Shown here piece after piece: positions 1 to 64,000 of a stretch of 64,000 nt of DNA (position 1 is its first letter; each line of letters opens with the position of its first letter). Location: positions 118,478 to 182,477 of the forward strand of contig CAWFJE010000009.1 of NCBI GenBank assembly GCA_963816155.1, written 5' to 3'. The notes under the pieces were generated by a model that saw nothing but the letters and a program-made list of their open reading frames with translations, made no database searches and was not told where the DNA came from. A program made the position numbers and the translations under genes. This stretch comes from an uncultured Actinomycetes bacterium. GTDB taxonomy: Bacteria; Actinomycetota; Thermoleophilia; RBG-16-64-13.

Positions 1-79
1 CGCGGCAGCGGACTGGGCTATCGACGCGGATGTTGGAGGCGCGAGCGCTCCATCGGCGAAGGCAGGGGCGCCGAGTGGC

Positions 80-1432
80 GTGAAACCGCTGGTGTGGGTG
101 GGGGTCGCCCTGTCCTTTGTCGCGGGAGTCGTCGTCGGAGTGACCCCGGGGACGGACGCGGTGGCTGTCGTTGCCGCAATGGTCGCCTTGACCATGCTCG
201 TAGTGGTCTTTTGGCGTCCGGAGGTGATGCTCCTTGCCATCGCCGCCTTCCCGTGGATCGACTGGGTGGCGCGCAATTCACTCGGTGCGTTGGGGCCGGC
301 CTGGGACGATGGGCTCCTCCTCCTCTCGGTCGTTCTCATCGTCTGGGCGGTGCTGGTCCTACGTCGGGCGGAGCTGTGGACCGTACCCATCCTGCTGCCG
401 GGGCTGCTGGCCTTCGCGGCGGCCATAGGTTCCATCGTGATGCGCGACGTCCCCGGAGATGTGGCCGTCTTCGCTCTACGGGTGCTGTTCCAGCCTCTCC
501 TCTTCTACTTCATAGGATTCCTTCTCCCCAAGAGCAGACGCTGGGTGCAGTGGACCGTGGCGCTCTTCCTACTGTCGAGCGTGGCCTTGGCCCTCCACGG
601 GCTCTTCCAGTACGTCACCGGCGCCCCGATGCCGGCAAGCTGGGTGGATGTGCGCGAGACCGGCATAGGCACGCGCGCCTACTCCGTGATCGAGAATCCC
701 AACGGTTTGGGGGCCTTCCTCCTCATAGGGACGCTCGTGTCTCTGAGCCTGGCCCTCGCTCCCCGTTTGCCCCGTGTGCAGCGCTTGATCATGGCCGCCG
801 TGTGCGCGGTGCAGCTTGCTGGGGTCGCCGTCACCTTCAGCCGCGGCGCGTGGCTGGGCCTGGGAGCCGGAGTGATCGCGCTGCTCATCCTCTCCTACCG
901 CCGCTACCTGGCGCCTCTCGCGGCGGCTGGGGTCCTGGTCTGGTTCGCGGCGCCCTCACAGTTCACCGATCGACTGGCCTTCGGCTTCAGTTCGGCCTAC
1001 ATCACCAAGAGCCTCGCCGCCGGCCGGCTGTACGTCTGGAAGCTCTCTCTGCAACATATCGCGGCGCATCCGGTGTTCGGTCTTGGTCTGGGTACGTTCG
1101 GCGGCACGGCGGCGGTGAGGTTCAGCTATGGACGGCTTTGGGTGGACAATTTCTATCTGCAGCTGGCGGCTGAGGGGGGACTGGTCCTCCTGGCGCTGTT
1201 CCTATGGGTTCTGCTCCGAGCGGCAAAGGGTCTGGTGAAGGCGCATGCGCAGAGTGCCGACCGCTTCCTGCAACCCTTGGCTGCCGGGGCGTTCGGTGCT
1301 TTCGTCGCGGTGGCGGTGGCTAACGCGACCGCCACCGTGTGGGAGACGCTCGTGGTCGGGGTCGCATTCTGGTTCATCACCGGGCTGGCGACGTCGGCCG
1401 TGCTTCACGCGGACGCGGAGAAAGAGACATGA
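80..1432 (+). CDS. O-antigen ligase/polymerase (Wzy_C) family membrane protein
   Basis: About 12 hydrophobic segments; motifs RAYSVIENPN, TFSRGAW, HPVFGLGLGTF and DNFYLQLAAEGGLV are typical of Wzy_C proteins. Confidence 0.85.
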   Translation: MKPLVWVGVALSFVAGVVVGVTPGTDAVAVVAAMVALTMLVVVFWRPEVMLLAIAAFPWIDWVARNSLGALGPAWDDGLLLLSVVLIVWAVLVLRRAELWTVPILLPGLLAFAAAIGSIVMRDVPGDVAVFALRVLFQPLLFYFIGFLLPKSRRWVQWTVALFLLSSVALALHGLFQYVTGAPMPASWVDVRETGIGTRAYSVIENPNGLGAFLLIGTLVSLSLALAPRLPRVQRLIMAAVCAVQLAGVAVTFSRGAWLGLGAGVIALLILSYRRYLAPLAAAGVLVWFAAPSQFTDRLAFGFSSAYITKSLAAGRLYVWKLSLQHIAAHPVFGLGLGTFGGTAAVRFSYGRLWVDNFYLQLAAEGGLVLLALFLWVLLRAAKGLVKAHAQSADRFLQPLAAGAFGAFVAVAVANATATVWETLVVGVAFWFITGLATSAVLHADAEKET

Positions 1433-2610
1433 GGCGACTGCGGATCCTCCATGTCATCGGCGGAGGTGATACCGGCGGCGCCATGACCCACCTCCTTCCG
1501 TTGCTCTCGGGTCTCCAGAGGTCGGGGTGCGATGTTCACCTCCTCTGCCTTGGCGCGGGGGGACTGGCGGAGAGGGCGCGACTGCGCGGGGTGCCGGTCA
1601 GGGTGGTGCCCATGAAGAACGCCTGGGACGCCGCCGTGCTTCCTTCTCTTCGCCGCACGCTGAGCGACGGTCCGTGGTCTGAGGGCGGCTCGGGCCGATG
1701 GGACGTGGTTCACACTCACGGCATGCGCGCCAACCTCCCCGTTCGGCTGGGATTGCCTCGGGGGCGGAGACGGCCATGCCTGCTTACCACCGTGCACTCG
1801 GACCTACTTCTCGACTACTCTTCCCCGCTGCTTGCCCGCGTGTACCAGGCGCTCGATCTGTCCACAGCACGACTTGTGGACACGATCATCTGCGTCTCCG
1901 ACAGTCTGCGCGCGCTGCTGGTAGAGAGGGGCTATCCACGCGATCGCCTGGTGAGGATCTGGTCGGGCATCGAGTGGCCGGCGGAGGGCGAGTCGAACAC
2001 CGGTAATACCGACGGGGGGGACGGGCGGACGGGGCGGATACCGCGCATCGGGACGGTCGCCCGGCTGGCGCCGGTGAAGGATCTTGGGCTGCTGCTGGAG
2101 GTGGTCGCCCGTCTACGCCGAACCATCCCCAGGCTGGAATGTCTCATCGCGGGCGACGGTCCGGAGCGGTCGCGTCTCGAGGACTTGGCGCGGCACCTGG
2201 GCTTGGCCGAGGCAGTGCGTTTCATCGGCCGTGTCGAGGATCCGGGCCCGTTTCTAGCCTCACTGGACGTCTTCGTAGTCACCTCCGTCTTTGAGGGCGG
2301 GGTCTCGATGTCGGTGCTGGAAGCCATGGCCACCGGGCTTCCGGTGCTGACCACGGCGGCGGGCGGGGTGGCTGAGGCGGTGAAGGACGGTGAGACGGGG
2401 TTCGTTGCGGCGCGTGACGGGGAGCGGAGCGCGCTCGCCGCCACGCTGACCGAGCGCGCTGAGACCCTGCTGGCCGACCACGATCTGCGGCAGCGCATGG
2501 GTGCGGCCGGCGCCGCCCGTGTGCGCGAGTGCTTCCTGGTGGAACGAACGGTCGCCAAGACTCTTCGGGCATACGAACGCTGCCTCGCGGGCCGCGGCGA
2601 ACTCACATAG
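1429..2610 (+). CDS. GT4 (GT-B) glycosyltransferase
   Basis: ATGA overlap with the upstream stop; RILHVIGGGDTGGA, VVHTH and EGGVSMSVLEAMATGLPV motifs. Confidence 0.9.
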   Translation: MRRLRILHVIGGGDTGGAMTHLLPLLSGLQRSGCDVHLLCLGAGGLAERARLRGVPVRVVPMKNAWDAAVLPSLRRTLSDGPWSEGGSGRWDVVHTHGMRANLPVRLGLPRGRRRPCLLTTVHSDLLLDYSSPLLARVYQALDLSTARLVDTIICVSDSLRALLVERGYPRDRLVRIWSGIEWPAEGESNTGNTDGGDGRTGRIPRIGTVARLAPVKDLGLLLEVVARLRRTIPRLECLIAGDGPERSRLEDLARHLGLAEAVRFIGRVEDPGPFLASLDVFVVTSVFEGGVSMSVLEAMATGLPVLTTAAGGVAEAVKDGETGFVAARDGERSALAATLTERAETLLADHDLRQRMGAAGAARVRECFLVERTVAKTLRAYERCLAGRGELT

Positions 2611-2620
2611 CGGGGTGCTC

Positions 2621-3841
2621 ATGTTGCGCGGTAAGGACATCGTCTGCATTTCCTCTCTCGATTGGGACGCTATGTGGACGAGCAAGCAGCAGATCATGCA
2701 CCGGCTCTCGCAGACCAACCGAGTGTTGTATGTGGAAGAGCCGGTCACCATGCTCGCTCCGTTCAAAGTGCCGGCCCGCTGGCGCCGCTGGCGCGCCGTC
2801 GCGCCCAGGCTCGACCGTGTGGACGCGGGCCTGTGGAAGCTCACTCCTCCGCCGGTGCTCCCTCTCGGGAACATGCGGCCTCGCATCAACGATGCCAACC
2901 AAGCCGTGCTGGCCAGGTACATCGGCTGGGCCAAAGGTCACATCGGGTTCGATCAGGATTTCATGCTCTGGACCTACCTACCCACGGCCCTTCCTTTGGT
3001 CGACCGTGTGCGCGGGTCGAACGCGGACGGGCGGGTCCGCCGGACCCCGTCTCTCGTGATCTATCATTGCGTGGACGAACACTCGGCCTTTCCGGGGCTC
3101 GTCGATCCGGAGGTGGTACGAGGCTACGATGACGCGCTCACCCGCCGCGCTGACCTGGTCATCACCACCTCCGAGAACCTCCGGGCCGCACGACTCCCTC
3201 TCAACCCTCACACCCACACGGTCCTCAATGCCGCCGACGTGGAGATCTTCAACCGCGCTTTGGATCCCGATCTTCCCGTGCCCCCCGATCTCGCGGCTAT
3301 CCCCGAGCCTCGTCTGGGCGTGGTCGGTCTCCACGATTCCCGCCTCGACGTCGATGCACTGGAGGCGTTGGCCCAAGCGGACCCGCGCTGGCAGGTGGTG
3401 CTGATCGGTCCTATCAAGCAGGGCCAGGTGGACGAGACCCGTCTGCGCCGCCATCCCAATATCCATCTATTGGGCGAGAAGCCCAGGCCGCAACTCCCCG
3501 CATATCTCAAAGGTATGGCCGCGGCCCTCGTGCCCTACAAGGCCAATGAACTCACTCGGAACATCTTCCCGCTCAAGCTCTTCGAGTATCTGGCTGCCGG
3601 TCTTCCCGTGGTCGCCGGAGGTCTGCCCGAATTGGCGCGTTTCGCCGGAGTCATCGGCCTGCCTGAGTCGGCCGCGGAGTACCCTCGTGAGGTGAGGCGG
3701 GCTCTGGAAGAAGACGGACCCGAGAAACGGGCCGCTCGTGTGGCCTTGGCGGCCGAGAACACCTGGGGCCATCGTGTGGAGCAGATCTCTGCCCTAGTAG
3801 AAGAGGCGCTTGGTCGCGTCGGACGGGAGTACGAGTCATGA
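2621..3841 (+). CDS. Glycosyltransferase, TuaH-like GT-B family
   Basis: W..KQQIM, VLYVE, YHCVDEH and FPLKLFEYLAAGLPVV motifs. Confidence 0.85.
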   Translation: MLRGKDIVCISSLDWDAMWTSKQQIMHRLSQTNRVLYVEEPVTMLAPFKVPARWRRWRAVAPRLDRVDAGLWKLTPPPVLPLGNMRPRINDANQAVLARYIGWAKGHIGFDQDFMLWTYLPTALPLVDRVRGSNADGRVRRTPSLVIYHCVDEHSAFPGLVDPEVVRGYDDALTRRADLVITTSENLRAARLPLNPHTHTVLNAADVEIFNRALDPDLPVPPDLAAIPEPRLGVVGLHDSRLDVDALEALAQADPRWQVVLIGPIKQGQVDETRLRRHPNIHLLGEKPRPQLPAYLKGMAAALVPYKANELTRNIFPLKLFEYLAAGLPVVAGGLPELARFAGVIGLPESAAEYPREVRRALEEDGPEKRAARVALAAENTWGHRVEQISALVEEALGRVGREYES

Positions 3842-5958
3842 GGATCCTGCTGCCCACCATGCGCGATCCGGGCCAGATCGGAGGCACGAGCACACATATC
3901 GCCATGCTCGCCCAAGGTCTTGTGGATATCGGTCATGAGGTGAAGGCCCTCTACCTCGGGGAGGGCATCCCGGAAGCTGCGCGCAAGGCCGGGCTCATCT
4001 GGCCGGCTGGGGCACTCAACCGAGTGCGCACCGGTTGGGGGATGGTGTATGCCGCCGAAGCCAGGGGTCGCCTATTGGCCGCCCGGACGGCGACGGAATG
4101 CGGCCGAGCCGTCGCCGATGGTATCCCCTGGGAGGTCCTCAACGCTCAGGAGGTCTATTCGGTCCCGTATCTACGCGACGTCGCGGACGAGTATGGCATC
4201 CCACTGGTGCTGACTCTGCACGGCTACCCGCTCTACGAGTCCGTCTCCGAAGGCTTCAGTGCAGCCTCGCGGATGGGTCTGAGCTACTTGATGCGGGCCG
4301 AGATGCGGGCTCTGCGTCTGGCCGACGCGGTGGTGACCGTTGACGGCCGACTGTATCGCCACGCTCTTGGCCTCGTACCTGAACGAGTCGGTTCGATATA
4401 CACGCTGATGAACTTCATCGACACCTCGACCTTCGCTCCCGCGGGCGGCCCGCTGCAGGAGGGCCGGCTGCGGCGTGAGTTGCGCGCGAAATGGGATGTG
4501 CCGGAAGACAAGGTGGTGCTGTTCTGCCCGCGCCGCTTGGTGAAGAAGAACGGGGTCGTCCTGCCTTCGCTCGCGCTGGCGGCCATGGCGTCCGCCGACC
4601 GTGGTCGTTTCCTGCTGCTCCACGCCGGGGATGGTGGCGAGCGCGAGGAGATGGAGCGGATCGTGAGGGAGAATGGGCTGGGCGATCAGGTACGCTTACT
4701 GGGCGGCCGAGGGCGAGACGAGATACTGGAACTCTATCGTCTGGCAGACATCGTTCTCGTCCCCTCCGTCCACTCCGAGAACGTCGAAGAAGCGACCTCG
4801 CTCTCGGCTCTGGAGGCTATGGCCTCGGGCCGTTCGCTGATCGCCGGAAACGTGGGCGGTCTCGCCGAGATGGTGGTCGATGGTGAGACCGGTCTGCTCG
4901 TGCCGGCGGACCCGCAGGCCCTGGCGGCGGCCATCCTGCGGCTGGCCGCCGCCCCCGACCTGGGGGTGCGCATGGCCTCGGCCGCGCGGGAGTACGTTGT
5001 CCGCAACCACTCCCACCTGCGTGCCGCGCTTGCTTACGCAGAGGTCTACCGGCGCGCTGCGGCAGGAACACGCGCAGCGACCGACTCAGGCGCCGACCCT
5101 CTTGCCGACGCCCGGCCGGGTGCCTTCCCAGAGCGGGCTTGGCAAGCGCTCTCGGTGTTGGGCTTCACGCTGGACGTCGTGTCGCTCGAACAAGCCGCGC
5201 AGTGGGCCGTCGGCGCGGCACGGATGAAGACGGCGCCGACCCGACTGGTCGTCTCCTTCAATCCTGAACTCATCATCAAGGCTCAGGCCGACCCGGCCGC
5301 GGCAGCCGCTCTCCTGGAGGCCGATCTCTGCCACCCGGATGGAGTCGGCGCGGTCTGGGCGGCGGGCCGGCAGGGAGGACGCCTCCGCGATCCTCGGGGC
5401 GGACCTCCGTTGGCCGTGGAGCGCGTGCCTGGAGTGGATCTCGCCGCCCGCGTGATCGAACTGGCCGCCGAACACGCGCTGTCGGTCTTCTTCTTGGGCG
5501 CCGCTCCCGGTGTGGCGGAGGAGGCGGCTCGCCGACAGGTGGAGCGCTGTCCGGGCCTGATTATTGCCGGGACTCATCACGGCTTCTTCTCGGCTGCCGA
5601 AGAGCTCGAGGTGGTGCGCGCCGTCCGGGAGTCGTGCACAGACGTTCTCCTGGTCGCCATGGGCGCACCGAGGCAGGAGATACTCCTGCAGCGCTATCGG
5701 GACCAATGGGGCGCCGGCGTGGGCCTGGGGGTCGGCGGCAGCTTCGATGTCTGGGCGGGGAGCGTCAAGCGGGCTCCGGTCTGGACTCAGAAGGCGAAGG
5801 TGGAGTGGCTCTACCGCCTGGCCGCAGACCCGCGCCGCGCGCGGCGACAAGTGGTTCTGCCCCGTTTTGTCGGACAGGTGGTCAGGTGGTCTCCCGACGA
5901 CTACGGACCGCCCCGGCGCGGTCGGGCGCGTGCGCGCGGCGAGGACGGCCGGGCTTGA
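3838..5958 (+). CDS. Fusion of GT4 glycosyltransferase and WecB/TagA/CpsF (GT26) N-acetylmannosaminyltransferase
   Basis: N-terminal GT-B domain (EEATSLSALEAMASG); C-terminal FNPE, PDGVG, ERVPGVDL, VAMGAPRQE, GVGGSFDV and EWLYRL TagA signature; one uninterrupted ORF. Confidence 0.88.
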   Translation: MRILLPTMRDPGQIGGTSTHIAMLAQGLVDIGHEVKALYLGEGIPEAARKAGLIWPAGALNRVRTGWGMVYAAEARGRLLAARTATECGRAVADGIPWEVLNAQEVYSVPYLRDVADEYGIPLVLTLHGYPLYESVSEGFSAASRMGLSYLMRAEMRALRLADAVVTVDGRLYRHALGLVPERVGSIYTLMNFIDTSTFAPAGGPLQEGRLRRELRAKWDVPEDKVVLFCPRRLVKKNGVVLPSLALAAMASADRGRFLLLHAGDGGEREEMERIVRENGLGDQVRLLGGRGRDEILELYRLADIVLVPSVHSENVEEATSLSALEAMASGRSLIAGNVGGLAEMVVDGETGLLVPADPQALAAAILRLAAAPDLGVRMASAAREYVVRNHSHLRAALAYAEVYRRAAAGTRAATDSGADPLADARPGAFPERAWQALSVLGFTLDVVSLEQAAQWAVGAARMKTAPTRLVVSFNPELIIKAQADPAAAAALLEADLCHPDGVGAVWAAGRQGGRLRDPRGGPPLAVERVPGVDLAARVIELAAEHALSVFFLGAAPGVAEEAARRQVERCPGLIIAGTHHGFFSAAEELEVVRAVRESCTDVLLVAMGAPRQEILLQRYRDQWGAGVGLGVGGSFDVWAGSVKRAPVWTQKAKVEWLYRLAADPRRARRQVVLPRFVGQVVRWSPDDYGPPRRGRARARGEDGRA

Positions 5959-7214
5959 GGTACCTCGTCAGCGGCTACTACGGCGAAGGCAATGCCGGGG
6001 ACGAGGCCATACTCGCCGGCATCATCCAGGAGATCGCTCGGCGAGACGTCGGCGCGCAGTTCACCGTGCTTTCCTTCGATCCCGCCGATACGGGTCGTCG
6101 CCACGGGGGCGGGCGCGTGTCGCTGGAGGTGGAATCGACGAGCCTGCGCTCACCCGCCCATCTGCGCGGTTTGATGAAGAAGTCCGATCTGCTCATCAGC
6201 GGTGGTGGCAGTTTTCTGCATGAAGCCGATTTTGCCCTGCACGGACGGTCTTTCCTGTTTCGCGAAGGAAGGCTCCGTCCCGTCCCCTATTTTCTGTCGA
6301 TAGTCTTCCTAGCCCGGGCCGCGGGGCTGCCGGTCATGTGGTATGCGCAGGGTCTCGGACCTCTGCACACGTCGTCGGCGCGGCGCCTGGTCGCCACCGC
6401 GGGCTCTTCCTCTCAGGCGGTCACATGGCGTGACGAGGCTTCGGCTCGTCTGGCCTACGAGATCGGGGTGAGAGCTCCGGTGCAGAGGGTGGTGCCCGAC
6501 CCGGCCTACGCTCTGGTCCCCGCGCGTCCCGAGGAGGCTAGACAGGTCCTGGCCCGACATGGATTGCTTCCTGGGGAGCGGTTTCTTGCCGTGTGCCCTC
6601 GTCCCTGGCTGGGGCGCGCCGGGTTCGTGGAGAGCCTGGGAGAAGCCCTGGAGAGAGTGGCGGAGGCCGGGGGGTTCAAGATCGTGCTGATGCCCTTCCA
6701 CGAGACTCAAGACCCACCTGTGTGCGAGTCCCTGGCGGCGCGGCCGGGCTTGGCCGGCCGCGCGATCTCCCTGCCACCCGTGGCGTCACCCGCGCTGCTC
6801 GCCGCCGTTCTCGGCCAAGCCGACCTCGTGTTGGCCATGCGCCTGCACAGCGGCATTCTGGCGGCGACCGCCGGCACTCCGGCGGTCGTCCTGGACTACG
6901 ACCCCAAGACGAGAGCCTTCGCCCGTCAGACCGGCCAGCTTTCGTGGGCCGTGCCCATCGATCGGTTGGAGGGTGCGACCCCGTCGGCCCAGGGCCCCGA
7001 CGCCCCCGGCTCGGACGCCCTCGAGTCTGTCGAAGCCGCCGGAACGCAGTCTCTGGTCGCGGCCGTGGAAGATTCTCTCGCCCATGTCGACGCTCGCCGG
7101 GCGGCATTGTCGCGTGCCGTCGCCCCTTTGCGCGCGGAAGCGGGTCGGACGGGGAGGCTGGCCGTCCAGCTTGCTTCCACGGGCAGCGTGTTCTCCCGCG
7201 GGACCCGGACGTGA
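5955..7214 (+). CDS. csaB: Polysaccharide pyruvyl transferase CsaB
   Basis: TTG start overlaps the upstream stop; SGYYGEGNAGDEAIL, LISGGGSFL, AQGLGPL, AMRLHSGI and YDPK motifs. Confidence 0.88.
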   Translation: MRYLVSGYYGEGNAGDEAILAGIIQEIARRDVGAQFTVLSFDPADTGRRHGGGRVSLEVESTSLRSPAHLRGLMKKSDLLISGGGSFLHEADFALHGRSFLFREGRLRPVPYFLSIVFLARAAGLPVMWYAQGLGPLHTSSARRLVATAGSSSQAVTWRDEASARLAYEIGVRAPVQRVVPDPAYALVPARPEEARQVLARHGLLPGERFLAVCPRPWLGRAGFVESLGEALERVAEAGGFKIVLMPFHETQDPPVCESLAARPGLAGRAISLPPVASPALLAAVLGQADLVLAMRLHSGILAATAGTPAVVLDYDPKTRAFARQTGQLSWAVPIDRLEGATPSAQGPDAPGSDALESVEAAGTQSLVAAVEDSLAHVDARRAALSRAVAPLRAEAGRTGRLAVQLASTGSVFSRGTRT

Positions 7215-8898
7215 CCGTCATCCCGCCTGAAGATCCCGTCGCCCGCAGTGCAGGGAACGTCGAGGATGGCGGAGGCGACCCAGTGGAGGCGCCCATATTC
7301 CCGCCCCCGTCGACGGGAGATGTGGGGAGCTCGGTGCGCGCGGTGGTGGGCAAGGCGGCTCTTGTCATCGTGTCCGCTACGCTGCTGGGCCGGGTCCTGG
7401 GCCTTGTCCGGGACGTGCTCGTGGCCTACTTCTTCGGCGCTCAGGCCGACACAGACGCCTTCTTCCTGGCCTATCGCATCCCCTACCTACTGACCTTGAT
7501 GGTAGCGGGAGCTCTCACCGCCACCTTCATACCCCTACTGACCTTCCGCCTGGCCACCGGTCGCCGGAAGGAGGCCTGGGACCTCTCGGTGAACGTGGGC
7601 AACGTCATCTGTGTGATCCTTATCGCGATCAGTGTCGTTCTCATCATCTTCGCCCCCTGGATCATCCCGCTGGTGGGCTTCGGCTTCGACGAGAGCACGG
7701 CCGACCAGGCAGTCTTCCTGTTCCGCATCCTGATGACAGGCTTCGTCTTCGAGGGACTCACCGGACTGCTCATCGGCATGCTGAATTCCCTCAAGCGCTT
7801 TGCTCTGGCCGCCTTCGCTCCGGCCGTCGGGACTGTGGTGGTCCTGATCATCATGGTGGGGTTCGCCGGCAGCCTGGGGATCACGTCTCTGGCCATAGGT
7901 AGCGTGGTGGGCTGGTTCGCCGGTCTCGTGGTGCTCTTTCCCGGTCTGCGCGGCCAAGGGATCAAGTATCGCCCTCGCATCAATTGGCAGGATCCGGGAC
8001 TGCGCGAGGTTGGTGCGATGGTCTGGCCAATACTCATCGGCTCAGCCGTGGGCAAGATCAGCATATTCGCCGACCAGGTGCTGGGCTCCACTCTCGAGGT
8101 CGGTTCCATCTCCTCCTTGAGCTATGCCGAGAAGCTGTTCCAGCTGCCGCTGGGACTGTTCGTGGCTGGGATCACCGTGCCCATCTTCCCCCTGCTCTCC
8201 GAGCAGGTGGCGTTGAAGGCGCCCGAGCGGGTGAAGGCGACGGTCAACTTCGCCATGCGCCTCATGGGCTTCCTCCTGATCCCGGTGACGGTGGGAATCA
8301 TCCTGCTCCGGTACCCGATTATCGGGCTGTTCTTCGAGCACGGCGAGTTCACTCGCCGCGGATACCACTCGCACGGCCTGGGCTCTGCTCTTCCTGTCCC
8401 TCGGTCTCTATTCGTACGCGGGTCGCGACACTCTCACCCGGGTCTTCTACGCCTACCACGACACGCGAACGCCCGTGAAGATAAGCATCGTGACGGTGGT
8501 TCCTCAACGTGGGTGTCTCCTACCTGCTCATGCAGTGGCTGGGAGTCGGCGGTCTGGCCCTCGGCACCACCATCGCCCTGTCCGTCAACTTCGTGGTGCT
8601 CACGTATCTGCTCAAGGTCCGGATCGGGTCGATGGGTTTCGACAAGATGTTCCGTTCTCTGGGAGTGGTCGCGGCGGTGTCGGCGGTCATGGGAGCGGTG
8701 ATGTGGGTGATCGACTACCTGCTCGCGCAGGCGCTGCCCGCTACCACGGAAGGCTTCGCCATCCGCCTCGTCGTGGGCTTCGTGGTCGGTGTAGTCGTCT
8801 TTCTGGCGGTAGCGCGACTTGTTAAAATGCCCGAACTTGCCGAAGTAACCGATATGTTGCGGACCGTCCTGAAGCGGAGATCGCGACAGGCCGGGTGA
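7211..8898 (+). CDS. murJ: MurJ/MviN-family (MOP) lipid-linked glycan flippase, with apparent frameshifts near 8355 and 8500
   Basis: GRVLGLVRD...FFGA..TDAFFLAYRIP and SLSYAEKLFQLPLGLF motifs; the C-terminus continues in other frames (LTRVFYAYHDTRTP; GLALGTTIA). Confidence 0.85.
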
Positions 8899-8985
8899 GG
8901 TCAGGAGGCTGCGCCCGGCTGCAAGTACGGTCGCCGGCCGGCAGGAGAAATCGTGCCGGCGGCGTAGGCAGAGAGGTGATTGCTT

Positions 8986-10574
8986 ATGGCCGCGACAGGA
9001 TCCAACCACAAGGAACGACGCCTGGCGCAGCCGCCGCGGAGGCTTCGCGCGCTTCTGGCGCGTTGCGGTAGGCTCCAAGGCCTCCTCGGGGCGGCGGTTG
9101 TGCTGGTTGTCGCACTATGCTTCATGGCGGGTCTTCCCCTGCTCCGCCCCTGCGGAAGCCGCCTCGCTGTCGGCGAGCGCGGCCGTCGACCCAAGTGCTC
9201 CCACGGTGCCCATCCTCTTTCCTCTGGAGCAAGCGCATCTCGTGGGTGGACACCTTTGGTGCTGCTCGCTCCGGTGGGCGTACGCACGCGGGCAACGACC
9301 TTATGGCGGCCAAGATGACTCCGTTGCTGGCAGTCGTCGACGGTACGATCGACTGGCTCAACCTCACCGGTAAGCTCTCCAGCTACAACAACCTTCCCTA
9401 CTACAACATCCTCCTGCGTGGTGACGACGGCAACGACTATTTCTACGTCCATATCAACAACGACACTCCCGGCACCGACGACGGCCAAGGCGGAGTGCAG
9501 TTCGCCTATGCCCCCGGGCTCAGCAATGGTCAGCACGTCAAGCGCGGCGACTTCATCGCCTACGTGGGCGATAGCGGCAACGCCGAAGACACGGCCCCCC
9601 ACCTCCACTTCGAGATCCACTTGGGCGGCTACGTCAGCGCGTCGGGCTCGCAGACGCGCTCCCCCAGCGCCATCGACCCCTACAACAGTCTGAAGGCCGC
9701 TCCCACGCTGGCCGAATGGACGGCGGCGGGCAAACCCCCGCTCACCACGCCTACCACCACACCCAAGCCGCCCGTGACCACCTCGACCACCACTACTCCG
9801 GCACCCACGACGACAACCACCACCGAGTCGACCACGAACTCGACCACCTTCCGGACCACGACCACCACCGTGCCCAAGTCCACCACCACCACTCTGGCGG
9901 GGACGAGCGTGCCCGGCTTCACCGACGTCCGCACCACCGACTGGTTCTACCGGGACTTCGCGCAGGCCGTTGCGGCGGAGATCGTCCTCCCCGATCCCGA
10001 TAGGCGCTTCCGGCCGTACTCGCCGGTGTCGCGGGCGCTATTCACTGCCTATCTGGTGCGCACCATGGCCCCTGACGAACTGGCCTCCTTGGGCGACACT
10101 CCTCTCGCCGGGGCCTCAGCAAGCGCTGCCGCCGTTGTCGATGCAGCGAACGACGGCGACGACAGCAGCTATGGTGAGGTCGGGGCTGTCTTTGCCGATG
10201 TCCCCGCTGCTCACTGGGCCTACGACGAGATCGAACTGGCCGCCCGCCTGGGCTTGGTGCGCGGGACGGGCGATGGGACGTCGTTCTCGCCCGACGCGCT
10301 CGTGACCCGGGCCCAGATGGCTACGATGCTGTGCCGGGCGCTGGGCGCCGAACCGGTCGAAGAACCGGGCGGCACGGCGTCTGCCTCCTTGTTCTACAAG
10401 GACATCTCGCTTGGTTACTGGGCGGAAGGGCCCATAGCGATGGTTCGCAACTACGGTCTCATGTGCGGCGACGCCCAGCTATGTTTCCGGCCGGTGGAGA
10501 ACACCAACCGGGCGCAGGCGATAACCGTCATGGCGAGGCTGCTGCGCCTGCTGCAAGGGGAGGCGGGCTCATAG
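8986..10574 (+). CDS. Secreted M23 metallo-endopeptidase with Thr-rich linker and three SLH domains (frameshift near 9140)
   Basis: HAGNDL and HLHFE zinc motifs; FTDV..DWFY, FADVPAAHWAY, VTRAQMA and TNRAQA SLH motifs; signal-peptide-like segment in an upstream frame. Confidence 0.85.
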
Positions 10575-12208
10575 CCTCCTTCGGCTGGACCATATTCCGC
10601 CGGGGAGCCTTCCGGGCCCCGGCGAGCCGGGCGGTCCTGATCGTTGGTTTGCTGCCGGCCTTGGCGCTGGTGTTCCTCTTGGCCGTTTCGCTCTCCTCGG
10701 CGCTCGCCCACACCTCGAGCTTCCCCGACGTGAGCGAGAGTATCCCGGCCCACGACGGCATCGAGTTCATGACCGCCGCAGGCGTCATCTCCGGCTTCAA
10801 GGACGGCACCTTCCGTCCCGGCGATACCCTCACAAGGGGCCAGGCGACCAAGGTCCTCGTGCTGTGGCAGAACGTGAAGGTGGTCAAGCCGTCGACCCCC
10901 TCCTTCCCCGATCTCGACGACGTCTACAGGGACTACGTCGAAACCGCGGCGGCGCAGGGCTGGATCACGGGCTTCCCCGACTGGTCGTTTTCGTCCGTAT
11001 GTCACCCTCAGTCGGCAGCAGATGGCCATCATCATGGTGAGGGCCATGGGTTGGGACGCCGAGGCGCAGAAGCTTTCGGAATCGAAGATCCAGGGGACTC
11101 TGTCGGCCTTCTCCGATGCCGTGGAGATCGCCAGTGTGGCGCGCCCCTACGTAGCCCTCGCTGTGCAGCGGGGTCTTTTCGGCGGTAGTGGAGACGGCTG
11201 TTTCGCCCCCAGAGACGGCATCACCCGGGCCCAGTTCGCCTTGGTGGTATTCAGAGCCGAACTCAGTCTGCGGGCTGTCATCCAAGAGGTGCGCAGTGGA
11301 GCCGACTACCCCGACAAGACGCGTGTGGTCATCGACCTCTCGCAGGCCCCGGGAAAGTCTCCGTGGCCATCTCCGCCGACGGTACCCTCACGGTCGACTA
11401 CCAGGGGGGTGCCATTGCCGGCACGCTCTCCCAGACGGTGGGTTCGCAAGAGATCAAGTCGTTGGGAGCGCGCCAATACGCCTACGACCCCCGCACGGTT
11501 CGGGTCACGCTCGCTCTTGCCCGCTATGAGACCTTCCGGGTCTTTCTGCTGCCCCCCTCGGAGGGCAAGGGCTACCGTATCGTGGTCGACGTCTTTCGCC
11601 GTTTCGATGGGCCGCTCGGTGATGGTCCTCCCTTGATCTGCGTCGACCCAGGGCACGGCGGCAGCGCCCTCGGAGCCGTAGGCGTGTCGGGGACGCCGGA
11701 GAAGACCATCAACCTGGCCATCTCGTTGCTGTTGGCCAAGGAGCTTGAACGCGCGGGTCTCAGAGTGATCATGACCCGCACCGACGACACCGCCGTCGAA
11801 CTCCGGGCACGTGGAGACATAGCCAACGCGGCCCGGGCCAGCCTCTTCGTGAGCGTGCACAACAACGCCATCAGCAACCCCGACACCAGCGGCACCGAGA
11901 CGTTCTACGAGGGCATAGACAGCGCTTACGATCCCGAGAGCAAGCTGCTTGCGCAGGCTATCCAGGCCAAGCTGATCACGGCTCTCGGCTCCAACAACCG
12001 CGGGGCCAAGACGTGGTATGGCAACACCCTGGCGGTCTTGGACCAATCGACCATGACGGGAGTATTGACGGAGGTGGGATTCATGACCAACGCTGCGGAG
12101 GAGGCGAAGCTTCTCTCCCCCAGCTATCAGCAGAAGGCCGCCCGGGCCATCGCGGACGGTATCCTCGAGTATCTGAAGTGGTCCACCAAGGTGTACACGA
12201 CGGAATAA
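10571..12208 (+). CDS. SLH + AMIN-like + N-acetylmuramoyl-L-alanine amidase (Amidase_3), frameshifts near 10982 and 11355
   Basis: SLH repeats (GFKDGTFRPGDTLTRGQ, ITRAQFA); DPGHGG, EKTINL, SVHNNA and TEVGF catalytic motifs. Start uncertain: in-frame ATA at 10571 follows GGAGG. Confidence 0.85.
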
Positions 12209-12315
12209 CCGTCGGTGGATCGAGTGCAGGCCGCGGGAGAGGATAAGACTCGCGGGAGACGGTAAGATAGACCGACACAGGAACAGGCCCCCGTCGCGAT
12301 GCGACGGAAGAGGCT

Positions 12316-14268
12316 GTGACTTCCTGGGGGAGGGTTCGTTTCTTGAAGCAGGATTGTTTTCGCAAGGCTGAGGAGCGTCCGCGGGCTGCACGTCTCGCCC
12401 TCGTTCTTATCGCCGCGCTCGTCGTCGTCGCTTCCCTGACCGGATCCGTCTTCGCGCCTTCTGTCCGCGCCGCCGATGGGGACTTCGTCTTCACCGGCAG
12501 AGGTTGGGGCCATGGCGTGGGCATGAGCCAGTGGGGCGCCTGGCAGGCAGCCAAGGAAGGCGAGACCTTCGGCGACATTCTTGCCTTCTACTACCCGGGT
12601 ACCAGCCTGGAGTCCATCGACCCGGCTACGGAGCTGAAGGTACGCCTCTCCGCCAACCCCCCGAGCAGTTCGGCCCTCACCTTCGTCCAGGTGGATCTGA
12701 AGCCCTCCGTGACGGACGCCGTCCTCGTCAAGAAGTCGGCCGCCGGGGAAGAGACCGAGATCATCTCGGCCGGTAGTTTCTTCAACGTCTTCGCCGAAGC
12801 GGGCAAGGTCAAGATCGTCACGGCGGACGGCGCGCAGGGCCCCTTCGACCTCGTCGAACTTCGTCCTCTGACGGACGACGGCCGCGTCGCCGTCCAGATG
12901 CGGACCAGCGGCAGCACCTACGAATACCGTGAGTATTGGGGGAAGATCCGGCTGCAGCCCGGTAACGGGAGCGCCGACCTGTGGGTCTACAACTTCGTCC
13001 CCGTCGACAAGTACGTGCGTGATATCGGCGAGGTCGACCTGGGCTGGGCCATGCGCTCGCAACCGGACTATGCTCCCGAGGCGGTGAAGGCCCAGGCCGT
13101 CGCTGCCCGCACCTACGCCGTGGCCAAGAACGGCGCCACGTTGAGCGATGGCTGGCAGGACCAGTACTACGCCGGCTACCGGCTGGAGGCGAAGTACCCG
13201 GGCCTGGCCGAGGCCGCCGAGCAAACGGCCGGCCTGATCCTCACCTACGGGGGCAAACCGGCCTCGACCTACTTCTCAGCCCACTCGGGCGGTTACACCA
13301 CCGACTCGGCTTGGGGAGGGTCGGGCTCAGGCCTGGCCTACATCGTGGCCCAGCCCGATCCCTGGAGTCTGAGGGCGCCGCCCAGTAGCGTGAATTCAGC
13401 CGGCCCCGGCTACAACTGGACCTACACCATCTCGCCCGCGTCATTGTCCGGCAAGGTCAACGGCGGCCTCAAGGATGTCTCCACCGGGAAGACGTTCGAC
13501 GTCGGCCTCCTCGGACGCGTCGAGGTGGCGAGTCGCGACACCGGCGACCCTGGGAGCCATGCCCGCACCGTCCGCCTGACCGGGTCCAAAGGCACAGCCA
13601 CGGTGGCCGCCACGTCTCTCAAGAGCCTCCTGGGACTTCGCTCCACCCTCATCCTCAGCATCAGCGGGGGCGAACCCCTGGCAGTGGGTGAGTTCTACGA
13701 CGTGGGGCGGGGGCACCTGTATCACGACGAGATCGCCCGCATGGTGACGGCCGGACTCATGAACGGCTACACAGGTGGTCTGTACAAGCCCGACGGCTCC
13801 ATCACCCGCTGGCAGTTCGCCAAGATCGCCGTCAACCTCCACAACATCATGCACCCCGAGGATCCGATCGACGTGGTCGACGTGGATTTCGCGCCCTATG
13901 CAGATGTGCCCGCGCGGCCTGGGGTCCCGCTCGATGAGTCCGACTGGGTGGCGGCGGCCAAGAAGGCCGGTCTGGTCACGGGGACGACGGGCAATAACTT
14001 CCAGCCGTACGTGGTCATGCGTCGCGACCACATAGCGGGCATGATCTGTCGGGCTCTCGGCTGGGACGATGAGGCCGCGGCGCTGACCACGACGACCTCG
14101 GGCTTCAGCGACCTCGCGCGCGACAGCCCCTACTGGTCTGCCGCCGCCTATCTGAAGCAGCAGGAGATACTGTTGGGCTATGACGACGGGACCTTACGGC
14201 CCGAGGAGCCCATCAAGCGCCAGCACGTGGCCGTCATCCTGTGCCGGGTCCTCGATCAGGCGGAATAG
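12316..14268 (+). CDS. SpoIID/LytB-domain protein with C-terminal SLH domains
   Basis: GRGWGHGVGMSQWGA, EAVKAQAVAARTYA and LGLRST motifs; SLH motifs GYTGGLYKPDGSITRWQ and GYDDGTLRPEEPIKRQ. Confidence 0.88.
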   Translation: MTSWGRVRFLKQDCFRKAEERPRAARLALVLIAALVVVASLTGSVFAPSVRAADGDFVFTGRGWGHGVGMSQWGAWQAAKEGETFGDILAFYYPGTSLESIDPATELKVRLSANPPSSSALTFVQVDLKPSVTDAVLVKKSAAGEETEIISAGSFFNVFAEAGKVKIVTADGAQGPFDLVELRPLTDDGRVAVQMRTSGSTYEYREYWGKIRLQPGNGSADLWVYNFVPVDKYVRDIGEVDLGWAMRSQPDYAPEAVKAQAVAARTYAVAKNGATLSDGWQDQYYAGYRLEAKYPGLAEAAEQTAGLILTYGGKPASTYFSAHSGGYTTDSAWGGSGSGLAYIVAQPDPWSLRAPPSSVNSAGPGYNWTYTISPASLSGKVNGGLKDVSTGKTFDVGLLGRVEVASRDTGDPGSHARTVRLTGSKGTATVAATSLKSLLGLRSTLILSISGGEPLAVGEFYDVGRGHLYHDEIARMVTAGLMNGYTGGLYKPDGSITRWQFAKIAVNLHNIMHPEDPIDVVDVDFAPYADVPARPGVPLDESDWVAAAKKAGLVTGTTGNNFQPYVVMRRDHIAGMICRALGWDDEAAALTTTTSGFSDLARDSPYWSAAAYLKQQEILLGYDDGTLRPEEPIKRQHVAVILCRVLDQAE

Positions 14269-16242
14269 TGACCGCTCACAGGTCGACAGGCGGAGGTCCA
14301 GCTATCCTCACTCCCCGGCGCGGCGCCTTGGTGGTTGGCGTCTGCCTGCTGCTGGTGTCACTGGTGGTCCTTGCCGGGCCCGTCACCGACGCTCGGGCCA
14401 CGAGCGAGCCTATCCTGGGCAGCACCGAGACCTTCTGGGCCATGGATTGGAGTACGAGCAGCTACAAGCAGATAGAGGCCGAGGTGCGCTTCGTGGGCCA
14501 GCAAGACGTCATCTACGTACACAACAAGGCTCTCATTCCCGACTCGATGGTCGCGGCTCTCGGCACGGCCTTCGACACCGTCGTCTATCCGGCCGTGACG
14601 GCGGCCTACGGGGCGGAGCCGAACCCGGGCATCGACGACGACCCCCGTGTGGTCATTCTCATCTATGACTTCTACAACTCCGCCATAGAGGGTTCGTTCA
14701 ACCCCCGTGACATCCAGCCCAACGGCAGCGCCATCTCCAATCAGCGCGAGATGTTCTATTTGAACCAGCAGGCCATCATCTATGAGCCGCAGAACGCCGG
14801 CGCGCTGGCCGCCCACGAGTTCGCCCATCTTATCCTTCACTACCGCGACATGATGCTTGATCCTTCGCCCCAGGCCGCGCCCGAAGTGGAGTGGCTGACG
14901 GAGGGGTTCACCACTTATGCGGAGCATCTGGCGGGGTACAACGCCCGCGTCCAAAGCCAGCTGCTCGCCTTCACCAACGACCCCGACGTCAGCCTGACCC
15001 GTTGGCTGGGCAATCGGGCCAACTACGGGGCCTCCTACGCCTTCATGCGCTACCTGGCCGACCGGATGGGCCCTGACTTCATCCGCACGTTGGCGGAGCA
15101 ACCCCTGGACGGAGTGGCCGGTCTCAACGCCACCCTGCAGGCCTTCGACGTCTTCCAGACACTTCAGCACTGTCTTCGACGATTGGGTGGTGGCCAACTT
15201 CCTCGACGGGCGCTTGCCCGCGTCTCCACCCTACACATATGGCGATCTCACGGTGGCGCTGCGAACCCTATCGTCCCGGCCGGGGACCTTCCTCTTCTGG
15301 GCACGACGAGGTCAAGGACTACGGCGCGGTCTACATCGACTTCCCGGTCACGTCGCGCGGGGCTTCCTTTCAGGCCGTCATCGACGGGACCGAGCAAGGC
15401 TCCCCTGCAGGCCGCTCTTATCTCCTGGGATTCGGCAGGACTCCTCCTTCCCACGGTCAACGCTTCGACCTTGCCAATCCGGCTATGGGTGGTACGGTGA
15501 ACGCTTCGCCGTTGGGCTACGACCGCACATCTACTGGCTGTGTGGGCGCGAGGCGCGGTGGGATCAGCGCTTTCGCACCAGTTCCGTTACAGCGGTGCCC
15601 CCGATCCGCCGGGCGGGGTCCAGTTCCTGGATATGGGCGGTGAGCGATCACTTCTACGATTATGTGGCTCTGCTCCTGGACGCAAGGAGTAATCAGCGGA
15701 AGAGAGGTTCCTGTGGGTTCCGGCCTGTGGTTCTTCAAGGGCACGGAGAACGTGCTACGCAGGGCCCAGTTCGCCAAGATGGTCATGGAGGCCACCGGGC
15801 TTCACACGCCCGAGGTGGACCAATCTCGACGACCCCGCTTCAAAGACGTCCACCCGACCTACGATCAGGGCGGCAGCCTCAGGTCTACCCCTACGACTAT
15901 GTCGAAGAGGCGGCCGCCCTCGGCATCGTCAGCGGGTTACTCTGATGGCCTCTTCCGGCCCTACACCCCCATCACCCGCAGCCAGTTGGTGCTCATGATC
16001 ATCGCGGGGCGCCGCCGCGGACGGCGCCGCTTCCGCCTATACGAAGGGAGCGAGAAGAGTGTTCGTCGACGTGCTCCCCTCGCACCCGCGCTACCGCGAG
16101 ATCATGACCGCCTAAGCGGCCGGGATCCTGAGCGGCAGCCAGGGTTCCGACGGGCGTCTGGTACTTCTATCCCGACTCGCCGGCCAGCCGGAGCCATGTG
16201 GCCAAGATGACGGCCAAGCTCTGTGAGCATCTGGACCGCTGA
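14268..16242 (+). CDS. Secreted HExxH zinc metallopeptidase (M30/M6-like) with C-terminal SLH domains; multiple frameshifts after 15160
   Basis: LAAHEFAHLI...WLTEG motif; SLH fragments in alternating frames (RAQFAKMV, YPYDYVEE, GYSDGLFRPYTPITRSQ). Confidence 0.75.
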
Positions 16243-16329
16243 GCGGCTCCCGCCACGCCTGTCCGATCCTTCGCGGAGACTGCCGGTCTCTCGCGGGGCG
16301 CGTGTGTCGGGTCCGGCCCATCGTCTATC

Positions 16330-17136
16330 ATGAAAACTAACATGGCCAGACTCCGTCGTCCACGCGCCTCCCCGGAAGTACAGGCGACAGACTCGCTGAT
16401 CGCCGCCTACGCCGGGTTTCCCGACGACCCCACGCCGAGCGACGCCGGCGCTCTTGCCTCCATCGACTCCGAGACGGTGGCCATCGGCGGAGTCCCCGCT
16501 GACCGCCCCGCTGACGGCCCTGGTGGCGCCCCCACCTTCACCGATCTGCTGCCCGACGTCCAGGTGCCCGAGCGTGACCGCCGGCGCGAGCAGCGACTGG
16601 TCCAGGCTGCCTGCCGGGGCGAGGAGTCGGCCATCGAGGCTCTCTATCGCACTCACTACGACACCATCTATCGCTACATCCTGCTCCGTGTCGGCTCCCG
16701 CTCCACCGCCGAAGACGTCACCAGCCAGGTCTTCCTGGGGATGGTGCGGGGACTCGGGCGTTATTCCGACGAGGGCAAGCCGTTTGTGGCCTGGCTCTAC
16801 GGGATAGCCCAGAAGCAGGTAGCCTTCTTCATGCGCGGCCACAGTCGGGCACCCAGCGCCGTGGACCTCGACGCCGTCGTCGAACTGGCCGCCGACAGCG
16901 CCGGGCCGCTCGCGACGGCCGAACAGCGGGAACTGCGCGGTGCGATCGCCCGAGCCCTCGCGAAGGTGCCGGACGGCCAGCGCGAGGTCCTCATGCTGCG
17001 CTACATCCTCTCGTTGTCGGTGGCCGAGACGGCCGCGGTCGTGGGTCGCTCGGAGGGGGCGGTCAAGCAGTTGCAGCTCCGGGGGCTGACCACCCTCAAG
17101 GGCATCCTCGGCCGGGGGGGCTTTGACCTTCGCTGA
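16330..17136 (+). CDS. ECF-type sigma-70 factor
   Basis: AEDVTSQVF, FVAWLYGIA and region 4 REVLMLRY...SVAETAAVVGRSEGAVKQLQLRGL; the true start may be downstream. Confidence 0.9.
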   Translation: MKTNMARLRRPRASPEVQATDSLIAAYAGFPDDPTPSDAGALASIDSETVAIGGVPADRPADGPGGAPTFTDLLPDVQVPERDRRREQRLVQAACRGEESAIEALYRTHYDTIYRYILLRVGSRSTAEDVTSQVFLGMVRGLGRYSDEGKPFVAWLYGIAQKQVAFFMRGHSRAPSAVDLDAVVELAADSAGPLATAEQRELRGAIARALAKVPDGQREVLMLRYILSLSVAETAAVVGRSEGAVKQLQLRGLTTLKGILGRGGFDLR

Positions 17137-17193
17137 CAAAACACACCCGACGTAACTTTTCGGCGGCTGCGGCAATAGAGTCTCTGATAAACC

Positions 17194-18271
17194 ATGTTCA
17201 GAGACATATTTGACAGACTGGGAGCAGCGATCACCGGCAAGCGCGACGAGCGCGGGCCTTCCGTTGTCCTCGAGGCAAAAGAGGCGGTTACGCCTTCTGC
17301 TCCTCAACCCGAGATCCCCATCGAAGACTCCTTCGTGGCGCTTGGCCGCGAACTGTCGGGGCTGACCACCGTCCAGGCCTCTCAGGCAGCCAAGGAACGC
17401 GGTTGGGCATCGCTCCAACGCGAGCTCGAACGCCGCCCCGTGCGGAGAACGGCGCCGGCAGTCAATGGCGCCGGGGTCAAAGGCGTCGTCACAGCCGGCA
17501 CGCGGCCCGCTACAGCCCAGTTGAGCCGCTTCCGCTGGCCCCTGGCCTCAGCGGCCGCGGTCGTGGTCGTAGTCGCCGCGGTCCTCATCGGCACCTACGG
17601 CGGCGGGCCTGCCCAGATGGCTGGCACCGATCCGACCACGCCCACCTCTGTGGTGAGTCCTGACACCACGGCTCCTGATCACGGGCACCGCCCCGGTCAC
17701 CTCCGATACCTCTCTACCCAGCACGACGGTGAGCACCGAGGCGCCCAGCAGCACCGAGCCCTCGCAGCCCGAGACCACGGTAGACGTCACAACGCCGGGT
17801 TCGAGCGGTGGCAGTACCGGAGGCACCACGACCCCCACCACATCCGGCGGCTCCAGCGGCGGTCCGTCCCCGCAGACGACGCAGCCCCCGCGTACCACCA
17901 CCACGGGCGAGACCATGGATGCAGCCGCCCAGCGTGAGGGCTCCGCCAAGGCCGCGGCCGCCTATCTGGCCAACGTCGTCCTCACAGGCGACACGTCGGG
18001 TGCTCGTGGCCTCGTGGCCTCCGAGGCACAGAGTTCTCTCGCTCAAATGGTTATGTCCCTCAGCGATCCGTTCGGCTACAGGATCCCCACCTCCGGCATC
18101 AAGTCGCTCAGCGGCGACACGGTTAGGGTCACGGTGGAGATCGACGACAGGGTCCTCACCGGCAACGGCGAATTGGTTGAGATGGTGAAGACCTTCTACA
18201 TCCGAGTGCGCGTCGGTGACGACGGTGCCGTGATCACCGCCATCAACGCGGGGCCTGTGAGGGAGCCGTGA
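17194..18271 (+). CDS. Putative membrane anti-sigma factor (cytoplasmic domain, one TM helix, Thr/Ser-rich linker, extracellular domain); frameshift near 17690
   Basis: Directly downstream of the ECF sigma; TM segment AAAVVVVVAAVLIG; continues in ORF 17729-18271. Confidence 0.6.
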
Positions 18272-18437
18272 GCATGAAGGCCGACCACCCAAGCGTCCTG
18301 CGGTACAATTCTTCGACAGTCCGTGCAGCCTCGCTGCACTTTTCTGGTTGTCTGCAATGGCCACGGAGCCTTGCCGCTCCTGGCCCTGACAGAGTTTGCC
18401 ACCCCGCGTTGGTAGGCGCGGGCGTGAGCCCATTTGG

Positions 18438-18449
18438 GAAAGGAGGTGA
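18438..18449 (+). promoter_or_regulatory. Strong Shine-Dalgarno-like element without a downstream start codon (candidate STAB-SD) in the S-layer leader
   Basis: GAAAGGAGGTGA about 90 nt upstream of the ATG at 18540, followed by an imperfect hairpin (TTCCTACT...AGTAGGAA). Confidence 0.45.
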
Positions 18450-18539
18450 CTCGTTCTTTCTTCCTACTACTACCGCTTTCTTCAGTAGGAAACGGCAAGA
18501 ACTATCTCTATGAGCAAACAAGTAATGAGGAGTGAAATC

Positions 18540-21500
18540 ATGCAGAAACGCACCCTTAAGGTGGCGCTTCTGGCCGTCGTCGCCCTCGTCCTGGTGCTGG
18601 GCTTCTCCGGAACCGCTCTCGCGGCCACCTGGAGTGATCTGCCCGCGACGGTGACTGCCAAGTATGGCATCACCAACGACCAGGTAGCGGCGATATCCGA
18701 CGGCTACCCTGACGGCACCTGGCGGCCGTTCGTGAGCGTCAGCCGTGAGCAGTACGCCAAGATGGCGGTCTTAGCCTTTGACATCCCCTTGATGAACCCG
18801 GCCACGCCCAGCTTCTCGGACGTGCCCAAGACCAACATCTTCTATCAGTACATCGAGGGCGCCAAAGCAGCCGGCATCATCAACGGCTCCACCGGCGCAC
18901 TTTCATGCCCAAGGCCACCATCACCCGTGTGCAGGCCATAGCCATCGTCAGCCGCTACATCGCTGATGTGCAGGGCTACGACTTGGCCACCATGTACACC
19001 CCGACCGAGATCGCCGGCCTGCTCGCCCACTTCGGCGACGCGGCCTCCATCCCGGCTGAATTCAAAGCGGAAGTGGCCTTCGCCTACGACTTCGGCATCA
19101 CCAAGGGTGACGCCTACGGCAACCTGGCCCCGGCCGCCCTTCTCACCCGTATCCAAGGCGCTGCCTTCCTGATCCGGGCCCAGGAGAAAGTCCCGCCGGC
19201 CGTTTGGACTGCCGAGAAGATCGAGATCGTCTCCGGCGACATGGCCGAGAACCTGATCGGCAAGACCCACACGGTCACCTTCAAGGTCACTGACGCCGCC
19301 GGTCATCCGGCCGTGGGCGCGCTGGTCGACTTCGACACCCTGTACGCCAATCCGCTGTATGTCGGCAACATCAGCCCGCAGGCTGCCGTTACCGATAGCT
19401 TCGGCGAGGTGCAGGCCAACCTCGTGAGCCATGAGCCCGGTCACGCAGAAAATCTCCGCGACGGTCATGACCGTCGATGGTGGCCTCGCGACAGTGGTTG
19501 CGACCAAGTACTGGGTCGCCATGGACGAGATCTACATCATGGACGAGGAACGTATGGCTGAGAACAACGCCGGCGACGCCCATGAGTGGGCTGCTCGCGT
19601 CGTGGTCTTCGGCCCCGGCCCGCGTTCGACCAGCCAGTACGACTGGTACAACGTGATCGACGCCACGTTCGACCCGACCGATCTCCAGACCGACGACGGT
19701 TGGTGGTATCAAGGGCCTGAACGACTTCACCGACGAAGCTAGACTTGGCCCCCGACGAGATGGTCCGCACCATGGCCGGCATCGGCGTGCAGTGGAACAT
19801 CGTCAACGTCAAGGAAGCTGTAGTTGGTCCGCCCGCCGTACCGGCTGTTCCCTCCGTGGGTAACATCACCGAACTCGACGGCATGGCTATCACCCCGGCC
19901 AAGTCTGCCCTGGGCATGACTGACGACGAGGGTATTAGCTCCATCACCATCTACTCGGAACAGACCGGCACGACCAAAGTGCAGGCGATGGCTACCTATC
20001 CCGAGAACCCGTATCCGCAGATGCTGATCGATCGCGACACGATAGATGGCAACTGGAATGCCGACGAAGACTGGGAACAGCAGCCCAAGACAGTGGCAAG
20101 CGCCACCAAGCTGTGGATCCCCCACGTCATCGGCGGCGACTCTGACGCTCCGATCACCCCGGCCTACGCCGTGAACAACACGGGCGAAGTCGAGAAATTC
20201 GTGCTCGACGCTGAAAGACGTCTACGGCAACCCCATCGATGGCTACACGGTTCTGTGGGGCATCCAGGGCGTGGGCAGTTCAAGACTGACGGCTCCTCTT
20301 GGACCGGATGGAGAGATCAGCACACGACACCGATGTGACCGACGTGAACGGCAAAGCCAGCGTGTGGGCAAGTCCCTCAAGCCTGGCCAGACAGATCGTC
20401 CACTGCAAAGTCATGGACAAGTACGGCTGCCGTCTTCAAGGAGTGGAACGTCAGCCAAGCAGTGGTACCCGATCGACGAGTGTCGTTCTTGAACGGTCTG
20501 ATGACGACGAGATTCCGCCGGTGCCACAACGACGTCAACGACCGGTCACACCTTCGACGTCGGCCGTCGCCGGTGCGAAGCTCGTCCATGTCCTCTACGA
20601 CGTCAACTGGCAACGGTCTCAACGACGATCGAGGCCATGATCGGCGATCGCGACTGCGCTCGAAAGCCATCAACGGCGGCAACGTCATCGACTGGGAAGG
20701 CCGCGCTGACTACGCGAAGGTTGGCGGCGTCGATCTTCCCGCCGGTCGTGTGCTCTTCTATCACGGCGTAGCCTACACTCGCTTTGCCGACATGGAAATG
20801 GCGGCCAACGAGTTCTGGGTCCGGATGATGAGGGCAACGGCATCGACGAGGTCTGGGCCGGCCTGGCTGGCAAGACCGTCTACTTCTTCAACAACGTCGG
20901 CAGGGGTAGCAATCCTACCTCCAATACGCCGATCCCGACCCAGGTGAACGCGGGCAAAGACATGCCGTTCTGGGTTGGCACCATCACCTCCGTCACCCCG
21001 GTCGTCGACCGATGCCATGGGTATGGCGAGCGTGGCTATCAACTCCACCATGAAAGGCTACCAGTGGGTCTACGCGGTTGCCGACTACATGGACAACCCG
21101 CAGGACGGCAATCCGCTCAAGCCGCTTGAGTGGGCTGAGCTGCGCTACGACTGCCGCCGAGAAGGTGTGGACTCCCGACGTGAGCCGCTCCTCAGAACCC
21201 GGTCATCTACGGCGCTGGTGAGACCTTCGTCGCCGGTAATCGTTGGGTCAACCCCGTCGATCCGGACTGGGCTGGCTACGAACTCGGACAGGGTGAACAG
21301 GCCCGCAGTGAAGAAAGCCCCAACACCCACACGTTCGCCGTCCAGGTCTTCGACCAGTACGGTAACGCTCTTCCGGACTACCGGGTAGAGTTCGAGATAC
21401 TGGGTCAAGGCACCACGACCCAAGGCCAGATGCCGACCTACCACCCGTACGCGCACTTCAGCCAGGTGGAGCAGTCAGGTCCCGATTCCGGCATCTACGA

Positions 21501-22216
21501 CCGTGGCCGCTATGTGGACGCCAATAAGCTGTGGGACAGCCAGGGCGACCCGGCTCAGTACGGCAAAGAAGATGACGACTACGCCATCGGCTATACCCAG
21601 GACTACATGATCGACTTCGAGTTCAGCACCCTTAGCGCCGCTTGGGCGACGATGGTACTGGACGAGTCGTACGATGCTCTCGCCGGCATGTACGAAGGCG
21701 AGGGTCACTTCACCAACATCGTCAACATCAAGGTCTTCTATCCTGAAGACATGGGTGGCGGCCTGTTCAAGCAGTATGAAGTGACCAAGGTGTGGACGCT
21801 GGAAGATGCGGTACTGGAAAGCATCTCCATTGAGGGTGCCCTCACTGACACTGGCCCGTGGTCACAGGATCCGAGGACCATCGATTTGAACGCCTACAGC
21901 AGCGTGTACATTCGTGGCATGGCGCTGGATCAGTTTGGCAACATCTATGATCCTGCCGAGTACAACGATGCCGACCTGAAGGTGCGTGTAGTGAGCAACG
22001 ATCCTGCTTACAACATCATTTGGGCCGGTGCGTTCGCCACGGATGGCGTCACCTACGTGTACGATCCAGATCTCTGGGATCACCGATCCGAACACGGCTA
22101 CGATTCAGGCTTGGATCGATGCTGACGGCGACAACGTCATCGATGCAACCGAAATCCAGAGCAATATCCTGAACGCCGAGTTCATTCTCGGTCCAGGGAT
22201 CGTCCCGGAGCCCTAA
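18540..22216 (+). CDS. Large secreted S-layer-like protein: N-terminal SLH triad and Ig-like beta-rich body; heavily frameshifted
   Basis: Signal peptide ending ALA; GYPDGTWRP..SREQYAK, FSDVP, ITRVQA and LTRIQGA SLH motifs; coding fragments continue to the TAA at 22216; strong terminator follows. Confidence 0.75.
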
Positions 22217-22257
22217 CCGGCTCGCCTGCTCACCGTGTCGTCACCTTGGTGGCGATG

Positions 22258-22292
22258 AAGGAGGCCCGCCGAAAGGCGGGCCTCCTTTCTTC
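22258..22292 (+). terminator. Intrinsic terminator
   Basis: 13-bp stem AAGGAGGCCCGCC-GAAA-GGCGGGCCTCCTT followed by a T-rich tail. Confidence 0.9.
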
Positions 22293-22425
22293 TATTTGTG
22301 CGTGCCGGAACAACCTGAAGAGCGCACACCGCTGAACACAGATGGGGCCTCCTTTCTGACATCCGGATTCCTAACAAGCGAGCAGTCCCCCACATGTCTC
22401 TCCTGGTAGCCCGAGTTCGCCGCAG

Positions 22426-22434
22426 TGCTAGACT
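22426..22434 (+). promoter_or_regulatory. Extended -10 promoter element (TGcTAGACT)
   Basis: TG-n-TAGACT about 70 nt upstream of the ATG at 22507. Confidence 0.4.
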
Positions 22435-22506
22435 GGTTGGGTTCAGCGGTGGTAGCCGGTGCCTCGTGCGGCAGGCGGGCCGAGAACTCGGGCACTAGGA
22501 GGAGAG

Positions 22507-24873
22507 ATGAAACTCAAGAGGATCGCGGCCGCCGCATTGGTGGCCGGCGTCCTACTCGCGCTTCTTGCAGGCACTGCGCTTGCGGCGCCGCCTTGGTCAG
22601 ACGCCCCTGACAGCTACTGGACGACCAACTACGGAGTGACCGACACCGAAGTTGGTACCGTGGCCGACGGCTACGAAGACAACACCTTTAGGCCGGCTCT
22701 AGCGGTCAACCGTGGTCAGTTCGCCAAGATGGCGGTCAGCGGCCTGGATCTGGCACCTGTCGACGCACTTGTGCCCACCTTCCTCGACGTGGCCAAGGGC
22801 AGCACCTTCTACACTTTTGTCGAGGGAGCCTACGAGGAGGGTCTGGTAACGGGCTACCCCGTTACGGGGGGGCTTGAATACAGGCCGCTCAACAACATCC
22901 AGCGTCAGCAGGCCAACAGCATCCTTGGGCGGTATCTTTCCGACGCCGAGATCGCAGCCAGCGGGGTTATCCACGGAACCGGCGGCCTCACCTATGGCAG
23001 CCTGGCCTTGTGGTATGCGGCGCAGGGGGCCTTCTACCTGAACGGTTTCGATGACGGGGGCAGCGTCGCCGCCGTCCACCGTCCTGCTACCGCCTATCTC
23101 GTCTATCGCGGCGTCGTCCAGGGCTCCGCGGGCATGCTGAACCCTCTGGCCACACTCACTCGCTCGCAAGCGGCCGTCATGATCCTTCGTGTGGCCGACA
23201 AGGCTGCCGAGATAACCACGGCCCCTCCGGCCCCCATCAACCTGAGCGTCATACCGGCGAGCCCGGGTAAGGACACGACGCCTATCGTGACGGGGCAGAC
23301 CATCCCGGGTGGGATCGTCCATATCTACGATTCGGTGAGCGGAGCCCCGGTGGATCTGTTCGCCGCAGTTCCCGATAATCTGGCGCCCCGAGCGGATGTC
23401 AGCGGGGCGTTCACGGCCAACATCCCGACGTTGACTGACGGCAACCATGTCTTCACGGCCAAAGTGAAGAACGCCAGCGGAATCCTTTCACCCCTCTCCA
23501 CGTCTTCCGCTCCCTATATGCTCGACACCGTCGCTCCCACCGGTGATATCACGGCCCCCGCGATCCAGGGCGAAGAGGACGACGCGGCCGTCGACTCCGC
23601 CAAGCCGACCTTCAGGGTGGTGGCCGAGGATGAGCGCAGCGGTGTGGAGGAAGTGGAGCTCCAAATAGCCCTGGACGAGACCACTCCCGACTGGGTTACC
23701 GTCGACATCGATGACGAGGCGGCCACCGGCGGCGTGTACCAGGCCGTGTGGCCCTCTACAGGTGACCTGGGCAGCGGCCTAGATGACGGTCAGTACCTGT
23801 TTCGCGCCATTGTCAGAGACAATGCGGGCAACTCCGCCACGCTCGATCCCACGCCTGTGACCGTGGATACGAAGGTTCCCACCGTAGCGATTGCCGAGGG
23901 TTCTCTGAAGCCGGTCGCGGCCGACGGCATCTTCTACACGGCCGACCGCAAACCGGAGTTCGGGGCGGTCGCCAGCGATGTCACAGGGGGCGCGGCCGGT
24001 ACCGACCCCAGCGGCATCGTGAAGGTCGATTTCCTCTACGCGCCACTGACACCCGCTCCCGATGAGTGGGCGGACTTTACTCTGATCTCTAGCGATCCGG
24101 GTACCTCGGGCTTCGCCGTCTACCCGCCGGCCGGTATGCCGGACGGTCGGTATCTCTTCGCTGTGCGGGCGACCGACCGCGCGGGGAACCAGAGCCTGCT
24201 CATGACCGGCAGTCCGGCTGCCTACGTGGCGGGAGTCACTGAAGAAGTGGTCATAGACAACGTCGACCCCCAGGGAAACATCACCGCGCCTGCGGCGGGG
24301 TTTGTAATGCAGGCCCAGCCGACGTTCACCGCCGGCGCTTCTGACGCCACGGCGGGCGTGAAGCAGGTGGCCTTCGAGTATGCGACCAGTGGCGCACCGA
24401 CGACGTGGCTGCCGGTCTCCACCGACGACACCGCGCCGTATCAGGCCGCATGGGGCGCGACCTCACTGGTCGACGGCTCCACCTACCACCTGAGGGCGGT
24501 CGTGACAGACAAGAGCGGGCGCATAAGCAACACGGCGTCCGTGATCATCACCGTCGACCTGACCGCCCCGACAGCTTCTATCACGGCACCTGCGGACGAG
24601 GCCACCGTCGACACCGGTCAGCCCACCTTCACAGCCGGCGCCGCGGATGCCGGTGGGAGCGGGGTGAAGCAGGTCGTGTTTCAGTATGCGACGAGCGCCG
24701 CCCCCACTACGTGGCACTCGATCTCGACCGACACAACCGACCCGTACGCTGCCGTCTGGGGCGCCACCTCGCTTGCTGACGGCGACTACCTCCTCCGGGC
24801 CATCGTGACCGACAACGCGGGTAACACCTTCGACATCACGGCGATCGACATCACGGTGAGCATATCGTCGTAG
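22507..24873 (+). CDS. SLH-domain surface protein with tandem bacterial Ig-like domains
   Basis: AGGAGG RBS; signal peptide; SLH region paralogous to the 18540 gene; repeated DG.Y.FRA...D.AGN Ig-like units. Confidence 0.85.
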   Translation: MKLKRIAAAALVAGVLLALLAGTALAAPPWSDAPDSYWTTNYGVTDTEVGTVADGYEDNTFRPALAVNRGQFAKMAVSGLDLAPVDALVPTFLDVAKGSTFYTFVEGAYEEGLVTGYPVTGGLEYRPLNNIQRQQANSILGRYLSDAEIAASGVIHGTGGLTYGSLALWYAAQGAFYLNGFDDGGSVAAVHRPATAYLVYRGVVQGSAGMLNPLATLTRSQAAVMILRVADKAAEITTAPPAPINLSVIPASPGKDTTPIVTGQTIPGGIVHIYDSVSGAPVDLFAAVPDNLAPRADVSGAFTANIPTLTDGNHVFTAKVKNASGILSPLSTSSAPYMLDTVAPTGDITAPAIQGEEDDAAVDSAKPTFRVVAEDERSGVEEVELQIALDETTPDWVTVDIDDEAATGGVYQAVWPSTGDLGSGLDDGQYLFRAIVRDNAGNSATLDPTPVTVDTKVPTVAIAEGSLKPVAADGIFYTADRKPEFGAVASDVTGGAAGTDPSGIVKVDFLYAPLTPAPDEWADFTLISSDPGTSGFAVYPPAGMPDGRYLFAVRATDRAGNQSLLMTGSPAAYVAGVTEEVVIDNVDPQGNITAPAAGFVMQAQPTFTAGASDATAGVKQVAFEYATSGAPTTWLPVSTDDTAPYQAAWGATSLVDGSTYHLRAVVTDKSGRISNTASVIITVDLTAPTASITAPADEATVDTGQPTFTAGAADAGGSGVKQVVFQYATSAAPTTWHSISTDTTDPYAAVWGATSLADGDYLLRAIVTDNAGNTFDITAIDITVSISS
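24280..24860 (+). repeat. Two closely related Ig-like domain repeats of about 100 aa
   Basis: ITAPA...QPTFTAGA.DA..GVKQV.F.YATS.APTTW..STD.T.PY.A.WGATSL.DG occurs twice. Confidence 0.8.
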
Positions 24874-24957
24874 CGCTGACCGGCAGGAGAGGCAGGACGA
24901 CGCTCAGGACCTATCTTGTTGTAGGGTGGTCTGATGGTGCAATGCGGGGCGAGTAGG

Positions 24958-26187
24958 GTGAAGAGAGTCCCGCCGGTGTTGGCGGCGTCGCTGCCGGTGG
25001 TCGTCGTCCTACTCGCTCTGCTCATCGTGCTGCTCGTCCCCGCTGAAGCCCAGGCGGTCACCTACGACACCCAGGAGCTGGAGGCCGTCAGGCTTATCAA
25101 CGAATACCGGCAGAGCTTGGGATTGAACCCGCTCATGGTGTCGGACCTCGTCTCCGACGCCGCCGTGAAGCACAGTACGGACATGGGCACGTACGGCCTC
25201 AACCCGAGCAACCCCCATGTCACTTGGCGGTCTGACTTCTTCCCCGAAGGTTCGAACGCAGGACAGCGCATGGCTATCTGCGGCTATATGAGCGGCATGG
25301 GTTGGGCGGAGATCATCGCCGCGGGACCGCGACTGGCCGCGACGGTCGTCGAAGCATGGAAGAACAGTCCCGATCACGATCGGTGCATGACCGGTTCCTC
25401 CTATAAGGTGATGGGAGTGGGGCTGGTCTACGTGCCCGGCTCGGAGTACCTCTACTACTGGACCATCGACTTCGGCGTCTTCGTCGACAGCACCGCCCAT
25501 TGGGCCACGGATCCGCCATCGTCCACGACCACCTCGACGACGGTTCCTCCTTCTACTACCACGACTACCGTCCGCCTGCCCGACCACCACCACGACGGCC
25601 CTCCTTCCACCACCACGACCACAGGTGCCACGGCCGCCTTCGCGGACGTCAAGCCGAGCCATCCCTTCCACGAAGCTATCACCAGCTTGGCCCAACTCGG
25701 GATCGTCTCGGGCAGCAACGGTCTGTTCCGTCCCGACGCGCTCGTGACACGGGCCCAGTTCGCCAAGATGATAGTCCTGACATTGGGCCGCCACACCGAA
25801 GCCGTCGACAACGCGGCCGACCCGACCTTCCCCGACGTTCCCTACCTCGGAGCCCCGTACCCCTTCGATTTTGTTGAAGAGGGTGGGGCTTTGGCGATCA
25901 TCCAGGGACGCAAAGACGGCACCTTCGGACCGGGTGCGAACGTGACCCGGGCCCAACTGGCCCTGATGTTGGTGCGAGCCGGAGGCGACGATCTCCGCCG
26001 GCCCCCGGAGGGTTTCCCCTGTCCCTTCAGGGACGTTCCAGAATACGCGCGAGAGGCCGTTTCTGTCGCTTACTACAACGAACTCCTGAACGGGAAGACC
26101 GCCACCGCCTTCGACCCGTACAGCGGTGCCACCCGCGGGCAGGTGGCCAAGATGGTGTACGGGCTCTACCGGGCGCTGATCGAATAA
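24958..26187 (+). CDS. CAP/SCP-domain protein with Thr-rich linker and SLH domains
   Basis: LINEYRQSLGL, EIIAAG, WKNSPDH and YWTIDFG motifs; SLH motifs VTRAQFA, VTRAQLA and ATRGQVA. Confidence 0.88.
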   Translation: MKRVPPVLAASLPVVVVLLALLIVLLVPAEAQAVTYDTQELEAVRLINEYRQSLGLNPLMVSDLVSDAAVKHSTDMGTYGLNPSNPHVTWRSDFFPEGSNAGQRMAICGYMSGMGWAEIIAAGPRLAATVVEAWKNSPDHDRCMTGSSYKVMGVGLVYVPGSEYLYYWTIDFGVFVDSTAHWATDPPSSTTTSTTVPPSTTTTTVRLPDHHHDGPPSTTTTTGATAAFADVKPSHPFHEAITSLAQLGIVSGSNGLFRPDALVTRAQFAKMIVLTLGRHTEAVDNAADPTFPDVPYLGAPYPFDFVEEGGALAIIQGRKDGTFGPGANVTRAQLALMLVRAGGDDLRRPPEGFPCPFRDVPEYAREAVSVAYYNELLNGKTATAFDPYSGATRGQVAKMVYGLYRALIE

Positions 26188-26322
26188 CACGGGTTCTCGC
26201 AGCGTCTCCCTGCGAGCGTGCTCCCGACTACCGATGAGCGCTGGCTCCCGCCAGAAACTCCCGCGGCGGGCACCCGCTTGCGTCTGCATTCTACCTAGAC
26301 ACTATTCTTGGACTGCAACGGC

Positions 26323-26350
26323 TAAAGACTGCGGTCATTTCTGCCGACAA
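26323..26350 (+). promoter_or_regulatory. Sigma28/SigD/WhiG-type promoter
   Basis: TAAA-N16-GCCGACAA upstream of the CAP-SLH gene. Confidence 0.6.
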
Positions 26351-26418
26351 ACCTCTTCAGGATCTATTGGCGACCAGGCTTGTCTGGGTTCCGGACCGGA
26401 GTCGGCAGGGGAAGGGCT

Positions 26419-27841
26419 ATGGGTGACTCCCTCCTGATTGACGAAGGACAAGTCTACGTAGAAAGACGAGGACGGCGGTGCCTCCTTCTCGGCATCCTCG
26501 TCATCGCGTCTGCTGCTGCTCGGATCCGTCCTGGCTGCGCCCGCCCAGGCGGTCAGCTACTCGAGCACGGAGATAGCCTTCGTCCAGTTGCTCAATCAGT
26601 ACCGCGTCCAGAACGGGCTGCAGCCTCTCCAGATTTCCGACATGATCTCCGAGGCCTGCGATCGCCACAATTCCGACATGGGCAAGTACAGGTTCTTCGA
26701 CCACTACACGCAAGGCTCGGATTGGTTCGCCGTCGGTGCGAGTCCATGGGACCGCATGGCTGCCAGTGGCTACAACTACAACACCTACAAGGGCGAGAAC
26801 ATCGCCGCGGGCTACTCCACCGCTGAGGCTGTGTTCCAAGGTTGGAAGAACTCCCCCGGTCACAACGCCAACATGCTCGGCGCCAACTTCAAGGTGCTGG
26901 GAGTGTCGCTGGTAGTGGTTGTCGGCTCTCCGTATTCATCCTACTGGACCACGGACTTCGGCGGCTATGTCGACCCGACCGCGCATGAGGTCGGGTCGAT
27001 CTCCACCACCACGACTACCGCGGCACCTACGACCACCACCCAGGCTCCGACAACGACGACTCAGGCTCCCACAACTACCACCCAGGCGCCGACAACAACC
27101 ACGAAGGCACCTACGACCACCACTGCGGCACCGACCACCACGACGACCACCAAGCCGCCGGTAACGACCACCACCACTTCCACTCCGTCTACGACGACGA
27201 CCACCACGACTGCGTACCAGCCGACTACCACCACGCAGCCCAAGCCGACCACTACGACGACGCCTCCCACAACGATACGGCCGACCGCCCCGCCCACCTT
27301 CTCCGACGTGGACGGGTCGACACTCTACGCTGCCGCCATCAATGAGCTGGCCGAGGAGGGAGTGATCGCCGGGTTCAAGGACGGCACCTTCGGTCCCCAG
27401 AAGGCGGTGACCAGGCAGCAGTTTGCCAAGATGATCCTCATCAGCCTGGGTTACGACGTACCCCCGACGACTGTCAGCAGCTTCGGGGACGTGCAAGCGC
27501 AGCCCGACTGCGAGGACTCGCTCTATCCGATCGCGTACGTGGAAGCTTGCGCGCAGGCAGGCATCACTGTGGGCAAGACCGCCACTAGGTTCTATCCGTG
27601 GGACAGCATCACGCGGGCTCAACTGATCACGATGGTGTCCCGGGCCGCCGACCTGCCTGATGTGCCCGCCGGCCTCGTCGCCCCCTTCGCGGACTTCAGC
27701 CCGCAGCACTATCCTTGGGCGCTCAGGGCCTATGCCGCCGGCCTCCTCGACGGCTTCGTGGACATGGGTCGTGACTTCGACTTCTGGGCTCCCGCAACTC
27801 GGGCGGAAGTCTGTCTGTTGCTGTCGCACCTGCTCGACTGA
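26419..27841 (+). CDS. CAP/SCP-domain + Thr-rich repeat linker + SLH protein (frameshift near 26505 in the signal peptide)
   Basis: GENIAAG, WKNSPGHNANML and YWTTDFG motifs; SLH motifs VTRQQFA, ITRAQL and ATRAEV. Confidence 0.85.
27004..27290 (+). repeat. Thr/Pro-rich tandem repeat (APTTTTQ/K, about 21-nt units)
   Basis: TTTTAAPTTTTQAPTTTTQAPTTTTQAPTTTTKAPTTTTAAP. Confidence 0.85.
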
Positions 27842-28165
27842 GAAAGGAAAGCCCTGCGTAGGGACCTCTCGGCCCCACCGGCGTGGCGCTCTATTGGAGG
27901 ACTGTGATAGAGTAGGCGCGTTCCAGCCCGGGAGGGTGCAGATGAGAAGGGTCTTCCGAGACTGAAGCTGAGGGTACGTGTCGAGTCTTTCCGGTCGCTC
28001 CGGCGGGTAGCGGACCTCTCGACCTTCCTCCCGAACGAAATCCACCATCTCTCTTCCGCCGATTCTTGCCGCCTGGGTGGCCTGGCGCCGTGTCCGGCTG
28101 CCGCCACGGTCGAGAGACGTCCCCGGCAGGTGTCTGCAGTTCGACCCCGAAAAGGGTGATTAGAG

Positions 28166-29531
28166 GTGCCGGTGAAGATACCCGTGCGACCAAGCTTCAG
28201 GAGAACAACCAACATCGGAATCAGCACAAGTACAAGTAGGCGGGCCAGCCACCACAGGCGGGCGTTGCTTTGCCGCCTTTTCTTCGTCGTGGTCGGCGCC
28301 CTCCTTGCGCTCGTCGCGCTCGGACCAATCGCGGGCTCGGCTCGTGCGGTTGGCTACAGTGCCGAGGAAGCCGCTTTTGTCAAGCTCATCAACGACTACC
28401 GCGTAAGCAACGGGTTGCAGCCTCTGCTGGTCAGCGACGCACTGTCGGAGGCCGGCGATCGTCACAGCTCGGACATGGGCAAGTACAGGTTCTTCGATCA
28501 CTACACCCAAGCATCGGATTGGTTCGCCGTCGGTGCGACGGCATGGGACCGCATGGCCGCCAGTGGCTACAGCTACAACACCTACAAGGGCGAGAACATA
28601 GCCGCGGGCTACTCCACGGCTGGGGCCGTCTTCCAGGGCTGGAAGAACTCCGCGGGGCACAACGCGAACATGCTCAGCAGCAACTTCAAGGTGCTGGGGG
28701 TCTCACTCGTGAACGTGAGTGGGTCTCCGTACGTGTCCTACTGGACCACGGACTTCGGCGGCTTTGTCGACCCCACCGCTCACGCGATCGGCTCGGTTTC
28801 TACTACCACCACTGCGGCGCCGACCACGACCACCACCAAGGCACCTACGACCACCACCCAGGCGCCGACCACGACCACCACTGTGGCGCCCGTAACGACG
28901 ACCACATCGACCGCTTCGCCCGCACCCACCACCACGACGAAGGCTCCGCCCGCCACGACGATCACGACCGTCAGTTCCGGCGCCGCCTTCTCCGATGTGG
29001 CACCTACGACACCCTATGCCGATGCCATCGCCCTGCTGGCTGAACGAGGATATTGTGAGTGGCTATCCCGATGGCACCTTCCATCCCGAGCGCGTGATCA
29101 GCAGGCAACAGATCGCCAAGATGCTCGTGCTCACGGCAGGCTATCGGGTCTCCGCTCTGGCACCCTGCGGTTTCGTGGACGTGGCAGCCCGACTCGACGC
29201 CTCCGACCCGCTCTATCCGCGGGCATACATAGCCGCCTGCGTCGCCAACGGAGTCATTTTGGGCAAGACGGCCGACCTCTTCGCCCCTTACGATCCCGTC
29301 ACGCGGGCCCAGATCATCACCATGGTGGCGCGGGCCGCTGGACTGCCGGCCCCGTCCGCGACCTACGTACCACCCTTCGCCGACTTCAGCCCGGATCATT
29401 ATCCCTGGGCAGTGAGGGCCGCCGAGGCTGGGCTGTTGGACGGGCTGCTGGGGATGGGCTCCAACTACGACTTCTGGAGCAACGCCACGCGAGGCGAGGT
29501 CTGTGAGGTCCTCGCCCAACTGCTGCGCTAG
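28166..29531 (+). CDS. CAP/SCP-domain + Thr-rich linker + SLH protein, close paralogue of the 26419 gene (frameshift near 29045)
   Basis: Near-identical CAP domain; SLH part continues in ORF 28995-29531 (ISRQQ, VTRAQ, ATRGEV); start uncertain. Confidence 0.85.
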
Positions 29532-29598
29532 TCGCGCTGCCACGCCGGCAAGTCGGCATGTCGCGAGAACCGGCAAGCGGCGCACGAGCCGCTGTAAT

Positions 29599-29635
29599 AT
29601 GACGTCCCGGAGGCGCGGAGCCTCCGGGAGGTCAT
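29599..29635. terminator. Hairpin between convergent genes (probable bidirectional terminator)
   Basis: TCCCGGAGGC-gcgga-GCCTCCGGGA with flanking ATGAC/GTCAT. Confidence 0.65.
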
Positions 29636-29651
29636 CGGTTCACCTGCCGCG

Positions 29652-30654
29652 CTACTGAGTGGGAACGAATTTCACCGCGTCGGCCACCACGTACCCGTCG
29701 GCTCCCGTCGCCCAGACGCTGATGCTGCCCGTGCCGGTGGCGTAGCCTGAGTTGAAGGAGTAGCGGCCCAACGAGTACCAGACACCGCCGTTGATCCGTT
29801 GGTTGATGTAGCGTTTGAACTGTCCGGCCGCAGTGTTGACGTTCACCTGCACCACTGACGCGCGGTTGGGATTGCTCGTCCAGCGGATGTAGATGTTGTA
29901 GTAGCCGGTGCTGGGAAGCCGTGGCGTCCACCTGGCCCAAGCCGTCGCCGTGGTGGCTGCACAGACCTGGTAGTCGGTGCCGAGGTAGCCGCTGGAGCTC
30001 GTCGACCGTGTCCAGTTGCCGCTCAGGTCAGTCCCGCCGATGCTCTTGGCCGTGGGGTTGTCGAGGACGATGCCGCTGTCGACCACATCGGAGCGGCGCC
30101 GGGGTTGGAACTCGCTGCCCAGGTAGCGGCTGGCGCGGCGGACGCTGAGGCCGGTGCCCGGCGCCTCATAGATGATGGGCGAGTTCCAGGCGTCGCCGCC
30201 CGCGTAGATGACCACGTGGCCCGAGGTGCCGTCGTTCTTGACGAGCACGTCACCTTCGCGGAGTTGCGGAACGGTCCGCGAGGCGGGTCCACGGTCCCAG
30301 ACAGTTGAAGAACTCGTAGCTGGTGTAGCGAGGGGAGATGGTGGTGTTCTCCCCGTCCTCCTCTTGATACAGCAGGGTACGGGGCACCTCCCAGCACTTG
30401 AGGGCGAAGCCGGAGCAGTCTGGTCCAGTGCCCCCACCCTGGTTGGGCGTCCAACTCTCCCTGCCCCAACTGTACATCGCCCCGAGGCCCGACTCGGCGC
30501 GGGCGATGATCTCCGCGCGCGTCATACTGGGGATAGCTGCCTCAGCAGGTGCGACCCAGACACCGCCTGCCAGAACCATCGCGGCGAATCCCGCGGCCAG
30601 GGCGGTAGCCAGGCGGCAACGGCACAGCGCTGCTCTCCTCACGGTGACCTTCAC
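29652..30654 (-). CDS. Secreted NlpC/P60-like cysteine hydrolase with C-terminal golvesin-like/CBM domain (frameshift near 30280)
   Basis: Signal peptide; YSWG...DCSGFA (Cys) and GDVLV...GHVVIY (His); C-terminal WTPRLPSTGYY..YIRW...GYVVADAVKF. Confidence 0.75.
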
Positions 30655-31997
30655 GGCTGAACCTCCTCTGCGGAGGGGAAGGTGTGGACCAGGAGCTTGT
30701 AGCCGGTCTCGTCGGCGATGGGCTGGATGATTCTCCCGTCAGGAGCGACGACATACGGTTGTCCCAGGTAGGTGAAGGCGGAGTCGCTGAGGAGGAGTTC
30801 CTCTGTGACCTTCTGCCCCGCGGAGGCGGCCGAGAGGTCGACGGCTCCTGAGCCTTTCGTGCCGGAGTCGTAGGCCGGGAGATGTGCTACGAGAAGCCCA
30901 GCCGCTGAGCCCTGAGATCCGTCCACTAGCAGCCGGGCTCCAACGATCAGGCCCTCCCTACCGTCACCGTCTATCGACACGAGGTGTTCCAACGCGCGGC
31001 CTCGGGCGATATCGGGAGTGGCCGTACGTCGTTCGACGGCCTTCAGCGTTTGCCGGTCCATGGTGGCTGTTTCTATGCGCAGCCCGCTGCCGGGTCTGAA
31101 GCCGGCCCTCATCGCTCGGCTCGCGCCTCGGTCGAGGGGACGCCCGGGGAGGGTGCGGAGGTTCTTTTTGACTCCGCCGGCCCCGTCGTTCTCGAGGATG
31201 CAGGTGGTCTCGTGGGCGATCTCAACGGCCGGGCCGCTATCCGTGGCGAACAGTCCGGTGACCACATCGTCCAGATTCGGCAGGTCGAAGTGGGCAAGCT
31301 CTTCGCCTGTCCAGGCCAGCGCTACCACTCGTCGGTCGCGGTCGCAGTCGAGAACGAACATGCGCTCGTCGGTAACGGCCACGAAGCGCGGTTCTCCCAG
31401 CGGAACGGCGACGGCGTGGGTGAAGACGCCTGCGGCGTCGAGAAGGACGAGACGTCCGTTGACGGAATCGAGGATGGCGATTCGACCGTCAGGGGCGACG
31501 GCGACGGCCTCCGGTCCTCGAGACAGGCCTTCTCCCGCCTGTAGCAGGCCAACCTGTCCGGGACCGTCTCCCCAGGCGAGTGCGGTGAGAACGGTGCCGG
31601 TGGAGACGGCAGCAGCGGCGGCCGCTGGACTTGCGCCGTCGGCCGACGTCATTTCGGCGGGCATGGGGGTAGGCGGATTTGCGCCCTCGGCCGGAGCCGC
31701 CGTCTCACCCGACACGCCGGCCGTCGTTTCGGGCTCTGCCGGTATCGTCTGCGGGGAACTACCTTCTGCGAGGCTTGTCTGCGGCGCCGCGCCCTCCGCG
31801 CCTAGGACGAAGCCGGGCATCGCGAGTAGGCACGCCATCAACACGCACGCCCAGAGAGCCAGACCGGAGGCGAACATGGTGCGTGCGGGAGCGGCCCGGA
31901 GGCGTCCGACGGCGCCTCTTCTTCGCCGAAGGCGAAGTCGCCATCGTCTTGGCGCTCGGCCACGGCCTTGGCTCGATTGATGGGACGGATGCTTCAT
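30651..31997 (-). CDS. Secreted/membrane-anchored beta-propeller-like protein
   Basis: N-terminal TM segment; WGDGPGQVG and GPEAVAVAPDGRIAILDSVNGR NHL-like blades; AGGAGG RBS; overlaps the next gene (GTGA). Confidence 0.6.
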   Translation of the reverse strand: MKHPSHQSSQGRGRAPRRWRLRLRRRRGAVGRLRAAPARTMFASGLALWACVLMACLLAMPGFVLGAEGAAPQTSLAEGSSPQTIPAEPETTAGVSGETAAPAEGANPPTPMPAEMTSADGASPAAAAAAVSTGTVLTALAWGDGPGQVGLLQAGEGLSRGPEAVAVAPDGRIAILDSVNGRLVLLDAAGVFTHAVAVPLGEPRFVAVTDERMFVLDCDRDRRVVALAWTGEELAHFDLPNLDDVVTGLFATDSGPAVEIAHETTCILENDGAGGVKKNLRTLPGRPLDRGASRAMRAGFRPGSGLRIETATMDRQTLKAVERRTATPDIARGRALEHLVSIDGDGREGLIVGARLLVDGSQGSAAGLLVAHLPAYDSGTKGSGAVDLSAASAGQKVTEELLLSDSAFTYLGQPYVVAPDGRIIQPIADETGYKLLVHTFPSAEEVQP

Positions 31998-32191
31998 GAG
32001 TTCCTCCTTTGGGTCGGAAAACGTGACCCGAGCCTACGGAGGGCCGCCAAGAGGAGACCATGGGACCAAGGATCGGTGTTGGCGACCCTCGCAGTCCGGT
32101 CTGGCCGGGCGGCAAGGGTCGCGCAACAGGCCGTCCGAGGCCTGGTACTGAGGTACACTCTCCGTCCAATGCACGATGCAGGAGGAGCCAG

Positions 32192-32968
32192 GTGATCGTA
32201 TTATTCTTCGCCGATGTCGTGGGTAAGCCAGGGCGAGAACTGCTGGTCGCCAAGTTGCCCGCGCTCCGCCGTCTCCACGGGCCCGACGTGGTGGTGGCCA
32301 ACGGAGAAAACGCCACCGCCGGGGTGGGGATCAAGCCTGCACATGCCGAACAGCTCTTCCGAGCCGGGGTCGACGTGATCACCACCGGCAACCACGCCTT
32401 CAAGCATCGCGAGATCTATCGGTATCTTGACGAACACCCCCGTATCGTCCGGCCCTACAACCTACTGGCCTCCAGTCCGGGACGGGGCGTGACGGTCGTC
32501 GACACGCCGGCGGGCCGGCTGGGCGTGGTCAATTTGCTCGGGGAGCTCTTCTTGAACCCCGCCTGCTCACCCTTCGTGGGCATCGACGAGGCGCTTCAGG
32601 AACTGCACGGCGTGCGGAACGTCATAGTCGATCTGCACGGCGAAGCCACCAGCGAAAAGGTCGCCATGGGTTGGCATCTCGATGGCCAGGTGAGCGCCGT
32701 GATCGGTACGCACACCCACGTGCGTACCGGGGACGCGCGCATACTTCCGGGTGGGACGGCCTGCATCAGCGACGCCGGCATGTGCGGTCCGCGTGACTCG
32801 GTCATAGGCGTCAAGAAAGAGCTGGTGCTGGAACGTTTTCTGACTCAGATGCCCGTGCGTTTCGAGGTCGCCACGGATAACGTATGGCTCGAAGGCGTGG
32901 TCCTTGAACTGGCTGACGATGGACGGGCTCTGCGTATAGAGCCTTTCGAGGCGAGCGCCGACTCCTAG
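32192..32968 (+). CDS. ymdB: YmdB-family (TIGR00282) metallophosphoesterase
   Basis: DVVGKPG, NGEN, TTGNH, DLHGEATSEK, GTHTHV and DAGMCGP.DSVIG motifs. Confidence 0.93.
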   Translation: MIVLFFADVVGKPGRELLVAKLPALRRLHGPDVVVANGENATAGVGIKPAHAEQLFRAGVDVITTGNHAFKHREIYRYLDEHPRIVRPYNLLASSPGRGVTVVDTPAGRLGVVNLLGELFLNPACSPFVGIDEALQELHGVRNVIVDLHGEATSEKVAMGWHLDGQVSAVIGTHTHVRTGDARILPGGTACISDAGMCGPRDSVIGVKKELVLERFLTQMPVRFEVATDNVWLEGVVLELADDGRALRIEPFEASADS

Positions 32969-32988
32969 TCGGGAGGCTGAAGAGCGGG

Positions 32989-34383
32989 CTACACTGCTCC
33001 GCTCAGGTCGTGGAAGAGGAGCCCGGTGGGGAGTTTGGGGTAGAAGAACGTAGCCTTCTGTGGCATCCGCTCTCCGCCCAGTGCCACCTCGCGCACTTGT
33101 GCCAGTCCTGTGGGGTTCATGAAGAATCCAATCTGGAAATCGCCGTTCTCCAGATGCTCGAAGGCCTCTCTCGGCTCCTTGAAGAAGGTCACATGTCTCT
33201 CGGCGACCATGTCCTCGGGAGTGATTCCCAGATGTCGCTCCAGCACGAGAGCCTGGAGCACAGTGACATCGAGATCCTGGTAGGCGCTGCTGTGGCCGGG
33301 AACGGCCTCGCGGGCGGCGTCTGGGTCGGTCAGCCGGAGGCCGTAGGCTCCGTCGAGGCCCGTACCCCAGAGACCGAAGGACCTGCTCGGATGCGCTTCC
33401 AGAAAGGACCCGATCGCCGCCGCGGCCTCGTCCCCAGATACGGCGTTTCCCTCAGGCGTGAGTCGCTCGACGGCGAATGTGGGGGTCAGCTTCTGCGGGA
33501 GTGCAGCCACGAGTTCGGGATCGAGGCCCCTCACCAGTCGATGGGTGCCGTAGATGGCCAGTCCAGGGTCGGCCATGTTGCTGAAGTAGGCGAGCACGTA
33601 GTCATAGGCGCGCAGTCCGGACTCCTGCCCGCACCCCTTCGACGGCACCGGCGGCGGATTTGCCCCCTTCTGTGCCTCGCGCTGATGCCTCTGATAGAAC
33701 AGAGCCGTCTCGTAGCGATGGTGTCCGTCGGCGATGATGAACGAACGATCCGCCATGATCTGGCTCACCAGCTCCAGCAGCAGCGGGTCGGCGGTTCGCC
33801 ATAGTCTGGTGGTGGTCCTTCCCGAGCCGCCCTCGGGATCTTCGAGCACGGTCTGAGCTTCTCCCGCTCCCGGTCCTGCCTGCCAGGCGGAGGTGATCTC
33901 ATCACCGGGGAGATCGTACAGAAGGAAGACGGGGCTGAGGTTCATCTCCGTAGCCGACATCAGTCGGAAGCGGTCTTCCTTGGGCCCCGACAGGGTCTGT
34001 TCGTGCGGGAACACGACTCCGTCGCCGAAGTCGGAGAGCCGCAGCAGGGCGAGGAAGCCTCGGCGCGTACGGGCTCTACCGTCGGGACCCGTGAACGATT
34101 CCTCCACGAACGTCAGAGAGGGCTCGGGGTCTCGTACGATGACCGCATCCTCTTTCCACTGCGCGAGTTGGAAGGCCGCCCTGGTGTACGGGTTGTCGCA
34201 GTCGTTGTCGGAAGGAGTGGTCATGCCCAGGTCTATGCGCACCACGTTGTAACGGCTGCGAGCGTAGAGACGAGACTGGAGTTCGGGCCCGATGACGTCG
34301 TAGGGGGGTGCGATCAGTCGCGCCAGGTCCCCCGCTCGCTCACGATGGTATCGCCAGGCGCGAAAGGGGATGACGGTCTGCAC
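32989..34383 (-). CDS. DUF1015 family protein
   Basis: PFRAWRY, APPYDVI, PHEQT, IADGHHRYETAL and MPQKATFFYPKL motifs. Confidence 0.92.
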   Translation of the reverse strand: MQTVIPFRAWRYHRERAGDLARLIAPPYDVIGPELQSRLYARSRYNVVRIDLGMTTPSDNDCDNPYTRAAFQLAQWKEDAVIVRDPEPSLTFVEESFTGPDGRARTRRGFLALLRLSDFGDGVVFPHEQTLSGPKEDRFRLMSATEMNLSPVFLLYDLPGDEITSAWQAGPGAGEAQTVLEDPEGGSGRTTTRLWRTADPLLLELVSQIMADRSFIIADGHHRYETALFYQRHQREAQKGANPPPVPSKGCGQESGLRAYDYVLAYFSNMADPGLAIYGTHRLVRGLDPELVAALPQKLTPTFAVERLTPEGNAVSGDEAAAAIGSFLEAHPSRSFGLWGTGLDGAYGLRLTDPDAAREAVPGHSSAYQDLDVTVLQALVLERHLGITPEDMVAERHVTFFKEPREAFEHLENGDFQIGFFMNPTGLAQVREVALGGERMPQKATFFYPKLPTGLLFHDLSGAV

Positions 34384-34549
34384 TTGACACTCCTGCTCGT
34401 TATGGGCCCTTCGATGTTGATGATAACACCGGGGGAGAAGGTCCCCGGACAGTGCGCGGAAGGTAGTATATGGGTACATTGAACAGCAGGGTCCACCGAC
34501 TGGCAGTCGTCAACCGGCTGTGCCGGGCAAGGAAGGGGAGGTTGCACTG

Positions 34550-35032
34550 ATGTCGTTCATGGACAAGGTCTCTGCAGGGGCGGAGCGGGCGGTCAAAGAA
34601 GCCGAAAGGGCGATCGACAAGGGCAAGTCCAAGGTCACCGAGCTGCAGGTCGAGATGCAGATGGACAATCAGGCCAAGAAGCTCGGCTACATCGTCTTCG
34701 ACTTCTATCGCGGACGCGAGGTCGATCAAGCGCAGCGCCAGAAGTACTTGGACGAGATGTCTCGCCTTGAAGACCAGTTGGCTCAGGCTCGCGCCGAGGC
34801 CGACGCCAAGAAGGCAGGGGCGGCCGCCGCCGCGGCGGCGGCAGGCGGCGCGGGCCCGGCCGGCTCGGAGGCAGCACCCGGGGAGGATGCGACCCAACCG
34901 GCTCCCGGCTATCCGCCGGTGCCCCCGATCGAGCCCGACTGTACAATGCCTGCTGCCGGCTCCGAGGCGGCCCAGGAGTCGGCGGACGAGACCTTCAAAG
35001 AGGGCGGTACCTGGCCGACGGGCGACGCCTGA
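34550..35032 (+). CDS. Hypothetical protein (coiled-coil N-terminus, low-complexity tail)
   Basis: Strong RBS and codon bias; MSFMDKVSAGAERAVKEA. Confidence 0.75.
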   Translation: MSFMDKVSAGAERAVKEAERAIDKGKSKVTELQVEMQMDNQAKKLGYIVFDFYRGREVDQAQRQKYLDEMSRLEDQLAQARAEADAKKAGAAAAAAAAGGAGPAGSEAAPGEDATQPAPGYPPVPPIEPDCTMPAAGSEAAQESADETFKEGGTWPTGDA

Positions 35033-35093
35033 TCTGCGGGTGACCGGTCGAGCGGCCTGCGCCTCGCCGGCGCCGGCCGCCCCTTCGATACGC

Positions 35094-35140
35094 GGCCCGC
35101 TGTGGACCGCCCCGTCGAGACATGGCCCGCTGTGGACCGC
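35094..35140. repeat. 17-bp direct repeat, two copies
   Basis: GGCCCGCTGTGGACCGC at 35094 and 35124. Confidence 0.7.
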
Positions 35141-35481
35141 GGGACCTTCCGCCTGATACTATCTCGCCCGCAGGGGAGTAGTTCACCTTCTCGCTCGTGA
35201 GCGGGAAGCGTCGGGGAGATCGTCATCACGGTCCGCAAGGACCCGGTCCCCCACCTCAGGCGAGGCGAACGAGACCGGCAGCCGGTGCACACCTATTCGG
35301 TCGGCCGTCGTTCGCATCCCGACGGCATGGACGGCCGGGCTGATAGAAAGGCGGCTTCATTGGCCCGCAGTTCCCTGCTCAGACTCGCGATATCCGCCGC
35401 CACTCGCTCGGCCCACTCGCTCGGCCGTCGTGCCGCTATCGAACTGCACTCGGAGCGCCCCAGGGCGTGTAGGATGTTCTG

Positions 35482-38295
35482 ATGAGCGACTGGTATCGCA
35501 TCACCACTGATGAGGCGCTCTCCCAGGCGGGCACCCAGTCTCGCGATGGTCTGGCGCCGGAGGAAGCGGCTAGGCGGCTTGCCGAGAACGGCCCCAACGA
35601 ACTGGCCGAGGCGGACGTGAAGAGCCCGTGGCGTATTCTCCTGGAGCAGTTCACCTCGATCCTCATAATCATCCTCATCCTGGCGGCCATCGCCTCGGCG
35701 TTCCTGGGCGACTACGAGGACGCCATAGCCATCTTTGCCATCCTTGTCCTCAACGCCGTTCTCGGCTTCCGGCAGGAGTACAACGCTGAGAAGACCATGC
35801 AGGCCCTGAGGCAGCTGGCCACCCCCATGGTGCGTGTGCGTCGGGGAGGCGAGGTGGAGGAGATACCCGCCAGCGACCTGGTGGTGGGGGACGTGGTCCT
35901 GCTCGAGGCCGGCAACTTGGTGCCTGCCGATTGCCGCCTGCTCGAATCTGCCAACCTGCGCGTGCAGGAATCCGCCCTCACCGGTGAATCGGAGCCTGTT
36001 GAGAAGGTGATCGGCGCGATCGAGCAAGACGAGGTCGCTCTCGGGGATCAGCTCAACATGGTGTTCATGGGTACCGCGGCGTCCTACGGACGCGCGCAAG
36101 CCTTGGTGGTGGCGACCGGCATGGACACCGAACTGGGGCGTATCGCGGGCATGCTGCAGACCGTGCATCGGGAGCGCACCCCTCTGCAGAAGCGCCTGGC
36201 TCAATTGGGCCGGTGGCTGGCCATCGCGGCGCTCGTGCTTGTGGCGATCATATTCGCCGAAGGTCTTATCCAGGGCGAGAGCGTCCGCGTCATGTTTCTG
36301 ACGGCCGTGAGCATGGCTGTCGCCGCGGTGCCTGAGGGGCTGCCGGCTATCGTCACCATCGCCCTGTCGGTGGGAGCTCAGCGCATGCTGCGTCGGCGCG
36401 CCCTCATCCGCAAGCTTCCGGCCGTCGAGACCCTGGGCTCGGTGACCGTCATCTGCTCCGACAAGACAGGCACCCTCACCCAGAACCGCATGACCGTGGT
36501 GATGCTCGATGCCGCAGGTCACGAGGTCGATCTGGTGGAAGTCCTCGAACGGGGCCGTCCGGCTCCGTTGGCGGTCTCAGAGGCCGGGTACGACGCGCCT
36601 CTCATCACCGACAAGCCCGGGGTGGCGTTGCTCGTGGCTGGGGGAGCGCTCTGCAACGACTCCCTTCTGGTGACGGCGAACGTGGGCGACGAAGAGGCGG
36701 CGGGTCACAACGAATTGAGGGTCATCGGAGATCCCACCGAGGGAGCCCTCGTCATGGCGGCGGCTCAACTCGGCATCGCCAAGGCCGAGCTGGAACGGCA
36801 CTATCCCAGGGTCGCCGAGATCCCGTTCGATTCCGAGCGCAAGCTCATGACGACCGTCCATGCACTGTCCGACACGCCCATGCCCCAGCTCGCGGGTCTG
36901 GGCTACTGTCTGCACGTCGACCCCCAGTGCGACTACGTTGCCTTCACCAAGGGTGCCGTCGACTCCATCCTGCCCATCTGTGTGGCCTCCTGGGACGGCG
37001 ACAGGGTGGTTCCTCTAGACCAAACGCTCAGAGAGCGCATCGAGGTCGCGAACGCCCGTATGGCGCAGCGGGGCATGAGAGTCTTGGGACTGGCGTTCAA
37101 GCTCATGGGTGATCCGCGCGAGGGCGGGGATTCGAGCGGCTGGGAAGCGGGATTGGTCTTCTCCGGGCTCGTGGGCATGATCGATCCGCCGCGGACCGAG
37201 GCACGTGAGGCTGTGCTGACGTGCGTCTCCGCGGGTATTCGCCCGGTGATGATCACCGGTGATCATCCTCTGACGGCGCGCAGCATTGCCTCTCAGGTCG
37301 GCATCATCTCAATGTCGAGCCCCGAAGACCACAGCCACCGGGTATTGACCGGCGCCGATCTCGATCGTCTCGAGCTGCCCGAACTGGAGAAGGTGGCGGG
37401 GGACGTATCGGTATTCGCCCGAGTCGCCCCCGAGCACAAGATGAAGATCGTGCAGGCGCTCCAGGACACGGGAGAGATCACGGCCATGACCGGCGACGGA
37501 GTCAACGACGCTCCCGCCTTGCGCAAGGCTAACATTGGCGTGGCCATGGGGATCACCGGGACCGACGTGGCAAAGGAAGCCTCCGACATGGTCTTGCTCG
37601 ACGACAACTTCGCCACCATCGTGGCGGCTGTGAGAGAAGGCCGCGTCATCTATGACAACATCCGCAAGTTCATCAAGTACCTCATGGCCACCAACACCGG
37701 TGAGCTGTTCGTGATGCTGGTCGCTCCGTTCCTGGGCATGCCTCTTCCTTTGCTGCCCCTTCAGATCCTATGGATGAACCTGGTCACCGATGGGCTGCCC
37801 GCACTGGCCTTGGGGTTCGAGCCTCCGGAGCGGGACGTCATGCACCGTCCGCCGCATCCACCCGGAGAAAGCATCTTTGCCCGTGGCCTGGGAAGCCATA
37901 TCCTCTGGGCCGGCCCTCTCATGGGCCTCGTCGCGCTCATGACCGGCTTCGTGTTCTGGGAAATGGACGACGAGCTCTGGCAGACCATGCTGTTCACCGT
38001 GCTCACGCTCGGGCAGATGTTCCACGTCATGGCCATACGGCTGGAACGTGAATCACTGTTCACCAGGGGGCCGTTCACCAATCCTCATCTCTTCTGGGCC
38101 GTGATGGCGACCATCGTCCTGCAATTCGCGCTGATCTACATACCGTTCCTGCAGGATCTGTTCGAGCTGAAGCCTCTGGACTACTGGCACATCCTGCTGG
38201 CCTTCGCGCTGGCCTCGATCATCTTCTGGGTGATAGAGGTGCAGAAGTGGGTGCTCCGGTGGAGGGACCGCGCGTCCGGGGTGGCATCCACCTAG
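35482..38295 (+). CDS. Cation-translocating P-type ATPase (type IIA, Ca2+-like)
   Basis: [31 protein letters not shown] and NLVTDGLPA motifs. Confidence 0.95.
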
Positions 38296-38373
38296 ACCTG
38301 CTCACAGGCCGTTGCGGAGTGGCGCGGCGCGGGCCCCGTCCATACGGGCGCCGCGCACACTTTCCGCGGCAGT

Positions 38374-38772
38374 TCAGGTCGTGGTGGTGTAGACCTCGAA
38401 GGCGGGTGGCCGCTCCAGATGGCGCTTGACCGTGCAGAGTTCCGCGGTGCGGATGATCGCGTCGCGGTACTTCTCGGGGAAGTCGGCGGGCAGCTTGATC
38501 TCGAGTTGGATCTTGGAGATCAGATGGGTCTCGGGATCGCGTTCCACGATGCGCATGGCCAGACCCGCACCCTCCGAGGGCAGGCCCCGCTGCTGCAGGA
38601 ACCCCAGCACGAAGATGCCCGCGCAGGTACCCAGTGAGACCAAGAACAGATCGAAGGGGGCCAAGGCCGTACCGTCTCCGCCGGCACCTACCGGCTGGTC
38701 GGTCTCTATCGTGAAGCCCTTGTAGTTGGCGTAGACCTTCTTGTTGCCGGGAAAGTAGACTTCCATGTCCAT
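38374..38772 (-). CDS. OsmC-family protein
   Basis: PFDLFLVSLGTCAG and AELCTVKRHL conserved Cys pair. Confidence 0.85.
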   Translation of the reverse strand: MDMEVYFPGNKKVYANYKGFTIETDQPVGAGGDGTALAPFDLFLVSLGTCAGIFVLGFLQQRGLPSEGAGLAMRIVERDPETHLISKIQLEIKLPADFPEKYRDAIIRTAELCTVKRHLERPPAFEVYTTTT

Positions 38773-38847
38773 GCGCGACCCTCCTTGGGTGAGTGGTCCA
38801 TTGGCCACTACGATAGCGCAGCGGCCAAGGCTATGCCTGGACGTGGC

Positions 38848-39108
38848 TCAGAGTATCTTGTCTGGAGTCGTCCGTACCTGGAAGCGTTGGAACTCCTCGA
38901 GAGCTTCCAGCACTTGGGCGAAGCCGTGTTCGATGGCCATAGAGAGGTAGCCGGCCTGGGACTTGTCCAAGACGACTTGGCGATCGAAACCGCACTCCGG
39001 GCACCACAGCCGGACATGCCAGCAAGACCGCTCATCCTGCTCCCAATCGGAGGCCTGCACCAGTGGCGACGCGCAGGTCCGGCAGAATATCTGGGGTGAG
39101 GTGCTCAC
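38848..39108 (-). CDS. Small zinc-ribbon protein of unknown function
   Basis: CRTC...W...LWCPECG followed by an amphipathic helix. Confidence 0.65.
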   Translation of the reverse strand: MSTSPQIFCRTCASPLVQASDWEQDERSCWHVRLWCPECGFDRQVVLDKSQAGYLSMAIEHGFAQVLEALEEFQRFQVRTTPDKIL

Positions 39109-39203
39109 TGGAGCTCGGCGCTCGTGTTCACGATGACTCTTCTCTTCCTGGGGTGGTCGGCCGATGGCGATGCCGACCCCCGCCGATGAACGCTACGTGT
39201 TAT

Positions 39204-39231
39204 CTATCGGCGGAGAGAAGGGAGGAGTTTA
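39204..39231 (-). promoter_or_regulatory. Sigma28/SigD/WhiG-type promoter
   Basis: Minus strand TAAA-N16-GCCGATAG upstream of the zinc-ribbon gene. Confidence 0.65.
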
Positions 39232-39233
39232 GG

Positions 39234-39935
39234 CTACTGGTAGCCGAGAGCATTCTTACGGGAAAGGCGATTGGAGATGTAGATGATGACGGCCGCCAGC
39301 CCCACGAAAGCCAGTACCATCCATAGGGCATTGGTCCAAGAGCCGTACAAGGTCTCATTGTAGATGGTGATGGGCATCGTCGTCGTCTTGCCGGGTATGT
39401 TGCCTGCCACCATGAGCGTCGCCCCAAACTCGCCCATGGCCCGGGCGAAGGCCAGGGTGGCTCCGGCGATTATCCCTCGGAACGAGAGCGGGATCACCAC
39501 GTGGAAGAGTGTGAATAGCTCTGAGCGCCCAAGTGTGTAAGAGGCGTTGATGAGGCTCTGGTCGACCGACTCCATGGCCGAAGTGGCCGTTTTGACGAGC
39601 AGCGGCAGCGAGACGATGAACGAAGCGATCACGGCTGCATACCAGGTGAACATGATGTCCAGTTGCTCACCCGTGACAGCCTCGTATGCTCTCCCCAACA
39701 TCCCGTTTCGCCCAATCACGAGGATGAGTAGATAGCCGACCACGGTGGGTGGGAGCACCATGGGGAGGGTGACCAGGACGTCCAGCAGTCCGCGGCCTCG
39801 AAACTGCTTGCGGGCCAGCACATATGAGATGGGTACGCCCACCACGATGGCTACGATGGTGGCGCATATCGCCACTTGCAGGGAGAGGCGCAGGGGGAAC
39901 AGTGTGCTCACAACGTCGGCTCCTGCTTCTTGCAT
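39234..39935 (-). CDS. modB: Molybdate ABC transporter permease
   Basis: LPMVLPPTVVGY and FARAMGEFGATLMVAGNIPGKT motifs. Confidence 0.92.
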   Translation of the reverse strand: MQEAGADVVSTLFPLRLSLQVAICATIVAIVVGVPISYVLARKQFRGRGLLDVLVTLPMVLPPTVVGYLLILVIGRNGMLGRAYEAVTGEQLDIMFTWYAAVIASFIVSLPLLVKTATSAMESVDQSLINASYTLGRSELFTLFHVVIPLSFRGIIAGATLAFARAMGEFGATLMVAGNIPGKTTTMPITIYNETLYGSWTNALWMVLAFVGLAAVIIYISNRLSRKNALGYQ

Positions 39936-40200
39936 CTAGTACCCATGACCCCGCTCCATCTGTGCGCGTAATACTGAGGGCAGGATAACGTCAAAAGTGT
40001 TGATGCTCAAGTCCGGGCTGCAACCGGCCACCCCTGTCCGGAGCGGAACTGGGAGTGAGCGGCAACGCCGCGCCACGCATGACTGGCGGGAGGGATGGTC
40101 GTTCGGTATGCTCTCTGGCCACGGGCGTCGGGTCGCCGAACACGACGCATGGGCCGGCCGGGCGTTCAGGTCGTTCGGAGGGTGGGAGGGTGCCAAGGGC

Positions 40201-40626
40201 ATGAACATGATCAGCGGCTTCGACTCGGTAAGCATGGCTCTGTCGGCGGAACTCCAGGCGCGTGGTTTCGCCGTGGCCGGAGATACCGTAGGTCTCCGCG
40301 GGGCGCTCTATATCAAAGGCGACGGCGATCGGGCGCTGGCGCTGTTTGAGTTCAAGGGCACGGCTGAGGAGGCTATCGAGACCATGTATCAGGGTCGTTG
40401 GATGCCGGATATGCCTCCCCGATACGCCGTTCTCCCGGTCACAGAGAGAGACAAGCCGGAACTGGACCTGCTGAATCAGGCGGGGCTGAGTTTCTTGCTG
40501 TACGAGGCCGGCGAACGCCAAGGGGACGGCGAAGAGGATGGGGCACCCGCCGCGGTCTTTCCTGAACTGGACAGGGATCTCGCCCCCGTCAGGGAGCGCC
40601 GGCGTAGCGAGGCGGCCGCCGAATGA
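40201..40626 (+). CDS. Hypothetical protein, possibly PD-(D/E)xK-like fold
   Basis: Good codon bias; LFEFK..AEEAI..YQG...YAVLP pattern. Confidence 0.55.
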   Translation: MNMISGFDSVSMALSAELQARGFAVAGDTVGLRGALYIKGDGDRALALFEFKGTAEEAIETMYQGRWMPDMPPRYAVLPVTERDKPELDLLNQAGLSFLLYEAGERQGDGEEDGAPAAVFPELDRDLAPVRERRRSEAAAE

Positions 40627-40663
40627 CCGGCCGTGTTCCGGCCGCCGGTCAAGCCATCGGTCT

Positions 40664-41761
40664 TCAGTACAACCAGGGGACGATGCGCCGGGGCACCCGG
40701 CTGCGGTAGTCCTGCCACAGGGCCCCGTACTTCGCTGCGCACCGTCGCTCGTCTGCGTACTCCCGCGGCAAGAGCAGCGCCACGTAGTACAGAGGATAGA
40801 GCCAGACGACCCATACGGCGGGATATCCGAGTGTGAGCGTCAGCCCCACGGCCATGAGGATCTCGCCCAGATAGTTGATATGTCGGGAGACTCCCCAGAA
40901 ACCGCTGGCCAGCAGCGTATTCTGGCCATCGCTCAGGGCGACGGGAGCCATGATGCCCAGGAAGGAGTGGTCGGGCCGGGTCTTGAACGAGTACTTCTGC
41001 ATGTTGGCGCCGCGGGAAAGACTCCAACCGGTGAAGAAGATGAGGGTGAAGACAACAAGCAGCCACGCGGGAGTGGACGGGTCGGGCCGATGTGCCGTCG
41101 CCCACAAGCCGATCAGATAGAAGTACGGGTAGAAGGTGAAACAACCCCACACCAGCTTGAACCCGACCCGCTCGGCGAAGATGTCATAGGTGTAAAGGTG
41201 GACTCTCTCGAAGGTGAGGTAGTCGACGATGAACCAGAAGAAGAGGAAGGCGTAGAGCACCACACCCGGCGAGAGAGCCGCTCCGAAGACCAAGACGTGA
41301 TGGGCCGCGAAGGAGAGGATGTTGAGGGCGAGCATGGCCGCACCCACGAGGTACAGGAACATCTTGGCGTCCAACCGGGGCCGTCCTCTGACCGCGAAAA
41401 ACTGCGGGTTCTCTGCCCTGCCGAAGTAGAAGTCGGCCAGGAAGGAACGGCCTGTGGGCCGGGCGGCGATGACGAGGGCGATCGTGAGGACCAGACCCAG
41501 CGTGGCCGAGCCGGCAAGTCCCGGCCAGCGATGCGAGTAGAGCCAGTCCCATTCGAGAAGCCCAGTGAATCCTACCACCACCCACAGGAGTACGAGGACC
41601 GCGAGGACCGGCAAGCCGTTCAGCCGGTATTCCAGGAGCTTTCCGGTATGGGGATCGCGTACGTAGCCCGTCACCCTGCGCGCCGGCAGTGCTAGGTGGA
41701 GGCCGAGGATGAGCGCGTATACGATCCAGGGAGCGAAGAAGCCGGCGACTATGTCCATCAC
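40664..41761 (-). CDS. ERG4/ERG24-family (sterol reductase-like) membrane oxidoreductase
   Basis: YRLNGL, DFYFGR.ENP, RGANMQK, LLASGFWGVSRHINYLGE and DERRCAAKYG.LW..Y..RVP motifs match the ERG24/DHCR7/LBR pattern. Confidence 0.85.
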   Translation of the reverse strand: MMDIVAGFFAPWIVYALILGLHLALPARRVTGYVRDPHTGKLLEYRLNGLPVLAVLVLLWVVVGFTGLLEWDWLYSHRWPGLAGSATLGLVLTIALVIAARPTGRSFLADFYFGRAENPQFFAVRGRPRLDAKMFLYLVGAAMLALNILSFAAHHVLVFGAALSPGVVLYAFLFFWFIVDYLTFERVHLYTYDIFAERVGFKLVWGCFTFYPYFYLIGLWATAHRPDPSTPAWLLVVFTLIFFTGWSLSRGANMQKYSFKTRPDHSFLGIMAPVALSDGQNTLLASGFWGVSRHINYLGEILMAVGLTLTLGYPAVWVVWLYPLYYVALLLPREYADERRCAAKYGALWQDYRSRVPRRIVPWLY

Positions 41762-42603
41762 GTTCCTTTCGAAGATTTACCGGACGCGGCGAGACCCCGA
41801 GTGGAGCGTGCCATGATGGAGATGGCTGTTCGACGGGGCGCCAGCCGTGTCATGAAGGCTGCTGCCAGATTGTTGACGAAGCCGGGGATGACGACGGGTC
41901 CCTTGTCCAAGGCGCGAAGGGTCCGCTCTACGACCTGGTCGGGATCGAGCGAGCCAGGGGCGTCCTTGCCGGACGACTCCAGGTACCCGGGCGTGCGCAC
42001 GGCGCCTGCGCAGCAGGCGACGACGTCGACGCCCTGATCCTTGAGTTCGTGCCACAGACTCTCGGCGAGGATGCGATTGAAGGCCTTGCTGGATGCGTAC
42101 GCTGCCAGCCGGGGAGTGCCTTGGTTACCGGCCAGAGAGGTCATGAGGATGACTCCCCCTCGACCACGCCGGGCCATCTCCGGCAGGAACATCCTTAGCA
42201 GAACTACGGGGGCGCGTACGTTGACGTCGACGACCAGGGCGAGCTCCTCGATTTCGGTCGAGACGAAATCGCCGATGGGCGCGTGCGTGGCGTTGTAGAC
42301 GAGCAGGCCGACATCGAGCGTGGCGCAGGCCACCTCAAGTTCTTCATGGAAGACGGCTGACGAAAGGTCTCCCGCACAGCAGCGCACCTCTACGCCACTC
42401 TCGCGTCGGAGGTCGGCGGCCAGTGTCTCAAGCAGCGGGGCACGCCTGGCGACGAGCACGAGGTGGAGACCGCGCTGCGCCAGCGCACGGGCGTACGCGG
42501 CACCCAGGCCTTCAGACGCGCCGGCTACCAGCGCCCAGGGCCCGTAGCGGCCTCCGAAGTCGGCGGAAGCTCGCGTGGCATCGTTTCGACGTATCGTGGC
42601 CAT
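41758..42603 (-). CDS. Short-chain dehydrogenase/reductase (17-beta-HSD/KAR-like)
   Basis: YGPWALVAGASEGLG and YASSK motifs. Confidence 0.9.
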   Translation of the reverse strand: MATIRRNDATRASADFGGRYGPWALVAGASEGLGAAYARALAQRGLHLVLVARRAPLLETLAADLRRESGVEVRCCAGDLSSAVFHEELEVACATLDVGLLVYNATHAPIGDFVSTEIEELALVVDVNVRAPVVLLRMFLPEMARRGRGGVILMTSLAGNQGTPRLAAYASSKAFNRILAESLWHELKDQGVDVVACCAGAVRTPGYLESSGKDAPGSLDPDQVVERTLRALDKGPVVIPGFVNNLAAAFMTRLAPRRTAISIMARSTRGLAASGKSSKGT

Positions 42604-42660
42604 GGGTCTCCGTGATCTCGGGTCGGTCCACGGTGACCCATCCTATCAATCCCGCGGCCG

Positions 42661-43542
42661 CTAGGCTGGCCGCGCTTGCAGGCGCTCGACCATGGTCCTG
42701 ATGTGGGCCGGTGAGGTTCCGCAGCAGCCGCCGACAAGACGGGCGCCCGCTTGGACGCACGCTTCCACGCCGGCGGCGAACTGCGCGGGCGACATGTCGA
42801 AGACGAGGGACTTCTCGGCCAGCCGGCCTTTGCCCGCATTGGGCTGCGCGATGATGGGGAGTGATGTCGCTGCACGCATCGTGGCGATTATCTCGGCCAT
42901 CTCCTCAGGGTCCAGGCTGCCGCAGTTGGCTCCAACGGCTGTCGCCCCCGCCTCGGCGAGCGCCTGCGCGCAGTCGTTAGCGGTGTTGCCCATGACGGTC
43001 CTGCCGCCGTTACCGACGGTGTTGAAGGCAATGGAGGCGATGATAGGGAGATCACTGGCCTCCTTGGCGGCCCGCATGGCACACACAGCCTCGCGTAGGT
43101 CGAACATGGTCTCGATGATGAGGCCGTCGGCGCCGCCCTCGGTGAGAAGAGCCGCCTGCTCCCTGATGGTTTCGTAGGCATCGTCCTCGGAGAGGGGACC
43201 GTAGGGTTTGAGCATCTTCCCCGTGGAACTGATGTCACCCAACACATACTGACCCTCACGCGCGGCCGCCTTGGCCAGTCTGGCTCCTGCCAGGTTCACC
43301 TCGCGAACGTCCACTCCGATGTTGTGCGATTCGAGGTTCACGCGGTTCATGGTGAGAGTGTTCGTGATGAGGAGATCGATGCCGCAGGCGGCGTACTCCT
43401 GGTGGATGGCGAGCACCGCGTCCGGATTGGTCACGCAGTTCTGGCCGCCCATCTCCAGGCCGGCCACGCCCAACTGGGTCCCCATGGCCCCGTCGAGAAA
43501 GATGATCTCGCGCTCGCTCTGCAGCAGATCCAACACGCTCAT
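42661..43542 (-). CDS. Homocysteine S-methyltransferase family protein (stand-alone Hcy-binding domain)
   Basis: DGAMGT, IETM, GANC, PNAG and GGCCGT motifs. Confidence 0.9.
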   Translation of the reverse strand: MSVLDLLQSEREIIFLDGAMGTQLGVAGLEMGGQNCVTNPDAVLAIHQEYAACGIDLLITNTLTMNRVNLESHNIGVDVREVNLAGARLAKAAAREGQYVLGDISSTGKMLKPYGPLSEDDAYETIREQAALLTEGGADGLIIETMFDLREAVCAMRAAKEASDLPIIASIAFNTVGNGGRTVMGNTANDCAQALAEAGATAVGANCGSLDPEEMAEIIATMRAATSLPIIAQPNAGKGRLAEKSLVFDMSPAQFAAGVEACVQAGARLVGGCCGTSPAHIRTMVERLQARPA

Positions 43543-43674
43543 GCCGACTCCATTCGTGATCGCCCCGCCACCGAGCGGCGACGCGGGCTACGTCGTCCCC
43601 CCAGTCTAGCCCTCGCTTCGTCTGCCATCCACCCCTGGTCGCTGTTCCCGGGCTGAACTCGCGGGCTCACGTGG

Positions 43675-43727
43675 CGGCTCCCGCGCGCCGGCTTCAGCGT
43701 GACGGCTCCCGCGCGCCGGCTCCCGCG
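43675..43727. repeat. Short GC-rich direct repeats
   Basis: CGGCTCCCGCGCGCCGGCT at 43675 and 43703, plus a partial third copy. Confidence 0.65.
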
Positions 43728-43735
43728 TGGCAGAG

Positions 43736-44770
43736 TCAGAGAGCGGTCTTCGAGAATAAGTAGTGGGCGACGAAGTAGGCTTGGCCTGAATCCAGCGCGA
43801 AGGTCTCCTCACAAGCCATGAAGAATATCCGCCAGCGCACGTACCAGAGGCGGGCGCGCTCGGGACCGTAGACGTTTTCGAGGAGGGGGAGCACTCGGTC
43901 GCGTTCATGCTCGAGGTTCTCTGCCCAACTGCAGAGGGTCGCGGCGTAGTGGCGACCGTCCACCTGCCAGCTCTGGATCAGACTCAGCTGTTCTTGGTAA
44001 CGGGGAAGATAGTCCCAGGAGGGCATCACGCCTCCCGTGAAGAAGTAGCGGCTCATCCACCCGCCGTCGCCGACATCGAAGGCGTAGAGATGCCTGCGGT
44101 GGCAGAAGACGTGCACGAACAAGCACCCCTCCGGCTTAAGCCAGGTCGCCAGCCGCTCCATGAGGACCTTGTGGTTGCGGACGTGTTCCAGCATCTCCAC
44201 TGACACTATGCGATCGAAGCGCTTCGCGGGGTCAAACTCCCCCACCTCGGCGGTCAGAACCTCCAGATTGGTCAGACCCGCGGCCTCGGCCCGTCGCTCG
44301 ATGAACTGCCGCTGGCTGTGTGAGTTGCTTACAGCGACCACACGGCTGCGTGGGTAGTGTTGCGCTATCCACAACGCCAACGATCCCCAGCCGCAGCCCA
44401 GATCGAGGATGTTCTGACCGTCTGCGAGGCCCGCGCGCTCGGCTGTGAGTCGGAGCATGGCCTCTTCGGCGTGGGCGAGGCTTGTCACCCCATCAGGCCA
44501 GTAGCAGCAGCTGTACTTGAGGCGCGGTCCCAATACCCACCGGAAGAAGTCCGCGGGTACCTCGTAGTGCTGCTCGTTGGCTTCATCAGCGTGGACCGTG
44601 AGAGGACCGGATTCGAACTCGCCCAACAGAGCCAGCTCTCGCTCGAGCTGCTGCTGGTCACCGAGCCGGTCGTATCCGCGTTGTACTCCCTTCACCCGAG
44701 TTCGGATGATGCGGCGTAGTACGGCGTCGGGAAGTAGTCGTGCCGAGAGGACTCTGTCTTCCAGGGTCAC
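43736..44770 (-). CDS. SAM-dependent methyltransferase, CMAS/cyclopropane-synthase (coclaurine N-MT-like) family
   Basis: ANEQHYEVP, LKYSCC, LDLGCGWGS, SVEMLEH and FFTGGVMPS motifs. Confidence 0.88.
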   Translation of the reverse strand: MTLEDRVLSARLLPDAVLRRIIRTRVKGVQRGYDRLGDQQQLERELALLGEFESGPLTVHADEANEQHYEVPADFFRWVLGPRLKYSCCYWPDGVTSLAHAEEAMLRLTAERAGLADGQNILDLGCGWGSLALWIAQHYPRSRVVAVSNSHSQRQFIERRAEAAGLTNLEVLTAEVGEFDPAKRFDRIVSVEMLEHVRNHKVLMERLATWLKPEGCLFVHVFCHRRHLYAFDVGDGGWMSRYFFTGGVMPSWDYLPRYQEQLSLIQSWQVDGRHYAATLCSWAENLEHERDRVLPLLENVYGPERARLWYVRWRIFFMACEETFALDSGQAYFVAHYLFSKTAL

Positions 44771-45615
44771 GACGTGCGCTGGACTGCCACGGCTACGGTC
44801 CCCAAGCCCGCATGCGTGGTGATGACGGCTCCCGCTTCCAGCACGGGGATGTCCTGGCCGCCCATGAGCCTCTGAAGGTGTTCCTGTACAACCCGAGCGG
44901 AGGCCGGAGCGTCGGCGTGCACAATGGCGACGTGCGCGGGCTCGCCCGCAGCGTAACGTGCCACCCGGTCGGCCACAGCGCGGAGTGCTCGCGAATAGCC
45001 GAGCCGAGCCCCGTCGGTGTGGACGCCACCCTCTTCATCGAAGACAATCAGAGGCTTCAGCTCGATCACACCGGCCAGGCGCGCCGTTCGGGCACTCAAG
45101 CGGCCGCCTCTGACTGCGGCGTCGAGCGAGGAGACCGCACCGTACACCCTGGTTCTCAGGACGGCGGCCTCAGTGGTCGCGACCACATCGTCCAGGGACT
45201 GCCCTGCCAGGATGGCTTCTCCCGCGGCTTGGACGACCAGGCCGAGACCGACGGACACCTGGCGTGAATCCACCACTCGCACTCGATCGGGGCCGAGCTC
45301 GCTGGCCACGGTCGCCGCGCTCTGCTCCGTGCCGGAGAGTTTGGCGGAGATGTGGACCGAGACCACGGCGTCGTGGTCCTCGAGGAGTGCCCTGTAGGTT
45401 GCGGCGAACTCGCCGGGGCTGGGCTGCGACGAACGCGCCATCTGACCGGCCTCGCGGAATCGGGCATAGAACTGAGTCGAGTCCACTTCCACACGGTCCA
45501 GGTAGCTGGTGTCGCCGAGCGAGACGTGGAGAGGCACAGTAGTCAGCCCGAGTCTCTCTTTGGTCGCTTCTGGTAGGTCGCAGGTCGAGTCGGTCACAAG
45601 GGCAATGCGTGTCAC
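44767..45615 (-). CDS. degV: DegV family fatty-acid-binding protein
   Basis: VTDSTCDL, SSQPSPG, HISAKLSGT, GGRL and HAGLG motifs. Confidence 0.9.
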   Translation of the reverse strand: MTRIALVTDSTCDLPEATKERLGLTTVPLHVSLGDTSYLDRVEVDSTQFYARFREAGQMARSSQPSPGEFAATYRALLEDHDAVVSVHISAKLSGTEQSAATVASELGPDRVRVVDSRQVSVGLGLVVQAAGEAILAGQSLDDVVATTEAAVLRTRVYGAVSSLDAAVRGGRLSARTARLAGVIELKPLIVFDEEGGVHTDGARLGYSRALRAVADRVARYAAGEPAHVAIVHADAPASARVVQEHLQRLMGGQDIPVLEAGAVITTHAGLGTVAVAVQRTS

Positions 45616-45778
45616 GTCGAATACTCCCCCTGGATGGCCATCACCGCACGGTACATAATGTTGTGAACTGAGTCTATCAACCGGATGCCATTATGGGACA
45701 CTTCGGGAACATCACCGGCGCCAGGTCGGTGCTAGGCGGGCCGGTCCGCCGGACGCGAGATATGCCCAGGAAGGACGA

Positions 45779-46553
45779 ATGGACTGCGCTCTCTATCAGC
45801 AAGGCCCCTTTCGTCTGGCGGCGGGGTCAGAGTTTCGGCCAGGTGGCCTGCCTCTCAGCGGTGAGTTGGCGCACTCGTGCGGTCTCGAGCAGGGCCACCG
45901 GGCGCTCGACTTGGGCTGCGGAGTGGGTTCGACGGCCTCATATCTCGCGCGTGAGTGGGGGCTGGAGGTCGTGGGGCTGGACGCCTCGCCGACGTTCATC
46001 ACGGAGGCTCAGACCCGGGATCCAGCCGTGGACTGGGTGGTCGGCCTGGCGAATGATCTCCCCTTCCCCGACGCGTGCTTCGACGTGGTCTTCTGCGAAT
46101 GCTTCCTTTCCGCCGCTCACCGCCCGGGTGAGGTACTGCGAGAGGTGCATCGCGTGCTTGCGCGCGGCGGCCGGCTGGCCGTCAGCGACATGTATCTTCG
46201 GGCTCCCGGCAAAGCATCTCCGTCCGCCTTGGCTCTACCCGCCACCTGCCTGAACGGCGCGACAGGGGTGGCTTCGACCCTGTCAATGCTTGACAGCTGT
46301 GGCTTTGCCCTCCAGCTCTGGCGCGACCGGTCCGAGAGCCTGAAGGGCCTGATGGCTTCGCTCATCATGGAGTATGGATCGGCGGCGGCCTTCTGGGAGG
46401 CGGCCGCGAGCGCGGACGATCTCCGCGGCCGCCGTCGACACGTCTGCGCTCGCGGAGGTGTGGTCGGCGGCCCGGCCCGGCTACTATCTGCTGGTCGCCG
46501 AGGCTCGCGCTTTGGCGGAGCCTCGGGTTTTCGCGGAGGCTGGGGTTGGCTGA
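45779..46553 (+). CDS. Class I SAM methyltransferase, DVU_1556-like (frameshift near 46430)
   Basis: RPGGL, LDLGCGVG and LPFPD..FDVVFCEC motifs; C-terminal ARPGYYLLVA in another frame ending at TGA 46553. Confidence 0.75.
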
Positions 46554-47964
46554 GATCCTTCGCTCCACGCAGAGTATGTGCCCGGTCTGTCTTGAAGTGG
46601 TCGGGGCCAAACTGGTCGCCGATGGCGAGCGCGTGCTGCTCCGCGCCGCCTGCCTCACCCATGGGGACTGGCAGACCCCCATCTGGAACGGACCACCGTC
46701 CTTCGAGTCATGGTCCGGGACCACCCCCTCTCCGCCTGTCCGCCATACCTGTACGGCGGTGATCGAGGTGACGCGCAGGTGCGACCTGGGCTGCCCGGTG
46801 TGTTTCGCGGAATCGTCGAGTCGGGTGGAGGGGGACGATCCCTCCTTGGCAGAACTGGAACGGATGCTCCACGCTCTCTACGCGTCGGAGGGCGAGGTGA
46901 ACGTGCAGTTGTCTGGGGGAGAGCCGACGAGTCGGGCGGATCTGCCGGTTGTCGTTGCTTCAGCCCGAGATGCCGGCTTCTCATTCGTCCAACTGAACAC
47001 GAACGGCCTGCGCCTGTCCGACGAGCCCGGATATGCGGACACACTGCGCGAAGCCGGTCTGTCCTCGGTGTTCCTGCAGTTCGACGGTGTCACCGATGGC
47101 GTCTACCAGGCGCTCCGTGGGCGGCCTCTGGCGGCAAAGAAGTTGCGCGCCGTCGAGCGCTGCGCCGAGGCGGGCCTGGCGGTGGTCCTCGTTCCCACCA
47201 TCGTGGCCGGCGTGAACGACGGCGAGATCGGCGATCTGGTCCGTTTCGCGGCCGAATGGCCCGGCGTCGTCCGCGGTCTGCACCTCCAACCCGTGAGCTA
47301 CTTCGGCCGCTATCCTCGCGACGGCCGGCCCCGGCTGACCCTGCCCGATCTCCTTCGCGCTCTCGAACGGCAGACCGGCGGGGAGGTGGCCGCGGCCGAC
47401 TTCGCCCCCAGTTGCTGCGAGCACCCGCGTTGCTCGTTCCGGGCCCGCTATTGGGTCCGCGACGGAGGGAGACTCGAACCTCTGCGCGCGGCTTCTTCGT
47501 GCTGCAGTTCTCCCGGCCGCGGGGAACCCGCGCGGCGGGCGGTGGCTGCGACCTCCCGCCAGTGGAGCCGTTCGGCGTCGGTCACACGTGAGTCCGGCGA
47601 CGCCGAGGATCGCGGTGCGACGGGACCAGCCAGGCCGGAGCCCACCAGGACGGACACCGCCCCGCCGGACCGCACCGCGCCGGACCCCACCGCGCCGGAC
47701 CCGGCCAGGACGGACTCCACCGCGCCGGGCCCCACCGAGCGGGCCCCTGATGAGCTCGACCGCCTACTCCAGGACGCCGATCGCATCCTTGCCATCTCTG
47801 GCATGCTCTTCCAAGACGCTTGGAGCATCGACTTGGAGAGGGTCGGTCGCTGCTGTGTCCAGGTCGTCACGGGGGAGCCGGACCACGGTGAGGGGGGCTT
47901 GGTTCCCTTCTGTCTGTGGAATCTGACCAGTGAGTCGGGCCGGAGACTGTACCCGCGGCGATGA
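46546..47964 (+). CDS. Radical SAM protein, TrsS-like
   Basis: SMCPVC, CDLGCPVC, QLSGGEPT, QLNTNG, QPVSYFGRY and FQDAW..DLER..RCC..VPFC motifs. Confidence 0.85.
   Translation: MAEILRSTQSMCPVCLEVVGAKLVADGERVLLRAACLTHGDWQTPIWNGPPSFESWSGTTPSPPVRHTCTAVIEVTRRCDLGCPVCFAESSSRVEGDDPSLAELERMLHALYASEGEVNVQLSGGEPTSRADLPVVVASARDAGFSFVQLNTNGLRLSDEPGYADTLREAGLSSVFLQFDGVTDGVYQALRGRPLAAKKLRAVERCAEAGLAVVLVPTIVAGVNDGEIGDLVRFAAEWPGVVRGLHLQPVSYFGRYPRDGRPRLTLPDLLRALERQTGGEVAAADFAPSCCEHPRCSFRARYWVRDGGRLEPLRAASSCCSSPGRGEPARRAVAATSRQWSRSASVTRESGDAEDRGATGPARPEPTRTDTAPPDRTAPDPTAPDPARTDSTAPGPTERAPDELDRLLQDADRILAISGMLFQDAWSIDLERVGRCCVQVVTGEPDHGEGGLVPFCLWNLTSESGRRLYPRR
47636..47740 (+). repeat. Degenerate 15-nt tandem repeat encoding TAPDP-like units inside the radical SAM gene
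   Basis: GCGCCGGACCCCACC-like units. Confidence 0.7.
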
Positions 47965-48040
47965 TCATCAGGGCGGGTACCACGGAGGCTCCCCATACCG
48001 GCGCCTCACGTCAGGACGCAACCGAGAACAGGGGTGTGAG

Positions 48041-48475
48041 ATGAACAAGAGCGAGCATGCGGTGGAGCAGTTCCAGAGCGGCATGAATTGCTCACAGGCG
48101 GTACTGGCCGAATACGCCGAAGAGCACGGCCTGCCGCCGGACATGGCTCTGCGGATAGCATCGGGCTTCGGTGGTGGCATGGGGCGTACGGGCGGAGCAT
48201 GCGGCGCGGTCACCGGCGCGGTCATGGCCATCGGCTTGGTGGAACAGGCCTCAGATCCCCGCGACCCTGTTGCCAGGGGCCGCATCCAGGAGACGGTGCA
48301 GTCGTTCCTGAAGGAGTTCGTCGCGCGCAACGGGTCGACGCAGTGCCGCGATCTGCTCGGCTGTGACATCAGCACCCCTCGGGGATACCAACTGGCCGCC
48401 GCCGAAGGCCTGTTCCGCACCAAGTGCGCCAAGTATGTCGAGGATGCCGTCGACATACTCGAGGATCTATTCTGA
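48041..48475 (+). CDS. C-GCAxxG-C-C family redox protein
   Basis: NCSQAV, GFGGGMG..GGACGAVTG, QCRDL and KCAKYV motifs. Confidence 0.9.
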   Translation: MNKSEHAVEQFQSGMNCSQAVLAEYAEEHGLPPDMALRIASGFGGGMGRTGGACGAVTGAVMAIGLVEQASDPRDPVARGRIQETVQSFLKEFVARNGSTQCRDLLGCDISTPRGYQLAAAEGLFRTKCAKYVEDAVDILEDLF

Positions 48476-48514
48476 TGGCCCTCGCGCCCGCGCGGCGGTA
48501 GACGGTCCCGGAGG

Positions 48515-49918
48515 ATGAGCGAGAAGACCCCTCTCGAGGCCTGGATCGTTCGCAAGATCGGCTGCTCCGAGCGGGCGTGTCTTGGTGACAGGCTGCGCGA
48601 CTACCAGCTGGAGCGGCTGAACGCGACTTTGGCCAGGGTCCGCGACGGGAGCCGCTTCTACCAAAGGAAGCTGGGAGCAGGGGGGGCCGCTCTGTCGACT
48701 CTGGAGGAACTCTCGCGCCTGCCCTTCACCGCGCCCGAGGACCTCAGGGCGGCGCCGAACGACTTTCTCTGCGTCCGTCCGGATGAGGTCAGCAGGATCG
48801 TCACCCTGCCCACATCGGGCACCACCGGCGCTCCCAAGCGCATCTTCTTCACAGAGGACGACCAAGAATTGACTCGAGACTTCTTCCACGTGGGTATGTC
48901 CACCCTCGTAGTCCCGGGCGACAGGGTGCTGATCCTGCTGCCGGGGAGCCTTCCGGGGAGTGTGGGCAGCTTGCTGAAGGAAGGCCTCGCCCGTATGGAC
49001 GTGGAAGGCATCGTGCACGGACCGGTGCGGGACGCGGCAGCAGCGCTCCAGGCGATGGAAGACGAGCGGGCCACCGCGCTGGTAGGCATCCCCGTGCAGG
49101 TGCTGAGACTAGCTCGGCTCAGCGCGAGACAAGGTCGTGCCCGGTCGGTAGCTCCGCGGAGCGTTCTCCTCAGTACCGACTATCTGCCCAGGGCGATAGT
49201 CCAGATCCTGGAAGACATCTGGGGCTGCGAGGCATACGACCACTACGGCAGCACGGAGATGGGACTCGGCGGTGGAGTCGACTGCGCGGCCAGAGGTGGA
49301 TACCACCTGCGCGAAGCCGACCTATTCTTCGAGATCGTGGACCCGGACTCGGGATGTCCGGTGGCCGAAGGCGAGTCGGGAGAGGTGGTCTTCACGACCC
49401 TGACCCGTAGCGCCATGCCCCTTGTCCGCTACCGCACCGGGGATATCAGTCGCTTCATCCCCGGTAGTTGCCCCTGTGGGACAGTGCTCAGGCGGATGGC
49501 GCACGTGGAGGAGCGCCTCGAAGCCGGAGTAGAACTTGGGGGGGGAAGAAGGCTGCGCCAGAGGGACTTTGATGAGGCTGTCTTCCCCCTCGACGGAGTC
49601 ACGGATTTCCGGGTGGAGTTTCTCGCCGACGCGGACCCTCGGAAGATCATTCTCCGCTTGGCAGGTCTCGACGAGCACTGGAAGCCAGACTCGCAAGCGG
49701 TCCGTCGCGTGCTCGCCACACTGGCGGCCCTTGGGGAGGAGATGCATGAGGGCGCGATGGTCGTGGAGGTTCACCCTTGGAGCGCGGCGGACGAGCACGG
49801 CCGCGACGTGGGCGCCTCCGTCGTCGGCAACACCGGCACAAGCAAGAGGAAGATAGTCCGCGTCGAGAGCGAGCCGCGGCAGGAGAGGCCGGCCCGCAGC
49901 GGATCATCTCGCGCATGA
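48515..49918 (+). CDS. Phenylacetate-CoA ligase-like AMP-dependent ligase (DVU_1553-like)
   Basis: TSGTTG.PKR, HYGSTEMGLGG and RYRTGD motifs. Confidence 0.85.
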   Translation: MSEKTPLEAWIVRKIGCSERACLGDRLRDYQLERLNATLARVRDGSRFYQRKLGAGGAALSTLEELSRLPFTAPEDLRAAPNDFLCVRPDEVSRIVTLPTSGTTGAPKRIFFTEDDQELTRDFFHVGMSTLVVPGDRVLILLPGSLPGSVGSLLKEGLARMDVEGIVHGPVRDAAAALQAMEDERATALVGIPVQVLRLARLSARQGRARSVAPRSVLLSTDYLPRAIVQILEDIWGCEAYDHYGSTEMGLGGGVDCAARGGYHLREADLFFEIVDPDSGCPVAEGESGEVVFTTLTRSAMPLVRYRTGDISRFIPGSCPCGTVLRRMAHVEERLEAGVELGGGRRLRQRDFDEAVFPLDGVTDFRVEFLADADPRKIILRLAGLDEHWKPDSQAVRRVLATLAALGEEMHEGAMVVEVHPWSAADEHGRDVGASVVGNTGTSKRKIVRVESEPRQERPARSGSSRA

Positions 49919-50010
49919 GGCTGCAACACAGACGGACTCGCGCTCTCGGCGGCGGAGGGCCCCTTCGTCAGCACTCGGGACCACCGCATGCCGCGAGGAC
50001 ATCGGTGTCC

Positions 50011-51705
50011 CTACGACTTCTCTGGGGTCACCCTCTCGTCGGTGGCCTCTGAGGTCCACTCCAGGGCTGCCGCGTAGGCGTCGTACAGAGACTCCCCGAC
50101 CTTGTCCGTACTCAGGAAGATGTTGCTGCGCGACACCGACTTCGTCATGCCGGCCCGCGCAAGCTGCTCCCGGACCAATGGATCTACTTCCGCCAGCCAG
50201 AGGCGGCTACCGTGCTGCCGCAGGTCCGAGGCATAGCGCTCGACCAACTGCATGAAGGTACTGCCGAGGTCGTCGCGGCCGCGCAGGCTGAGGATGACCA
50301 CAGCACGGTCCGTGTTCGCGTCCAGGTCCGGAAGTTGTTCCTCGAGGACCGGAGAAGCCGCGTAGAAGAGGCTTCCATAAGGTACGAGCACGGTCACGGT
50401 CCCTGGACCTATCAGTTCGGGCGCAGGGCGTTCGAGCGGAAGCGCCCCGGCCGTCAGGCCCCACTCTTTGACGGTGACGCGGTTAGATTGTCGGACCGCG
50501 AAAAGGATCACTGAGAGCCCCACGCCCACCAGGACCGCATACTGCAGGGGGATCGTGAGAACCAGTGCGAATGTGACCACCATCACCACCTGCTGGATGA
50601 AGCCGGTGCGCCATACGGCCTTTACCTTCGCCGGCTTCAGGATCCCAAAGCCCACGACTATGAGGAGCCCGGCGAGGGCGGGCATGGCTAGCCTGCCTAC
50701 GGCTCCCGAGAAGAGCAGAGTGACGATGGCGATCGTGATGCCCGCGAAGATGTTCGCGAAACGGCTTCTGGCTCCGCTGCTTACCACCAGTGCTGTGGCT
50801 GAGGCCGAGCCCCCTATGGGCATGCCCTGGAACAGCCCGGCCGCGAGGTTCGCAGTCCCCTGGCCGACAAAGTCCCTGGAAACATCCGGGTATGTCCCGT
50901 CGGGGTTGACGAAAGACTGGCTCACGCCCGCTCCCTGGATGAGACCGATGATGGTCAGAGAAAAAGCCGGCAGTATCAGGGTGGCCAATCCGGTGAGGTC
51001 CGGCAGGGCGGGTTTGGGGAGACCCTTGGTGATCTGGGCGATGTCATCAACGCGAGGGACCGTGTCCCAGCCGAAGAGCAAGGGCAGGAGCGACGCGACG
51101 ATTATGGCGACCACCATACCCAACCCGCGTAGCCTCGTCTTCTGAAGGACAAGGATGAGGATGACGGTCGTGAGACCAACCGCCAAGGTCTGAAGGTGGA
51201 CTTGGTCGAGGTTGAACAGCAGGTCTATCGCCCGGACTACTCTGTTGCCGTACTCGCTCGAGTATCCGGTGAAGTCCCCCAATTGGCCGAGGATGACGAG
51301 CACCCCGACCCCTTGCATGAAGCCCACCATCTCTGAATTGGGCACGAAGCGCATGAGCCTGCCCAGCTTGAGCAGGCCGGCGATCAACATGATGGCACCG
51401 GTGATGAGGGTCAGGGTGAAGAGTGTGCCCGGAGTCCCGGTGGCGATCGCGGGGACGCTGGCCACAACAAGTGCCATTGCGCTCGTGGTCTGGACGCTGA
51501 GGAACACCGAGCCGGAGAATATGGCGCCCACGGGCGTGCCCAGCATCACCGCATACAGCGCGTTCAGAGGGTTGACCCCGGCGAGGACCCCGGAGGCCAG
51601 AGCGTCGGGGACGCTCTCCACTCCGAGAACCACGCCCGCCACGGCATCCTGGCCGACCGTGCGGCGGCTGAAGGGGATGCGCTTGAGTATGCCGGGAGTC
51701 TTCAC
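50011..51705 (-). CDS. SulP/SLC26 anion transporter with STAS domain
   Basis: VPDALA..LAGVNP, GQG.ANL..GLFQGMP.GGS and GSLFYA motifs; AGGAG RBS before the GTG at 51705. Confidence 0.9.
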   Translation of the reverse strand: MKTPGILKRIPFSRRTVGQDAVAGVVLGVESVPDALASGVLAGVNPLNALYAVMLGTPVGAIFSGSVFLSVQTTSAMALVVASVPAIATGTPGTLFTLTLITGAIMLIAGLLKLGRLMRFVPNSEMVGFMQGVGVLVILGQLGDFTGYSSEYGNRVVRAIDLLFNLDQVHLQTLAVGLTTVILILVLQKTRLRGLGMVVAIIVASLLPLLFGWDTVPRVDDIAQITKGLPKPALPDLTGLATLILPAFSLTIIGLIQGAGVSQSFVNPDGTYPDVSRDFVGQGTANLAAGLFQGMPIGGSASATALVVSSGARSRFANIFAGITIAIVTLLFSGAVGRLAMPALAGLLIVVGFGILKPAKVKAVWRTGFIQQVVMVVTFALVLTIPLQYAVLVGVGLSVILFAVRQSNRVTVKEWGLTAGALPLERPAPELIGPGTVTVLVPYGSLFYAASPVLEEQLPDLDANTDRAVVILSLRGRDDLGSTFMQLVERYASDLRQHGSRLWLAEVDPLVREQLARAGMTKSVSRSNIFLSTDKVGESLYDAYAAALEWTSEATDERVTPEKS

Positions 51706-51718
51706 AGGCACTCTCCTG

Positions 51719-52438
51719 TCAGCCGGAGACGGAGCCAGCCATTTCCGAATCGGTCCGCTCCATCTTTTCGCGCCCACGGCGCGTCAGGCCCGCCAACAGA
51801 AGGTAGGTACTCACGAGGAAGACCCACGCGGGGAAGAGAAGGACCACCCAGAACGACTGCGAGAAGGCGAACAATAGCACCAGCGCAACGAGGATGGTGA
51901 CGTAGGCCAGCCATCGCGGCATCACCTTGGTGCGAAGCCACAAGAAGGCCTGGGAGAAGCAGAATATCGCGGCCATACGGAGGGCGTAGACGCTGAAGAT
52001 CTGGCGGATGATGTCACGTGCCAAGTAGTAGGAAGGGCTGCCGGCAAATCCCTCGGGGTTGCGGGCGTAGCTGGTGACCAAGGCCCCGGCGACCCCCGAG
52101 GCGACGAACACCATAGCCAGAAAGATGAGTCCGCTCCCCAAGAAGACCGTGGCGAAGAACTGATCCTCGAACCGACCCAAGCGGGCGCGCACCACAGCAA
52201 TGAACCACAAGAAGAACAGGCCGGCGAAGGGCATGAGGCCGATGGCGAAGTTGAACCGACCGGAGCTCTCGGCCAGCCACTCGCCGGTGTCCCTGCCCGC
52301 ACCCGAGACAGAGAGGTACAAGATCGAGACGCTGACCGCGAAGAGGATGGCGAACAGCAGGCCGGCGATAGCCGCCGAACGTGGGCTGCGCGCCCGACTG
52401 CTGGGGAGTATGTGGTCCTCGCGAGTCTCCTCAGCCAT
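51719..52438 (-). CDS. Integral membrane protein of unknown function
   Basis: About six TM helices; PRSAAIAG, PFAGLFFLWF and EDQFFATVFLGSG motifs. Confidence 0.8.
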   Translation of the reverse strand: MAEETREDHILPSSRARSPRSAAIAGLLFAILFAVSVSILYLSVSGAGRDTGEWLAESSGRFNFAIGLMPFAGLFFLWFIAVVRARLGRFEDQFFATVFLGSGLIFLAMVFVASGVAGALVTSYARNPEGFAGSPSYYLARDIIRQIFSVYALRMAAIFCFSQAFLWLRTKVMPRWLAYVTILVALVLLFAFSQSFWVVLLFPAWVFLVSTYLLLAGLTRRGREKMERTDSEMAGSVSG

Positions 52439-52612
52439 GCCCCCTCCATGCGTCAGTAGCTTGCTCACCACGATCTCTGAGGGGCCAGGAAGGCTTCCCT
52501 CCGTCGCTGTCGCGCCTCACTGTACCGCCGCAGTGGCGGTTTTTCTACTGCCGTGCCATGGCGATCTTCACCACTTGATCCAGGGAGATGGACGAACCCG
52601 GTCCCGAAGCAC

Positions 52613-53277
52613 CTACGGAGCCAGACCTCGAGCCAGGATAGCCAAAGCACCTGCCGCCGGAATGGGGAAGTCCCCGTGAGCACTCGGCCCTCCGTGCGGG
52701 CGCGAAGTTGGCGCAGCAGGGCTCGCTCCATCCCGGCAGCAAAGGGTATGGACGCGACCACGGCAGCCGCCTCCATCGCGTCCACGTCGCTCCTGATCCT
52801 GCCGAGTTCCTGCTCCTCCCGGATGTACTCAGCCACGATCGCAACCGGTTCCGGTCGCACGAACCCCTCGGGGGACTTCTCGCTCACGTAGGATTCGAAG
52901 CTCTTCCTTAGGTCCGCGTCGGCCCATGTGGATGCCATCAGCGTCGTAAGGTCTCCCTGCGTCCGCCCCACCAACACGAAGAGGTGCTCCAAGTTGTCGC
53001 GCACGGTGTCCTGGCCGGCACGCTCGGGGAGTCGCCTGAGCTCCTTCCCGACCTTCAGCACGAGGGCGAAGAACACTTGGTGGAAGAGATCGTACTTGTC
53101 GGTGAAGTGTCGATACATCGTGCCTTCGGACAGCCCGGCTCTGCGGGCGATCTCACGGGTGGTGGCCCGGGCAAAACCTCGCTCCACGAACACCGCGAGA
53201 GCTGCGTCCATCAGAGCCTGGCGGGTCGGACTGGTATCTGTTGGCGTCGGATTCACGGGATCTCCTTCAGGCTCCAT
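52613..53277 (-). CDS. TetR/AcrR family transcriptional regulator (frameshift near the C-terminus)
   Basis: HTH GFARATTREIARRAGLSEGTMYRHF; alternative-frame end DFPIPAAGALAILARGLAP*. Confidence 0.88.
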
Positions 53278-53297
53278 CTCAGCTCATCTGGCACGGC

Positions 53298-54089
53298 TCA
53301 CGCCGTGATGTCTCGCCGCCGGAACGTGACTGCCGTTATCACCAGTGTGACGACCACATACCCGACGGCCACCATCAGGCCTGTGGCGAAAGACATGTCG
53401 TCCGTGCCTCCCGCCGCCACGGTCCCGAAGGAAGATCCGGGAAGCCATTTCGCTCCACTGTCGAGCAGCAGAGTCAATATCATTTCGAACACCAGTAAGT
53501 AGCCAATCCCCACGGCGATGGAGAGTCCCGTGCTTCGCGTCATGACTCCGACGAAGAGCCCGATGAATCCCCACATGAGGGCTGCGAGAGTCAGATGCAG
53601 GTAGCCATTGAGGAGGGTCTGGGCCATGTCCGTGCGCCACGCCTCCGCGGATATCCCTGTTGCTTCCGCCACGGCGGGGGAGGCGATCAGGACGAGTAGG
53701 ATTGTCGCGAGGGTGGCGATGCAAGTGAACAGCACGAGGGCGACCACCTTGCCGCCGAGCAGTCTCAGACGGTTGGGCTGGGCTTGGACGAGCAGCCGTA
53801 TCAGGCCGTTCGAGTAGTCGGAGGAAGCGAAGATGGCCCATACCACGAGGGCCACGAGTCCCCACATGTTGGAGGCCAGCTTCAGCCCGGCGAACATGCC
53901 GTCGGGGGCCTCCAGCGTTGACACAGAGACGCTCGGGCCGCCCGGCATGGTCACTCCCGAGTCCGCGGTGGCCGTGAAGAAGATGATGAACGTAACGATG
54001 AGCCCCAGCGCGGCCATCAGGCCGATACCCCCGAGGATGTAGTTGCGGCTCATCAGCCGGGTCCATTCGCTACGGATCTCACGCGTCAC
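53298..54089 (-). CDS. ABC-2 type exporter permease
   Basis: Six TM helices; SEW..L, DYSNG..R and FRRRDI motifs. Confidence 0.88.
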   Translation of the reverse strand: MTREIRSEWTRLMSRNYILGGIGLMAALGLIVTFIIFFTATADSGVTMPGGPSVSVSTLEAPDGMFAGLKLASNMWGLVALVVWAIFASSDYSNGLIRLLVQAQPNRLRLLGGKVVALVLFTCIATLATILLVLIASPAVAEATGISAEAWRTDMAQTLLNGYLHLTLAALMWGFIGLFVGVMTRSTGLSIAVGIGYLLVFEMILTLLLDSGAKWLPGSSFGTVAAGGTDDMSFATGLMVAVGYVVVTLVITAVTFRRRDITA

Positions 54090-55030
54090 GACGCCACCTC
54101 TCGTCCCGCTGCGGGCCGGCCGTTGGCACCCGATTCCGGCCCGGTCATGCGGAGGAACACTTCCTCCAGGCTGGATTCCCGCGGCCGGAGCACGCCTAGC
54201 ACGATTCCGGCCTCGGCTGCGGCCCGATTGATGTCGGCCGACCTGGAGACGGGAGCCGAGATGTGCACTTCGTCCAACACCACCGATGCCTTCCAGCCCC
54301 CGGCCCGCAGCGCCTCAGCGAGGCCCTCGACGTCGGCCGGATGCTCCGGCGCGATCTCGATGCTCTCCCCTGCCCGGGAGACCAGGTCATCGAGGGGACC
54401 CGAAAAGAGGAGTTGCCCGAAGCGGACGATGGCCAGGCTGTCGCAGGCGGCCTCGATCTCGCTCAAGAGATGGGAGGATACGATCACTGTTCGTCCTTGG
54501 TCTCCCAGAGAGCGCAGCAGCTGCCTCATCTCCACGATGCCGGCAGGGTCAAGGCCGTTGGTCGGTTCATCGAGCACAAGGAGTTCGGCATCAGGGAGCA
54601 AGGCAGCGGCGATCCCCAAGCGCTGCTTCATGCCTAGCGAGAACCTCTTCACCGGTTCCTTGCTCCGATCGAGTAGGCCGACTGTCGCGAGTACCTCATC
54701 GACGCGGGTGTTGGAGATGCCGCGCAAACGCGCCAGCGAGCGCAGATTGGCCCGTGCGGAGAGTGAGGGAACGAAGGCGGGGCTCTCAATGAGTGCTCCG
54801 ACCCGGTGTGCGTACTTGCCAGGGTGGGAGATGGGCGAGTCAAGGACGGCGGCGTCACCGCTCGTGGGCCTGATCAGTCCCAGCAACAATCTGATCAGGG
54901 TAGATTTGCCCGAACCGTTGGGCCCCACCAAGCCGATGACCCCCGGGCCCGCGATCTCCAGATCAAGCTCGTGGAGCGCGACCACGTCGCCGAAGCGCCT
55001 GCTGAGCTTGTCGGTCCGTATTACTGACAC
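54086..55030 (-). CDS. ABC exporter ATP-binding protein (BcrA-like)
   Basis: GPNGSGKST, FSLGMKQR, LDEPTNGLDP and SSH motifs. Confidence 0.93.
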   Translation of the reverse strand: MSVIRTDKLSRRFGDVVALHELDLEIAGPGVIGLVGPNGSGKSTLIRLLLGLIRPTSGDAAVLDSPISHPGKYAHRVGALIESPAFVPSLSARANLRSLARLRGISNTRVDEVLATVGLLDRSKEPVKRFSLGMKQRLGIAAALLPDAELLVLDEPTNGLDPAGIVEMRQLLRSLGDQGRTVIVSSHLLSEIEAACDSLAIVRFGQLLFSGPLDDLVSRAGESIEIAPEHPADVEGLAEALRAGGWKASVVLDEVHISAPVSRSADINRAAAEAGIVLGVLRPRESSLEEVFLRMTGPESGANGRPAAGREVAS

Positions 55031-55051
55031 TCTGACCTCCAGGGTTGTTGG

Positions 55052-55107
55052 GGGGTGAGCGCTCACCCCTCAGCGTGCATTGTAGCGGGTGAGCTCTCAC
55101 CCCTTCA
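55052..55107 (-). promoter_or_regulatory. Sigma70 promoter overlapped by two palindromic operators (likely TetR sites)
   Basis: Minus strand TTGAAG-N17-TACAAT; GGGGTGAGCGCTCACCCC (55052-55069) and GGGTGAG-ct-CTCACCC (55087-55102). Confidence 0.75.
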
Positions 55108-55164
55108 AGGCCCCGCGGACACCGACAGCAGGTTATGTGGGTCCGCTCGTCTGCCCATCCGCAG

Positions 55165-55185
55165 GTAGCACATCTGTGCTACACT
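55165..55185 (+). promoter_or_regulatory. TA operon extended -10 overlapped by a palindromic operator
   Basis: GTAGCACA-tc-TGTGCTAC overlapping TG-c-TACACT. Confidence 0.65.
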
Positions 55186-55222
55186 GGCCGCGACCCCCCC
55201 CCTGTAAGAGTGGAGGACCAGG

Positions 55223-55450
55223 ATGACCCAGGGAGTGAAGCTACGCAGAGCCGGTGGCTCGATCGCCGCCACACTACCCAAGGACATGGCCGACAGGCTG
55301 AAGCTCGCCGCCGGCGATACCGTTATAGCCATAGAGATGGCGGACGGGATACTTCTCACCCCTTACGATCCGGAGACCGAAGAGGCTCTCTCGATCGCCG
55401 CCGAGGTGGGCCGCACGTACCGGAGCGCTCTGCGCGAGCTGGCGAGATAG
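55223..55450 (+). CDS. AbrB/MazE-family antitoxin
   Basis: KLRRAGGSIAATLPK...YRSALRELA. Confidence 0.88.
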   Translation: MTQGVKLRRAGGSIAATLPKDMADRLKLAAGDTVIAIEMADGILLTPYDPETEEALSIAAEVGRTYRSALRELAR

Positions 55451-55453
55451 ACG

Positions 55454-55864
55454 GTGCCCGAACCCGAGCCCCGCTGGGTGTCTCGACTGGTTGTTGACGC
55501 CATCCAGGCGGACATGCTGCTCACGCACGGAGGGCTGCCGGGTATCCGAGACGAGAACGCGCTCGATTCCGCACTCGCCCGCCCACGGCAGCGCTTTGCC
55601 TATCAACCCAACGCCGACCTGGCGGCGCTCGCCGCGGCCTACGGATACGCCCTGGCCCGTAACCACCCTTACAGCGACGGCAACAAACGCGTGGCGTTCA
55701 TGGTGATGGCCGTATTCCTGGGGCTCAACGGGCTCGTGTTCACCGCGAGCGAAGCGGACGTGGTCACAACCGTCGTGGCGCTCGCGTCCGGTGACCTCGA
55801 CGAGGACGAACTCGCCGACTGGATCAGGACGCATACTGTGAACCGGCCTCGGGGCATACGTTAA
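55454..55864 (+). CDS. doc: Doc (death-on-curing) Fic-family toxin
   Basis: HGGLPGIRD, SALARP and NHPYSDGNKR motifs. Confidence 0.9.
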   Translation: MPEPEPRWVSRLVVDAIQADMLLTHGGLPGIRDENALDSALARPRQRFAYQPNADLAALAAAYGYALARNHPYSDGNKRVAFMVMAVFLGLNGLVFTASEADVVTTVVALASGDLDEDELADWIRTHTVNRPRGIR

Positions 55865-55994
55865 TAAGTCACCCGCTGAGAAGTCACCCACCGAGCGGCT
55901 GCGGTAGCGCCGAACGAGTCCACATCGATCCCCGAAATGTGACCAGGCGGTTAGGACCCGTGTTCCACAGAGTCGCTACTTCGAGGCGACTCCG

Positions 55995-56324
55995 TTGGCC
56001 GTGTGCCGGACGTCGGTCGGCTACCCTGTCCGGAGCGCCGACGGGGGTGTCTACTGTCGCGTCGCCTTCACTACCTGGCTACCCTCGCCCCCCACGCTGC
56101 CGTTGAACGCGCCGTTCGGCGAGATTGTTCCATTCAGGGGGAAGCTGCCCGAACCGGACGAGGTCCTCCCTGCGCCGATGACAGGGTCTGCCAGGCTCTT
56201 CAGGGGACCTTCCTTTTTCCCCACAACCCCGGTGGGGCCCGACCTCGTATACTGGGTGCATGATCTCCCCGCGGGCATCATTTTCGAGGGCTTCTCGGGG
56301 GGTCTGATGGCGACGGTCAATTGA
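55995..56324 (+). pseudogene. Probable 5'-truncated gene fragment of unknown function
   Basis: Protein-like composition, but no clear RBS or start codon. Confidence 0.3.
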
Positions 56325-56379
56325 AGCAGCGACGTTCACCTGTCATCTGAAAGAGACGACTCGACGAAAGGACACAGCG

Positions 56380-58752
56380 GTGAGCAATCCGATCGAGATC
56401 CAGCGAACCGTTCTCCCTATCCCCGATCAGCCGCACGTCGGTCTTACGACGTACGACGCCAAGGATCCTGACACGGTATACCCGCCAATCCGGGAATTGC
56501 GTCCGCCCGCAGGAGCGCCGAACGTGCTCGTCGTCCTGTTGGACGACGTGGGCTTCGGTGCCAGTAGCGCCTTCGGGGGCCCGTGCCAGACGCCGAACTT
56601 CGAGAAGTTGGCGGCCAACGGCCTCAAATACAATCGGTTCCATACCACCGCACTCTGTTCTCCGACGAGACAGGCGCTCCTCACCGGCCGCAATCACCAC
56701 TCGGCCGGTATGGGCGCGATCACAGAGATGGCGACGTCGGCGCCGGGGCAATGTTCGTTCATGCCCAACACCATCTCACCGATCGCCCGCACGCTGAAGC
56801 TCAACGGTTATTCGACTTCGCAGTTCGGCAAGTGCCACGAAGTGCCGGTGTGGCAGACGAGCCCCATGGGTCCGTTCGATGCCTGGCCCACCGGCGGTGG
56901 CGGCTTTGAGTACTTCTACGGCTTCATCGGCGGCGAGACCAACCAATGGTATCCGGCGATCTATGAAGGCACGACGCCCATCGAAACCGACGGGACACCC
57001 GAAGAGGGATATCACTTCACCGTGGACATGACCACCAAAGCGATCAAGTGGATCCGTCAGCAGAAGGCGCTCATGCCCGACAAGCCGTTCTTCACCTACT
57101 TCGCCCCCGGTGCGACGCACGCGCCCCATCACGTGCCGAAGGAATGGGCGGACAAGTACAAAAGCAAGTTCGACCAGGGCTGGGACAAGCTGCGCGAAGA
57201 GACGTTCGCCCGCCAGAAGAAGCAGGGCGTCATCCCGCAGGACTGTCGGCTGACCGAGCGTCACCCGGAGATCCCGGCGTGGGATACCGTCGCAGAGGAG
57301 ATGAAGCCGGTCCTCATCCGCCAGATGGAAGTGTACGCCGGCTTCCTTGAGCACACCGACCATGAATTCGGGCGGCTGATCGAGGCGCTCGAGGACCTCG
57401 GCGTCCTCGACAACACACTGATCTACGTGATCATCGGCGACAACGGCGCCTCGGCAGAGGGGTCGTTTCAGGGTACCTTCAACGAGATGTTGACGCTCAC
57501 CGGGTTCGGCCACCTGGAGACACCGGAGTTTCTGCGCGGGCACCTCGAGGGGTTGGGCGGGTTCGAATCGTACAACCACTACGCTGTGGGCTGGGCGCAC
57601 GCCATGGATACGCCCTACCAATGGACCAAGCAGGTGGCGTCGCACTTCGGCGGCATCCGCAACGGGACGATCGTGCACTGGCCCCGGGGGATCCAGGCCA
57701 AAGGTGAGATTCGCGAGCAGTTTCACCATGTGATCGACGTGGCGCCGACCATCCTGGAAGTGGCTGGATTGCCGGAGCCTGTTTTCGTCAACGGTGTACA
57801 GCAGCGTCCGATCGAAGGCGTGAGTATGGCGTACTCGTTCGACAATGTCGACGCCGCCGGTCGTCATGAGACCCAGTACTTCGAGATGTTCGGGAACCGG
57901 GGCATCTACCACAAGGGCTGGACCGCGGTCACCAAGCATCGGACGCCGTGGGAGACCGGGGCCGCGAAGCTGCCGGCTTTCGACGACGATGTGTGGGAGT
58001 TGTACGACACGAGTACGGACTGGAGCCAGTCGAACGACCTGGCGAAACAGAATCCGGAGAAGCTGCATGAACTCCAGCGGCTGTGGCTGATCGAAGCGGT
58101 TAAGCACAACGTCCTGCCTCTCGATGACCGCTTCGCCGAGCGCGCCAATCCGGAGATGGCCGGCCGACCGGAGTTGATCAAGGGCAACCGGCAGTTGCTG
58201 TTTGGCGGTATGGGGCGGTTGAGCGAAAGCTCAGTCGTCAACTACAAGAACAAGTCGCACGCCGTGACGGCCGAGGTCGAGGTGCCGCAATCGGGTGCAA
58301 ATGGCGTCATCGTCGCCGTGGGTGGACTCGCGGGTGGTTGGAGCCTGTACGCCAAAGATGGCAGGCTGAAGTACTGCTACAACTTCTACGGTCTGACCCG
58401 GCATACGATCGAGGGAGCGGCGGAGATCCCGCCGGGGACACATCAGGTTCGGATGGAGTTCAAGTACGATGGCGGCGGGATCGCCAAGGGTGGTACGGTC
58501 ACCCTGTATGTGGACGGCAAGAAAGTCGCTGAAGGCCGGGTGGATCAGACCGAGCCATTCGTCTTCTCGGCCGACGAGACGTGTGACATCGGCAATGAAT
58601 TCGGTTCGCCGGTGACCTACGACTATCCACAAGACAAGAAGTTCAGTGGCGAAGTGAACTGGGTCGAGATCGACGTCGACAAGGACGCCCAGGACCTAGA
58701 CCATCTGATCTCGCCGGAGGAACGCCTGCGCGTAGCCTTGGCATTGCAGTAG
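56380..58752 (+). CDS. Cys-type arylsulfatase with C-terminal LamG-like domain
   Basis: LDDVG, LCSPTR.ALLTGRNHH, GKCH, HAPHH and GDNG motifs. Confidence 0.93.
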   Translation: MSNPIEIQRTVLPIPDQPHVGLTTYDAKDPDTVYPPIRELRPPAGAPNVLVVLLDDVGFGASSAFGGPCQTPNFEKLAANGLKYNRFHTTALCSPTRQALLTGRNHHSAGMGAITEMATSAPGQCSFMPNTISPIARTLKLNGYSTSQFGKCHEVPVWQTSPMGPFDAWPTGGGGFEYFYGFIGGETNQWYPAIYEGTTPIETDGTPEEGYHFTVDMTTKAIKWIRQQKALMPDKPFFTYFAPGATHAPHHVPKEWADKYKSKFDQGWDKLREETFARQKKQGVIPQDCRLTERHPEIPAWDTVAEEMKPVLIRQMEVYAGFLEHTDHEFGRLIEALEDLGVLDNTLIYVIIGDNGASAEGSFQGTFNEMLTLTGFGHLETPEFLRGHLEGLGGFESYNHYAVGWAHAMDTPYQWTKQVASHFGGIRNGTIVHWPRGIQAKGEIREQFHHVIDVAPTILEVAGLPEPVFVNGVQQRPIEGVSMAYSFDNVDAAGRHETQYFEMFGNRGIYHKGWTAVTKHRTPWETGAAKLPAFDDDVWELYDTSTDWSQSNDLAKQNPEKLHELQRLWLIEAVKHNVLPLDDRFAERANPEMAGRPELIKGNRQLLFGGMGRLSESSVVNYKNKSHAVTAEVEVPQSGANGVIVAVGGLAGGWSLYAKDGRLKYCYNFYGLTRHTIEGAAEIPPGTHQVRMEFKYDGGGIAKGGTVTLYVDGKKVAEGRVDQTEPFVFSADETCDIGNEFGSPVTYDYPQDKKFSGEVNWVEIDVDKDAQDLDHLISPEERLRVALALQ

Positions 58753-58778
58753 CAGCCGGTACGGTAGTCAAGCGGGCA

Positions 58779-58820
58779 AGGGCCCTCGCTCGGATCACCG
58801 GGCGAGGGCGGCCCTTCTTG
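58779..58820 (+). terminator. Probable terminator hairpin
   Basis: CCCTCGCTCGG-atca-CCGGGCGAGGG followed by CCCTTCTTG. Confidence 0.6.
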
Positions 58821-58965
58821 CGCCGGCTTCGAAGCAGTTCCACCTTTGGTTGTATTAACCCAAGGCGCGCCTCCCGCTACGCTGCATCTCCCAGCCGCTA
58901 ATCCAGTCGAGTGGTATTCAGCGACCGGGACGTAGCGGAACCAAATAAGAGGGAGGAAGGGATAG

Positions 58966-59084
58966 ATGAACAGCGTGCATCTCATCGGCCGCCTGGCCAC
59001 GGACGTGCACGTGAAGGAGGTGAACGGCGGGTCCAAGGTCAGCAGCTTCATCCTGTCCGTGGACCGCAATGCTGAAGAGGCGGA
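58966..59084 (+). pseudogene. ssb: 5' part of an interrupted single-stranded DNA-binding protein gene
   Basis: Strong RBS; MNSVHLIGRLATD...FILSVDRNAEEA, after which SSB similarity stops abruptly. Confidence 0.85.
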
Positions 59085-59335
59085 GGTCGCAATTCTGCTA
59101 CATCCGCGTCAGCTTGCACCTCCTCCATCAAGCCCGGCGAAGTCATGCACGCTGATGCTCCACAGTGCGAACCGGCCGAAACCAGGGGGGTTGGAGGTAA
59201 GAGCAAGTAGCAAAGTTGGAAACCCTGAACTCCACGTGGCACGAAGCCGACCAGACTGCTTCCTATCCATGCCGTCTGGCGGGCACGATTGTGGCGGGTG
59301 CTTCGTAGGTGCGGCCCCGGCAACTCCGAACGGTT

Positions 59336-60624
59336 CTACCGCGTCGGTGGCGGGACCACCTTCGCGCGTGAAGGCTCGCGCACAAGAAGGACGATGAGAA
59401 TCGCGCCGAGCACCAGCAGCAAAGCAGTGGTGAAGAAAGCCCCGCCGGCGCCGTAGCGACCGTAGATCCAGCCTCCCAGAAGTGGACCGATCACCCCGCC
59501 GAGAGCAGCCGCGGCGGTGTAGTAACCCAGCGCTGAACCCTGGCGGGCGTTGTCCGCAAGGTCGATCACCAGTGCCTCCTCGGCGGGCGTCGCGGCGGCG
59601 AAGGCCGCAGCCTCGAGGACCCAGAGAACGGCCAGCGGCCAGAGCGACCGAACGAAGGGGACCGCGGCGGCGGCCAGACCGGCCATTGCCAGCGCGGCCA
59701 CGATCGGCGGGCGCCGCCCGAGGCGGTCGCTGATGCGCCCAGTCGCGAGGGGAGCACCGACCCGGCGACGGCTGCCGGCAGGAAGGCGAGTCCGAGAGCG
59801 AGCATGCTGGTCGAGACGTTGTCGAACAGGTACGGCATCAGGATCGGACCGAGGAGAGCGGTGGCGACTGCGGTCAAGCCCACGATCCCCATCAAGATCC
59901 ACAACTGGCCGGGGAGGCGCCACGCCGCACCCCCGGAGGCCCGTCGATCCTGGGGAGCCTCAGATACCCTGTCGTCATGGCTCTCGCGTTGAGCGAGGGT
60001 CTCCGGGATCTTCCGCCACACGATCGCGGCAGCGACCAACGTAGCAGCTGCATACGCAAGGAAGAGCAGGCGCCACCCGCCTGCGAGCGTCAGCCACTCT
60101 CCGATTCCGTCGCCTTCCAGTAGAGCGAGAGCAGACCGAATCCCACGAGAGATCCCACGAGGGTGCCGCGAAAAGCCATTTCTTCGATCCGTCCGTATTC
60201 TCTCCCGCGACGGTCGCCGGACGCCAGATCCGACACGATGGACAGAGCGGCAAGCCAGGTGAGACTCGCTCCCACACCCTGCGCGACCTGGGCGAGATAC
60301 AGACCGACCTACCCCGGTCGCGAGACCAAAGACCACGTTCGACAGGGCATAGGCCAGCAAGCCGGAGATCAGGAAAGGCCTCCGGCCGAGCCGGTCCAAC
60401 CCGCGTCCGACGAAGGGCTGAGAGATGACGATGATCGCTGCATAGGCCGAGAACAGTCCACCGATCGCGAGAGGGCCGGCTTCCATCTCCCGTGCGATGA
60501 GGGGCACGCCGAGCAGCAGCATGCCAAAGGGAAGGGACACGAGGAACACGCTGAGCCGCAGACGCCGGAGGTACCGGTCGTTGCCAGAAGTTCCTCGTAT
60601 CGTCCGATGCGACGGGTGCGCCAT
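59336..60624 (-). CDS. MFS transporter (several frameshifts)
   Basis: G..LDRLGRRP and GRISDRLGRRP motif A in both halves; hydrophobic helices across three frames. Confidence 0.8.
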
Positions 60625-60861
60625 AGGCAACCATGACAAGCTCCTAGTCGTGTCGAACCTGCCCCGTACTTTCTCACACTCGACTGACGTCGATGAGACG
60701 TGATGGACAGCGAGGTGTGTGTGACGCCAATAGCAGCGACCCCGGGCCGACCAGCGCCTGCCCCGCGCGCGCAGCCGACATCCTGCGTTGTCGTATACCA
60801 TAGACGGCGGTCGCGGCTGACGCCGTAGAACGTTAGGCATCTAACCACAGGAGCAGACAGT

Positions 60862-62169
60862 GTGAAAGCGCATGCGGCGAAAACATCGTCCGTACTGTTC
60901 GAGAATGTTCGAATCTTTGATGGTAAGGCGGCTGCACTTTCTGCGCCTTCCCATGTCCTGGTACGAGGCAACAAGATCGTCCGTGTTGCTCTGTCGCCGT
61001 TTGGCGGCGAGGACCGAGTCGGGGCGACCGTCATCGACGGAGCCGATCGCACGCTGATGCCAGGACTGATCGACGCACATGCTCATATGATCATGGAGAG
61101 CATCCCACTGGGAGTTGCTATCACCTCGGAGGTTGGCTACCTGCACCTCCTTGCCGGGCAGGCTGCCGGGAAGCAACTGCTCCGCGGTTTCACCACCGTC
61201 CGCGATGTCGGTGGTCCCGCCTTCCCTCTCAAACGCGCCATCGACGAGGGACTCCTACCCGGACCCCGCATCTATCCGTCGGGCGCGATGATCTCGCAGA
61301 CTTCCGGACATGGGGACTTCCGCTTGCCCAACGAGCATCCGCTGGATTTGTGTTGCGCCTCGCTCAGTTTTGGGGAACAAGCTGGCGTAGCAGCCATTGC
61401 CGACGGTGTGGCGCAAGTTCTGCTCCGTGTGCGCGAAAACCTGAAGAAGGGCGCCAGCCAGATCAAGGTGATGGCTGGTGGCGGCGTCTCCTCGAACTAC
61501 GACCCGCTGGACGTTTCGCAATACACCTTCGAGGAAATGAAGGCGGCGGTGGATGCCGCCGAGAGTTGGGGTACCTATGTTGCCGTCCACGCTTACACCC
61601 CGAAGGCCATCCAAATGGCGATCCAGGCCGGTGTGAAATGCATCGAGCACGGCAATATGGCGGATGACGATACCGCCCGCCTCATGGCGGAGAAGGGCGT
61701 GTGGTGGTGCCTGCAGCCTTTTCTTGACGATGAAGACGCGATTTACTTCCCAGAAGGCTCCGATAACCGGAGAAAAGCGCTCACGGTGATGAGTGGCACA
61801 GACACGGCTTACGAATACGCAAAGAAATACAAGATCAAGACCGCATTCGGCTCAGACACACTGTTCGATGCCAAGCTCGCCACGCGGCAGGGGGCGCAGC
61901 TCGCCAAGCTGGTCCGTTGGTATTCTCCGACCGAGGTTCTGAAGATGGCCACCAGCGACAACGCCGAACTGCTGGCGTTATGCGGGGAACGCAATCCCTA
62001 TCCCGGCAGGCTTGGCGTCGTCGAGGAAGGCGCGTTGGCCGACCTGTTGCTCGTGGATGGCGATCCTATCGCGAACATCAAACTCATCGAGGACCCGGCA
62101 AAGAACTTTCTGGTCATCATTAAGGACGGAAAGCTGTTCAAGAACATCGTGCCCGCGGTTACACCTTGA
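60862..62169 (+). CDS. Metal-dependent amidohydrolase (Xaa-Pro dipeptidase-like)
   Basis: MPGLIDAHAH, GFTTVRD, IKVM, VHAY, IEHG, GSD and G.LADLL motifs. Confidence 0.9.
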   Translation: MKAHAAKTSSVLFENVRIFDGKAAALSAPSHVLVRGNKIVRVALSPFGGEDRVGATVIDGADRTLMPGLIDAHAHMIMESIPLGVAITSEVGYLHLLAGQAAGKQLLRGFTTVRDVGGPAFPLKRAIDEGLLPGPRIYPSGAMISQTSGHGDFRLPNEHPLDLCCASLSFGEQAGVAAIADGVAQVLLRVRENLKKGASQIKVMAGGGVSSNYDPLDVSQYTFEEMKAAVDAAESWGTYVAVHAYTPKAIQMAIQAGVKCIEHGNMADDDTARLMAEKGVWWCLQPFLDDEDAIYFPEGSDNRRKALTVMSGTDTAYEYAKKYKIKTAFGSDTLFDAKLATRQGAQLAKLVRWYSPTEVLKMATSDNAELLALCGERNPYPGRLGVVEEGALADLLLVDGDPIANIKLIEDPAKNFLVIIKDGKLFKNIVPAVTP

Positions 62170-62371
62170 CCTACGACCCGACAACCAGGAGGCTATTTCT
62201 CTTCGGTGGTTGGGACGCTCCCGATCAGGCGTCGAGCGACATGTGGGTCTTCGACCGCAGGCCCCGACCGTTCTAGGCGGGCACCAACATGAACGCGATG
62301 TCCGCAGATAGCAGGCGGCGGGGTCCCGCCACCTATCGAAATAGTTTTACCTGCAAATAGGCTCTTTCTTC

Positions 62372-62404
62372 CCTCTCAGACCCCGATTCGAACCGGGGAC
62401 AGCC
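62372..62404 (-). other. tRNA 3'-half-like remnant (T-arm)
   Basis: Minus strand GTCCCCGGTTCGAATCGGGGTCTGAGAG; no D-arm or anticodon arm found upstream. Confidence 0.35.
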
Positions 62405-62597
62405 GTGGGCCGGGGCCGTGAACCGTAGCGGTCTGGATGCGGGCCTGAAACACCCACGCACGGCGAATGGGATTCCAGCCCACGAGACCTTGCGGCCTGC
62501 GCGTCTTCCGGACCGGGGCACCCCCTTCGCATATCACTGCTGCGCTAGCAGACTCCTGATGGTGGCCTCATCATCGACGATCAACTCGCCGGTGACA

Positions 62598-63335
62598 TCC
62601 AGGGTCACGGACGGGGAGTTCGTGTTCGGGGGGAACATCGAGCCTCTCATTCCCATGGAGGTCTTCCGCAAGACCCTGCTTGCCATGGAAGCCCGCAAGA
62701 GACGGTCGCAGGCAGGACGTCCGCCGAGGGTACCGCTTACTGGGAGGCACGTGCGGTGCGGGACCTGCGGTGGCCCCATGTATTGCCGGTACTCGCACCA
62801 GGTGAATGACTTGTACTGCGGCTGCTACGAGAAGTCGCACGGCATGTGCGAGCGGGGCGTTGCCGTGCGAGCAGACTGGCTCATACCCGAGGTCGAGAGA
62901 CGGCTGCTCGAGCGCGTAAAGGGCGCGCGCACCAAGCCCAGGACCCTGCACGCCGTGGACCCGGTGGAGCCGTGTGCCGAAGAGGTCCGGCGAATTGAGG
63001 GCAGCCTGGGACAACTCGCGGCTCTCTTCGTCGAGGGGCAACTTCTCGAGGGCGAATACCAGGAGGCACGCAAGGTCCAGCTGCGCCGGCTCGCCGACGC
63101 GGGCAAGCGTCTCGACGGAGCCGTGCGCCGATCTGAGGCGATCGTCCGAGCGGAGTGCGTGGAGGAGATGCTGCGGGGACTCGCCGACATCGGTGCCGAG
63201 GGGTGGGCGGCCCTGAGCGTCCAAGCGAAGCGAGACATCTTCGACGTGGTGATCGACCGGGTCATCGTCTATCCGAAAGAGCAGCCTCACAACCGCTGGG
63301 CACCGCCGCACAAGATCAAGGTCCTCTGGCGCTAG
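62598..63335 (+). pseudogene. Large serine recombinase, C-terminal part only (end of recombinase domain, zinc ribbon, coiled coil)
   Basis: EPLIP.EVF, PLTG..RCGTCGGPM, YCGC...C, coiled coil and KRDIF..VIDRVIVY; no N-terminal YxRxS catalytic domain. Confidence 0.82.
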
Positions 63336-63383
63336 GCAAGCCGTCTTTCGGCTTCCTCTGTATGCAGAATTGCTAGTTTCGCC

Positions 63384-63431
63384 GAGGCGGACTTCTTCCG
63401 CATCAAGGCCTGGAACTCGCAGGCCGAGGCG
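63384..63431 (+). pseudogene. ssb: Internal continuation of the interrupted ssb
   Basis: Encodes EADFFRIKAWNSQAEA, the expected next SSB strand; similarity is lost again after 63431. Confidence 0.8.
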
Positions 63432-63555
63432 AACGGGGCAAATAGTCCCTTACCGCCAGCGGACGAGCAGCCGCAATGCGATCACGCTAGCGTCCGCGGT
63501 TTCACCAGCAAGCGAAGCGCCGTCCGGTGCAACCCGCTATTGGGCAAACTCCCAC

Positions 63556-63978
63556 CTACGACGTCTCGGCCCGCAGAGCAGCCAGCAACTCCACCGGACT
63601 GAACACCGGCAACTCCGAGGCCGCGAAGCCTTTCACATCGCGAGTCACGATGGCAGCAACCCCAGACCTTCGCCCGGCCTCATGCAGCACGGCGTCCTCA
63701 AAGTCCGCGAACCCGCTGTCGAGAGCGTTGCGCAGAACGTCGCGGTCCACGCAGGCAACATCGAACATCATGAGCAAGGTGCGGACGTGCTCCGCGGCCG
63801 CCGCTTGTCCGACGGCCTTGGAGGCCAAGTAGTGGATGGTCGTCACGGTAGTGGAGCAGACGAGTCCTTCAAGACGACCGGCATCCACCAGGCTCATGAC
63901 CTGCTCAGCAGCACCAACATGGGGCTCGCGGGCAAGTAGGTGGTCGAGCACCACTTTCGTGTCCAGAAGTACCTTCAC
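63556..63978 (-). CDS. PIN-domain (VapC-like) toxin
   Basis: VLLDT.VVLD, DFEDAV and IVTRD motifs. Confidence 0.88.
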   Translation of the reverse strand: MKVLLDTKVVLDHLLAREPHVGAAEQVMSLVDAGRLEGLVCSTTVTTIHYLASKAVGQAAAAEHVRTLLMMFDVACVDRDVLRNALDSGFADFEDAVLHEAGRRSGVAAIVTRDVKGFAASELPVFSPVELLAALRAETS

Positions 63979-64000
63979 AGGTACTTCTCTTCCAGATGAC
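63975..64000 (-). CDS. 3' end of the probable cognate antitoxin (DUF6364-like), truncated by the window edge
   Basis: HLEEKYL* overlapping the PIN start (GTGA). Confidence 0.55.

Follow-up and report, generated by a model that had tools for sequence, protein, structure and literature searches.

Why does a small ssb gene break off at codon 38 and resume more than 4 kb downstream, what placed the intervening DNA there, and can it still leave? The split gene lies in the window, the whole 64,000-nt stretch of DNA that was analyzed; w denotes a position in the window, G000 is the genome of the window and C denotes a contig. We consider it highly probable that w59085-63383 is a decayed integrative element placed by a large serine recombinase (LSR) at the dinucleotide GA in ssb codons 38-39, and the element is most likely a prophage or prophage relative. 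The target would be a small, tail-less, secondary ssb that is conserved in the family of the host.

The ssb 5′ piece starts with the ATG at w58966, reaches codon 38 at w59077 (111 nt past the ATG) and terminates in the core 8-mer GAGGCGGA (w59077-59084). A second copy of GAGGCGGA is found 4307 bp on, at w63384-63391, and is followed by in-frame codons for EADFFRIKAWNSQAEA. The 5′ piece matches positions 1-36 of the 104 in the Pfam SSB profile with 26.1 bits (cut-off 26). It is 88.5% identical over 113 nt to the intact copy of the gene on the same contig, and the second piece is 93.6% identical to that copy over 47 nt. In blastn against the intact copy, the first piece covers query positions 1-113 and the second 106-152, where its match ends; the two pieces are therefore contiguous and have the 8-mer alone in common, as the first-pass annotation had proposed. 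Contiguity and symmetry were derived from separate alignments of the ssb pieces and of the att halves. The breaks are also marked by an inverted 10-bp pair: GCAATTCTGC occupies w59089-59098, and GCAGAATTGC, its reverse complement, w63364-63373. The 3.09-Mb genome has a single copy of GCAGAATTGC and two of GCAATTCTGC, and 2 of these 3 copies are at the two ssb break points. The dyad about GA comprises 16 of 24 complementary positions as against 3-10 at 21 other centers tried. A chance origin of the junction pattern is unlikely because the arms are nearly unique and the GA dyad stands out from the other centers. The stop of the recombinase ORF, at w63335, is 28 bp short of the inverted arm and 48 bp short of the core. 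The repeat, its spacing, the in-frame resumption and the inverted arms had all been noted from the letters alone, and each is confirmed in the window sequence.

Features of the split ssb locus and its flanks, in window positions
Feature	Position	Strand	Basis or remark
Promoter-like upstream module of small ssb	58840..58965	+	begins at conserved CCAYCTTTGGTTGTAT boundary
ssb relic codons 1-39, B arm of attL	58966..59084	+	Pfam SSB and blastn
P′ arm of element	59085..59110	.	TTCTGC at w59093-59098, offsets +16 to +21 from G of GA
MFS transporter pseudogene	59339..60627	-	MFS_1 match on one fragment
Amidohydrolase	60862..62169	+	intact 435-aa ORF; PF01979, E 2.3e-35
LSR remnant	62373..63335	+	tblastn with full-length homologues
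P arm of element	63364..63383	.	GCAGAA, offsets -20 to -15 from G of GA
ssb relic codons 38-54, B′ arm of attR	63384..63431	+	begins with second GAGGCGGA
Conserved non-ssb end after second recurrent ssb break ('site 2')	63438..63463	+	
PIN-domain (VapC-like) gene, first of next array unit	63556..63978	-	PIN_3, E 8.4e-23

Six full-length homologues used as tblastn queries align to the LSR remnant with 37-53% identity over residues 228-473. Clear homology runs from w62592 (residue ~228 of the 473-aa homologues) to the stop, and none of the six queries gives a match before residue ~169-228. The remnant is without the catalytic domain, as had been claimed, and without most of the recombinase domain: its 305-aa ORF has no match to PF00239 or PF07508, and Zn_ribbon_recom (PF13408) scores 24.7 bits, under the cut-off of 25.3. 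By these alignments the window gene is the remnant of a family member rather than a working one. The first-pass annotation had looked to an integrase in trans for excision. The whole G000 genome (98% completeness) holds none, with 0 matches to PF00239 and PF07508 and the window remnant as its sole LSR homology by tblastn. Of the proposed cargo of an MFS transporter and an amidohydrolase, the amidohydrolase has an intact ORF and may be original cargo or the product of a later rearrangement; the transporter is a frameshifted pseudogene. The tblastn match of an intact 434-aa homologue from G011 divides over two frames at 85% nucleotide identity, with one base missing and four extra inside the gene. 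Because the N-terminal half of the integrase is lost, the genome has no other serine recombinase and the MFS gene is frameshifted, the window element is a fossil that can no longer move. A tRNA-like look of w62380-62400 was dismissed, with no ARAGORN gene in w58000-64000 and no Rfam match at E ≤ 0.1 in w58700-64000; copies of the repeat on C4, C5 and C13 are not tRNAs either.

Relatives of the integrase were collected at E ≤ 1e-8 from 60 family genomes and viral (IMG/VR) contigs. LSR homologues are present in 8 of the 60 genomes and 1 IMG/VR contig, and 8 of these 9 adjoin ssb breaks at the same place (G060, G026, G034, G035, G036, G052, G018 and the IMG/VR contig). The suggestion of an integrase family that targets ssb is thus borne out in seven genomes and a viral contig. 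The 3′ end of the integrase gene faces the ssb break in G060, G034, G035, G036, G052, G018 and the viral contig, and is within 0.7 kb of it in G026. The integrase is at the attL end and on the opposite strand in G026, G034 and G035, an orientation that probably reflects an attP flipped relative to the element. Homologues away from an ssb break are that of G038 (38% identity), 13 kb from a whole ssb, and a 33% fragment at G034:C175. Scanning with patterns from the integrase alignment returned 6 loci in genome contigs, all in known genomes, and 1 viral locus; the patterns are narrow and the scan is no census.

The full-length homologues have 464-494 aa, and six of them each begin with the stretch (F/L/Y)xY(I/V)RVS(K/R). 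The LSR of G026 has all three domains, Resolvase (PF00239, 96.7 bits), Recombinase and Zn_ribbon_recom, and is carried by a 59-kb insert (C21:97540-156556) that divides the native small ssb. This insert also encodes a terminase, a portal, a Mu-F-like protein, a tail-completion protein and an amidase, and is, judged by its predicted genes, a complete prophage. An element with an intact LSR likewise divides the native small ssb of G060. In both genomes the ssb 3′ half is directly upstream of a STAND homologue, and neither genome contains another small ssb.

Other assemblies, among them contigs of 180 kb and 4.6 Mb, have the same attL/attR architecture, which makes it very improbable that the split is an assembly artefact in which strains or loci of a metagenome bin were misjoined at short repeats. 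The 13 contigs of the G000 genome may form such a bin, and frame-broken genes do occur at the locus (MFS, the junction of ssb copies B and C, and the STAND gene at its LuxR end). Public runs contain small shares of the stretch only: parts of it are found in 8 runs, with shares ≤ 0.11 each and no RNA run listed. The junction repeats of 8-10 nt are too short to mislead an assembler, and the neighboring long genes are intact. Contigs of 4 sediment runs (85% likeness) are short pieces of related organisms, none of which bridges or skips the insert or shows an empty attB or a circle junction, and are uninformative either way.

The first two bases of GAGGCGGA, GA, are the probable crossover dinucleotide. 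Four elements have both junctions, and in 4/4 the axis of the attP dyad lies between the G and the A, with 16 (G000), 14 (G026), 19 (G060) and 16 (G036) complementary positions of 24 compared to 2-11 at other centers, in agreement with the earlier view of an imperfectly symmetric attP whose crossover is at its central GA. In G060, attL reads GGCCGAC and attR reads GGCGGAC, and this base difference places the crossover left of that base, as GA requires. The motifs GCAGAA (-20 to -15) and TTCTGC (+16 to +21) recur gap-free among elements. The P′ arm is common to 13 attL junctions of 10 genomes in an ungapped alignment, and the GCAGAA spacing of the P arm is also found in G018, G026, G036, G060 and the IMG/VR contig. 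The attP is ~50 bp long with an imperfect dyad and a non-palindromic center, and its identity with attB is a short core, as in LSR-type sites. The intact attB has a GA dyad of just 5/24 and a weak dyad of 13/24 centered 5 nt rightward. The G018 site has merely ~25 nt of ssb-like sequence right of GA.

The direct 8-bp repeat and the inverted 10-bp pair that flank the insert would also suit a transposon or IS with terminal inverted repeats and an 8-bp target duplication, the recombinase remnant being unrelated. The arms do not abut the repeat but are 4 bp and 10 bp off it, and they are symmetric about GA only across the closed-circle junction. The shared core varies in length, with 8 nt in the G000 window, 12 nt at locus D and 16 nt in G026. 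No transposase was detected in the insert, and independent elements sit at the identical base pair beside serine recombinase genes. These points render the transposon extremely improbable.

For the LSR-placed element, excision had been expected to restore the ssb frame. Homology to ssb ends at w63431 (codon ~54), where the frame continues into unrelated sequence, and the interrupted ssb of the window is a 54-codon relic. Since this copy is not a live gene, excision would rebuild the relic only and no SSB. A full-length small ssb is located 8 kb downstream, at C9:185012-185293, adjoining a conserved STAND/LuxR regulator gene. The intact small SSB covers positions 3-103 of 104 in the SSB profile (PF00436) with E 4.8e-21, and thirty solved SSB chains match it at E ≤ 1e-3. 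The STAND neighbor is kept at 30/30 full-copy ssb loci, that of G000 among them. Residue 95 is the last of the small SSB, which terminates in ...KRLEYL and has no acidic-tip tail. The housekeeping SSB is encoded on contig C2, ends GGDDIPF and has its gene between the S6 and S18 genes. The small ssb is thus a secondary, tail-less paralogue, because it lacks the D-D-I-P-F tail and the S6/S18 location of the C2 copy; the first-pass annotation was right to suspect a secondary copy. Its suggested parallel with SsbB and interrupted transformation genes gains no support from the present data. PADLOC assigned a family to 0 of 6 proteins (small SSB, STAND, amidohydrolase, Zn-ribbon/DUF4352 protein, PIN and DUF6364), leaving a reading as a known defense system unsupported.

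Arrays of promoter-plus-5′-ssb repeats upstream of ssb separate small, integrase-less gene units, and the 54-codon relic of the window lies within one such array. Scars of the attL type are found in 15 of 61 genomes. The array repeats are 190-260-bp promoter-plus-5′-coding modules, and the left boundary of the window module recurs in 12 copies across G000 and six relatives; in G000, the blastn match of the module region to copy B begins at w58840. Likeness is 57-67% between modules of one array and 87% between copy B of G000 and the live module of G058. G058 is a genus apart from G000. No integrase family was detected among the 71 ORFs of seven arrays (E ≤ 1e-5). At the second recurrent break, G000, G039 and G012 carry the motif GSAAATA-N4-CYTACCGCCAGCGGA, which adjoins ssb codon 54 and occurs nowhere else; G053 and G058 have looser versions. 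A search of the 61 genomes with this motif returned the three known ssb-linked copies only, with no free attP and no integrase element. The DUF6364 partner (E 3.8e-19) of the PIN gene is just past the window end.

Catalysis by the LSR, the sequence of events and the regain of a whole ssb after insertion are our inferences from the sequences compared here. Our best guess is that a second type of unit would have brought its own promoter and the first 54 codons, and that deletions may then have trimmed the array. One particular history with the same mechanism, to which we give slightly less than an even chance, is that the element split a live ssb and a later unit (promoter plus codons 1-54) rebuilt the gene downstream. 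The second unit would have recombined into the 3′ half, stranding codons 39-54 beside attR. This history predicts the observed order of promoter-ssb(1-38), element, ssb(39-54), site-2 end, unit and promoter-ssb; live genes are split by such elements in relatives, and the lower likeness within arrays than between copy B and G058 points to separate arrivals. However, the reverse order, with the site-2 unit first and the integrase element entering the relic, gives the same map and is feasible with a relic that still has a complete attB, and no site-2 unit was found to be intact and to carry a recombinase.

Taken jointly, the units, the rebuilding and the recombinase raise the tentative and rather unlikely reading that the 5′ third of the small ssb is a gene-capture platform across a bacterial family. 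Integrase-less units of 1-3 genes (transporters, TetR/ABC pairs and toxin-antitoxin pairs) would spread between genera, each bringing a promoter and the first 38-54 ssb codons, so that the gene would be rebuilt per insertion and old ssb 5′ ends would accumulate as scars. Phages with serine integrases would insert at the same position and may provide the units with a recombinase in trans; alternatively, the strongly conserved ssb sequence itself could serve as homology for capture. If true, the layout would resemble that of an integron, but the mechanism would differ. An integron consists of the IntI tyrosine recombinase beside attI and cassettes that each end in a folded attC. The arrays are not integrons: their 71 ORFs include no integrase family and their repeats are promoter-plus-ssb 5′ modules, not attC-like, and the likeness is one of layout only.

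Temperate phages and intervening elements with large serine integrases interrupt host genes, as in A118-type comK, SPbeta spsM and skin sigK. The LSR-placed element resembles these in the recombinase gene adjoining attP, the ~50-bp attP with an imperfect dyad, the short attB identity, the insertion inside coding sequence from which excision would be in frame, and the prophage of G026. It differs in its target, a small ssb paralogue without the tail in bacteria of the Gaiellales/Thermoleophilia type, and in that the window copy is a fossil in a gene relic and regulated excision is not indicated by the data. SCCmec-type composite islands at rlmH/orfX are built by CcrAB serine recombinases and have 15-20-bp cores. 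The arrays share their tandem build-up at one conserved gene, the att-type repeats that bound units and the many recombinase-less units, but the repeats here are the long modules rather than short cores, the site is in the 5′ third of the gene and most units are tied to no recombinase. Tandem genomic islands at tRNA genes each carry a replacement gene end. Here too units bring the displaced target end, with the whole gene on one side and truncated copies on the other, but it is the 5′ end and promoter that are replaced, and in a protein-coding gene. In LSR systems the integrase alone performs attP x attB recombination and excision needs a directionality factor. The directionality factor of the TG1 integrase is an SSB (PMC11795197), a loose link only.

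Contrary to the first-pass annotation, ssb is not an undescribed LSR target. PF00436 (SSB) is among the Pfam domains of LSR-disrupted genes in the supplement of Durrant et al. 2022 (PMC10083194), in 7/1069 target gene clusters against 0/908 in the background (P 0.013, adjusted 0.065). The main text has 0 occurrences of ssb, and the 7 SSB clusters may or may not include the present family or site. In the sources at hand this supplementary-table entry is the sole record, and no direct description of a serine integrase with an ssb attB was found. Unrelated GInt islands (Bardaji et al. 2017, PMC5385486) also integrate repeatedly at an ssb gene, at its very end or rarely its start, with the product unchanged, and carry at one end a ginABCD operon of three tyrosine recombinases plus one gene, as far as the accessible text describes them. 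The ssb as a repeated integration site is the likeness; neither a ginABCD operon nor a tyrosine-recombinase domain is found in the window insert or the scanned array ORFs.

The window copy itself is a dead remnant of modest importance alone. The comparison provides a defined attB and several natural attP/attL/attR sets, with the GA core mapped, for a serine-integrase family of a poorly studied actinobacterial lineage, and such att pairs are raw material for orthogonal integration tools. The arrays, whose cargo is shared horizontally, illustrate neatly how a conserved gene turns into a long-lived landing pad, and pose the question of what moves recombinase-less units. In these sediment and soil bacteria, temperate phages break up a conserved second SSB gene in its native place, and the role of the second SSB gene and possible phage control over it become testable.

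A fresh reading of the window confirmed every position that the first-pass annotation had assigned to a split ssb gene. The left ORF encodes residues 1-39 of an SSB and matches positions 1-36 of the 104-position Pfam profile PF00436 at 26.1 bits (cut-off 26). A core 8-mer recurs after 4307 bp, and beyond its second copy the ssb frame goes on as EADFFRIKAWNSQAEA. In separate alignments to an intact ssb copy on the same contig, piece 1 covers positions 1-113 and piece 2 positions 106-152; as had been claimed, the pieces are contiguous on this reference and have only the 8-mer in common. The insert is bounded by inverted arms, a 10-mer pair that occurs three times in 3.09 Mb, twice at ssb break points. 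It had been overlooked that ssb homology ends at codon 54 or thereabouts and that the open frame beyond is unrelated sequence with a conserved non-ssb end. The interrupted ssb is a relic. Because it stops at codon 54 and continues as non-ssb sequence, excision would rebuild a 54-codon stump and not, as proposed earlier, restore the gene.

Coordinates of the split ssb, its surroundings and related features (w, position in the window; C, contig, of the source genome unless another genome is named; L, separately extracted stretch with its own numbering)
Feature	Coordinates	Remarks
Sulfatase gene	w56380-58752	intact, 790 residues, C-terminal lectin-like domain; directly left of the ssb array
Start of 5' ssb ORF	w58966
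Core 8-mer GAGGCGGA, first copy	w59077-59084
Inverted arm GCAATTCTGC	w59089
67-nt repeat	w62269-62335	between amidohydrolase and recombinase remnant; 94% copy at C4:19514-19580; weaker copies at C4:7378-7460 and C5:33184-33241
Stop of recombinase ORF	w63335
Reverse-complement arm GCAGAATTGC	w63364
Core 8-mer, second copy	w63384-63391
End of ssb homology	w63431
Site-2 conserved end, GSAAATA-N4-CYTACCGCCAGCGGA	w63438-63463	also G039:C7:253849-253874 and G012:C1:652095-652120
Degenerate attL scar, ssb-like arm + GCACTTCTGCGACA	C9:182795-182841	just past the window end
Copy B + copy C	C9:184759-185293 (L005:3260-3794)	2.3-2.8 kb past the window end; no gap between copies
Copy C	C9:185012-185293	codons 3-96 of small ssb
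STAND/TPR regulator	C9:185109-188309 (L005:3610-6810)	right of ssb
LuxR (GerE) domain	L005:6272-6775	in a different reading frame
Stand-alone scar	C9:14430-15400 (L069:5430-6400)	163 kb away
G026 ssb halves	C21:97414-97539 and 156550-156750	59 kb apart
G026 integrase	within the 59-kb segment	476 residues; Resolvase, Recombinase and Zn_ribbon_recom domains
G026 MmeI-type restriction-modification enzyme	C21:102953-105733 (L065:5953-8733)	in the ssb-splitting prophage, with a hybrid histidine kinase and a separate DNA methylase

The 4.3-kb element itself is a fossil, a dead copy. Its recombinase ORF aligns to the full-length proteins of relatives (464-494 residues) from about residue 228, with weak similarity already from 169; it has lost the catalytic half, as previously noted. 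The remnant is the sole large serine recombinase (LSR) homology in the source genome, where PF00239 and PF07508 gave no matches (98% completeness). Compared with an intact 434-residue homologue, the MFS gene beside the element-side P' arm lacks one base and carries four additional ones; the amidohydrolase ORF is intact. The intact MFS homologue also has a P' arm of this kind next to it in the related genomes G011 and G012 (85-86% nucleotide identity), and the chromosomal STAND neighbours there reach only 57-59% protein identity. No Rfam family matches the 67-nt repeat in the element, and it is not a tRNA.

Recombinase homologues (E <= 1e-8) were found in 8 of 60 related genomes and one IMG/VR contig. 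Halves of ssb lie beside them in G060, G034, G035, G036, G052, G018, G026 and the viral contig. The 3' end of the integrase gene faces the ssb break in all of these, at a distance of 1.7 kb in G036 and 0.7 kb in G026; the G052 homologue is a remnant, and the G018 break shows only about 25 nt of ssb. Two homologues lie away from any ssb break: that of G038, 38% identical, and, in G034, a fragment at 33%. The integrase of G026, G034 and G035 is at the attL (left-junction) end on the opposite strand, which we interpret as one and the same pseudo-symmetric site in flipped orientation with respect to the element. The 59-kb segment that splits ssb in G026 is a prophage; it encodes a terminase large subunit, portal protein, Mu-F-like protein, tail-completion protein and amidase, together with an MmeI-type enzyme and a DNA methylase. 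The ssb 3' half is directly upstream of a STAND homologue in G026 and G060, and no second small ssb was found in either genome (completeness 100 and 96). It is really the native small ssb that is split in both.

Ungapped alignment of the junctions shows GCAGAA, 14 nt and then GAGGCGGACTTC at every attR (right junction), and GA, 14 nt and then TTCTGC or a near variant at every attL. Complementarity of the attR left side with the attL right side was scored at 22 candidate centres. In each of the four elements with both junctions, the dyad axis lies between the two bases of GA, with scores of 16, 14, 19 and 16 of 24 positions compared with 2-11 at other centres. A base by which attL and attR differ in G060 sits right of GA, where it was expected. 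The first-pass annotation was therefore right about the GA core and the symmetric attP, and both recur in independent elements whose integrases are merely 45-54% identical to the window remnant. Comparison with relatives likewise backs the proposed LSR-type mechanism.

The window corresponds to C9:118478-182477 of the source genome (3.09 Mb in 13 contigs), whose canonical SSB is encoded on contig C2 between the S6 and S18 genes and ends in GGDDIPF. The interrupted gene is of a separate type, a 95-residue SSB without this tail, that is present full-length at >= 80% identity in 44 of 61 family genomes, the source genome counted, and as fragments only in 9 more. Near-identical proteins carry the source names Thermoleophilia or Actinobacteria. 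A STAND/TPR ATPase gene comes next in all 30 full-copy loci examined (source genome included), and the upstream region is variable. Among 29 relatives the STAND/TPR neighbour is 46-74% identical and the small SSB 94-100%; this fixed neighbour and high SSB identity indicate a chromosomal, strongly constrained, secondary ssb. To the right of the relic are, in order, a site-2 end (site 2 being a second recurrent ssb break at about codon 54), a PIN/DUF6364 pair, a degenerate attL scar, a Zn-ribbon/DUF4352 gene and copy B, a further promoter with codons 1-45 of ssb, which runs out of frame into copy C. The scar is inside the unit formed by the pair and the Zn-ribbon gene; in G053 and G012, similar internal scars occur about 140 bp past the site-2 end. 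Copy C is 90% like copy B and is the only full-length small ssb of the source genome. The only start codon available to it is an in-frame ATG further upstream, which would give a 104-residue product, and the small ssb may be impaired in this strain. The displaced LuxR (GerE) frame is due to a sequencing error or to a frameshift close to where the STAND/TPR gene ends (3').

The same layout lies upstream of the full ssb copy in all seven relatives examined (G053, G058, G012, G007, G005, G039 and G011). The repeats share a fixed left boundary, CCAYCTTTGGTTGTAT, from which they extend across the promoter region into ssb; they stop at the GA site, with a P' arm after it, or at about codon 54, with a site-2 end after it. 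They are spaced 2-4 kb apart with 1-3 genes each, which include TetR + ABC, MFS, sigma factor + BNR protein, molybdopterin oxidoreductase, HepT/MNT, aquaporin and sulfate permease; none of the 71 array ORFs scanned belongs to any integrase family. An attL-type pattern matched 29 places across 23 of the 61 genomes; when the strings were read, 19 of the places (15 genomes) proved ssb-type and 10 other sequence. The reversed control pattern gave 0 matches. The attR pattern identified five true sites in five genomes plus one uninterrupted ssb fragment. Several clusters of truncated proteins in public data (P0092 and neighbours) have the site-2 junction. The stand-alone scar contains a promoter, ssb codons 1-41, a P' arm resembling that of the window, an RHH (ParD)/ParE-like pair and 23 nt of ssb, and is set among ordinary genes, a catalase-peroxidase-like gene on one side and metallophosphoesterase/6PGD genes on the other. 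In a given array the modules resemble one another at 57-67%, whereas copy B is 87% like the live module of G058, a different genus, which favours separate arrivals over local duplication. In the scheme we propose, site-2 units would bring a promoter and 54 codons that rebuild ssb, serine-integrase elements would enter either the live ssb or a relic that keeps a complete attB, and later deletions would trim both.

The earlier view of ssb as an undescribed target does not hold for the target class; no serine integrase with an ssb attB was found described in the literature searched. In Durrant et al. 2022 (PMC10083194), ssb is absent from the main text and PF00436 appears in the supplementary enrichment table for 7 of 1069 target gene clusters of LSRs and 0 of 908 background genes, so ssb is already on record as a target class. 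GInt islands likewise pick ssb ends (PMC5385486), but they use tyrosine recombinases, unlike the serine integrases found at ssb in relatives of the window element. Our searches, as far as they reach, found no record of the integrase family, its site, the host lineage or the arrays. The window copy itself is dead; the array phenomenon is the part worth following up.
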